Positions 1-64,000 of a stretch of 64,000 nt of DNA are shown here, one piece after another; positions within the stretch are counted from its first letter, which is position 1, and each line of letters starts with the position of its first letter. The notes under the pieces are model-generated. The model saw only the letters and a list, made by a program, of their open reading frames with translations. It made no database searches and was not told where the DNA came from. A program made the translations under genes and the position numbers. The stretch comes from Epiperipatus broadwayi (Eukaryota > Animalia > Onychophora). Location: the NCBI GenBank assembly GCA_028023455.1, contig JAQFVV010000011.1, positions 5,828,001 through 5,892,000 on the forward strand, written 5' to 3'.

Positions 1-2743
1 GCATTTTGAATATTACCATGAATGAATGCACTGAAAGAAAAATAGAATATAACTTAATGGAATCTCTTGACACAATAAATTTTGGGGAGCTTTTATAAGA
101 TTTGCATTTGATTGTTCTCCCACATTTATTATAATTTTCTAGATTTACATTTTTAGATAAGCCAGGTTTTTTAAATTAATAAATTCTTATACATATTTCA
201 AATAAGCCCAATTTTTAATTAAGAAATTTTTGCATTCCACTCTTAATTAATTCGATTACATGACTTATCTAGACAATGCTTAAGTTTAGATTTATTTTTC
301 TTTATCACAAGAGATTAAAACATTTTTGAGATTAAGTATTGTTGTACAATATTAAAAATAATAATCTTATACATAAGATAAGAAAAATTTACTATAAAGT
401 TCATTTTTCTTGTAGAATATATTCCTTTTGTAAGTAAAAGAAATATTTTACATAGTCGTGTGTATGCGTATATATAAATATGTTCGCACTTTTATAACAC
501 ACATTTAATAAATAAAAAAATTACAATTTTTTAAAAATTAATTTAAAAATAGTATTTTAACTGAACCCACCTATTTGTCTACATATATATTTGAGACATA
601 GCAAAGAATCTGCCTCAATATATAAATATATATTTGTAATTAGCTTTATGTTGGAACCTTATATTATTTAATAAACCATTTTATCAACAATGTTTGAGTC
701 ATCATTTTATTGTTTGTCTTTATTCATAATAAAATAATATTCAGGTATAATGTCCAAAAATATAGCGGTTTTTATTCTGTACCAAAAACAAAAGTCATTA
801 ACATGTATTGAAAAAAATAAATAGTTTGTTATTATAATTAAAAATATTAACTTATAATTAGAGAAACCAGAAATTAAACAAAACTAATCATTGTCTTAAT
901 ACAAAGCTAAAAATACTAGTTAACATACAATTACTTCTATTGCTTGATATCATTATCTTATTGCTATAATAGTTAAATTGATTTTTTTAACAAGAGCTTC
1001 AAGTACGCGCACACAAAATTATATGTAGAGGATATGTATGATTATGTATACATTTACATTGTATATAAATTCAGAAAAATAATTAAGAATATATTCTTTG
1101 GATATGTTGTGAATACTAATAAAGAAAAAGAATAAATCATTAAATTAATTTACAAGTGACATCCTGCTGAATATGAAATTAGTATTGATTATAATCTATG
1201 AAGGAAAAAAACCACATATTTAAAAATAATCAGGCATTAGTCAGGTCTGTAGTTGCTATGCAGAATGAGTAACTGACATAGGATTCAGTATGTCTAATTA
1301 TTAAAAATTACTGTGTGAAAAAATTTTGATATTATTATGACATCAAAATATATTATATTTCAATGTTACTTCATATTTCTTTTGTTTTATATGAAATCAA
1401 ATGTTAACTTTTATGTTGATTGTAGATTTGAAATTTTTGACATTTATAAAACAGTAACCAATCATTTTTTTCTAATATTATATGTATTAGTCTTATACTT
1501 ACCTTCATATATATATATATTGTGTGTGTTTCTATATGTATTTGTAGAGTGCATGTATATATATCCAAAGCGAATGTTTATTTGTATATTAATGCTTAAG
1601 AATAAAGAGAAATCAGAGACAAACTCATTTAACAAAAAATGGTTCATCAATATATGTTGAACCACGTATATTAGATTATTTTTCTCACAGTCTTCCTTAA
1701 CAATCGTATAATTCTCTGAACATTATGCACTAATTTGTCTTTAATTTTGTAATTACAGCCAATATGAATATATAGATTTACCATTAGAATTCTCCTTAAA
1801 TTAGTTATCCTGAAGCGATCTTTTTTTAAAATTTGTATATATTTCAAGAAAATCGACATTTTATCGCATGACCCTATACAGGCCTGATTTTTATTTATCA
1901 GTATCATTTCCTTAATTATTAATCATTACATACAAAACACACAATAAATTAAGTCCCAACAGGGATAATAAAGAAGTGAATGAAAATTGCAATAAACTAA
2001 TAAATACAACCACCAATTTGTTTACAGTATAATGATAATTAGTCTAAAATAAATACTTAAATGTGTGATAATATGTTGGACTATTTCCCCCATCTGTCAT
2101 TAAATGTCGAATGTCTAGAAAAATTTAAACTTTATTTAAACTTTTTCAGTATACTATCACATCTAAAATACCATCATCACACACCTTAAGACAAATATGA
2201 AGTGATATATTTTAGCTGAAAATCTGGCTAGTAAAAAAAAAACAATAACCGAATATCTTCTTTATTAATCTCCACAACTAATCAATGCCTATTATATACA
2301 CTGGGCTCAGGGACATTATTTCAAAACATCTTAATCTTCAAGCATTTGAAAGAACGATGGTAAGATCTAGAACCAATAAATTAATTGGTTCCAGAAGATC
2401 ATTTGTTATATGATATTTTCATAGCTTACATTGAAATACTTATATTTATGAGTAATATATTCCAGACCCATGGCAAAACAACCATGTAAGTAGGGGAAAT
2501 GATTCAAAATTGCAATTGTGAGTGTAAATTATGAATAAAATTAATTGCAATGTATACATAATGTTAAATTTTAATGAAAACTAAATTCAACTTTTTTAAA
2601 AAAGCATAATCAAATATAGACAAAGTTATCTTAATAAAAAGTACATAGCCATTAATTTTAAACTTCTGTTTTTTTGCATGGAAAATATTTCTTATTTGCA
2701 TATTTTTCAAGCTAACATTCAGAAGCAGTTCTATTGTATTAGT

Positions 2744-2794
2744 AGCCTTACAATGTCCCAATAACACTATAGAAGCCTTACAATGTCCCAATAA
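2744..2794. repeat. 30-bp-period tandem duplication
   Basis: AGCCTTACAATGTCCCAATAA at 2744 and 2774. Confidence 0.8.
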
Positions 2795-5420
2795 TTCTAT
2801 GAAATCCAGTTCCCCCCCCCCCCTGAATTGGAAGCAATGGCAAGAAACTTCTTTGCAGGAATGGCTCATCAAAAAATTCCCAAATAATTTCTTGGTCTTT
2901 TGAAAAATAATCACTCATTAATACTATCACCAATTTTTTTTTTTTGATTACCCACATTAGCAAAAGAATTTCCCTCTGTTCTGCGATATTGTAGTATATG
3001 CTGTTCACATTGGAAATTCTTTTATGATGATTTACCATTAATTTAACAATATCATATTTATTGATTGTATAAATTGCTGGCTATTTTATCACTTCTATTT
3101 TGGAATTTCTTTTCCCACTAGACTATTTTTCTGAATTATGATTAAAATTAATATATATACATGTATGAAAATATTTTTGAGAGAAAACAATAAAAATGAA
3201 AAAATTGCATAAGAAAAAATAAATAGTTGTAAGCTTGCAAATCATGACAAACAAATTTTATGTATATGGTTCCTATATCATCCAGTTGCTAATTCAGTCA
3301 ATGTCATTTGTTTTTAGTGATTTCATGCTTAGCACTTAGAGTTTCACTATTTTTTTTAATGTAAGTTCACTTTAGTTTTTTTTTTTTTCACATCAACATT
3401 AATCAGCTTTGCAATTCTACTTTTATCACTCATGGCTAAAATTATTATATATATATATCCCTAGAAAAATGCTTAAAAATATGTATAATGTTTTTAGTAT
3501 TAAAGTTTAGCAATTGTTTGTTGAACACTTAGATACCAACCTTTTTTTTTCTTTGCTGTATTTTTTTAACATCAACATTAATTAGCTTTCAAATTCTATT
3601 CTTATGAAATCATTGCTAAAACTATCACAGGATACTTTTAAAAAATAATGGACCTTACATAAGAAATGTGAAGTATATATATATATACATGAGTATATAT
3701 AAATTTCAATGAATTTCACCATATGAATATTTTCATCACTACTATAAATTAACTATCAAAAGCAGATTTCTTATATAAAAATAGAACATCTTTTTTAATA
3801 CTTGCTGTATTATTCAAATACCTATTCCTCTTGATTTATTATCTATCACCTCTCTTTTTATTCTAATTTTTTTATATTTTCCACAATTTTTTTTCAACAC
3901 ATCCATCATATTTTTTTTCTATTCTAAATACATTCCTGATTCACCTTCTCTTCTACTTTTCATTTTTCTTAATAATACCTATTTTATTTTATATTTTTTT
4001 CAATATTTTTATATTTCAACCTTTTCAAGCATTGTCTTTTTCCATGTTTGTATACATAAAGCTTCCAATATTTTTCTTATTTTTTTTTATCCACCATCTA
4101 TCTATTTTGTCAAAGCTGTACTCTAATAATAATATTTGACAGATCTCTTTTTTGAAATCCAATTTTCACTGTGCCACAGAATATCAATAAAATCTTGCTT
4201 AATCATTGCAATTTTCACTTTATTTTTTTCATTACCATTCATCAGCAATTACAAACTTCATTTTCTGCTCTATAATTTTATTGTTCAACTATCACTTAAA
4301 ATTTTAATCCTATTTATTTTCATTTAATTTTTTATAAATCGTTTAAATCTTATTGTGAAGCTCTTCTTCACTGTCTCAAATACTGCAGTATAACAAATAA
4401 CTGATGTAATAAATGATAAAACATTAATTTAGAAAAACCATCTAAATAAATATAATGAGTTCCTAATGTAAACTCTGATTATGCTTTGAGAGGTTTTATA
4501 TATTTTAAATTTAAACATTATATAAATAATAGGCGTAAAGAGGATCAATTATCTAGATTTCAAGAAAAATTGCTATTTCCAATATCCAACATTTATTTAT
4601 ATTATTGGAAAATGAGAATTCTAAAGAAATAAATGTTTTTGTTTATACACTTAATAACAATATTTATTTTTAAATAAGTAAATAATTTATTAATGAAATA
4701 TATAAATCTTCATTGATTTATTATTATTATTATTTGCATCTCAGTATTAAATATTTTTATAATCTGTTATCACCATAAAATATTTTTTTCTATATGTGCA
4801 TAAACTCAAAGAAAATGAAAATTTATAAACAACATAAAATTTTATTAGTATTAAATAATGTGTAAATAAATAATAGTACTTAAAATGATCATTCAAAGAT
4901 ATGCAATCATCTTTATTTTGAACAAATAAATATATCTGCAATTATTTTTACCTCTATAAATTTTTTTGCTTATTAATGAGTTTTTTAAGAATTATTTGAA
5001 AAGGATTCAGAGTATATATATATATGCAAATATTAAAATATTTAATGCATATATCAGTTTTAGTTAAGTAATAGATGTTTAAATAATATTGAACATGTGA
5101 GTACAGAAAAGTGATGAAATAAAACTACTTTTGAGAAACTATTAAAATTTGTATTATGGAGGTGACATGCTATTTTGATAGTCAAAATTTGACTAATAAT
5201 AAGTAATTCATTTACTTATGTATAAAAAAACTGTATTAGTTTTATTAATTATTAGTATATATATTTTTATTCATAAATCATTTTTTATATGTCGAAAGTC
5301 AATGCAATGAAATAGTCTTTTTCTTACCTTGTCCTAAATGTAGACGATCAACATTACTTTAATATTTGCATATTTTAAATATGTGTAAATTAAATAACTT
5401 AGTGTTATAAAGAAAGCAGG

Positions 5421-5574
5421 ACATTAGTAGGTGACACTTTCTTTCTATTTATCTTTTATGTAAAATAAACATTTGATCTAATAAATTTGTCGGTCTGTAT
5501 TTTAAAAAATTTATAAGATTAAATGTTTATCTTACATAAAACATAAACAGAAAGAAATGTGTCACCTAGGAATG
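5421..5574. repeat. Imperfect ~155-bp hairpin (MITE-like or fold-back)
   Basis: TAGGTGACACTTTCTTTCTATTTATCTTTTATGTAAAATAAACATTT pairs with AAATGTTTATCTTACATAAAACATAAACAGAAAGAAATGTGTCACCTA. Confidence 0.7.
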
Positions 5575-7042
5575 CTGTTTAGGTATATTAATTTGTTTTG
5601 TTTATTTGAATAAGGTATTTAATTTAAACATGCATAAAATATTCAAATATTAAAGTAATTCTACTCCTTAGAATAACCAATAAAGTAACTCCATTTCAAT
5701 CTTTTTTATTTATTTTTTGTTCAAAATGGATCACATATTAATTTTTCTTTTTGCTTTTTATAATATTGTCTTTCAATAATAATTATCACTATTCCATATT
5801 TTATTTTTTACTTTTTTAAATCTAAACAAATCTTCAAATATAAAGCACATATAATACATTTACAAGTATTCTTGTATTGCTAACTCTCACCAGTATTTTA
5901 ATAGCATGCACATTAAGATAGTTGTTCTAAAATTTATCAGTGAATTGAATCATTTCTTTAAAAAAATCATCTTTTAACTATTTCCCTGTATCATAAATTA
6001 CATCACAAAGCTTTAATTATTTCAAACACTTTTCTCTATAGTCTTCAGTTAATTATAATTGCAATTTCCTCAACTCGTTGTGCTTATCCATTTTTCATTT
6101 CTAATATAGTTTTAACAATATTTTTCTTCATTATATAAAGATAAATCTGTATGAGAATGACATAGCACCCACTACTGATGAAAGCTGCATCATGCCACTA
6201 TAGCCACATATTGTTATACAATAATTAATTAACCCAAAACATTTTGAAACATATTTTTCAGCTTTATCGACTAAATATTGATCAATAAATTTATCAAACA
6301 ATATTAGCTAGCTAATTGTTTATTTACAAATCATCCTTCTGAAAAAAATTAAATTGCATGATTGAAAAATCCACAAGTAACTAACAAAATATTTGAGGCT
6401 TCGCTTTGATTTGCATTCCTGAGTCATGGAATAAGCAATGAATGCAATAATCACTATATCATGTGACTCTTCTTTCATTGTTTTACAAACAATTTTATTA
6501 TTATCTACATGATTTCCAAATATCTCAAATAAAGACTTGCTATCTTTATCTTACAAATATTTATAAATCTTCACTAAATTGAAAAAATATTAGTTCTTTT
6601 TATGTTATGTATAGGATTTTTTAAAATATTAAACGTTGCTTTTTGATGTAAAAATTGACCAATCTCCACATGATGTTTTCACATTCCATTCTTATCAGAT
6701 ACTTTACAAATAATTGACAATTAATTGACAAAGCAATGATGTATTTATTTAAATAACATCACCTTACTCAATTTAATGTTAATGCTTGAACATTTAAATT
6801 AGCAGTCTATTTAATATAGCTTTATTTTTTATGGTTACTTACTAATGTATAATGCAATTTTTTCATCAATGGATATAGATGACACTTGGAATATTTAATA
6901 TTATTTATTTAATTAGTTATTTAAAATGCTAATAAATTATTAATATTTGTACACTAAAATAATTCTAAAATGCATTCACTATGAGCAAATACATATTTTA
7001 TTAGAATATATTTACATACCTATCAATACAATAAAGCCACTC

Positions 7043-7919
7043 ACTCAAGGCTTTAATAGGTTTATAAATTTAGATGATAACAACCAACCTTAAGCTATTA
7101 ACAGTCTCAATCTATAATAAACCTCCTTCAACAATAAAGTTGGTACTACCTTTATCTATGGTCTGATATGTTTATATAGACACTAAAGAATGCAACTTAA
7201 TCAAGAAGTGTGAGATTAATAATGCAAAGAAATTTAAAGAAACCTCATTAATCAGGCAAATATGATCTGTTATGAAAGCAGATAAATAAATAGTAAATTA
7301 TAACTTCCAGATTTTGAAAGCAGACTAATAAATATTTATTTATAACTTCCAAAGTCCATATAAATTATGTATTTACTAAACCAATTATTTAAGACTTTAA
7401 TAAGTTTATGCATTATTAATCTCACACTTTTTGGTCATGTTGCAATCTTTAGTGTCTAGATAAAGATATCAGACTGTAGGTAAAGGTGATAGCACTTTTA
7501 TTGTTAAAGGAGGTTGCCTTGATCATAAGTTGAGATTATTGATAGCTTAAGGTTGGTTGTTATCATCTATATTTATAAATTTATTAAAGCCTTGAGTAAT
7601 TACCTTTATTTTCTTAGTAAATATGTACTTTACATGGAATTTATAAATGATTACTTATTAGTTTGTTTTCATAATCTGGAGGTTATAATTGATTGTTTAT
7701 TAGTCTGCTTTCAGAACAGGTTATATTTTCCTGATTAATAAGGTTTGTTTAAACTTATTTGCATTACTAAAATCTCAAACTTCTTTGTCAAGTTGCAATC
7801 TTTAGTATCTATATAAACATATCAGATCATAGATAAAGGTGGTACCACCTTTATTATTAAAAGGGATTGCCTTGACTACATATTGAGATTGTTGATAGCT
7901 TAAGAGTTGTTTGTTATCA
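7043..7919. repeat. Three-copy inverted/tandem array of a ~330-bp unit
   Basis: Copy A (+) at 7043-~7385. Partial copy B (-) at ~7400-7597. Near-full copy C (-) at ~7612-7919. Example: CAACCTTAAGCTATTAACAGTCTCAA versus TTGAGATTATTGATAGCTTAAGGTTG. Confidence 0.8.
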
Positions 7920-8542
7920 CATATTTATCAAAGACACAAATATCATATATATTAAAAGTATTCATACCATCCACACTAATTCATCAGTTTTCGTATGCAT
8001 AATTAACTTAAACAAAACTTTGGCTGTGGATAAGATTAAATGGCAGCAGTAATGATTTTTAAATAACATTACCATTATTACAATTAGATATTTAAATGTT
8101 ATGTTATGTAAAGGTTAAATAATAAATATTTATATATATTAAGGTTTTTTTTTTGTTTTAATCAATTATAATTTTAGTATTAACTCAATAATTTATTATG
8201 ACATATTTAAATACATGTTTGTCTTGAATGAAAATTTAAGGGAATTTCATGTTTTGTTTAAAGTTAGCAGCTATCTTATATATAAAATCCTTATTTTCTC
8301 TGTAGTCACATTGGTGAATGTATAAATGTTTCTCTAATGCTGTCACATGTCAAATTCACAAACATTCTGCCATTAATAAACCACTGTCACATATCAAATA
8401 TAACAGATATATATTTAATACTTTAAATTTTAATGTAACTTTATTAATACCTTTTTAGGTACATTTCTAAACTGTATCAATCATTCCAGGTTGTTCCAAA
8501 TATTTTTTTTAATTGTGAATTTCTCATACTTATTTATATAAT

Positions 8543-8790
8543 ATTAAAATCTTTTGTTTAATTTAAATTAAATCTTAAATTTTTTTTGTTAAAGCAATCA
8601 ATTAAAAAAACCTATTGCAATGGCCTTATTTAAAAAAAAAATATTACTTTGGTCCCCATTAATAATTATAATTTTTTTTACGTAATAATCATAATTTTTT
8701 TACAAAGCAGTTATCCATAATTATTAAAATCTTTTGTTTAATTTATATTAAGTCTTAAAATTTTTTGTTAAAGCAATCAATTAAAAAAAA
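8543..8790 (+). repeat. ~68-bp direct repeat pair (8543-8610, 8723-8790)
   Basis: ATTAAAATCTTTTGTTTAATTTA..TTAA.TCTTAAA.TTTTTTGTTAAAGCAATCAATTAAAAAAA occurs twice. Confidence 0.75.
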
Positions 8791-9979
8791 AGACAGCTTT
8801 TCCAAGGCTGGCTGCATCTGGTTCTCGTATATTTTCTGTTTGTGATTAACTAATGTAAAACACTTTTGAAATAGTAAGTTGTTGGTTTTTTGTTGTTTAA
8901 AGTTCTTAATATTCTTTCTGTTTTTACATATATGTTTGTCCGAAGATGTAATGATAACATTTTTTACTTGTTGCTGTAAGCTGGGTTATTTCCATAATTT
9001 AATTGAATTACTAACTGTTTAGAAAAAATCAAACTTGTTATTTTTACTTTAAAACATAACATTTTAAATGGCTTTTTTTTTCAAGTGTTGCTAGCCTTAC
9101 CATTACTTTGAATTCAATATTCATGAATCTAAAAGACACTGGTTTAAACCACCATGCTAACACTACTCCTGGCAAAGTTACCAACATCTGAAAAAGAGAA
9201 GAGAAATGCTATTCACAATGTTCTGACCATTATTAAACTGCTGTGCTGTTACTAACAGTTAATAATTCATCTAGATGATGGAAATAGTTAGTGCAACATA
9301 TAACATGAGAACATCTATTTATATTCAATAAATTTCTTTAATCAAATTATAATTTATTTAATTTCAGCCCTTCTTTTTTACCTTTGTTGTTGTTGTTGAT
9401 GATGTTTTACTCTTATAGAAGTCAAGGTAAATTATGAACTTAAGTGGAAAAAGTCTCATTTTTACAGCAATCATATCATTATTTATCTGCTTTTTATTTT
9501 TACCCCTACACTTAATTGGATGAATAACTAGGGTGGTTATGGGTTAGATACCTAAAAGAAAAATATTAAATTTCTTTGCAACCAAATCTATTTGCAACCT
9601 AAAAATAGTGTCAAAGATTCATCTAAGACCCAAACCCTATACATGTTATTAGTTTGTGGATATATTAACTATTATATCATGACATTTTTCTTATGTATAC
9701 TTTGAATTATTTCTGCAATTAGTTGGTAGACTATTAACAGCTTGATTAATTTTTTTTTTTGGAAACCTTAGTTTTCAATATTCTGTAGAAGTAATCTTTT
9801 TTTAAAATCTAAAATTCTTTGATGAGTTTAATTGAAGTCATTAATTTTTTTTGTACATGTTCTTCATTCATTCTTAGTCTGATCTTCTCTATATACTTTA
9901 ATTCCTTTTTTAATGAACTTTCTTCAATTGGTTTTGATCGACTGCTTTCAAGAGATTTGTGAAATCAAAAGGAAATTTT

Positions 9980-10125
9980 CAGACATAAATGAGTTTTCCA
10001 AAACAATGCCAATGACAGATAATAACAAAAGGAACAAAGATTAAACAGAAATAGAATGTTGTCAAAACAATGCTGATGATGGATAATAAGAACAGGAACA
10101 AAGATTAAATGGAAATAGAATGAAT
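9980..10125 (+). repeat. ~70-bp diverged tandem duplication
   Basis: CAAAACAATGC...GATAAT...GGAACAAAGATTAAA..GAAATAGAATG occurs twice. Confidence 0.65.
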
Positions 10126-10567
10126 ATTCAGAATCAGCAAGAAACCTAAGAAGCCAGTTATACAGAAGATTCTTCAGAAATAATAGTTGACATCAGATTA
10201 GTCTTAAGAATATTACCAAAAAAATTGCACAACAATTTAATGCTAACAATTTAATGCTATATTGCATTAAAAATCTATAAAAAACTGAATAAGAAATAAC
10301 AAAAAGTGCTAATCATTTTATGCATAATTATTCTGGAAGCTATTCAATGGTCTGAAGAAATTAATTTATATTTTTATATCAAAGATAAGGACTCTTGGCA
10401 GAATTTCAAAACTATTGTACACTTTTTATACTATTTGCAAGTAAGATTATTAAAAAATTTATTCAACCTAGATGGTAACATTACATTGAGAGAAAACTTC
10501 AAGGAATATAACTTGAGAGTGTCAAGGTATTATTGCTGATAAAAGTAGGTAATTGTAAAGGTGAGAA

Positions 10568-10666
10568 TACACAGAGGCAAAACTCCATACAGTAGTGACA
10601 CTCAGTACAGACCAGACAAATCAATGGATGCACTGATGGTGCTACTGTATGGAGGGCCTCTGTGTA
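10568..10666. mobile_element. Miniature fold-back member of the CTCCATACAGTAG family
   Basis: CTCCATACAGTAG (10583) and CTACTGTATGGAG (ending 10654). The internal TCAATGGATGC is shared with the 34.5-kb element. The inverted repeat extends into TACACAGAGGC / GCCTCTGTGTA. Confidence 0.65.
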
Positions 10667-13600
10667 AACAGCTTGTGTAAGCATAAAGAATGGTGATCAT
10701 GTGATGTTTAGTGGTGAGAGAATACCAGAAAAGGACCTTTATGTTTTTATTGATTATAAAGGACCTTGTATTCAATTAGGTATGATAGATTTTGGAATGT
10801 TCTTAGAAAAATGGTTTTTCTGGAACATTGTTTTGTAAGGAAATGTTTATATAAGAGTACAAATTGCAGTTAAATTAGCTATAATGAAACAGACTGGTTT
10901 TTCATTGATAAAAAAATATTACATAATATACAATCTTCTCAATCTACCTATTCAAGTTGCGTACCTATATAATCAGTGAATCTAGATTAGCTGAAGACAA
11001 ATGTGGGTTTAGAATGGTTGGGGAAACATCAATAGCTTTAGATATGTTGATGAATTTATACTTATTAGAATAATAAAAAGATGATATAATGCCTAAAGTT
11101 GAAATAAAGATGTGCACAAACAATTGGTTATAGTTGATAGGAACATGAAGGTAACAATAATTTTTGTTTTTTGGATGATTTATCAGCAAAAATTGTTCTA
11201 ACCATTAAAAGATATGTCATGAAATGATATTGGACAGAAATGCAGTAAAAACTAGGGGAAAAAATGGTAATTTCTTTAAAAAGAAAAAAAAAATCAAATT
11301 TGTCCAGACTATGATATTTTCTGTTATTCTCTATAAATATGAAATGCTGGTTAAAAATAAATACCATGTTTTGCATGGAAAATAAACAGTTGGATACTTG
11401 GTCAGATTAGATCCAAACTTTTCACTTGAGGTCTTAATGACCAAGTTGAAAATGTCTTACATTCATCAAAGTCATAGAAAATGAAACCTTATGCTCAAAA
11501 AGGTGTTTACATAGCTTAATAGAATTAAAATAGCTTTGTTTGAACTAGATTGATTTTAAATATATATATAGAAAAAATATCCTATAACTTTGATCAGTAT
11601 TTTAATAATTCCTTAATAGTAATAATAACAAGTCAGATGTCACATGACTTATAACTGAATGGCTTATTGTTTGGTAATTCATAAAAAAGGTGAACCATTG
11701 GAGAGTATGAAGGTGGGCCACAAGCCTTGACTCCAGAATCTGAAACTTTATTATTACACCAGCCTATGCAGGCAATAATTTATTGAGGTTTTAAGTTTTT
11801 TTAAAAAAAATAACTATGACTAAATTCTCATCTTTTTGTTAGGATTATTTTGCTTTTTTAATTCACTTCAATCTGCAGATGCAACTCTTTTATCTTTTGA
11901 GGATCTTTGTACATTTTTTAAAGCTAATTACCAAAAGTTGTCCAAGCATTCGATTATAATGATGATTATTTGAAGATAATGTATATTTAATGTAAATAAA
12001 ACTGATTTAAATTAGGTCTAAGTTTTCATCTTAGATTATAAAACAAAAATAACCCTTATCTTTTATTATAAAATTCTTTATCACTTAAAATTTTTTATTT
12101 ATATAAGTGCACACAAAATTATTTTTAGTGTTTTAATGTGTATGATTATTCTTTTTTTATTTTTAATCTAACTCTTATAATGTAGAATAAATAGTTCTAC
12201 TTCTTATTTCTAGATAATATATTTGCACATAATATTTTAAATTGTTAAATAGTGATAATAAAGTATTTGTTGTCATATAGACATTTACCGTCAGTGATAT
12301 AAGTCATGTACATGCATAAATTAGATAGTTTAAATAAAAATTAAATTTAAAGTTTGTTTGAAAACCTAGAAATGGTGTTTATGGCCAAAATTTATCTTCT
12401 GATGTATGTTGCAGAATAGTTTGGAAGGAGTATGAAGTTAAAAATTTTGAGAGTTTGTTGAATTATCTGTTAAACACATTTCATAGACTCGTGCCTAATT
12501 TTTAAATAGTCAAAATGAATGCCACTTTGCCTGCAAACCAACAACTTATATTGAATACAAGTTTAGACAATGATAGCTAACAGAAAAATGAAATTTTAAT
12601 TATTGTAAATATAAACAATGGCATGTTGAAATTGTCTCAAATACATATTAGTTAATAATTTAGAGAATATTTATTATTATTATTTAAATATATGTTTGTC
12701 AGAAGGAAATATATTTTAAACTAAGAAATAATATATTGTATCATTTATTTATATATGGTACAAATATATTGGCATTTGGTAAGATATTTAAAAGCTAAAA
12801 AGAGTAAATTTAAATATCTTTTAAAAGACGCATTTTCAATTTTTTTTAGTTAGTATAATTTATTTTTTAAACTACAATGAAAGCTAATTTTGTTATTTCG
12901 AATTATTACTTTAATTAAAAATAAGTTAAAATTGGAAAGAATAAAAGACATGCAGATTACTAATCCAGATAAACTAAAAGAGAATTCCACATGCAGATTA
13001 CAATCAAAGTTTTAAAGCTAATTAAAGATGGCAGAAGGAATTTATATAAAAGGAACTTTGTAGTTGGAGATTACAAAATAAATATACAAGATTATCAACT
13101 GGTATTTTATGATAAAACAAAGATAAAAGTATGCACAGAAGTCTGAAAACTGGACCTTGAGTATAAAAAGAAGACCAGTTCGATCAATGTCTTATCTTGT
13201 TTGTTTTTCATTTGGCTGGTCCTGGATTACAAAAGATCCGGGATCACTCTACACTGAAATAATTCATCATGCTGGAGTGGACCAAAGCTTTTGACGACAT
13301 CGTTCATCATGAAGATGTCAACCCTAAAAAGCTTTCATGACTAGCTTTAGGATGAACCAAGAAAAGTTTAAAACCAATGGCCACAAGCACATTCTACCTC
13401 ATGAAAAACCATGCATGGTAATCAACAATCTACGTAAACTCGCCAAACTTACCAATAAGCTGATATTAATTATTCCTGATTGTGACTAAATTAAGTGTTT
13501 GGAAATCATTCTCAAATATAAGCTTATAATATAATCCCGATAAAGATATAATTTTTCTTATTCAAGAAACTTTAGTTTATGGCCTAAGAAATTGAAGTGT

Positions 13601-14160
13601 AATATGAACTGTAGTAATTAATTGATCAACATTATTATGGATTAGCATGTAGATGCTTTCCAATTTTATTTAACAATTTACCGGTTAAATTTTTTAATTT
13701 GTTAGAATAAAATATTTCTAATATCAACTTTTTATTGTGTCTTATTAATATTAATGATTAAATTTATTAATATTAGTTAATTGCGTAATAAGTGTGTAAA
13801 TTACCTTTGCCAATAGTTATTAATTAAGCTCTGGGAATAATATTCTCTAAAAAATAAAGTTATGGGAAATCGTAATCCCGATCTTTTAAATTATTTTCTT
13901 CTTAATTTACGATGTGTGACGCGATGGATTTCAGTGGATTCTTGTATGAATCCTGGTGCCCTTGTTAAAATAAATAAAAAAACTGATTCCGTTGGCAATA
14001 CAAATTGTAATAATTAATAGGCCAGTTAATCAGGAAATATAGCTTTGTTTTTAGAAATATGAATGAAATATTTATATTTTTCTTCTTCATAACTTGATTA
14101 ACTTACACATTCTAGTGCATAATAGAAGGCCTACCAGAATGTGAAAAACATTATAATATA

Positions 14161-14505
14161 TTACATCACTTTCAAATAAAAGTAAAAAAAAATCTAAATA
14201 AAATCAACCTCAGGTAGAGATATATAAATAAGATATTACTAAAAGTTTTATTTAAATTAATATATAAAATGTACAGATGGCACCCTGGCATGGCAGATAG
14301 GTTTGGAAGGTTTCGTCGACCATTATAATTGGCCTCAACATGGGGCCAATTGGAATCTTCCAAACCTATCTGCCATTCCAGGGTGCCATCTGTTCATTAT
14401 ATATATTAATTTAAATAAAATTTTTAGTAATCTCTTTTTTATATATCTCTATTTGAGGGTGATTTTATTTAGATTTTTTTAAACTTTTATTTGAAAGTGA
14501 TGTAA
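14161..14505. repeat. 345-bp imperfect fold-back palindrome
   Basis: TTACATCACTTTCAAATAAAAGT... pairs with ...ACTTTTATTTGAAAGTGATGTAA. The arms run inward to about 14309 and 14358. The minus-strand centre reads ATGTTGAG-GCC-AATTATAAT-GGTC-GACGAAACC, possibly a decayed hammerhead. No convincing TSD. Confidence 0.8.
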
Positions 14506-15299
14506 TGGCATATATGTATACTAATATAACTAATTATTATTGAAATCGTATTTAGTTATTAGAGAATATCTGCAGTGTAGTGATTGTTTACTGTTCCTCA
14601 AGGTTTTAATTAAAATGTAATAATTTGCTATTGATAAATACTGAAGTGATGAAGACACACATAAGAGATTGTGATCTGGACCAACTAATGATTATTAGAC
14701 TAGCACAAAGTGCATATTGGAGATTATTTGACTTTTTCAGATGTCTTTATTCATATGTTTCAGGAATGTTTGGTGAAATATATCTAAGAAAGATATTACA
14801 TATGAAAAAGAGAAATAAATTTGAATTATTCTGTAGATTTATATTTAATTCAGTTCATCTGAAAAGTGAAGGGTATATGGGAATAAAAAAAGAGTGTGTA
14901 ATCTGACTTTCTGCGCAGGTGGTGTATTGAAGTTGAGATGAGATTTGACCTGATAAACTAAAAAAGACTTTGGATATATTTTCAAGTTTTTAAATAATTA
15001 TTAATGAGAGAATTTAGATATTAAGAGAATGCTTAAATTCCTTCATTCATAATATTATGAGATATAGCTCTGTTTTGCATTAATTACATAATTGTTTATA
15101 TAATAAAACATATATATTGAAAAGAAAAATTGATTTCTACTTCATTGTTTAAATATAATTTTTGAATTAATAATTTTAATGTACAGAATTTAGGATAAAA
15201 CATTTTTAAATATAGTAATTGATTTAATAATGGCGAAAAAGAAAGGGAAGGGTTGTTTTTAATGGAACTTAATCTGTCTTAAATAATGAATTTTTTATG

Positions 15300-18200
15300 T
15301 ACAAAAGATTGCATTTAAAAATAAACTGAAGCTAAGAGATCATTAGTGATTTCCAAAGTATGTGAGAAAGGCTATCATTCAAAATGTATAAAGTGACCAA
15401 GAATGATAATAAAAGATTGTGTGTAATTAAGAAATGTGTTAATGTGATAAAAGAGATGAAAAAATAGTTTACTGATTTAAGTAATATAAGAATTAATTAG
15501 GAATGGTTGGTAAAAATATGGATAGATATGAGACGATAGGACTTACTAGATTTTATAAGATGTACATATGAGGGTGACAGACAAAAAATTAGTCAATTAG
15601 TAAGAGAATACAATGTGAAATTAAATTAGAATTGTTGAATATGAAGTTTAACTAAATTAAGGAAATAATAGATGGTCAATGTTAAGATAAAATATTAATA
15701 TAGAAGAAAATTTAATTGAGAATATTTATATCAAGGCTGAAATAAAATGAGAATTGTGAAACAAAATTGATAGGGGATTAATTGTTTGTAAAAAGAATAG
15801 ATAATTATATAATACTATGTTTGCCTCTGGCAAGATTTCATCATTTTAAGAATAAGATAGTAAAGAGTTATCAAAGGAAATATATATATGGTGAATATGA
15901 AAATCTGCAATTATCCATTAGAAATAATAAGGGAAGAATATAAAGATTTAATTAATAATTTGAAAAATGTTAAAGAAAAAATAGCCACCATTGAATTATT
16001 AACAAGCTTCGGCAATAGATAAATTAAAATGGATTTGTTTCTTTTATATTAGAAAGAGAAATAATGATGGAGAATGTACTAAATATAACTAAAGAATATT
16101 TTACTTATTTACTAACTATATTTAAGATTCACACTTTCAGATTTAAGTACTTTAGACTGGCTTGGATATATAGAAAGACAAGTAAAGAAGAAGGTGGAAC
16201 CACCTTTTTCTTGTTAAATTCTATGTCTCAGTGCTTGATCTGATTGGCTGGTGATAGTCAGAAGCGCTTGAGAGGTTTGCACTCTCTCAGTTTAATTTAA
16301 ATTTAATAACTATATTGTAAAGGAAAGGAATAAAAAAGAGATGTTTCTTTCAGAAGTATGAAAGAAAGTGAGTTGAAAGTAAATTATTAAATTAAGGATA
16401 TAACAACCAAATGTAAATATATTGGGAAAAAAAAGTCAAAAGACTTTATAAAAAGTAATGAGAAAGGATTAAATTTTTTAAATTAGATATATAATATACA
16501 AAGAAATAAAAGATTAGAGAAATAATATGAAATAAAAGAAACAATTAATAAACAAGGGTTTGAAGTAAAAAAGAATGAAGAGGATAAATAATAAAGTGGG
16601 TTAGCAATATAAGATGCATCATGAAAATTTTAAGGTGCTATTAAGTGTGAAGAACATGTGAATGGATAGTGGTTATAGTATATATGGCTACTGATGATGA
16701 TCAAATTTTATTGAAATAGAATTTGAAAATTGTCTATGGATATACAGATTTTTCAAGGAAGATGACAGCATTAATGGTTAAATGAGAAATGAATCATCAT
16801 GTTGCAAAAATTCATGATAGAGTTAATAAAAAATGATTAGTTACTAAGATATTTTTATTAGAAAATTGATTTGAATATTGTGAATTTATCAAATATACAT
16901 ATGAACAGTAGTGCTGGTCTAGGAATAATTTCAGTTAATTATGTATCAGTAGATAGTAGAGATGGAAAGAATAAAGTGCAGGAAATTAAACATTACTTTT
17001 TTTAACAAAAATAGAGATGATTAGAAATTTGAAAGGGAGTGATATTAAATTCAGTTAAAATAAAGTATTATGAGGGGTAGTAAATGATACAATCAATGGT
17101 TTTGCAAAAAAAAAAATAAAAATGAAAGATTTAGTTGGATGTGATTACAAGAATTGGTATTATGAAGTAGAAAAATTGGCAAATATTTTAAATAAGACTA
17201 TGTATACGATTAAATGTAGTAGAAAATGTAGAATTACTAAATCTAAAGATGAGGAAGAGAATATATAGAGAATATAAATATGCTATAAAATAATAAGAAG
17301 ATGAAATTAACAATTAAATTGGAGAATTATTTAAATGAATGGAAGTGGCTAAATTGGAGAATTATTAGAAGTGAATGAATCTAAGTAATAATTTACTGGA
17401 GGACATTGATAAAATTGAAAGAAAAATAAAAAAATTTAAAAATGAAGAAAAGAATTTGTCAGTAGAAAAAGTGTGCAAATGAATTTAAACATTAGGTATG
17501 AGAGAAAATGATGTAGCAATTGTAAAAATATATTTAAAAAATATATATTAAATTTAGAGAGAAATTTGACTAGAGTTCTAGAAAACTTGAAAATTAAAAA
17601 AAAATGTGAGGTAAGATTAAGTTTTTTTTTGAATAGTTAAATAGGAAACAAAAGTTACTGATAGTCAGAAAATTACATGAGTATTGTTAATTAAAAATAA
17701 GGGGTATTTACAATGCTAATTAACTATAGATCAGTAATTATAAAGCATTTGTTTATATGATAGTTGAATAAATAATTAAATAAATAGGAAAGAAATGAAA
17801 TATTGGGAGAAATGCAGTGATGATTTAGAACTTATCACCATTTAGGTGATAGTTTATTTATAATCATACAACTTATAAAAATGTAGGCAAAATATTTACT
17901 TATGGTTTTATAAATATAGAAAAAAGCTTGTAATAGAATGGAAATTATTTGAAAATAAAAGTTAGGAATTATAGCAGTATTAAAAGTAGTGTAGGGTTAA
18001 AACAGAGATATTGTTATTAATGAACAAAAATTAATCATAATAGTCATAATCATGGCATGATTATTATGACTATGTAGTCAAAAGTGCACTGGCAAACTTT
18101 GGCAAATTCTACAATATAAAGCTTATCTCTAATACGTTTCTGTGTATATTTTGTTTGTTACATTTTCCAAAATATAGCTCACTAAATTCTCGAAGTTATA

Positions 18201-18900
18201 TTGTTATTATTATATTTGAAAGAAATGAAATTTGCAATAGAAGTATTAAGAAATGTTAAAATACCTTTAATGGATAATAAGAAATTGAATGTTTTGTTGG
18301 TGTTTTTGCCTTGCTGATGGATAATTGTGCAAAGATAGGTAAAGAAATAGGGATTAAATTTAGTGAAGAAAAGCAAAAACAATGATAAGAAATGCTAGAG
18401 AAAAAGAACATAAATAATTTCTTAGAAAACACAATTGTGAAGGGGATAAATAGATATAATTATTTGGGAATCATTTTAAATAACTAAAAAGATTGTTTGG
18501 GTGGTTGGAGAATAAAAATGATAAATATTTTTTAAAAAAGTGAAAAGAGCTGATTAAAAAATTAGTAATGTTTTTGTATAGTATTATATGGAAGAGAGGT
18601 TTTCATATAGGAAAGATGAATTATGAGTTCATAAAGAATATTAGCTATTGTAAAGATAATTCAGGAAAAAAAAAAAAACGAAGTCATGCTTTGAGTGAGT
18701 ATGCAAACAGCAATTCAAGAAGATAAGTTGATCAGAAATGATTGCAAAAAACAAATTGAAATTTTTTTCATAGATCACAGTTTATGTGTAATAACTGAAT
18801 AATTGAAACAGTTTTAATTAAGTTTTAAGGAATTCTTAAGCACCAAGGACAAAGATATTATGGCAGTTAAAGTGTGTTAAATATATTAAGAAAATTGTTA
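15300..18900 (+). mobile_element. Heavily decayed LINE-like sequence, one or two elements
   Basis: Strong A/G purine skew on +, with fragmentary motifs ISVISKVCEK (~15345), VGCDY (GDFN-like, ~17135) and FINIEKAC (D.EKAFD-like, ~17905). No intact frame, so the clade cannot be assigned. Confidence 0.4.
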
Positions 18901-19344
18901 ATTAGAGAGTAAATATGGAAAATAACAGAATTGTAAATAATAAAATATTTACGAATAAAACATTTTATAATAATGGTAAGGAAAGTAATCTTTTTTTTTA
19001 AAGCTGTATACAGGTTATGGTAAAAAAAGAATATATATATTTTTATAGAATAAATTGGGGAATTTGTTGTATAAAGAACTTAATAAAAATGAGAAAAATA
19101 TTAGCTATTTATTATTAGAGTGTAATGAAAAAGGATGGAAAAATAATAAATTTGTGGTAAAATATGTATAGATTAAATAAATATATAAAAACTTTTTTTT
19201 TTTGCCTTTATATAGGAATTGTTAACTTTAAATACACAATGGTAATCTTACAAAAATTGTGATAGAATCTAAATAAATTTGGGGACTATGCAGATTGTAA
19301 AATGATTAAGATTAACACATTTTTTTTTCTCAGTTTATTGAATC

Positions 19345-20995
19345 AGAGATTCTTGACTTGGATAGAGTCATCACCATCATCATTTTCAATTATTGTCAAT
19401 TTATTGCAGGATGAAGTTCAATCCATCTCCACATCACCCTAGCACAGTTCCTTATTTCATCCATCCATCTCATATGTGGTCTCTTTCTAGGTCTTTTACA
19501 ATCTTTTGAAATCCAATTTAAGATTTCAACTATTCATCTATTATTATCTCTTCTAGCAACTCCATTTCACTCTCTTAATTCTTTCAATGATATCACTAAC
19601 ACATGTTCTCTCACTCATGTATTTTATTTTCAATCTCTTCTTATTACTCTTAATTTGCATTTCTTCATACTTCATTGAGTGGTCTTAAATCTGTATATTA
19701 CTCTTCTGGTAAGTGTTCAAGTCTCACATCCATAAGTAAAAGCTAGTAAAACATTTATTAAAATCTTCCTTTTCAACACATAGGTATGTTTTAAGTTTAA
19801 TTCTATGATTAATTTTTAATCCATTATGTTTCCATGTGTAGTAATAATCTGACTAAAGTATTTGTTAATTTCTTCTACCTCATCATTATCAACCTTTCTT
19901 TTCCTTTTTTCTTGAAAATCCATTGAACATTACTTTAGTCTTTTTAACATTTATTTTTAATCTTATTTTTTTACTTTCATCTGATAAATCTTGCAACATT
20001 TCCTGAATCTCTAAGGCATTAGTTGGAAAAACAACTATATCATCTGCAAAATCTAGATGACTTAAATAATCTCCATTTACTTTTACTCCCCTAGCTTCCC
20101 ATTTTAATCACAAAATACTTCTTATAAAACTGCTATAAAAAATTTCAGAAATATGGAGTCACCTGCCATATACCCATCTCAATGTTAATATTTTTAGTAT
20201 CATTAATATAATATAATAGTTGCTATTGCATTTTTATAAACATTCTTCAGAATATGACAATATCCTGAGTCTATACCTGATGATCCAATGCATTAATCAC
20301 TGAAGAAGTACTTATAGAATCAAATGCCTTTTCATAATCTACAAATCCAAAGCAGAATGCAATTCATATTTGTTGGTCCTTTCCATAACTTCTCTCAATA
20401 TTTGGATATGATCTACTGAACTGAAATCACTTATAAATCCAGCTTGTTCTTTTGGTTGGTTAAAATCCAAAGTTTGCTGTAGATGAGTTGTAATTATTTT
20501 GGTAAACATTTTGTATAGAACTGACAAAAGACTGATAGATCTCTAATTTCTAATATCATCTTTATCACATTTTTTTTAAAATATTAATATTAATGCTGCA
20601 TTCTTCCAATCCATTTGGTATACCTTTATTATTTAGACATTTGGTTTACAACTTTGCCAAAAACAATTCTGTTGCTTCAATTGACTATAATTTCATCATT
20701 ACTTGTAGCTTTTCCCTTTTTCATAAATTTAATTGCATGTCTTATTTATTCATTTAAAATCCTAGCCAATTCAGGATATGTAGTAGTTGTAGGGGGTACT
20801 TTTCATTGTTGTTTATTGCTATATAATTCTTGATAGAACTCTTCTACACATTTCATGATGTCATCCTTTTTTTTTTTAGTAATAGTTCCATTTTATTATT
20901 ATTATTGTAGAGCAGATGGCCAGTGGAGTTACCATTAAGTAATATTGTTTGTATCATTGTTCTGTCTAAATTTGAGAATAATATCTCGACTAAAT
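19345..20995 (-). mobile_element. RTE-clade LINE, 5'-truncated and decayed
   Basis: The minus strand encodes SVLYKMFTKIITTHLQQTLDFNQPKEQAGF..SSVDHIQILREVME, then YEKAFDSIS, then GVKVNGDYLSHLDFADDIVV. GATGATGGTGATGA-type 3' end near 19350-19385. Confidence 0.85.
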
Positions 20996-21009
20996 ATTAA
21001 GCCTCTTCG

Positions 21010-22040
21010 TCTAATAACATCTATATGAGATACATAGGTGATGTGTTTAGAGGTGCATTGAAGGTCAGATTAATAATATATGGCTGGACCTCAAAAGTAC
21101 ATTGCCTCTGGATTGAACTATTGAAGTAGAAGACATCAATCATAGGATTAATTTTCTGAAGTATATATCCAGAAAAATAAAATGATTTTAACTTTAAAAT
21201 GAAACTAAAACCTGTACAAATATGGGGAGCCATTAATCCTATGTCAAAAATCTCAATAGAACCCAAACTGGCTGGCTTTAAAGGTTTCTTATATAGAAAC
21301 AAAAATCCATGCAAGTATGAGGCAGGTAGAAAAGCAATGTCAATGCATACATTATCTTTCTAATAGAGATTGGTTATAATTGTAACATGCTTATTAAAAC
21401 AGTTGGAAAATTTTACAACAATGTAAATAAAGTTAAAAACATTAATATATCTAAAGTGTGGTTAAGCTTTCCTTACATTCTACATATTGCAAATAACCTT
21501 AGGACCATATGTGCTAACACATATAGGGTTAGCTTTAGATCACCACTTTCACTTAATACTGTATTGAACAATGGAGCATGCTTATCAGATGGTTTATAAA
21601 GTAGCATGAATTAATCCTTTCTGTAGCTTTGTGTATTACAGTCAATGTTGTGCAAATAGATCCACAAGAATCACTCAATATGCATATTTATACAGTAGAG
21701 CAAAACAAAAGAGTGAATACAGATCAATCCTGATCATAAACGTGCCACAAGTCACACATTTTCTCCATCCATGTTAGAATAATTTGCTCTGAAAGGCACA
21801 ATAAGAAAAGAAAATATAAAGAGAATTGGGCAATTGCAAAGGATCCACATTCTATCAACAAAAAGGATTCATGTGTTCCATTGTCTGAAAAATGGTATAT
21901 CTGATTGCCTTATTTGCATAAGGTGCCCCATTTACATATTACATTCATCAATTATTTAAGCACACCTATATTGCACAACTTTACTCAACATTATGATTAT
22001 GGCAGCATTTTGTCGAAAGCTGGCTCAGTGCATTTAATTA
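21010..22040 (+). mobile_element. Decayed Penelope-like retroelement: RT C-terminal part, GIY-YIG endonuclease, 3' pLTR
   Basis: Motifs occur in the expected order across frameshifts and stops: YMRYIGDVF (RYVDD-like, ~21022), EVE..INFL, KPVQ..LAGFKGFLYR (thumb), GY, FPYILHIANNLRTICANTYRVSFRSPLSL (linker), VYKVA*INPFCSFVYYSQ..STRIT (GIY-YIG-like), then a hammerhead-like motif. Confidence 0.7.
21989..22030 (+). ncRNA. Degenerate hammerhead motif at the 3' end of the Penelope-like ORF
   Basis: CATT | ATGATTA T | GGCA-GCATTT-TGTC | GAAA | G-CTGG-CTC | AGTG. Stems I-III pair, but the core has two changes from CTGATGA, so it is probably inactive. Confidence 0.5.
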
Positions 22041-25000
22041 GTTTACATTTATTATACCTTTTCATCAGAACTCAAAGTCAACGAGTGCTTAAGAATTACA
22101 TATTTTCAAGAAAAGTGTTAATATTTTGAGAATTACAATAATAATAATATATATATAATTATAAATGTTTCTTAAATGAAGAAAATATAAACAATATTAA
22201 ATGTATAGCTTTAATGTATTTTCAATGTAGAGTATCCTTTTTAAGGGCAAACATTATGCAGAAAATGTATTAAGGCTATATATTTAATATTGTTTATATT
22301 GTCTTCATTTAAAAAATATTTTATAATTGCATATAAATTATTACATTTCAGTTATCTAGGATATGATGATAGACTGAATGCAATATATATATATATACTA
22401 TATAAATTAATAAGCATGTTCACATTCAATTTGTTATGGTTTTATTTGAACATATAATATTTTCTCATAATAGTTGTTATTGTATGTAAATTTTTATTGG
22501 TATATATAAATAAAATTGTTGTTTAAATGTATTATAGTACTAGTATTTTGGCTGTCTTTCTCCTGCCATCATCTGAGTAGCATGAATAATTAATTCAGAT
22601 ACATTGAGAATGGAAAATAGAAACTTGACATAATTTAACAGTTGATTTATTTCATTAAATTTGAAATTTAGAAGGATTGTTGGTATAACTTTTTTTTTTT
22701 TTTTGATAAACATGTTTTACAAAAATTTTCTAGATGATGGACACTTTTCTATTTCATCATGGATTCAGACTCACTAACTATTATCTAGTAGTGAGTATTG
22801 TATCTCAATAAAATTTAATTCTGCCTTTTGTTAACTAAAATTGCTTTATACTATTCTAATCTTATTTACGTGAGACACCCTCCTAGAGAACAGTCAGAGA
22901 GGCCAATGAGATACTTAAAAAAACTTATTTGTTTTAATGAATGAGATAAAGTGATCAAACTTTCATTCATAAGGTAAAATTTTGCAAAACATATTTATCT
23001 AAAACAAAACATCTTAAATTAGTCTTATAAATTTATAAATTTCAGATTAGATATAATAATCAGCTAAATCATATAACAGTTGATCTGCAGCCTGCGTTCT
23101 ATCACAAATGTTTAATAATATCAAACAAATGAGTTACTGATACTATCTAGATGGTGGCAAATGAAATCTAAAACAAATATCTATGCTATAATATTAATAA
23201 GAAACTGCATATATGAGGAAATTCAAAATCATGTACATTTCATAAAATTTAATTCCATACAATGGGATTTAGTTGTCAATGATATATAAAGGATGGTAGT
23301 AATTTTATGAACAAAAAATTGAGTGAATATATAGATTTTTATGACATCTGAAATTTTTTTTCCAAAAATGTTATATGATTCCATTTTTCTTATTCGTTTT
23401 TCTTATTCATGGAATTAATTAGAGTATTATAGTAATCTAATTTAAAACAAAATAATACCCATGAAAGCTGTTTTAATATTTTATGATAGAAGGAAGAGAA
23501 TATATGGAATGGACAGAATAGGTTAAACTCATTCTGCATTGAATTAATTGAAAATGATTATATTGAAAATAAATGATGAGGAAATTCACTTAGTAGAAAT
23601 GGATATTCACTGTAACAGGTCTGCTAAATCTTTTAGCATTTATTAAAATATTAGCCTTATGTGAGCATCTATCTCATTTGCTAAATTTTCCATAAAACAA
23701 AAAGTAGAGAAAAATAATAAAGTAATAAACATTGTTTTTTAAAATGTCCTTTAAAACGTAAGATTCAAATAAGCATTGTAGATTGTATTATTACAGATAT
23801 AGCTTTTATCTAATAACATATAAAATCCATATAAAATAATATATTCTTGGAGTAATTGACTAAGGGAGTTAATTAATCTGTTTGACAAAGTGAAATTAAT
23901 AATAATAAAATAATGTCATCAAATTCAATCTTCAAAATACTTTTTACTCCAGAAAAAAAAATATTATACATTTGATTCATCATTTTCCATATTCAAATAA
24001 TTATTATTATTCCCATCCAATCTGATACAATGGTATGATTTTTTTTCCCTGAAAAATAATACACTAAAAATAAAATAATTTTTAATAATTCAAAAGTACT
24101 TGCTTTGGCAGTAATTAAAGTGTAATTGCTTATTTTACTTTCTTTATGATAAAACAACTGTTTAGTGTTGCTGCTTGTTTATGTTTATTTATATGTGAAT
24201 ATCAGTGGAACAGCTACAGAACATTTGATCAAATAAATTTACAGTAACATAATAATCAATACAGCTGAAGAAAAAAACTATTACTAGGACCAAAATATAT
24301 CTGAAGGTCTGATAAGGGTAATAGGTAAAGACTCCCATTAATTTTTTTTTATTTCCATCTAAATGATTAATCAACTTAAGATATATATTTTTAATAAAAT
24401 TGGTTTTTAATTTGTTTTATTTAAATATTGTTTCTGGTTATTTTAATCTGATATTTTTCCTTACATAAAAAATAAGACACACGTAATAATTTTCTTAACA
24501 TCGTGTATTAATTTACTCCAGTTTCTGTTTTGCTTTCTATTTTGATATATATTTAAAATCATATTAAAATGGATAATTAAATAGAAAAGTTCAAAATAAT
24601 CTTTGAAAGTACATTAGGTTTAATTGCTTTAAAACGTGTTTAAACTAAACAAAAAATAAATTTTATTAAAAATATAAATTCAAGTAACATATACGTGTGA
24701 GAGGATAAGTACTAGAAATTCATACGGTTAAATATTTAGAATGGTTGAGATGGTCCATCAACTTTATTTTAATATTTGCTTTGATATCGCCATTTCAGTG
24801 GTCATATTTAAATTAAATGGTTTTGCTTATATTTTATATAATCCATAAAGAAATGAAAGCTTTTCTGTAAAATTGGTCTAATGAAATAATAAATGAATGA
24901 TTAGAATTTTATTGTTATTCTTGTAAGGCCTGGTTAAACACAAGTTAAATGCTGCATGATAATAATTAAGTCTTTTTATTTCTTACATTGCATTAGAGGC

Positions 25001-26209
25001 AGAATAAAATAAATCTATACAGGCAAATTTAATTATGTTTTTGAAGAGATAAAAAAGGAATAACATTTTTTAAGACATTGTGAATAACAAAGCATCATAA
25101 TCTCCAAGCTTTAATATATAGTTAATAGAGATAAGCAAGCACAATAAAAGGGTCTATAAATTCATACATTTCTGAAGATTATGATAGACAGTGCATGGAG
25201 ACCACTTTTGCCACTTACAAAGAAGAATTATATTGTAGACTATTGATAGTCATCTATCGGAAAAAAGTACTCATTGGATCGTGCAAGTGATTGTTTGTTA
25301 TTTGAAAGCTTAAAATACTTAAATTAGATGCATGTCCATTATTTTTCAGAAGATTTAACGTTAAATAAGATACAATTATTTTACTATTTTTAATATATTA
25401 TGACATTCAGTTCATGTTCCTATACCAGTGTAGTATTTATCCTACAGGTTAAATGAATATATTAATGAATTTTGCATTGTAATGCTTAGAAACATATTGC
25501 AGCAATTGTCCATACACTTACATTTAATATATAAATAAACTTGATATAATTCTACTTCATAAAATTCAAAGTCTAATTACAAGGATAGTTTTATCTCAGA
25601 TATAAAAGCAAAGAATCAATTATTAACCATAAAATTCAAAATCATAACCATAAAACCAGAAAAAATTATTATATTTTTTCAGTAAATAAATATATTTAGA
25701 ATTGCTTATTTTTATTAACACACACCTTTAAGAAATATTTTTCTTCTTTTTTTCCTTCTTTTTTTTTTTTATTTATTTACTAAATGTTAATTAATGAGCA
25801 TGATTGTTATTGGTTATTATTTTATTATATTTAATACATTTTATTTACTGTTGAAATTATGTCTTCCTGTGTCAATAAATAGAGATAACATTTGATAAAG
25901 TATACATTTTTTCTTTATAACTTGGATATTGTGAATGACTATTATCTATAATATTATTCATTATCTTCTTCAATTACAAAAATCCCTTCTGTCTTAACAT
26001 TTTGCCTAGACAATGTTAATGGTAGGTATGTAGACGTGTGATTAATTGTCTGCCTTAAATCATCAATCAGCATCTATTAACATTGCTGTGATACCTTCTA
26101 TAAATAAATCTGGTTACGATATGGCGAGATAGCCATTCATGTGACTTCATAGCATCTTTCTGACCACAACAATATATAAAAATATCACTAAAACGTAATG
26201 TATAAAATC

Positions 26210-26600
26210 AACTAGTAATGTTATAAACAGTGAGGATTGCCAATTCCTCTACAAGCTTTATGATAAATGCTTAGCCAGAGCCAGCACTTAAAATATCTCT
26301 GTCAGGAACCCCCCCCCAAACCCCTACCATGGTTGCCCCGGGGGGGGGGGGGGGGACACTAGATCTAGTGTCTGAACCTACCCTGACCCTCTGAGGAGTG
26401 CCAAAGCACGAAACCATGGTCAGGGGTTTGGGGAGGGGTTCCTGACAGAGATATTTTAAGTGCTGGCTCTGGCTAAGCATTTATCATAAAGCTTGTAGAG
26501 GAATTGGAAATCCTCACTGTTTATAACTTACAAGCTTAAGAGATAGGGTCATGTGATCTATGAATTGATCTATGACTTTTATTTTAACTAGTAATGTTAT
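26210..26600 (+). mobile_element. Fold-back insertion carrying a hammerhead, Penelope-like non-autonomous element, with 15-bp TSD
   Basis: Inverted arms 26220-26334 and 26412-26527 differ at about 3 positions. The spacer holds a G16 run, an 18-bp palindrome and the 5' half of the ribozyme. A 58-bp one-sided tail spans 26528-26585. Direct repeat AACTAGTAATGTTAT at 26210-26224 and 26586-26600. Confidence 0.85.
26387..26425 (+). ncRNA. Minimal type-I hammerhead ribozyme with intact core
   Basis: CCCT | CTGAGGA | GTGC-CAAA-GCAC | GAAA | C-CATG-GTC | AGGG. The CUGAnGA and GAAA core is exact. Stem II has 4 bp and stem I is CCCU/AGGG. Stem III has 2 bp with a palindromic CAUG loop. The GUC triplet predicts cleavage after 26421. 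Confidence 0.9.
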
Positions 26601-27345
26601 CTGTGTTATAGCGTCTAAATTCTTACAGTATTTTTATTGATGTCTTAATATGTACTTGTAACTTTTTAATTATTTGCAGCATTAGTAAATACACCCATAC
26701 ATGTATCTATATATACATTTATACAGAATTTAATTTTTTTATTATTTTTGTTGATATTTTATTGCATATTCAGAATTTTAAAATTAAAATATGTTTATTA
26801 TACAAGTAAGTGTGTTTAAAATATACATTATTCAGCATTTGATACCATTATGGATTTAGATTATCTTCAGGAATTCTTAGAACTAAATGCTATGAGTGTG
26901 GCAGTCCTACTCTATTAGTATTTTTTTTTTATTCTTAAGCAAGCTAGTATTGAATAGTCTCTTTTTATTTTTTTATTTTGACATATGATATAGTGTCATG
27001 ATATAAAAAGCATGATTAATTCTATCAAATAAAGTGATTGTGATCCATGTGAATGTAAAACTCAATTGATTTTTTTTTAAACATATAAATTGACAGTTGG
27101 AAAGTTTTAATATAATGGATTTTCTTATGGTATAATTGATTAATATATTATCTGCTAGTCTGGGGTCTGGGGTACCAATCGGACTCAGTTAATAATCTCA
27201 ATGTTTTTCAGATCACATATATTCTTAATAATTTTTATTAGTCATTCATTAGACTAGAGATTATCACTTAATGAATAATATTTCTGTAAATTTTCATTAC
27301 AGCATTCTCATGCAAAATGGGAACTGGTCTCTATCAACTTTTATC

Positions 27346-27483
27346 ACCTTGTGGAGGGGTGTAAATATAAATATATAATCAAAGACATGTGAAAAAGATG
27401 TATGACCCCCAAAATGCACATTTTATGTCAAAACAGTACTTATTAGTTGGTCATATGTTTATGTTTACACCCCTCCACAAGGT
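27346..27483. repeat. Small inverted-repeat element (MITE-like)
   Basis: ACCTTGTGGAGGGGTGTAAA pairs perfectly with TTTACACCCCTCCACAAGGT (20 bp). Pairing continues imperfectly inward. Confidence 0.7.
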
Positions 27484-27799
27484 TTAAACAATATATTCTC
27501 AGTGTTTCAGTAATGATCAGTAAATGGCTATCTAAATATTTTTAACTAGAGTGTAAAACTACTAGAGTAATTTGAGTTAGGTAGATATGCTGAGTATAAA
27601 GACATAAAAGAAAAAAATAATTCCCGTATGATGTGACTTTTATTGTTCATTAGGAAAATGTCACATTTTTCTGGTTTCTGAGCCCATGATTATATTTTTA
27701 TATAACTATTATTATAAAACTATGAGGTATTTATAATTAATGTATTTCATATATATGTAATATAATTTTCTAAGGTTTTAGCAGTTCATTCCTCACTTC

Positions 27800-28060
27800 A
27801 GCTTCACCAAATGGTCCGACTTTCTATACTGATGGATAGCTGCGATAAAGTGGATTTGAGATCAAAAACCAAAAAACAGGTTAATGGATGGTCATGTCGC
27901 ACAGTTGATATGAGAAATCCTGATAAAAATCAGCACATGTACAAATGTTATATGAATTTATAACACTTGCAAGATTTCCATATTATTTATAAAATCCAGT
28001 ACGCATCTACAATATTCCTAAGTTTATAGAAATCGGTTGTAGATGTAATAATTTGTGGAG
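27800..28060 (+). pseudogene. Second, more decayed Merlin/IS1595-like transposase fragment
   Basis: TFYTDG*LR*SGF...VMSHS*YEKS**KSAHVQML has the same (N/S)H-to-AH spacing as the 35.5-kb copy. Confidence 0.45.
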
Positions 28061-30084
28061 AAATTAAGCAGAAATATTCTACAGTTTTCATTTATGATTT
28101 CCGTACATTCTTAATCGCAAAATGTGTCGAAAAACTTTGTTGGAGGTCCACAAATTATCAGACATTTTAGTCTTTTATCTTATCTTATTATTAAAATTTG
28201 TGCGTTTTTATTATTATTTTACGCCACTATTACTGCGAAAGTACCAGACATGCCCAAGCTTGTTGGGGGGGGGGGGTAAAAATTCAGTAGCGCTTTTTTA
28301 CTATTTTTTATTCACATTTGTATACTACCTCCCTCTTGTGAGCATTTATCGAATTACAATAAGTTCTTCATTTTAAAAAATCATAATCATAAATAATATT
28401 ATATTAATAAATAAATAGTACAGTGCATTCAAATAATAAAATAATTAGTAATTATCCTGGGAAAGATAAAAATAATTTTGTTTATCATGATGACTATTAA
28501 TACATTTATCCATTATTCTTCTATCTATTTTGCTCTTCAATTTGTTTATAAGAGAATACCGGCATTCAATTATCTGTTATTTCTACTTTTCTCCTAATAT
28601 ATTATTTAAATATGTTTTATTTCTCTATGTGCATAAAAATCTTTATTATCAGTCACCGGTTTTTTTTTTCTGGAGACACATACCTCTTCAATTTACATAT
28701 ATCATAAAATACCATATGTATTTTATACACACACCTCACAATTTGACTCTTTTCGTTTTTGTATTTCAAGTTTGCTTATTAGTTTTCTATGTTATATCTT
28801 ACTTTTAAAATCTTTTTTTTTCTATTAGGTTCAGTGCATATAATTTAATACCATTGTCATCTTTTATTTTTATTGTATGACACATTTTTCATTAAATTCA
28901 TATCTATTCACTTTTTTCCTGCTTTGTCTTATAAGACTTCATATATCAAACTTTTCATGAATCTAAAATTTAATATATCTTTATTAAATCTTTTTCATTT
29001 AATATGATTTTCAAATTTGCGCGATTTGTAAATTAAGGCCGTACTGAAACATGCTAAGGAAAAGTATGGTCATTTGATTTCATTCATTTGTAGGCAGTTA
29101 GTTGTAAGTGGTAAAAAAAAAAAATTCAAATTGATGTATAAACTTCTTTTTTTTAAAAAAAATATTTTTATTGAAGTTAGTTAGTATTAATTCTAATTTT
29201 AACATAATTTTTATATTATTTTTGGATATCTTATTTTCTATAATTAATTATTTTTTTATTTAATTTTACGAGTTCTTTATATATATTATTGTGAAATCTA
29301 TAAGTGATCTACATATTAATTTCATTTTATATACAACGTATATATTACATATATTATATTTAGATTTTTGTTTACCATTATTTTTTTTTTTTAATCAGTT
29401 ATAATACAGTGTAGATTTCGATATATTTTGAAACAAATTACAATTTATACGTATATAAAAGTGATTTTGGTTTCATTTTTAGAAAAATACTTTACAGTTT
29501 GCCCCCATTCAAAAATCTCAAAAACAGCGATTATCAACAACTTGCCACTAATTAGCGATATAAAAAAATATTAAAGAAATAAAAAATTGAAATTTATAAA
29601 TTAATTAATAATTCTTAAAATATATGCTTATATATCATTTGCGTGCGCGCGTGTGTATAGTAGCTGAAATTTTTTTGTCTCACAAAATTTTTTAGTTACA
29701 TCTTGCAGTCTTTACGAAGGCAATACATATGTTTCATTACATTTCTCTGTTATCTTTTAAAAATTTAATAATTTATTTAAGAATGGTCTCAAAACCAATC
29801 TTAGATAATCCAAATCTAAAAGAGACGATAAAATATTTCTTTTGTGTGAAAAAATGAAATGATTAATTTTGTTTTGAAAGAAAAATTGTGTTAATAATTT
29901 TTATTAGCTAGAGTGAAAAATTGGTACTGTCTTTGGCCGGCTCCATTTGTAAATTTATCAAGAAGAAAAAAAAATGTTGAGATTGGTTATGTTTTTTAAA
30001 ATGCTAATGATATAGCCACAATATATGATAAATATTTAGCAAAGATTGGAAAGGTGTTGAATTTGTAGCGATGAATAAAAGGAA

Positions 30085-30450
30085 TGATCCATTAGACATG
30101 GTACCTATTGCAACAGAAACCATTGACTCTACAGAGGAAGCTGTAAACTATTTATTGTAAATGAGTGATGGCTGCATGTTTAAGAAATTACACCAACAAC
30201 TTAAAACATTAGACTTACAGTAAAGACTGCATTGATGATAACATAGCTAACATTATGTATCCAGAAGAATTGAAAACGTCTATCATTAAGAATAATAATT
30301 TATTTGTGATAAAATTGCATTTTGTGAAAGAAATATTGAATGAATGTATTTTTGCAGGCAATAAAGTGTATGTAATTAAGGTGGGGGGGGGTATATTAAC
30401 TTTGAAAGTACACAATGACATTGCAGGTCATATGATTAATTCTTGAGTTA
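30085..30450 (+). pseudogene. Possible Helitron/PIF1 helicase remnant
   Basis: DSTEEAVNY (~30127), MYPEELKTS and FAGNKVYVI resemble the D.EEAVNYP.EFLN and G..V.IPRI segments of Helitron helicases. The similarity is fragmentary. Confidence 0.3.
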
Positions 30451-31839
30451 TTTAGGATCTAATAATCCCTGCTTTCTCAAAAACCAGAATAAAAATCATA
30501 TATCTAAATTATGGCAATATAAAAGATTATTTCTATTTTATTTATGGAATTTTATTGTTTATCTTGGAAATTAAATATTATCTAAAACAAATTTAAATTC
30601 AGAATTATGCTAAATATTGATAGTGTTATTTTGAACATAAAAATGTAAATCTTTTTTTTTTTTTTCCAAATACTTATTTTTTACTGCAATTTCCTAACCA
30701 AGATCATATTCATGCATTCAGTATTCAGTCAGATTTGAGAAGCCTTGAGTGCTAACTAATGCTCAATTGGTGTAATGCTGAAAATCATTCATTATTATGG
30801 ACACAGTAATATTTATAAAAGAAATAGTCAAAAAATTAAAACCAGAACCTCATAATGCATGTTGAAAGATTGTGTAGAGTAAAGATGTGAATGATTTTTA
30901 AACATGTTCTTTTAAAATTAAAACCCATGTGCTACACCCATAAGTTCTAAGCCTTGAGATTATAACAAGATATACTTCATGTTTATACAAAAATTTAGAG
31001 AAGGTTTTATTGATAAAACTGGTGAAGAAGTTATTCAGCGTATTGAAGGCCATAAGAAGAAATTTATGAGATAAAGAATTATAAGTTATTGTTGAGACAG
31101 TAATAAATGAGAAGGAGGAAAAAGAAGAACTGAACCACAAAATAGATATTAGGAAAAAAACAATGCAGTGTTACTGGTTGTACAGAGATGATTAGCAAAA
31201 AAATTTGCAATACCTGTTAGATCTTTTTGGTGGACTAAAAAGAAATAGTCTCAGAAAAAAAGAAACAGAAGGAACTCCATCACTTCCTCTTCGTCACACA
31301 TTATTTAGATTTTTCAGAAAAAGGGCTCATCTAATCTGTATTATTTCGTTCTTTAAAATCACTCAAAACAGATATATTTTTGATATTTTATCAGAAAATC
31401 AATAATCCAATTTTAATTATAAAAAGATTTTTTTAAAAATTATTATTATTATTTTGAGGTGGTAAAAATAATTGAATGAGTACATCAACAGTAGTATAGT
31501 GTGTATATATATATGTGAAAATATAAAAATTCTATTTTTTTATTTTTATTAATGCTTTATTGTATATAATATTTAATTAAAGTCAATGTATGTGTTTAAA
31601 ACTTATATATAGTTCTCTATTATTTACAAATTCTGATAATCACATGAAAGGCTTGGAAACCAAATGCCATTAATACAAGGAACTACTATATTTTGATTTA
31701 TATTTTTATACAATTTTTTTACTTATATTTTCAGACTTTTATGTGAAAAAATAAAATAATAAATGGTAAAATTACCCCTGGTTTTACACCACACAATTCT
31801 ATTCCACAGGGCCCACCACTAAGTGCCTTTCTTTTTATA

Positions 31840-33600
31840 ATCTACATAAATCCGCTGCTTCAAGAAATAGAGATAAGATTGCCCGGCATATACATTCCGG
31901 TAATCGACAAGACAGTAATGCATATAGCATTTATAGATGATCTCATGGTTTTCTTTCTTCTAAAAAATATCTCTCTTTACTAATTTCAATTTTGGAACAA
32001 TACTCGACCTAATACCACCTTCAGTTTAATCTAGACAAATCATCTGCATGGAGGTTTCTCATGGGCAATAGTGTTACATCTCCCTTCACTACAAATCCTC
32101 ATAATTTTCTTGGGTTCCTGATCTATAAGTCAATGACAGCTATGAGAAAGGCTATCCAGGAAACTATTCTAACATCAATTCAAAACATAGCAAAAACATT
32201 ATCCAAAGTTTACCTATCTATTCATGCAAAGGTCTCTCTCATTAGCATCTTAATCTTTCCAAAAATGAATTTCTACATGCCAATGGTCAATTATACCCAA
32301 TGCCTTTAAGAGAAAGATTAACTCACTTTGTCAAAACTAATATGGAACAAAAAAGTTGTGACAATTAGTATGTAATATTCATTAAGGCTGTAGCCTTAAG
32401 CACATGCGTATAAAATGCGATAGTAGGCACCTCAACAGGTCTTAAACTACAAGCTTACTCTTTGGAAGAAAAGAGGGGAACCCTTCTTTACTTCAATCTA
32501 CTTTCTATTTAAATAGGTGAAGCTGAAGCGGTTCGATCTGAGAGCGTGAAGCTATTCAATACTTCACTAATTAAGTCCACATTTCTTATTACACATTAAT
32601 GCTCGTGAAATCTTTTGATTTACAACAAGTCAATGGAAAGATTTTATAGTGAGAAATCTATTACGATAATTTAAAGTTTGTAATTATAAATTTATTTAAA
32701 AGCACATTGATTACGTAAGTAATATTCATTAAGGCTGTAGCCTCAAGCACATGCTTATAAAATGTGATAGTAGGGACCTTTACAGGTCTTAAACCACAAG
32801 CTTACTCTTTGGAAGAAAAGAACTTTGCAAAAGCATACCAAAGATAATGGTCTATCCCTCCACTCAATCAATATCTTTTTTTACCAAAAGGCATTCAATG
32901 CAATTTCCAGAATTATCTCATTCCATCCAAATGCCATCAAATTCATCCAAATTATCTTGATAGACAAATCACCCCCCCCCCCGTGAAAAGTGAATGGCTT
33001 TTATCCTTGGGTCAAACTCATTGCAGCTAGTATTGACCTGGATGAATAATTATTTCCTCGGAGAATTAACTTCTGGGAGATGTATAGCATATACATGGCA
33101 AGTGTCAACCAGCCCCATCTCTACTTAACATTACAAATAAGCAGATAATCAAGAAATTTAAATATTGGTATTTAGAAGCAAAATATCTAGATTTTATAAT
33201 CAAAATCAACTTGGATGCCCTCCCCACCAGCCACTTCCTATCACAAAGAAGAGGAATTGCAAAAATAGATCCAGTCTGTTCATTTTGTCGCCAATCTGAA
33301 GAAGCTACACATCACTTTATATACCAGTGCTCAGTTCTCCACATCTACAGAAATACTATCTAATCACTTACAAACTCTAATAAATCTACCATTTCAACCC
33401 TTACTAATAGCATTAAAAGGGGCATTTTGCCCTCAATTAGAATTGCTGCTTTCCTTTTATTTACCATTTGATCCCTGAAATGCTATCTTTGTTTCAACCT
33501 TACAGCTAATAAATTTCAATCACTCTTCTACAATAAAATTGGAAAAATCAAGAACAGAGATCAGCACTAGCCCTGCCAAACACAGTTATTGCATCATAGA
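31840..33600 (+). mobile_element. L1/Tx1-like LINE ORF2 fragment (RT motif to zf-RVT), decayed
   Basis: IPVIDKTVMHIAFIDDLMVF (FADD-like, ~31893-31950), NFLG, LSKVYLSIHAKVSLISILIFPK, and LDALPTSHFLSQRRGIAKIDPVCSFCRQSEEATHHFIYQC (~33210-33330). Confidence 0.7.
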
Positions 33601-34541
33601 GTCTGGTCTCCCTTCTGGGCCCACTATAGAGTTGCATTAGTTTTTTTTTTAATAATTGTCATTTTATATTATAGGTCTATTCGTATAGTACAATTTATAT
33701 AGTCTGAATTGAGAGTCACTCATTACAGTAGTAGTCACCAAGGACAACTCGTCATGTTTATAAACCCAAATGATGTTTAAACATTCAAAGATATTTTTCC
33801 CAGCATGATCAATCTAGAATCATCTGCTAATGGACATCATTTGAAATTTAGAGCAGGTTTGAATCATAACGAATATTTTGTACCAACGTTTTTGCTTCTC
33901 ATAAGTAACTTACATTCTTAGAAAAGTGTAAATATTGTTTGTCTGATATGTTAATTTTATAATGTAAAAGGCAATGCACTAACATATTAATTGTAAAACA
34001 CACTAAAGTAATGATACTGTGTTAACAGGATTGTTTTATCAAAATTGTATATTATTAACTGAATTTCACTGTATAAATAAATAATTTTAATTTAAAAAAA
34101 AAAAAAATAATTATAAAGAAAAAAAAATAATTAAATTGTTCCTATATTAAGATGATCTCTCATTCTGATTTGTAGCTTTGTGAGGAAAAAAAAATGGATA
34201 CAATTTAATATTCATATTTTTGTCTCCCAATTTTATTATTGTAAAAGCATTTTGTTCCTATTTAAAAAAAAGATATACTTTTACTATGTCTGTTTTTATG
34301 TATTATTTATCCAGTGAAAAAATTGGAAATAGGTATAAAAAGGAAAATATTATAGTGTACCCTTTGTAGACATTGACATGAATATATATGATAATAACAT
34401 TAAACCTGCCATGAAATATCTTGTTTATGTGAAGTATACTATGGCTTCATGAAATTATCCTGGTAAAAAAAAGATGTATACATTAGTTTTATATCAATAA
34501 ACATCACATGATCCTCATTTCTTATGCTTGCTTATAACTGT

Positions 34542-34862
34542 TATTAAAGCAGACAACCTCTCCATACAGTATTGCCACTCAGTGCAAGCCAGAGTAGTCA
34601 ATGGATGCCAGAATGCTTGTGCATAAAATCCCCATCTAGCACCTACTCATCCAATATCCCCAGACTACTTCTGGGATCCATTGATTAGCCAGAGTAATCA
34701 ATGGATGCCAGAATGCTTGTGTATAAAATCCCCATCTAGTGCCTACTCATCCAATATCCCTAGACTACTTCTGGGCATTGATTACTCTGGCTTGCACTGA
34801 ATGGCAATACTGTATGGAGAGTTTTGTCTGTTTTATACATTACCTATTGTATATATTAAAGC
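34542..34862. mobile_element. Tandem-plus-inverted element of the same family as the 54.5-kb hammerhead element
   Basis: Terminal inverted arms (CTCTCCATACAGTATTGCCA / TGGCAATACTGTATGGAGAG). Two ~89-bp units with a 100-bp period (34587-34675, 34687-34775) each end, on the minus strand, at a GAAGTAGTC remnant of GAAACTAGTC. Candidate TSD TATTAAAGC at 34542-34550 and 34854-34862. Confidence 0.7.
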
Positions 34863-34999
34863 TAACATTACTGTACATTTACTGTTCATGTTAATGGTAA
34901 TATTGTTGTCAAGTGAAGTTTTTTCTTCTGTATTATAGAAAATAATTAAAATTTGGGAGTTACCTTGTACTGAGATTGAGGTCATGCACTTTTTTTAAA

Positions 35000-35800
35000 T
35001 GTATGATATTCTGCTCTCACAAAAGTCTGCCGAAACGGGCATGATATGTCAATTTATCTCCACAGTTTATATAAACAGTGATATTGTAACATTTGCGGTT
35101 GTCATAAAAAAAATAGGCTTTCAGAAGGGAATGTGGTTTGAGAGACCTCGAATCACTCTTGTGATGATGCTATACTTTATTTATAGCTGGTCCCAAGAAT
35201 TATCATCCATTTTATGGGGAACAGCACAGCTGGTTATGTCTGATAACACCATCATAGACTGGAAATAACTATTTGAGAAAAGTCTTTCTCTGCAGTCTTA
35301 TCATGAGAAAAATATAAAATTGGTAGCCCTAACAAAGTAGTCAAAATAGATGAGAGCCTTTTCACTAAATGTAAAACCCAAGCTGGCTAAACACTTACAG
35401 AGCAGTGGATGTTTTGTGGTTTATGCAGGGAGACTAGTAACTGTTTCATCATCAGAATTCTGAACATAACAGTGACAACTCTGATGGAAGCAATCAGACA
35501 AAATGTGAAATAGGGTTTGACAATTTATTCAGATTGCTAACAATCCTACAAAAGAGATGAACTACGAGTTTCCAGTTACAAACATTTGTGTGTGAACCAT
35601 ACATACAACTTGATTGATCCAGAAACTGGTGCACATATCCAGAATGTAGAAATGTTCTGGGATTCAGCTAAATGATGTAATAAAAATAAGGAATAACTTA
35701 CAAGTACTTTGATTTATATTTGGCAAAATTTATGTGGTGGAGATTTTACAAAGAAGGGGACACCTTTGTCAGCATTTTGGACAATATAAAAAATTTCAAT
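35000..35800 (+). pseudogene. IS1595/ISXO2-like (Merlin superfamily) DDE transposase pseudogene
   Basis: KIGSPNKVVKIDESLFTKCK..QWMFCG..TIYSDC*QSY..YKHLCVNHTYNLIDPETGAHIQNVEMFW..YLAKFMW, with several in-frame stops and frameshifts. TIRs not identified. Confidence 0.85.
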
Positions 35801-35870
35801 CAGCCATAGTGTTTATTGTTTTATTATTTTTCTTTTTACTACATTTTGATTGACAAAAGTTTAGTTGTTG

Positions 35871-35967
35871 CATTGGTGGTCGAGAGGTCAGTGCGACTGC
35901 CTTGCACTTGCAGGCAGTTGCCCGGGTTGCGGGTTCGCATCCCGGCCGATGCTATGACACTTAAAAA
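35871..35967 (+). mobile_element. Short tRNA-derived SINE with 16-bp TSD
   Basis: A-box-like TGGTCGAGAGG, B-box-like GGTTCGCATCC, 3' GATGCTATGACACTT and an A-tail. Direct repeat AAAAGTTTAGTTGTTG at 35855-35870 and 35968-35983. CpG-rich. Confidence 0.85.
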
Positions 35968-36975
35968 AAAAGTTTAGTTGTTGTTTCTTTTTTTTTTTTA
36001 CACATTAAACTTACTTTTAGTTCACCATTTTGTTTTCAATAAATTGACCAATCAAGCATGTCGAAATATCTTGTACAGGCATTATTTAACAAGATCACAT
36101 GAATAAAACATCATGACAGGTCTAAAACATAACTACCTTTAAAATTTCTTTTCCATCACATTTTCTTGAAACATATAAACAGAGATATCTGAAAAATGTA
36201 AATGACTCTCAGGTGCATTTCTGACTTTCACATCTCTTGGTCATTTATTCAATATTTAGCAATCCCAAATTACTAAAATTTGATCTGCAAGACTCAAACT
36301 GCTTACATTCTCACCTTGATATTATCCACATTATACAATGAAGAATTCTGGTTTACCCATGCATCTTGAGGGTCATTCACTTTTTTAGATGTTTTTATTA
36401 ATATCTTTTAAGAATATGTGAAAAATAGATATTTCAGTGGAGTCTATTAAAATGAATCAATTAGTTCCAGGAAGCCATTTATTATGCAATTGCTTCATTA
36501 TAGTTTACATTGAAGTACATATATTTAGGGAATATCCATTCCAGGTTTTTTGCCATGACTAAAATTGCCACCCAAAACAACCCGTTTAAGCAAAAGAAAT
36601 ATAAAATATAAATGTAAAAATATCTCAATGCAACTTTTATTCTAGATAATTGAAATCCCTCTAGCTATAGCATAAGAATAATTTTATCAGTAAAAAGAGA
36701 AATACTGCTCTTTTATTGATAAAAATGCCTTATGTTAATTATAGCTAAAGAAAATTTTAATCACCTATAATAGCAGTTGTATTGAGATTTAATCTTAAAA
36801 CATTAAATATTCTAGATTAAACTATAAATATTTTATGTTAAATGTAAAAATTGATGGAACAAACAAGTCGGAATATGTTACTAAAATAAGCCACATGATA
36901 GATTCCCAAGGAATCATTTAAATAAATTTATTACTCATATCTTTGGTTATATCAACAACAATCTATTTTTTCCAT

Positions 36976-37064
36976 GTGTCATAGCATCGGCCGGGACGCG
37001 AACCCACAACCGTCTGCAACCAACTACTTGCTTGCATGGCGGCTGCGATACCTCTCGCTAAATG
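36976..37064 (-). mobile_element. Second copy of the same SINE family
   Basis: The minus strand reads CATTTAGCGAGAGG...GGGTTCGCGTCCCGGCCGATGCTATGACAC. The 3' end CCCGGCCGATGCTATGACAC is identical to the 35.9-kb copy and the middle has diverged. Confidence 0.8.
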
Positions 37065-37700
37065 TTGATTTTTTATCAGTTGCAAATGTTAATTGGTATG
37101 ATATTTTAATGATTTTAATAAGAACATAAATAATTTTGCAGCTTTTCAAATACCTAATGCTAAGAATATAAACCTGTTCACTGAGCAAATAAATAATGTA
37201 CATCAAATACATTTCTATTTTAAAGACAAACTTTTTTTAAAAGCATAAAATTAAAATATAAACTTGCATTGTCTTAATAAAAAGTCAATTCATTGATTTT
37301 AAAACTTCCACTTTTTATAAGGTAACATACAGCAATTATCCTATCTGACTAGAAGCTTCAACAACTTTACTTTGACTGTAATAAACTCATTTACAGAAAC
37401 AATACATGTATTACTAAAAAATAATAAAAATCTTCAAACAGTTATTTAATCTTTTCACAAATGATTGACTAATTGGCACTCCTTGCTTTTGATTAATCCA
37501 TATTTTAATTTATTATTTTTTTAAAAATGATATAGAACTTTGATGTAATCATATCATATTCAGAATTTAAATTCTGACAATTTCATATTATAAGCTTTCT
37601 CTTTTGGAAATGATCTTTCTTTTCACTTTAACACTGATCAACTTTTTGATAATATTTTTTATGCCTTATGATTAAAAGTAATATTTGTATTTAAAAAAAC

Positions 37701-37987
37701 AAAAACTACTAAAGTATTAAAGATTTTAAGACTTCTCATTCGATAATTTAATATACAAAATTAACAAAGCGTATGCCACACTTGAATGAGAAGCTATAAA
37801 GATACACAGAAATTATTACACACTAAGCGCTTTCGAGGTCTTTTGCCTCATATTCATAGCGGTACTGAATATGAGGCAAAAGACCTCAAAAGCGCTTAGC
37901 GTGTAATAATTTCTGTGTATCTTTATAGCTTCTCATTCAAGTGTGGCATACGCTTTGTTAATTTTGTATATTAAAAACTACTAAAGT
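37701..37987 (-). mobile_element. Fold-back insertion with degenerate hammerhead at its centre and 15-bp TSD
   Basis: Arms 37747-37856 and 37866-37975 (110 bp, 2 mismatches, both at CpG) around a 9-nt loop. A 31-bp one-sided extension spans 37716-37746. Direct repeat AAAAACTACTAAAGT at 37701-37715 and 37973-37987. The arms begin (C)TGAATA T GAGG-CAAAAGA-CCTC GAAA GCGCTT. Confidence 0.8.
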
Positions 37988-40900
37988 GGAAGAAATTGTA
38001 AAAAACTAAATGTAAATAAGCTCATGAAACTAGTAACAATATCTGAAATGTTCAAAGCTGAAATGCTGTGAAAAATCTTGTGTATGTGATTGTATTTCAA
38101 CCAATAGCACTTATTGTATCGTTCTTTTTTTTCATTTAGTGGCATTCATTGATTTAGTGATCTATATATACTTAGCACCTATTTTTTTAAAAAAAATTGC
38201 TTTGCTTTAGTTTTGACTTTTCTATTTATTTTAATATGGATATTAATCAGTTTTCAAATTTTAGTTTTATTGTATATAATTAAAATTATTGCAGTATAGA
38301 CATGTCAGAGAATACTTTTAAGGACAACATTTTTACTGCTAGGCATAAAAGACCAAGTGAATTAGTTTTTCATTTTGAAACTTTTTTTTTAATACCAGAA
38401 TTTTATTTTGAATTTTTTAAATATCAAACATTAATCTCTTTCATTGAAATTATGCTAATGTAGCAAAATAAAATCCCCTAAAAAACAAACCCCAGCAATA
38501 ACTTACAGTATTTATGAAAAGTATTATATAATATTTAATATCAAAATGCCCACACTATCAAATACAGTCATAAAGGAGTTGATTTCAAATTACATTTAAA
38601 TGAAATATATATATATTCAAATCTAATTTAGTAGTCTCTAACTATAATATATAGTTTAGTTCTATCTACATACATCGATCGCCCCTATAATTAGGCGCCT
38701 CATATTCTAACCTAATAAAGTATATTCTCCGTGATCTGCAAATTCACCAATGTGCATCCTCGGCCTAGCTCAGTGGTCGGTTAGTTATAAAAAATTTAGC
38801 TACAGAGATATGCAGTTAAGACAAGGAAAGAAATTAAAATCATAAAATAAATTATCATCAGTAAAATAAATATCTTGGGAAGAAAGAGAAATGCACTCAT
38901 TCCCTAATTAATAATTTAGAATAAAATAACATCCCTTCCTTATCAAAAACACATTCTCTGAGCTATAAGAATTTGCACTTTTCAACAATGATGATAACTT
39001 CTCATCTTCTTGTTAATGTTACTCAAAAAAAATATATATCCATTATGTAAATAATTTGCCAATATGATCTGAAAATAGTTTTCTTATAGCACAATTGTAA
39101 GTTAAACTCCTTTAAGCCACATCACAATTGTAATATCAACAATAATTGATCACTTCTTAATTAAAGAATAATTATAATGACAGTAATAATCTCAGGGTTT
39201 CTTTGTCTACTTTATTAAAAAAAAACTACAGTACTGTGCTGTCACATATGACTAGTATTCTGGTAAGTTATAGGAAACATTCACTTTACTTCAAAGTTAA
39301 TGGGTCCTCATATATCATAACAACTATTATAACGATTTAAAGGGATGATAAATAGGATTAACAATGACTTGAATAATCACATAAAATTTCGAATAATGTA
39401 GCCTTTTTATCCAGAATCTCGGTCAGAATAATAAAAAGACAAGGGTGCTTTTTGTGTTCTTCCATCATCCATGACAACGCAATAAATTAACTAAGACTAA
39501 TTCATTCAACAATTTAAATAAATATAACTGGAATAAGGTGCAGTCAGGGTTAATAACTTGGAAATAAATTTATTCTTACAATTAAATGATGTTTAGTCTG
39601 AAGTTTGCAATTCCATAACTAATTCTCATTAAAATAAAATGAAATGAAATATTCAGATCTGCGTAAAGATTGTCTATCTGGTATATTAAGCTTTTGAGAG
39701 TTTGAAATGATTTCAGACTCAAGAAAATGTTTTGCAAATATTGTGCAAACACACTTATATTTAGCATTAAAAAAAAAGAATTCACAACGAATATTGACAA
39801 GACTATAATTTATTACTATCACAGAACTAAAAAAATATATACAAATTTATTAAATAATATCACATTGATACGAAACATAAATCAACATTAATCTGTCTAT
39901 TGTTTAGTTATAAATTAAAATTATAAATTCGCATGTTTGCAATCATGCTATTGCATTGGATTGACTAGCTAAAAAGTGCATCTTATTTACTAATACACTA
40001 ATCTATAATTTCGGTAAACTTTCTATAAAGCTTTTACTTAAAGTTATTGACTAACTATTTTTGTTTTTTATTGATTAATACTATGATATGAAGTATGCAA
40101 AATATTAAATTTATTCCTAATAAAGTTTATCAAGTTATGGTTTTTAATTGAACAACCTATTCCTAATTATAGGCCATTTATCAGAAGTCGCACTCACCAT
40201 CTCACATTTAACTTAATGTCCACCTAAGTTACGATAAATATTTTAATTATAAGTGTAATTCAAACCAGAGATATTTCTTAATTATTAACTAACACTAAAT
40301 GTTGTGTTTGAATATTCCTCCAACAAATAAGCGTTTTAAAATACGCAGTTTTAACTTAACTTTCTCCATTGGTTTGCTTGTCAACTACTAGCAAGATTCA
40401 GTAGCACAATACAGATATTGATCTCAATTACTAAAACACTATTGATACTAAAGTGCACCTTGAGGAACTAACACCTCAAACCTAACATTTATCCTTGCCC
40501 TAACTTTTAAAACAAAGCACAATAATCAACACCTTCTATGGTGGAACTATCTTTATATTCACATGAGGAATGCAGAATAACAACGAATGTCTGCAGAGTA
40601 AAATCCTACACTGAAGTATTTTGGTGGTTTCTTGCCTATTACTCAGGCATAAAACATATAGGTGTGGAATCTATATCCTGACCACCTAAAGAAAACGAAC
40701 GTGCAGCAAATATAATCCTCTTTTGTGATTTAAAATACCTTAAGTTTACTAAATATTATATCAACTATGGATCGTTCTATTCATGAGAATCGATCATCTG
40801 GACTATCAAACCTACCATAACCTTGTATCAAAACTAATCCTCCCACGGAAAATAAAGTATCTTGGGGAGATCATTTTCATCCCACAAAATAAAATACATT

Positions 40901-43539
40901 ATAAGTATTACATATGCTGATATTAAGCATATATCGATCCTACACTTAGGCAAGATAAGAAAACACACTAATCATAATAAACCTATGTTACAATGTATAC
41001 TTCGATCAATATCTGAAACCAATGGACATGACAGCATAAAAGTATAATAATTTTAATTCTAATGAAGGAATATTCAAAAACAATGGGTAGCATATCAGCT
41101 TAAACTAAATAAAGTGGATGTGTTATTAAAGAATAACTGTTACTAAATTACTTAATTAATATAATATAAATTCTGTTCAAACATTAAACAAGAAATATTT
41201 TGTTAGAGCATTTTTTTTTTTTTAGAGTTACTTCTGATAGTTTTCAATATTTATTTTACCCGTTAAATAAATATAAAATATTTTTCTTTTAAGTACCTAA
41301 CATGCAAAGTTTATATCTCCAATTGCATTTAATAAATCCGATGCATTTCATAGATATTACTTCATATTAAATACAAACTGAATCCGGGGTAATGATAGTA
41401 AGACCTATACTTATCATTACAAGATCATTAAAATATTACGTGTCAGATATAAACCTTAGCATACATTAATATTATAACACAAAATAAAATTTTACAAATT
41501 AGTTTTTCTAAAAAAACAAACATTAAATAAACAAATGCAAATTATCTCATTAGCAGAACTATTTTTCTGTGAGCGGTTTGTCCAGGTGAAGAGTTTTCAT
41601 CCCGTCAAATTTTACAAAGCAATGAAAGTAATAAACACATTTTTTTTTTTAATGAAAAGTTTTCTTTTATTTAGCAATTCTCATAATAATCATGTAAAGA
41701 AAATTATAGTAGAACTGAAGATTAATTCTCACTTGAATTATACTAATAAAATTTGGATCCAAGAAAAGAAAACGAATATTCTAACATAGATGATAAACAC
41801 ACACATTATTTATTGACTACACATATAATTAGCTAGCTTATGTATTGAGAAAAAATGCACCCTTTTTTTAGATTAGGATGATAATAACTGCAGTTGACTT
41901 ATAGTATATATGAAGTTTTAAGAATCCCACCTTGCATATAGTATAATATATAATTTGATATTATTATTAAGTCACTAAAGATATTTGGTTCTCGTTCATA
42001 ATTTTAGAATTTTATTTTCCAATAGTAATTTTTTCCTTAAGAATGCACGTATATAATTTCACATTTATTTCAAAAGAGTGGTTCTTTTTCTATTTAAAAA
42101 AAACATACAGATGTATGTATAGCTTAGTATTATTATGATTATTAATTTTTTTTCTTTTTAGACAACTCTTGGTGAATAAAATATATTTTTGGATAAAATG
42201 GCATTATTTCAAAATGCAGACGATCTAGCGCTAAAATGTTTCTAGTTTTTCTTTCTTTTCTTTTAATATTCTTTTTAATTATTTTTCTCCTACACCAAGA
42301 AAATATTAATAAATAATAATAAGTCACTAAATAAATATTTCCCACTTGGAAATTATTTGTTTTCCTTAATTTAGACAAAATAATAAATTGCTTAATATTC
42401 TTAGCTAATTTCTTCATTTTTCTTGGTTTTTGTTAATAAAAAAAAAAAGTCCAACTTTTAAGACACGATAATTATTTAATATAGAAAGTTTTTGAAATAG
42501 ATAGATGGCATAGAACAAGATCTCTTACCAAAAGGTTCAGCAATGCATTATGAATAGAGTTTTCCTTTGATTGTACATTTATTTCTGCAAAATTTTAAAA
42601 GAAATTGGGTTACTAAATTTCAGCACTGTTCTCTCCTTGAAATACTGACGACAGACGATTTCTAAAAAAAATGATTTTGAGTATGAAATTGGTCATTCTT
42701 TTAACTCTAGCGACCTCTTCCAAGAAAAAAATAATCACTTGGTTATGACATAAACAAAAGAAAGGAAAAACTTATTACAATCATATAGTTTTCAGTATTA
42801 TTTAAAATATATTACAAAGTAATTTAATAATGAAAATAATAAATACATTTAAAACCAACAATAATTCTTGGTGATTTCAATTATACATAAATTATTTTCT
42901 ACAAATGAATTTATCAGAAGTTACTTTCCTTAGAATAAGACATCTTAAAATTATTTAATTGACATTTATGGTTTTTTCTTCTTTCTATAACCATCTAAGA
43001 ACTAACTACAGTTTATTGTATTTGTTTGACATTATATTAATTTGCTGTAATAAACAATATTTTAATTAAATTATTCATGTTCTTTTAAAAACATGATATT
43101 GCATTAGGAAATATATATTCCATTCACACAAACCATGTCAGGGTGAATGAATAGCATACCTTACTAACCAATTATTACTATTTTTATTTTATCTTTTTAT
43201 TTTTCTTAAAGAATAGCATTGATTTCATGCAGAAATAATGCTAAATAAATCCAAGTGCCCAAAAGCACTGGTTTACAATATATATGTGGCATTATAACAA
43301 TTCTATACAAGATCTTTACTAACATCATAATTTAGACTTAAACCAAACAACGTAACAAGAAGGATGTCAAAAATTGGTGCTGAGCATTAGATTACATACA
43401 AATATTTAGAGATTATATAAATGATCATTGAGTATAAACTGCCACTATACTTTGAATTTATGGTGACTAAATATTTAGAATATCAAGATATTGCCATATT
43501 TATTTGTAAGAATATCAAGCAGCAACAGCATCTTTTGGT

Positions 43540-44370
43540 TCAATTACATTGGTGATAGTAAGAAGACTATCATTGATAAGAAATTGAATAGCTAAGGGAA
43601 TGGATTTTACTTAAGATATCTAGATTCTACCATGATATGATTGTTTCATAAATAATGCTTTGGAACATCCAAGAAATATTATAAAAATTTAAGAACTATC
43701 AGAGGAAAGCAAAGAAATAGGTTTAAAAATAAATATTAAAAGGAATAAAATGATGTTCAATGATATTTAGAAAAGGAAAAAATGAAGATTAATAATACTG
43801 AATTAGAATATAAATACTGTGGTCAGAATACTAAAATGGATGGAAACATAATATGGAGTTAATCATAAAATTAAACTTTGGATTATTAAAATAAAACATG
43901 CCTCTTTGCTTGAAAAGGACAATTTTTATTAAATATGTTTTACTAGTATTTATTTGTTGACCTAAGACTTGGGCAAATAATAGAAGAGCATTATGGTAAT
44001 TTTGTATTATATGGCTGAGTATGAGGTGATGTATGTTAGGAATTTGAAGAAGGGATTGAAAACAAAATATGTGCCAGAGATAAAGGTATCATTATCATTA
44101 AGTAACTGAAGTCAAACTGACTGGACATATTTCTGGAAGATATGATGATAGATGAGCAATTGAAGGCCTAAAATGATTTCTAAAATGTTGCAGATGATTT
44201 AAAAAGGGATTACATATAAGGTGGATGAATGAGATGAGGAAATTTGCTATAGTGATGTGAAGAAAAGAAGTTATGGGTCAGAGAAACTGGATTATTCTTG
44301 GGAAAATCTCTATCAAGCAGTGGATTGATAATGATTGAAAATGATGATGGTGATGAACTCAAAAAATATT
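43540..44370 (+). mobile_element. RTE-clade LINE 3' fragment, same family as 19.3 kb
   Basis: The degenerate RT C-terminal region ends in GATTGAAAATGATGATGGTGATGAACTC, matching the 3' end of the 19.3-kb copy. Confidence 0.65.
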
Positions 44371-46844
44371 GTCTTTTTTATTTTGATGTAGATATCACAT
44401 AAACACACATACTGTCTAATTTCTATTATGTAAGTTGACATACATTTAAATGCAATAGATGGATAACTATAAACTATATTTTTCAGTCATACTTTGCATG
44501 CAAATAATCAGATTATGAGATAAGTACAAAATTATTATGTTTATTCCTGTATTTCCATATTAATATTATAGTTGGTTTGTTAATCTAACAATGATTTTTT
44601 ATCTTACTCATATTATAGTGTCAAAATATAAGATTGCTTCTTTTGATTGTAATTTTTTTTTTACTGTTGTAAGAAAATATACTCACTAGCATATAGGTTT
44701 TTTTTTCCCCCCAGGATACCATATAAGAAGAGAATTCATTACTTAATTCAATTCAAAAATGAATAATATATTCACCTGACTGCCATTAGCAGAACATTAA
44801 GTCCAGATGAAATGAGCCTTGGAGATTTATTCAGACTACTTTTTTAAAAATTTCACATAGTTTGTAGGTAATTTAGTTAACCATCCAGCATTTGGTTGGT
44901 AAATGAGTATCTCGTTAATTTTAACTAGAGAGAAAAGGTCTCAGGTCAATGTGAATTGGTCAAATGACTTGTAATCCATTGAGTGTAAAACAAAGATTAT
45001 GAAATATAGCTCGCACTATAATTAAGAGGGATTTAATTTTACCAACCTTTCAGTTTGACATTTGGGAAAAAAAATGTTTCAAACCTGTAGTTGTTATGTT
45101 TTTATTTTGTTTGGTTTTAATTTAAAAAAATCAAATTTGTTTACATATTAGTATTAATAATTAATGTATTTACCTAAAGCAATTGGTATCAAAGCTGTGA
45201 ATGCAAAAAGTTTGACACTTATAAATCAAAATGTATGTAACAATTATTGCTTGAAAATTTAATAATTAAACAACTTTAGTTACTATTATGTATGCGTAAA
45301 AATATTTTGGTGTATCAAAATTGTTTATTTTGCTTTATGCAAAATAGCACAGGCTATAAAACAATCGTGTTTTAGGTCAAAAAAAAAAGACTTTATAAGA
45401 TACAGCTATAACAAAAATATTTTAAATTTTATTAGATGCAGTGGCTTTTATATTTTATCCTTGAAAAGAATATTTTTTAATATTATAATTCATACTTTTT
45501 TTTTTTTGTTTCGTTTTCACGTACCCCCATTGTATATCATAAATAAATGTTTTAAGATATTCAAATAAGCATTAAGTGCTATGCTGAAAATTTTATGTCA
45601 CATAATGAAAATTTTAAATATTTGTTTAGTGCACTTTAAACAAGACGTCTTCAAAGATTTTCTGTCAAACAGATGATTATCTTTCTATTTTATAGAAAGC
45701 TTCTAAGCGCTACTTACTGACAGCTTCTCTTGTGAAAACCTTGATAATTATTATGTTTACTATTATCATTAACATTTTAGTGTCTTAATACATGAAATAT
45801 TTTTTGTTGTGTCTTTTTTAATGCCAAATCATTATTATTATCCCCATTTCTTCTTTAAAGTTAGAATTGTCTGATTTAATTTTATAAGTTGCTGATGAAG
45901 GAAAAAAAGAATTTTATTAAATATATGAGTGCATGCACACACGCGTGCGTTGAGTCGTACAACTTAAATTTTATAACGCTCTATGGTGAAGAAAAATATT
46001 TTTCCTAATAGTTAGATATTTATTTGTATGTGCTTTTTTAATATCAAGTTTTCAGTATAACTAAGTTTTTCTCCAAATAATAAATTAATTCATTCTTCAA
46101 TTACGTTTTTTTGAATGACAATAAATTTTATTTAAATATTTTGTTTGGGCAAAGTAGTTATAAATTATCTATTTGAAATTTTCTACAAATAGAGCTACTT
46201 GGTCACATACATATTTGTGTTAAGGAGTTTAGAAAATTGTCAAAAATAGCATTTTATTAGTAGATTTCAGTGATGTGACAAAAATTATTTGAGTATCCAT
46301 TGTTTATTATCAATAACTTACTAGAATCAGACATCTCTATTTTTTCTATGACCCATAATCATCACCATGATTAGCAGTCTTTCATAAACAATTGCAGAAG
46401 AAAATATCTCATGAAGATAGGTAGATAACCAATAAAAAATTAGGAAATTAAAAAAGAAAAAAAAATATGAAGGAAGATTGGAATTAAAATTACAACTAAT
46501 GCAAATAAAATATGAAAATGTGATTGTGCAGATAGCACAATCCCATTGTATCGATTAGTAAATATATGAATAATGACATAGTGGATTCACAACAATTAGA
46601 CATTATACTTAGATATTGTACTTAGCAGTGACTGAAGACAGTAAGATGAAGAAAACATAGAGAATGAAAGAAAGAATAATAGTGATGAATTTACATTTTA
46701 GTAACTATTTTTATTAAATGAAGTTGAGAAGACAACCCCCATCCTTCATTCAATCATGCATCATTTTGTGATATTTGGAATCTTAAAATTAAATAATCTA
46801 TTATTTCAACAAAATAACAAAAATATACAATTGCTAACATAATC

Positions 46845-48760
46845 ATCATTTTCAACCATTATTGATATATTACAGAATGAATGTCTTTCCAAGTTCAATC
46901 CAGTTTATCCAAGCTCTAGCCTCTCTTTCCATTTTATACCAGCAATTTTTTTTTCATTTCATCCATGCAACTCACACATAGTATTTTTTTAGATCATAGA
47001 TCTTTTATTATAATTCTTGGGATTCAGTTTAAATCTTAAATTGATCTTCTATTATTACCTCTTACCAATATATCCAACCCACTTACATTTCAATTTCTTT
47101 AATTCTTTCATGATGTCAATGATATCTATTTGGTACCTCATATTTTAATTTCAATTTCTTCTTGTTATTCCTAATATATGTATATCCATATTTTCTTAAA
47201 TGGTTTGAAGTATCTGTATTCATCTGTTAAACATCCAAATTTCAAGTCCATAAGTAAGAACTGATAAACACCTCTATTAAAAATCTTCACTTTCAAAAAC
47301 ACATATATATTGTCTTTTAATATTAAATTATTTTGGTCAAAGGCACTTCATCAAAGTTTAATTAATTTTATTCCAATATATTTCTATTTGTATTACTAAT
47401 TTGATCAAACTATTTGTAGTTGTTAACTTCTTTAATTTATGATTATCGATCTCTTTAATCCTATTTTTTTTTTTTTTCAATTGATAACTCTTACAACATT
47501 TTTTGAACTTCCAAAACATTATTTCTATAAACAACCATGCCATATGCAAGGTCTAGATGATTTAAATAATCTCCATTTATTCTTACACTCTTAGCTTTTC
47601 ATTTTAATCCACAAAATATTTTTAAAACTCCTGTAAAAAGTTTTGGATGTATGAGATCACCCTGTTCTATATTTTTCTCAAAGTTAATCTTCTTCGTATC
47701 CCCATATTATTTAATCATTGCTATTGCATGCTTTTCAGAATACTACAATATCTGTGGTCTACATTTTGATGATCCAAAGCCTTAATCACTGTGGGAATAT
47801 TTATAATGGCAACTCATATTCTTTGGTTCTCTCTATATTTTTTTTTCATTACTACTTGGATGCCATCCATGATGTTAAAACCCATTTTGAAATTTTGCTT
47901 GTTCTTATGCTTGATTAAAATCCAAAATTTGTTGCAGAGGAGTTGAAATTATCTTGATAAAGATGTTATAGAAAATTGATATCTCAATAGGCTCTAATAT
48001 TTTTGATTGCCTTTCTTAAATATTATTATTACTGTATTCTTTCAATCATTTGATATTATAATTTTGTCAAAAAAATTTCTATTTCTTTACCTGCTTTAAA
48101 AAAAAAAATTACACTATTTTCTAGAGCTTTTCTCTTCTTCATAGTTTTAAGTGATCATCTTATTTCTTCATTTAAAATGATGGATAATTGAGAAGATATA
48201 ATAACTATAGAGGATACTTTATTTTCTTGGTTTTTATTACTGTATAATTCTTACAGAACTCTTTCATATATTTCATGATTTCATTTCATTTTTTTAGTAA
48301 TAGTTTCATCTTCTTTTTTTTTTTTTTATTGCTGAAACTTTTCTTTCAATACCAAGATGTTGGATATATTTTTAAGATTTTTATTCTCTTCTATAGGTTT
48401 TCTTAATCATTCAAAATTATATTTTCTTATATCATTATTAATAATTTTTTTAGCATCATTTTACAAAACTCGAAATATTTAATTCTTCTTAATAAATTAT
48501 TTTTTGAGAAGTTCATATTCTTTATTTTTTTATTATATTATTTTATCTCAGTAGAAAAATTATTGAAAAATTGCTGCTTTTTCGCATCATCTATCTTTCT
48601 TGGTGGTTCTTAATAGGGTATCAGTTATCTTCTTATTGTCTTCAATTAAGTCTAAATCATCTTCAAAGTCTTTTAATATTTTTAAATGATTTGTGATCTT
48701 AACTCTTTGGCAGTCATTATCTAAAATAAAAACTATTATATTTGTAAGACTTTTCAATTA
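46845..48760 (-). mobile_element. RTE-clade LINE, decayed, same family
   Basis: Colinear similarity to 19345-20900, for example TCTAGATGATTTAAATAATCTCCATTTA at ~47552 (INGDYLNHLD on minus) and CAAGTCCATAAGTAAGAACTGATAAAAC at ~47243. Confidence 0.75.
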
Positions 48761-50567
48761 ATTTATACAGCATTTTTTTTAAACATTTCAAAACTAAAAA
48801 GACAAACTGGAAAATAAAATAAGTGTGCTCTCCCATTCTTGTTATACTAAGTTATAAAGACTAGATTATTTAATGCATTCATTTGAAATATACTGGGAAG
48901 CTATTTGTCATGGCTCAAAATATCTTGAAAATCAAATTTAACACAGTTATTCAGATAACTAAAAAATATATAAGGACTTTTTTCTTCTACTAATTTTTCA
49001 GCATTTTTTATTTATTTTTTTTTATGTTGAAATGGCTGTCTCATTCTTCTACTATTTATATGCTGTAATATCTAACTGATAATGTTTATCTCTCATTCTT
49101 TTATTATCTTTTGCTATGCAGCTAACTTTCTTCTTTTTTTCTAAATACTATAGTGATTATCTCTTACTATCTAAAAGCTATAATGACCATTTCTCATATG
49201 CATACTATAGTTAGTGCATTTCATTATTTGTATGATATAATGGCTCTCTCTAGAGTGTTTTGATGTTTGCTTCAAATAATGTGCAACTTATAATCAAGTT
49301 AAAATGTATATTGCAATTATAGAAAAATCCTGCTTTTAAGTATGACCTGTAAAATGATATCACTTGATTCAAATTCTATCTTCATATTCACAGGCAGACT
49401 TATATATGATATATTAATTCTAAATTTCTTATTCAGACATATTAATAAAATATAAAAAAGTTCCATGACTTTAAATATTATTTTACAAATTTTTAATTCC
49501 TTTCAGAAAATAAGTAAGGTTTGCAATTTTTTGATTTTTAGCTTGAATAGCAGGATAAGACAACATGGAAATCACTGCTTTCTACAAAAAGGCCAATTTT
49601 TTGGAAGGTTGGTTTTACTATCATTTAATGTTTATTGTTTTTATGTAAGTTTGGGTGGAGTGATGGATGAAATGTTACTATCACTAGATATAGATTGTAT
49701 ATAAAGTGGGAAATAATTTTTGTTTTAAGGTAAAACTTTAATGTATAAATTCTTACAAAAATAATGTATAAGTACAATGTAAAAAGAATTTGTTTTCTGA
49801 TAAACAATTTTACAAAAATAAGCATTAATTTATGACAGTATCGATATGAATATTACATTAAGCAGGAAAAAAGTTATTTTAATTGTGATTATTTTATAAA
49901 CTTTCAATGTATCATAATAATGAATCATCATAGTGACATTACTAACATATGATGAAGCTTCTAATTATAATTGTCTAACTTGCAGATAATTATGGCAGAA
50001 TATATTGAATATTTAGCCAAGATAATAAATGACATTATTAGATAAATTCCATGTAATATAGAAAATAATGTATAGATTAAAAGACATACTAATACTGCTT
50101 TATACATTGAGAAAATATTGGAAATGTTAAATACAATCTTTAATACATTGTCTATCCAGTGGGAAAAATATTTTTAATAATGTCTTTTATAGTTATTTAT
50201 TATCTTTTATATTTAAAGGTAAGAAATTTGTGCAATAAAACTATTAAGTGTTTAATGCATTTCTTCTTGCCCTTGTTAAGCTGAAATTGTTTATTACACA
50301 CAGTAGAGTCTAACATTGATTTAGTATGATATTTACAAAGTGATTGGGCTAAAAGGTTCAGTAGTGGAACTTCTTGATTGTTTATGTTTAAGTATCAGAA
50401 GTTTACATATGTTGCTTGAATTATATTATATATTGTTCAATTAGATCAACATTTATTGATAAAAACAGATTGGATGTGGCAATTACATTAGCTTAGATTA
50501 TAGTAATGCAGAGATGATAACTTCTGTTAAATCTGTGACATTTGAATACAAGCATAATTTATATACT

Positions 50568-50622
50568 TGGAGTTTAGATGTAATTATAAGGGATTTGGAC
50601 ACAAGACTTTCAAGTTCCCTTC
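50568..50622 (-). repeat. Old SINE-like remnant, with a second copy at ~59660-59715
   Basis: GGGATTTG(G/A)ACAC(A)AGACTTT(T)CAAG(T/C)TCCCTT occurs at both sites. On the minus strand it resembles a B box. Confidence 0.4.
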
Positions 50623-50789
50623 AGTTATCCATTATATTTCATACAACTGATATACATGTCCACATACACGGAAAAAGATAAATGATCTCCAATAAAATAT
50701 ATAAAAAAAAATGAATTAAAAAACTCTTTTTTATGTAAAAAAACTTTTTTCAAAATTTTAATCTTTTCCTTAAAAAAAAAAATATATAT

Positions 50790-51088
50790 ATATATATTTG
50801 TGTTGAACCATCACTTATCAGTTGATCCAGATCATCATCTCCCATACATATATAATCAGTGCTCAGTTTATATTAAGATAGAATATCTTCAAACTTTAAT
50901 GGACAGGCTTCAATCTATTCCAACCTCCATGACTGAAGAGTTGAAGGGTGGAGTAGATTGAAGCCTGTCCATTAAAGTTTGAACATTTTCTATCTTAATA
51001 TAAACTGAGCACTGATTATATATGTGTTTTGGACATGATGATTTGGACCAACTGATGAGTTCTGGTTCAGCATGAAATGTATATTTTG
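50790..51088. mobile_element. ~300-bp fold-back with two hammerhead-like motifs
   Basis: Near-perfect inner arms 50846-50922 and ~50950-51025, with weaker pairing out to ~50790 and ~51085. CTGAAGA lies at the centre (50933). CAA|CTGATGA|GTT-CTGGTTCAG-CAT|GAAA|T-GTAT-ATT|TTG lies at 51049-51088. Confidence 0.7.
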
Positions 51089-52685
51089 AAGATCATTTAT
51101 CTGTTTCACATACATGTGGTTATGTGTAGTGGTGTCTGAGATAGAGTGGACTGCTGAAGGAGTTTGAAAGTCTGTGTTGAATCTATGCCAGTATATTTTT
51201 CTTCTGCCATGCACCAAAGCATAACATTCCTCAGCAATGTACAATAATTGGTGTTTAGTTTATAGGTGAAGCAATGCAAGAGTGTCATTGCATGAATGAG
51301 GTTTTTCATTTTAAGGATAATTTTCTAATAATACTTTGATATGGAAAACTAAGTTTAGCCTAATAATTTCTGCTATTATTTTCCCCAATATTTTGTGAAT
51401 AAGTTTTTGTGTAAAAGTTTGAAATTATAGGCATTAACATGCACTTTGAGTTGGATTTTTTCAATATAGAAAGAATGTAGTTTTTTTTAGAAAAATAAGT
51501 TCTTTCATTTTTTTCTGTAATATAATATGAAATTTCATAGCAGCAAATATTTTAAGGAACAAAATAAGAGTAGTTTCCATAATGTCTTAATTATTTAGAT
51601 AAGCATGATATTCATATCATGATAGAAATGACTAATTATTAGTTATTCAATATTTTCTGTTGCATTAAATTAAAGATAAAAAGAAATAATATTTTAGTCA
51701 AAAATGTTTATAACTTTTTTAGCCCAGTTGCTTGTCAGAATGAGCCCTTGCAACATCAACTTCCAAATTAACAAGTTTAGTTGATGCCAGTTATGTTTTT
51801 GGCAGTACATTTGTTATTGTTATGATTGACTATTGTATTTACATTATTACTTGAAGGCCTTTGTTTCTTAATGATGAAAGGTACTTCAAAACTTAGTAGA
51901 CTTCTTATAAAGCAAATTCACCACTTTTTAATCGATTTCTAAATTCTCTTGTGTAATGGCAGATAAGTTGTTTCTCAATTTTTTTTTAATTTTCTGACCC
52001 TAGTAGTAATTATGGTGCAAGCTGGATTAGGAAAGTGAGGAAGAGATTATTTTTGGAATTATTATTCTTTATGTTCAATCACTCAGGTGTTATGTAAGAT
52101 ATTCTTATTAAGCTCAAGTTCGTTGCAATAAAATAATGTTTTTTGTTCAGTTTTTTTTTTTTTAATTGTAATATATTTACAAATATCTTGGACTTCATCA
52201 TTTTTATATTGTCATTGTCTTGAAAATCATTCATCTTTGTGTCCATTATTACAAGTCCTAATTATTATTTTTTTCAATAGTTTCAATTTAATTACTTTCC
52301 CGTTGATTTTCTTCTTATAACAATTATTTCAGATTGGAATTCAAACCTGATTATTGGTCTGTCTTTTTTTTATATTTTGTTTTTGTAATGTTTATATATA
52401 TTTTTTTAAATATAAGATTTTCATAATTGTAGTAATTCTCATTAGTACCATCTTGAATTGAGTAAATTAAAAACACTTAATATTGTTAATTATTAAATAT
52501 TAAAAATATATACCATAGTATTAAATATTAATTTAGGTTTAACTTTCACTCTTCATGTTTATCAATCTATTTATTAAAGAAACTCGTTGCATTATAAACA
52601 CATACATTTTTTAAAAATATAATTTAAATATTAAATCTTTTTATTTTGCATTTATTAGTATAATGTTGACTTCTTTTTTTTTAAG

Positions 52686-52788
52686 GTTGACTGAATCTTG
52701 CCATGATCAAAGTTCGAGATTTGTCAAATTAGTAGCTAAACCAAATTGCAGTTATTTAGTTCCAGAAGATTTTGTTCCTTTTATTCAG
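52686..52788 (+). CDS. PPP2R3A: Internal coding exon of a protein phosphatase 2A regulatory subunit B'' (PR72/PR130-like)
   Basis: Polypyrimidine tract and TTAAG acceptor end at 52685; CAG|GTAAGT donor at 52788/52789. After 1 nt the frame is open for 34 codons: LTESCHDQSSRFVKLVAKPNCSYLVPEDFVPFIQ. This matches my recollection of human PPP2R3A (KLLNNHHDDASKFICLLAKPNCSSLEQEDFIPLLQ). It is too short for the ORF track. The choice between paralogues A and B is uncertain. Confidence 0.88.
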
Positions 52789-53372
52789 GTAAGTATTACT
52801 TATATTAATAATAATATATAAATAAATTCCATGAATCACATTTCATACATATATGAACTCCATGACTAATTAAAATATGTAAAAAATAAGTCATTAAAAT
52901 TGTTTTATCAAATCCTAATGAAAAAAGATCAGATAATAATTTGAAAATATGTTATTATTATTTTAACATCGGTGATGAAACTGTTTTAATGGCCAGGTGC
53001 ATTTCATATTAGCATTCAGAAATATGGCTACTTCAATAGTTATTATTTGTCATTAATGTCAATAAACTGAAGTATTAAAAATTCAGTTAAAAATTAATTT
53101 CACTAATCATCATTTATATGTGGGATTTTTAAATAGCTCTTTTAACTATTCAATCATTCTTTTAATCAATTTCCAGCCATTTAAAATTATTTCTATAATC
53201 TTTTTTTGCTATTGAATACTATTTTGCTGTTAGATATGCATAGTCTTGTAATATATATTTCTAAGTCATTGATACAATCAAATGGTTTATATAATTTTAT
53301 TGTGATTATTACATATAATGTTATAGAGAATGCCATTATATGTTAAGCATTAAAAGTTATGTAATTTGAAAT

Positions 53373-53578
53373 ATGAGTTGCTAATCTAAATTGTTCTAAG
53401 AGAGCAATAAGCAAGAATACCCAATGATGGTCAAGGGTATTATTGGTGTATTTTAAATCTATTGCTTGAATATCCTAGCACCTCGCTGAGGAAGCCAGAG
53501 GCAGAAACCAATCTGAGGTTAGGGATATTCTGAAAAGCTTGTTAAGAGCTATTGGCAAACTCATGTGATATATGACTT
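53373..53578 (+). mobile_element. Old diverged hammerhead element related to the 26.2-kb element
   Basis: ACCTCG | CTGAGGA | A-GCC-AGA-GGC-A | GAAA | C-CA-ATC | TGAGGT at 53480-53519. The tail AAAGCTTGTTAAGAGCTATTGGCAAACTCATGTGATATATGACTT resembles the 26.5-kb tail AAAGCTTGTAGAGGAATTGGAAATCCTCACTGTTTATAACTT. A weak inverted copy starts near 53373. Confidence 0.6.
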
Positions 53579-53736
53579 GATTTTTTTTGCAAATATATAT
53601 ATATATAACTATAGAATAGATAATTGGTCAAGAGGAAACATCATGATAATGTTTCTATAAGGGATGAAAACCTGGTTTGACATGTTAAATAAATGTTTAT
53701 TGATTTTTAATTGTCTATTTCAATTTTGTTTAAGAT

Positions 53737-53808
53737 TAATTATTATTTTAAATATATATATACACACATGGATAATTATTATTTTAAATATATATATACA
53801 CACATGGA
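53737..53808. repeat. Perfect 36-bp tandem duplication
   Basis: TAATTATTATTTTAAATATATATATACACACATGGA occurs twice. Confidence 0.85.
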
Positions 53809-54463
53809 TGTATTTAAGTAAAACTAATGGACACTTTTTATAAGGGAGAGAAATAATCAATATTTTTAGTTGGTAATTTAGATTGTATTTTGAAAAATAA
53901 TTTATGAATAAAATGTTTATGTATAAGAACTTGAAAAAATAAAATAAAAGAAATTGAATCTAACACATTGATTGTCATGTTGTATTTGAATAAATTCTTA
54001 GCAAACTGAATTGAATATTTTATTTATTTAAAATCTCATTCATACTCATAATAGAACCTTTTTTGATAAAAACTATTACTTTAATCTAAAATTAATTAAT
54101 ATTTTGAATACAAGTATAATTTTTTATATATATTGTAAAAGTACAGAAAATAGGGGGTTTATAAGGGAGAATCTGGAATTACAAGGTTCCATAACTGGAT
54201 AGCCACATTAGGGCTGAATTATGAGATGGGAAACCATTATCATTCTCAAATAACCAAAATATAAAAGGAATGAACATGAGAGATCAGCACAGAATTAACT
54301 ATAAGTTCACCAGCATTACACAAAAGTAATAATCATTCATCATCATGAATGATCAACAATAAAAATAAATCAACAGTCAGTCAGTGACTGGATTTGAAAA
54401 TGGTCCCACTTTAGACCAGTCTATCTATTTAGCCATTGCCAAACCTAGAGCAGGAATACAAAC

Positions 54464-54815
54464 AATAAATTATCTGTCAAAACCGCACATGATCAACATT
54501 TCATATGCATACACATGCTGTTAACTAGAGTACTAAACTCTTCATAGAGTAGTGCCTCTAAGTGCAAGCTTTTGTAATCAATAGATGCAGGGAGGCTTGT
54601 GCATAAAATTTTTGTCTAGTGCATTAGATCCTAAGGTCTAGGTGCAGTGCTCCCAAATCCAAGGCTCATCACTGATGAAAGCCACAAACTAGAAACTAGT
54701 CTGGTGAGGCACCAGATTGGGAATTTATGCACAAACCTTCCTGGTTCCATTAATTACAAAAACTTTGGTGGCACTACTGTACGGAGAGTGTGGTATTTTT
54801 ATTAATAATTATCTG
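54464..54815 (+). mobile_element. Fold-back insertion with hammerhead, about 12-bp TSD, empty site visible in the paralogous duplicate
   Basis: Insert 54477-54803 is flanked by AATAA(A)TTATCTG (54464-54476 and 54804-54815). The duplicate near 57241-57260 reads AACAATAATTATCTGGATGC with no insert. Diverged inverted arms at ~54537-54625 and ~54715-54788. Confidence 0.75.
54665..54708 (+). ncRNA. Type-I hammerhead ribozyme motif, core intact, stem II weak
   Basis: CTCATCA | CTGATGA | AAGCCACAAACTA | GAAA | C-TA-GTC | TGGTGAG. Stem I has 7 bp (one G-U). Stem III is the palindrome ACTAGT. GUC predicts cleavage after 54701. Stem II pairs poorly. Confidence 0.7.
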
Positions 54816-55464
54816 GATGCATATACATAGATACTATTCTATCAAAATACAATAATAAGTCAAATAATGCTGAAATACTAAAAATGTCCTGACCATTATC
54901 AATGCTCTGGCCACTTAGTACCATTAATATACTAGCCAACTATAAACTAAATTTCTAAAGAAATAATAAATAAAATATCTCTTTGCATCTGCCAGGATCA
55001 TCTGAATGTCCATAACACTAAACAAACCCCCAATCTAAATAGTTTTATTGGCGTCAATTAAAAATCCTAGAATTCTAAGCTGTCATGAAAGAAAGTCACT
55101 ATTTTTAAATAATTATTTAATAATTAATTGATTAACAATAAATAAAAGAAATTGACATTGTAAATATTCATTTCATCAAAAAATATATTTTTCTAAAAAT
55201 CATATTAACTAGTTGATTTCTATTCATTAAGTTATTTCTTTAAAATAACTAAGACTTTGAAAAACACTATTTTCAAAAAAGTCAAAGACCATAATTTTTG
55301 ACTTAGCTTAATTAATTTTCTATTAAGTTTTAGGTGGGAAAAATAATATTTCACAAGAAAAAAAAATTTTTTTTTTTTTTAAAAAAAACCCCTTTCATAA
55401 TTTTTACCGTTTTAATCCATTTTAACATTTCTATTTTTCTACTTTCCACTTCTCTTTGTGGATT

Positions 55465-55640
55465 CTTTTTATTATTTTCTTCTCCTTGTTTATTATCTTC
55501 TCTACATTGGTCTCTTTTTATTATCTTCTTTTTGTTTATTTTCTTATCTTGATTGGTCTCTCTTATCTTCTCTTTGTTGGTCTTTTTTATTATCTTTTCT
55601 CTGTTTATTATCTTCTCTTTGTTGGTCTCCTTTTATTATC
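55465..55640. repeat. Pyrimidine-rich degenerate minisatellite
   Basis: Repeated TTATTATCTTCTCTTTGTTGGTCT-like units of about 25-27 bp. They explain the overlapping F/L/S-rich ORFs at 55334-55846. Confidence 0.7.
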
Positions 55641-58299
55641 TTTAAATGTTTTTAATAATTGGACTAATATGGAATCATCTATTATTTTCTGGGTTCCTTC
55701 CATTTGGTTCTAATCATTTTCTGAAGGATCACATTCTTCTTTCATCTTTTTCATTTTTCCTATTGTCAGCACAGATGTTTCAATTGAGCTTTTACTCTTT
55801 AAGAAAAACTATTAAATTATTTTTTACACAGGAAATACAAATATGAACTTTTCAAAATATCATAAAATAAGCTTAACATTACTTCTCTTTCATGGAACTG
55901 TATTTTACCTTGCCTAACACTACTACTATTATTATTACCCCTAATCTGTCTTTCAACCTTATTGTCTCAATACCTGACTTTATTTGATTAAGTTATTTCC
56001 CCTGCTTTATTCTCCAATTCTATTCTGTTCATGTATGTGTGACTGATTTCAATTTTTTTTGTGTGTTTTTATTTTAAGTATATATGTATGTACAAAATAA
56101 GTTCCTGTTACAAACCATATATTAAAACTTTTTTTTTTTAGAGATATGAGGCGAATCTGACTGCAAAAAAATACATAGTGACCTGCAACCCTGGAATAGA
56201 TACAGAATCCATCTTTTGGATTATAAGTACACAATGCAGCATGAACACCCAAAAATTTATGTCAATGTAGTCACTATAAGCTACTGCAATCCAAAATGAT
56301 GCAAAAATATTTGCAAAAATCCTGCTTATTTGAGTTTTAGGGACTGGAAAATACAGAACTATGCCTTGCTCCTTTTCTTGGAGTCTTAGAAGCTGGGGGT
56401 CATGGCAGCACTATGTTAACTGGACCATGATAAACAATAAAAATTATACAAATCCCAGAGCATGTTGGATTAATGCTTGAGAAAGAACACTCCATGAAAT
56501 TGCATGAAAACATTGCACCCTCAAGCTAAGAAGAAACCCTCTATCCATCTCCAAAACAAAGTATATTTAAACAATTTTCAACAGTCAAATCTCAATCTAA
56601 TTTCCAAATTCATGCTTTGATTTTTGTTCATAACACTACTATTTTATAATTTATAATCAAATTATAACAATCATTCTCTACATTCTTGTCATATATTACA
56701 GTGATACATTTTAAATTAATTCTGCATCAAAATACAGTTTTATTTTGCAAGGGTATTTCTGAGATTCAAGTTACGTGATCACTGACCACCAAAACCTGAC
56801 CATCATCAGGCCCCATGTTGGGCACTAATTGTACCAGTACAGAAGATAGGTTATTAATACAAGAAGAATCTGGAGTTACAAGGTGCCACATTTGGATAGC
56901 CAGTTGTAACAATGGAAAATAGAAGGTTAGTCAGGGGGAATCTGGAGTTACAAGACCCTACATCAGCTTAGCCATTCATAACAGTACACCATATTAGGGC
57001 TGAATTACAAGTTGGAAAACCATCATCATCCTGAAATAAATAAAATATAAAACTAAATATAAAAGGAATGAGCATGAGAGATCAGCACAGAATTAACTAT
57101 TCATCAGCATTACAGAAAAGTAATAATTATTTATCATTATAAATGATCAACAGTAAAAATAAATTTTGTGACTGGATTTGAAAGTGGTCCATAGACCAGC
57201 CTAACTATTTGGCCAGTGCTAAATCTAGGGCAAGAATACAAACAATAATTATCTGGATGCACATATTTATATGCTACTCCATCAAAATACAACAATAAGT
57301 CAAATAATTCTGAGATATTAAAAACATCCTGACCATCATCGCTGCTCAGACCACTTAGTACCATTAATGTACTGGCCACTTATAAACTAAATTTCTAAAG
57401 AATTAATAAATGAAATGTAGTGCATGGACTTTAAAGAATATTGTGTTGCACAAACCAGAGTCATTTGAATGTCCATAGCACTAAACTTAAACTCCTAATC
57501 TATGTAACTAATTGTTATGCACAAAACTCGTTCAGGAAACAAGTATTCTATAAACTATTGCTGTGAGCAAGAGATAAATAAATAAGGCAACATAGTGTAA
57601 ATCACTTTAAATAATACCTAGGTTTTGAATAGTTTTATTGGAATCATTTAAAAAAATCCTAGAATACTAAGCTCTCATGAAATAATCACTCATACTGCCA
57701 ATTCATGTAACTCCAGGTGGAGGAATAGATTTAGACTTAAAAATATTTTAAAACAACTATTTAATAACTAATTGATTAAAAATAAATAAAAGAAATTGAC
57801 ATGATAGTATGAAATTTTAACATTCATTTCATGAAAAAATTATATTTTCCTAAAAATTACATTAACCAGTTAATTTCTATTCATTAAATTAACTTTTAAG
57901 TCATTAAGTTATTTCTTTAAAATAGCTAATAGTTGGAAAAACATCATTTTCAACAAAATCAAAGATTATAATTTTTGACTTAGCTTAATTCATCTTTTGT
58001 TAAGTGTTAGGCTGAAAAATGTTTCAAAAAAAAAAAATAATAACATTAAAAAAAATTAAATTTTCTAATAAAAAACTTTCATAATTTTAAAGAGAAAACT
58101 AAATGGATTAAAAAATATATGTTTCACAATTTGAAAACATTAACTTGATGAAAATATTTCAAATTATCAATTCTTATAAAAAATTCCTTTAGATATATAA
58201 AAAAAAATTATTATTATTAATAAAAATATACTGTGCATACAAAAGAATTACTTTAATCATGCTTTTTTTTAACTGTGGAGTCCTTTCCATTGTAATTTC

Positions 58300-59000
58300 C
58301 AGTTTTTCCGGTTGAGTTTTCTTCTACACATGAACATGGTTTGTTTGTTCTTTTTCCAGTCTAGAGTATTTTATTTTCAAGTTAACAATAGCAAAATTTT
58401 ATTCATATTCTTTTAATACATTTCCCAGGTGAGACAAACACAGGCAGAGACCCATACTCTTGGTTGAAGAAAAGGTTGCAGATTACTTTAGGGGATAACT
58501 TCTCTATGTTTTTATTTCACTGAAGGAAAATTACATGGAGGGAGAGGATGTCTAGTTTTTATATATTAGCACATGGTTTTTATTGTAGAAATCATTTTTA
58601 TAAGTAAACTCATAGTATTTTAAAAGCTTGATGAAATTTTCTGCCATTAACAGCTTGGTTAAGATTTTTGCTGTACTGTGCAACAACTTGGCGAAGACTT
58701 CTGCTTTTTTCTTCTTTATTAGCTAGAGTAAGACTTGACTGCTTTGTCTTTAACAACTAAGTTATGAATATCTCCTTCCTACCAGACATGTTGGTCTTTT
58801 GACTTATTCACACTCCCATTATTATTTTTCTGGAACAATCTTGACTACAAGGTGATCATAATCTGTCTCCAACCTGATAATTTTTATAACAACCAATTAG
58901 ATAATTTTTTACAAATACATTTGTTGACCTATTTTCCTCCTTAATCATAAACATTGAAAGACAAATCAAGAACTTAAATTAATATCATAAAATTCTTGGC
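58300..59000 (-). mobile_element. Decayed LINE APE-endonuclease-like remnant
   Basis: The minus strand is A-rich with a DYDH (SDH-like) motif near 58855. Many stops. Confidence 0.3.
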
Positions 59001-62000
59001 ATTTCTTTCAAATTAAAAAAAAATTTCTTGTAAAAAAGAAAAACAAGATAATCAATTAATTTACACTGATTTGATTTTTTGTAATGAAGACAGATAAAAA
59101 GAAAAACAAGTAATTAAAAATAAAATTTACCAAAAGTTTTAAAATCTTATTTTTTTCTTTTTAAAAATACTCTTAAACATAAAACTTAATTTCTCTTAAA
59201 AGATTTAAATTAAATATTAAACAATTTACTAAAAAGAGTAAGTTTTTTTTCTTACTACATTTTTTAAAAAAAAATTAAAAACACTGCTAATCAAATACAA
59301 TTATTAGAGAAAACAAAAGAAAATATTTATATGATTTTATACTTTTCTTTCTCTTCTACCAACATTTACAGTTTACAGTACATATTAAAATATGCATATT
59401 ATAATTTTTTTTAAAAAGGATTGACAATTATTTTTTTTAAAAAAATCTAGAATGTTCCTACTATCATGTAGAAATCAAATAAAATATTTAACTAATTTCA
59501 GACCCATTATTATTATAAAAAAATATGCATAAGAAAATTAAATACTATTTTCCTCATTAATTAAATAATTCTATACTTAAACCCAAGGAGTATGCTGACA
59601 ATTATCTTTTTTATTTTTAATAGTTGAGCAATGTATCTAACTGGTTACAATATATATATATATGGAGTTTTAATATAATGTAGGGGATTTGAACACAGAC
59701 TTTCAAGCTCCCTTCCCACCATCCACTCCTATTTCAAAAATTAATTGAGTAATATTTTAAATATTTAATTATAATCATTTTCAAGGGTATAAAAGTCCAA
59801 GAAATTTAAATCTACCTTCCTTTTATCTAAAATTAAGAATATGTTTAAATTATTAATTTGAATATCATTCTAATAAATTCAAAACCTTTGCTTTTTTTTT
59901 AGGGTCCAAATCCAGCACAAATATCTGTAACTTAACATATGTGGTTTTTTTTTTAATTTTTAAATATATTGTAACGGTCAAGTTTCATACATTCGCATAA
60001 TACAATCTAGGATCCCAGCAAAAAGGCCAAAGCAGACCAGACCTGGACTGTGATGTCTCAAATCCGAACTCATTTTCCAGTACTCCACGACTCAAGACCC
60101 TATGAACAACCACACTTGGAAGTTACATGTAGTATATCCATTTTTCACAGCTGGCATAGGGCAGGGAGAAACATAAAGACTTGGGGATTTAAATATATAT
60201 ATATTAGCTAATTTAATTGCCACCAGTATGAAATTAAAGATAACATTCGGAAATTATAATCAATGCATAGATGGTTATATCACATATTGGATTGAAATAA
60301 GAATGAGAAATCTTACAAAAACAGAATAAATTTGACATATATATTTATTAAATAAATAGAACATAAATTAGTGTGGGAAAAGCACACAGGCTCTATAATA
60401 AAAGGATTAGCATATCTTCTCATTAAAACTTTAATTATTAATATGAGTTGATATATTTAAAGAAATCACTAAGCTGTGCCTACCTTAGGTTATGCCAATT
60501 CCTGTTGAAAGTGGTAGCTACTATTATAAGAATGCTGTATTAGTCTTAAGCAAAATATTTATTGCGACATTATTACTTTAATAAAGTATGAGTGTATAAC
60601 TCAGTTCAGGGTAGAGATTGAACCCAGAAACCAAATATATAAATTTCAGTTTAATACTGAATAATTAAATTATGGGACTCAGAATTGGCTATACGAGATC
60701 ACCGACACATTACCGCTCTGGCAAATTACAATAACAGAGCGTCCTGTGGATAGATTAAAGTCAAGAGTTTTAGTGACAACACCAGTACTCTGGGACCGAG
60801 GATCATGCTGCTAAAAGGTTGGGGTGGCTAACACGTCTGCCTGGAATTATATATCAGGTCTTACTAGTGTGTGCCCTGAAAGAAGGTAAGATGGGGTGGT
60901 CTGTACATTGAACATGAATTTAATATATCTAATCCGCCAAGAGAAAGTATGACATTAATTATTACAAAAATATGGGGCAATAGCCCCAGTCAGTATTACT
61001 ATTATGAGCCAATTCTAACAATGCTATATAATCAAGTGACATTAGAGGGATAAATAGAATATAATAAAACTCTGGTTTATAGGTTTCAATCTATACATAA
61101 AAATTATTATGAGAGAGGGGAAAATATATTTGATTGACTGGCCAAATAATTACTGAATATACATTCATATTACTAAGACTAATACATTACTCTATTCAGA
61201 AATCTCAATAAGATGGAAATTTAATCTAATAGTAAGCACAATACTTTTTAAATTAAATAAGAATTATAGGAATTCGAACCAGCGAGCATGGAGAATGTCA
61301 TTAAGAAAACAGTTATGAGAGGATATTTGCAATTATATCTCCAAATATTTATTACGTTTAAATGCTCGCTGCTTTGAAGCATTGGCATATAAATAAAAAT
61401 ATAACAGTAAAGAAATATTATAGGCACAACCGTAGTGATAGAATAAGAAATTAGCATAGGTTATATTTATTTTAATCAAGATATTTGTAAAGATATAGGC
61501 AAGTTATACAAATGATATAATATTTCCTTTAACAAGAATTTATAATGAAACATTTATAGGATTTAGAAAATTACATTAGATTATTGTTTGCTAGCTTTAA
61601 ACTTTTAAGTAGAAATTTTGGATTTAGAAATAGTTTGTTAAACTAGAGCTCTGTGGCTATAGGTTGGCATTACTGATTAGTTGAACTGGATAGGCAGTTG
61701 TTTGGCTTACAGGTATCGTGGTGGTCTTCTTGAGTAGGCATAGCATTGACATTAAGGAAGTAGGCTATTGTTTGACAGCTTCATGTGGAAGCTCCGGTAG
61801 TTGAAGCATCAGCTGGCAGTGAGCACATGTTTCCTCCATGAACTTAGAAGCAGCAATCATCCATTTTCCAGTCAGACTTTTCAAAGATCAATCTGACATG
61901 GATTAGGTATGGCGATGCTCTTCTAAAATTAATGACTCCCATTCTCAAGCTCAAAATATACCCTATTTATACTTTTATTTCAAAAGTACTTAACTAGAAA

Positions 62001-64000
62001 AGAACTTGTTTTGCCTGGAAACCCATTAACTCTTAAAATATCACACTAAATTGTAAGATTTCCCTATTTGATCAAAAATACTTTCGTTTAGGCTTCCATG
62101 ATGCCGCAAATCCTCCAGGTGTCAAAATAGTTTTGCTACAGCGATTTTAACGAATACACTTTTGCCATAAACAAATTCGAATCTGTTTATGGCTAAATTT
62201 TTATTTTTAACTAATTTAACTAAAAACTTTTTGCTCTTTTACAAAACTAGATCACGCTACTCTCTCTCTATATATTATTATATATGGTGAATCATACTTC
62301 CACATACGAATTTATATTTACTAAATTTAATAAATTGACATTGCAATTATTTAAAATTATAACATAAATCATTTATTTATAAAATATAAAATTTAAACAT
62401 TATATTGCTGTAACAACTACTAGCCTGTGTATGTACAGCGTTTATTAATATGTGCATATATAATGCTGTGCACCCAGCCATGATAGAAAGGTTTATACAT
62501 TTATTTATTAAGTGAACATTTTAATAGGGTTTGAACCCAGCACAGATAGGTTTGATGGTTAAAATAAAACATGCAACAAGAAGGGTTTGAACCTGACCAT
62601 TGCAATATATACATATTTGTTGTTCCTGTTTTTTTTTTTAAATTTTATTTAAATATTTACAACATAATAACAAATATTTTCAAATTCTTCATTTCATAAT
62701 CAAAAATTAAATCTCAATTTTTGATTCATATATTTTTTTTTTTTTGGCACTAGCCTCAGGCCTTCAAAAGCAAAGTATTTTTTTTTTTGTCTCATATATT
62801 TTTATTTTTAATTATTTGTTTATTTTTACAATCATTCAAATTTATTTTTATCTTTTCTCTATCTCATTCCAATTTTTATTATTATACCAATTAGAAATTT
62901 TATCTTGTTTAATCTTTATGGGAATAAAATCTTTGTGTAAATCCTTATCATATTTTACCTTTAATTTTTATCTATTTAGTTGTTTGACTTTTTTAAAATC
63001 ATCACTTTAAACTATTTTACCTATTCTATTAGGAGTCCATAAATTGTAAACTTCCAAACATTTTAGCTTGCCCTCCTCATATCTTGTATAGAAAATTGAC
63101 CAATAATATTTTTTTTCTAATAACATCATCCAATTTCTAATGCAATTTTTACTCTACAAATATCTTTCACGTTAACATAAGTTTCGAATACTGTCGGGTA
63201 TTTGTTGCATTATTATAAAAGTCTCATACTAGTTAGCAACTACATGTTTTAGTAACCTATACTTTATGCTAGTGATAGAATGTTTTTGGCAAGAGTGGTA
63301 TATACATCTGCATTGGAGTAATAATTCTCTCCATTTAATCTATTTCAGGGTCATCTATTGTAAGCATAAAAATATACTAGATGATAATATCCATCCAAAT
63401 CTTATTTCTGGGTATTGGCTTTCATCAAAGAGAGGTAATGGATTTGCGCATTGAGCAGCTTCTTTGATGTTTTTTATTTGTGCAAGCTAATAATTTTGAG
63501 ATTTACAAACATTCTAAAATATTATTTTGGTTCTACAAATGAAGTAAATGTGACAGGTAGATTTGTTCGTGTAAATCTAAGACTTTTCACTGAGAGTTCA
63601 ATAGCAGAAAGCTAATCTAGAGATTTGAATACAGCATTACTGGGTAGAGCCCATTGATTACTTAAATGTACAATTTTGGAAAATAGAGTTAATTAATGCC
63701 CTTTATGTGGATGTTGAAAGTAAACAGACAAAGTCATGTGATACTTTATTTGATACATTTCATTCTTTCCAAAGAGTAAAGATATCTTCAGTTAGTATAA
63801 AACTGCATTTACTAAAATATATAGTTGCCAGTATCAAGCTTCTGTAACCATAGAAGTAAGAGTATTTGAATCTTAGATTTTTGGCAGGAGAAGTATAAAA
63901 GAAATAAAGAGTGGCTGTTGGATATGTAATTACAAATGTGTTGTTCTTCATTGATGAAAGGCAAAAATGAGAAAATAGCCCGAATATTTGAATATGGTCT

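Follow-up and report, generated by a model that had tools for sequence, protein, structure and literature searches.

A hammerhead motif that lies on the same strand as a host exon poses the question of whether the ribozyme could cut the host transcript or whether the motif was brought there by a mobile element that uses it on its own RNA. The motif considered here lies on the plus strand of a 64-kb window (the whole stretch of Epiperipatus broadwayi DNA that was analysed, 64,000 nucleotides in length), upstream of a single recognisable exon of a PP2A B'' gene. An answer depends on the integrity of the motif, on the DNA in which it is embedded, on the repeat family to which that DNA belongs, on the host gene and on the structures that a transcript of the locus would be predicted to adopt.

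Results

A minimal hammerhead motif with a complete core

Direct reading, Rfam alignment and a pattern scan identify a minimal type I hammerhead motif at 26387-26425 (+), with the letters CCCU / CUGAGGA / GUGC-CAAA-GCAC / GAAA / CCAUGGU / C / AGGG. The core is complete (C3 U4 G5 A6 G7 G8 A9, G12 A13 A14, A15.1-U16.1 and C17), with the CUGAGGA box at 26391-26397, helix II and its loop at 26398-26409, GAAA at 26410-26413 and C17 at 26421, and the cut is predicted to fall between C26421 and A26422. Helix I consists of 4 bp, formed by 26387-26390 with 26422-26425 (CCCU/AGGG), and is open, without a loop 1, and helix II consists of four Watson-Crick pairs (GUGC/GCAC, with a CAAA loop) that include G10.1-C11.1. 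The place of helix III is taken by ACCAUGGU at 26413-26420, an 8-nt palindrome, which leaves a monomer without a usable loop III. The original prediction that every conserved core nucleotide is present is thus confirmed by direct reading together with the Rfam alignment, and direct reading also bears out its description of a 4-bp Watson-Crick stem II, a 4-bp stem I and a palindromic stem III.

The Rfam model Hammerhead_1 (RF00163) aligned over its full length with 26385-26427 and scored 33.4 bits (E 1.6e-6, 601 nt searched). This is 0.6 bits short of the gathering score of 34, for which reason a gathering-level Rfam scan of the whole window reports no hammerhead. The shortfall is explained by the missing loop III and the short helix I, and is expected for the minimal variants that Penelope-like elements (PLEs) carry. 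A permissive Rfam scan of both strands of the whole 64-kb window found no hammerhead besides 26387-26425, the motif pattern matched once in the 64 kb while 100 shuffles yielded no match, and neither exact nor relaxed motif scans of metagenome contigs and of viral contigs returned a match.

Minimal dimer-type hammerheads of PLEs were reportedly described by Lunse, Weinberg and Breaker in 2016/17. Akin to the minimal PLE hammerheads analysed by Cervera and de la Pena (2014; PMC4209133), the motif shows type I topology, a full core with G10.1-C11.1, a short open helix I, no real loop III and a palindromic 15.x-16.x segment, which implies an intermolecular helix III, and it occurs in massive copy number in an animal genome. 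Unlike them, it comes without a PLE ORF in the copy at 26225-26585 that carries it, and its helix II of 4 bp differs from the large helix II of the PLE hammerheads (6 bp in the Drosophila virilis PLE variant). A cofold of two molecules predicts an 8-bp intermolecular helix through the palindrome that spans 15.x-16.x; a second motif nearby is absent, the pattern being unique in the 64 kb and the adjacent copy of the element being inverted and truncated in the core. As defined by its sequence, 26387-26425 is a minimal dimer-type PLE hammerhead, of predicted activity.

Two head-to-head copies make up a 361-bp insertion

The motif sits within an insertion of 361 bp (26225-26585) that contains no ORF and is flanked by a 15-bp target site duplication (TSD), the left copy of which (AACTAGTAATGTTAT, 26210-26224) is identical to the right copy (26586-26600) at 15/15 positions. 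Inside the TSD, two copies of the same element stand head to head. The left copy (26225-26334, minus strand), delimited by arm alignment and blastn, is inverted and 5'-truncated; the right copy (26356-26585, plus strand), delimited with the help of family contigs, is in sense orientation, likewise 5'-truncated, and carries the complete hammerhead. The left copy corresponds to 26412-26527 of the right copy, with which blastn aligned it on the minus strand at 96% over 124 nt. It begins at an internal site, has no tail, lacks C17 and ends within the hammerhead core, where it reads GCAA instead of GAAA. The left TSD ends in GTTAT and the left arm starts with these same 5 nt, an overlap that is a microhomology at the priming site.

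The 5' limit of the right copy falls between 26356 and 26362, as the family consensus upstream of 26389 matches to about 26362, and an 18-nt perfect palindrome occupies 26355-26372. At its other end the right copy alone carries a one-sided 3' tail of 58 nt (26528-26585, plus strand), the left copy ending at the equivalent of 26527. This tail holds about 12 nt more than the family tail of about 46 nt: the family contigs depart after 26563 and resume with an end of the CT(C/T)TTATTTT type. We also considered whether the tail might begin another tandem unit and rejected this reading as unsupported (local alignment score 13, matched by 124 of 500 shuffles). The two copies are separated by a junction filler at 26335-26355, GCCCC followed by 16 G, that matches no part of the element, and a low-stringency blastn search with the element against the window recovered only the element itself and its inverted partner.

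The arms of the resulting foldback, 26220-26325 and 26422-26527, are 98% complementary over 106 nt, with 9-10 nt more across a 1-nt indel. They mismatch at two of the 106 positions, 26434 and 26508, both of which are listed polymorphisms of the family, and the left arm carries C at 26508, the majority base. It is therefore probable that each arm was copied from a template unit of its own, and, as no substitution that postdates the insertion is visible, the insertion is young.

Other inverted repeats of the window

Foldback insertions are frequent in this window, whose G+C content is about 25% throughout. A different family contributed another young foldback, at 37701-37988, with arms at 37747-37856 and 37866-37975 (110 nt, 98% complementary), a 9-nt centre, a 15-bp TSD (AAAAACTACTAAAGT) and a one-sided tail, here on the left; its arms hold a degenerate hammerhead-like relic (CUGAAUA box, AAAA for GAAA, palindrome AGCGCU). 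Further inverted repeats of the foldback type lie at 14160-14506 (153 nt, 92%), 50846-51025 (84 nt, 94%) and 22163-22321 (61 nt, 89%), and a complex inverted set with arms of about 100 nt (82-86%) lies at 7013-7868. By eye, no clear hammerhead core is present in 14120-14560 or 50800-51080. A 59-nt inverted pair (35925-35983 and 36953-37011, 83%, about 1 kb apart) includes a G+C-rich segment resembling a tRNA T-arm and may represent a tRNA-derived SINE pair or transposon ends; ARAGORN found no tRNA genes in the window.

The element belongs to an extremely abundant family

The family was characterised with contigs of four public runs aligned to 24000-29000, variation being expressed as summed contig depth. 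The element family is extremely abundant: in the DNA run of the same species, the summed word depth, which is not a copy number, reaches 0.7-1.4 million on the element compared to about 10-25 on the unique flanks. The contigs show the hammerhead motif to be conserved across this high-copy family and in other species. In another species, a 234-nt contig spans 26374-26590 and mismatches at two positions, which confirms the 3' limit of the element. Antisense-sense joints occur in single-locus contigs at many different breakpoints (26244>26511, 26258>26518, 26296>26467 and others), indicating that head-to-head insertion with random 5' truncation is a habit of the family. Head-to-tail joints are few and are found in low-depth, single-locus contigs (26547>26362, 26558>26440).

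Within the hammerhead, the family frequently carries an extra T after 26388, which accounts for 243/256, 350/459 and 23.8k/55.7k of the contig depth (43-95% depending on the run, the share being lowest, 43%, in the DNA run and highest, 95%, in an RNA-library run). With this T, helix I would comprise 6 bp (ACCUCU/AGGGGU); the copy at 26387-26425 lacks it, and its helix I is thereby shortened. A common family variant, G>A at 26410, would destroy G12.

RNA evidence comes from two small RNA-labelled runs of two species, in the form of assembler contigs that retain neither strand nor ends. In these runs the depth of the element is 260-1900 and that of the unique flanks zero, a value that contigs cannot turn into proof of absent transcription. 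Both along the element and relative to the repeat at 27173-27506, the profile of the RNA runs is several-fold unlike that of the DNA run, which argues weakly against mere carry-over of DNA. The RNA-run depth represents RNA of the family and not transcription of the 26225-26585 locus, and the RNA contigs span the predicted cleavage site 26421/26422 uncut. The repeat at 27173-27506, which contains a 37-nt inverted pair (27346-27382 and 27447-27483), reaches a summed depth of about 3.3e5 in the DNA run, compared to about 20 on its flanks, and of 1100-1275 in both RNA-labelled runs; compared with the hammerhead family, it is relatively much commoner in the RNA runs than in DNA.

The motif probably lies in an intron of the PP2A B'' gene

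The sole recognisable PP2A B'' exon of the window, recognised with PDB entries 4mew and 4i5l and with an HMM, lies at 52687-52788 (+), 26 kb downstream of the hammerhead. Its 34 codons are internal to the protein and match 4mew with an E value of 6.8e-9 (87 homologues; HMM E 2.6e-16), and it is bounded by a polypyrimidine tract with an AG acceptor and by a GTAAGT donor. No further PP2A B'' exon was found in the window, either by tblastn with 23 longer homologues (very permissive tblastn gave noise) or by an HMM of 16 homologues run against each of the 4313 ORFs with 10 or more aa. The introns of this gene appear to be very large, the exon being preceded by more than 52 kb and followed by more than 11 kb that are devoid of a detectable conserved exon. 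Since the exon is internal and 1-52686 holds no conserved upstream exon, an intronic position on the sense strand is plausible for the hammerhead, and we consider it probable that the motif lies in an intron of PP2A B''. The earlier observation that motif and host exon share a strand holds, both being on the plus strand.

Conserved intronic hammerheads of amniotes, HH9 and HH10, were reportedly found by de la Pena and Garcia-Robles in 2010. The present motif resembles them in lying on the sense strand of a presumed host intron, but HH9 and HH10 are single-copy, ultraconserved and fold as monomers, whereas 26387-26425 is part of a young repeat copy, and its score with the Rfam HH9 model is 23.6 bits (gathering score 52). 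Its presumed intronic position also contrasts with the situation in vertebrates, the introns of which are depleted of retrozymes (bioRxiv 10.64898/2026.07.22.740005).

The hammerhead is predicted to be sequestered in a long hairpin

Folding of the insertion as a plus-strand transcript gave a long hairpin as the structure of minimum free energy (MFE), with -269 kcal/mol and a z-score of -24.6. In this structure the 3' strand of helix I (26422-26427) is paired with the left arm (26320-26325), the palindrome (26412-26420) with its left-arm twin (26326-26334), and the 5' strand of helix I along with part of the core (26387-26396) with the G-run/GCCCC filler (26337-26345). A ribozyme-competent fold lies 28.7 kcal/mol above the MFE in the insertion, as opposed to 7.3-8.3 kcal/mol for the motif or the right copy alone, so that the surroundings disfavour the ribozyme by about 20 kcal/mol more. 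Transcription reaches the left arm before the motif, and pairing of the substrate strand in the foldback is predicted with P > 0.93 at every transcript length from 26430 on. Helix I is missing from every nearest-neighbour prediction, that of the motif in isolation included: its pairing probability is about 0 even in the right copy alone, where the model favours a CUGA/UCAG register. The energy cost was used in its place, with only the difference in energy being informative. All folds are equilibrium predictions that leave out kinetics, tertiary contacts, helicases and protein chaperones. Matches of the hairpin to microRNA families were discarded as artefacts, such as any long hairpin produces.

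These results bear on the possibility that the hammerhead is live in the PP2A B'' intron, where it would cut the pre-mRNA after C26421 as the transcript is being made, and would do so ahead of hairpin closure or through a dimer formed in trans. The complete core, the strand shared with exon 52687-52788 and an intervening stretch that can plausibly be taken for an intron, given that no conserved upstream exon lies between motif and exon, are all as expected of such a site. A partner in cis is absent, however, as the head-to-head copy is core-truncated and on the opposite strand, and dimerisation would have to occur in trans: abundant family RNA could supply a partner hammerhead, and with family RNA present in RNA libraries such a molecule could pair through ACCAUGGU, cofolding favouring the dimer (-39.0 kcal/mol) over a pair of separate monomers (2 x -14.8 kcal/mol). 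Against a live site stand the foldback, which is predicted to form as soon as the substrate strand is transcribed and which imposes the additional penalty on the ribozyme fold, and a helix I of only 4 bp that lacks the T found in 43-95% of the family depth. Single PLE hammerheads showed no detectable cleavage, and dimers and trimers low activity (PMC4209133, PMC6765202), in agreement with the earlier statement that minimal PLE hammerheads are poor as monomers and better as dimers; they perform poorly even as dimers (PMC4209133). One PLE hammerhead is known to be assisted by protein, but it cleaved only with the protein of its own element, and RNA-seq was devoid of ends at the cleavage site (Frangieh et al., 2024; PMC11167929).

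The original prediction of a potentially live self-cleavage site at 26421/26422 in the host pre-mRNA is thus unsupported, with no dimer partner in the 64 kb, and it is further weakened by the cost of 28.7 kcal/mol, by the missing T of helix I, by the distance of 26 kb to the exon and by the zero depth on the unique flanks in two small contig sets, which by their nature cannot show absence of transcription. We regard cleavage of the host transcript at this locus as unlikely. Since a cis partner and a base of helix I are missing and the hairpin sequesters the motif, the hammerhead is most likely catalytically silent here, with its substrate strand and palindrome locked, in the predicted structure, in a hairpin of about 115 bp.

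If transcribed on either strand, the hairpin might itself be the relevant activity of the locus, its near-perfect duplex of about 106-115 bp feeding Dicer-type or editing enzymes and giving rise to small RNAs directed against the family. Its predicted stability and the 98% complementarity of its arms would suit such a role, as would the great abundance of the family, its presence in RNA libraries and the occurrence of several more foldbacks in the window, but this is a deduction purely from structure, to which we attach a low probability; it is compatible with an origin of the locus by twin priming.

The insertion bears the footprint of probable two-strand priming

Insertions of PLEs are characterised by strong 5' truncation, an adjacent inverted and 5'-truncated copy and a tail that is often present at one end only (Craig et al., 2021; PMC8557442). 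The insertion at 26225-26585 displays this footprint: a head-to-head pair of 5'-truncated copies, a one-end tail, a TSD of the variable kind and an AT-rich target. Moreover, a PLE protein, once purified, was able to nick both strands of the DNA, to extend them and to start reverse transcription at two internal RNA sites, the spacing of which corresponds to the tail (PMC11167929), akin to the two alternative start sites, 26527 and 26585, seen here. The tail of 58 nt (about 46 nt in the family) is longer than the 30-40 bp described for PLEs, the left priming site shows 5 nt of microhomology with the target whereas the PLE studied in vitro initiated without homology (PMC11167929), and the 16-G junction filler is a difference from described PLE insertions.

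An autonomous PLE would possess a single ORF that encodes a reverse transcriptase (RT) of telomerase-like type and a GIY-YIG endonuclease, next to a pseudo-LTR (pLTR), which is where PLE hammerheads are located (PMC8557442), whereas this insertion has 361 bp and is ORF-less. The available data contain no PLE RT or GIY-YIG ORF linked to the family, and in the window Pfam identified only decayed RVT_1 and zf-RVT domains more than 5 kb away, so that it is the footprint which points to a PLE enzyme as the probable mobiliser. The decayed RT fragments, which contain stops, are found at 19892-20542 (-; RVT_1) and at 31747-33360 (+; RVT_1, with zf-RVT at 33088-33360), and no GIY-YIG or intact ORF was seen at either of them.

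We propose that the 361-bp insertion would be the product of twin priming, in which the two nicked strands of the target both serve as primers for target-primed reverse transcription. The bottom-strand nick would have primed at the distal site (26585) and given rise to the sense copy with its tail (26356-26585); the 3' end of the top strand, GTTAT, would have primed, presumably in this order, by microhomology at the internal AUAAC (26527) and given rise to the antisense copy (26225-26334). Both cDNAs, 5'-truncated near the hammerhead, would then have been joined via the GCCCC+G16 filler, leaving the 15-bp TSD. In the family at large, the hammerhead would act in the processing of the element's own multimeric RNA, with an activity that is weak, dimer-dependent and probably protein-assisted. 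Taken together, the evidence makes it likely that the locus is a young twin-primed insertion from an abundant ORF-less family of the PLE or non-LTR-retrozyme kind, the hammerhead of which is most likely silent at this site.

Twin priming is said to have been described for LINE-1 (L1) by Ostertag and Kazazian in 2001, with the second nicked strand priming internally on the same RNA. Its product is an inversion with 5' truncation and a TSD; as a rule, an L1 inversion is an inversion/deletion product that stems from a single RNA and ends in poly(A). The present insertion shares with L1 twin priming the proposed internal second-strand priming, the inversion, the 5' truncation and the TSD, but, unlike L1, its arms overlap fully to make a true foldback and represent different variants of the family, and it lacks poly(A).

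The near-identity of the arms extends as far as the nucleotide that follows the predicted scissile bond and stops precisely there; in the left copy exactly C17 is then missing, after which it continues for 9 nt. It is conceivable, though we would call it a long shot, that this junction is a fossil of ribozyme action: the cDNA would have reached the 5'-OH end of a cleaved RNA and moved on to the 2',3'-cyclic-phosphate end of a second cleaved RNA, skipping the modified C, and the telomerase-related RT of a PLE would have added the G-run by reiterative or untemplated synthesis. A template jump followed by reiterative synthesis would explain both the loss of C17 at the arm boundary and the 16-G junction, yet the reading was fitted post hoc to one event. 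Arms do not end at the cleavage site in general: those of the foldback at 37716-37973 run through the hammerhead relic to the 9-nt centre, and contigs of another family locus continue across the site and retain the C.

A foldback or MITE-type DNA transposon that contains a hammerhead-like sequence in its terminal inverted repeats by chance would account for long inverted arms with a flanking direct repeat, but its termini should abut a short TSD of fixed length. Here the left arm abuts the TSD and the right arm is not terminal, being followed by the 58-nt unique tail; nor is the left copy a symmetrical end, being a shortened form of the right one. Furthermore, the length of the TSD (15 bp) and its microhomology to the element are in keeping with target-primed reverse transcription, and other family loci are joined at varying breakpoints, which fits random 5' truncation and not fixed termini and renders a DNA transposon very improbable. 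A chance match to the hammerhead consensus is scarcely credible even with an Rfam score marginally below threshold, considering the E value, the empty shuffles, the three helices and G10.1-C11.1 all in place, the conservation of the motif across the family and other species, and the PLE-type footprint around it.

Discussion

The family to which this probably twin-primed insertion belongs has much in common with the animal non-LTR retrozymes (Cervera and de la Pena, 2020; PMC7229834): both are short, ORF-less elements of very high copy number with a type I hammerhead, a TSD of more than 4 bp and RNA in libraries, and a few low-depth contigs of the family show head-to-tail joints, which may reflect tandem units. 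Retrozymes, however, are built of tandem units of 150-450 bp, have canonical hammerheads with contacts between loop 1 and loop 2, and give rise to circRNAs (PMC7229834), whereas 26225-26585 contains a single sense unit with a minimal hammerhead, the helix I of which is open and has no loop 1 to engage in such contacts. In light of the proposal that non-LTR retrozymes derive from PLEs and are not autonomous (Li, Clavereau and Pollet, 2026; bioRxiv 10.64898/2026.07.22.740005), the family may belong to the PLE-derived non-autonomous elements (PMC7229834; bioRxiv 10.64898/2026.07.22.740005).

As a hammerhead, the locus is an ordinary example, one more minimal hammerhead of PLEs or of their non-autonomous derivatives, which scatter such motifs by the thousands through animal genomes, and its significance in this respect is small. 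As an insertion, it is a very clean and young example of the PLE-type footprint of two-strand priming that was reconstituted in vitro in 2024: its TSD is perfect, one of its priming sites shows microhomology, its tail stands at one end only and its arms represent different family variants. It could help to define start sites and junction chemistry genome-wide. It also advises caution against calling 'intronic ribozymes' by motif alone, as it is the surrounding hairpin, and not the core, that decides folding.
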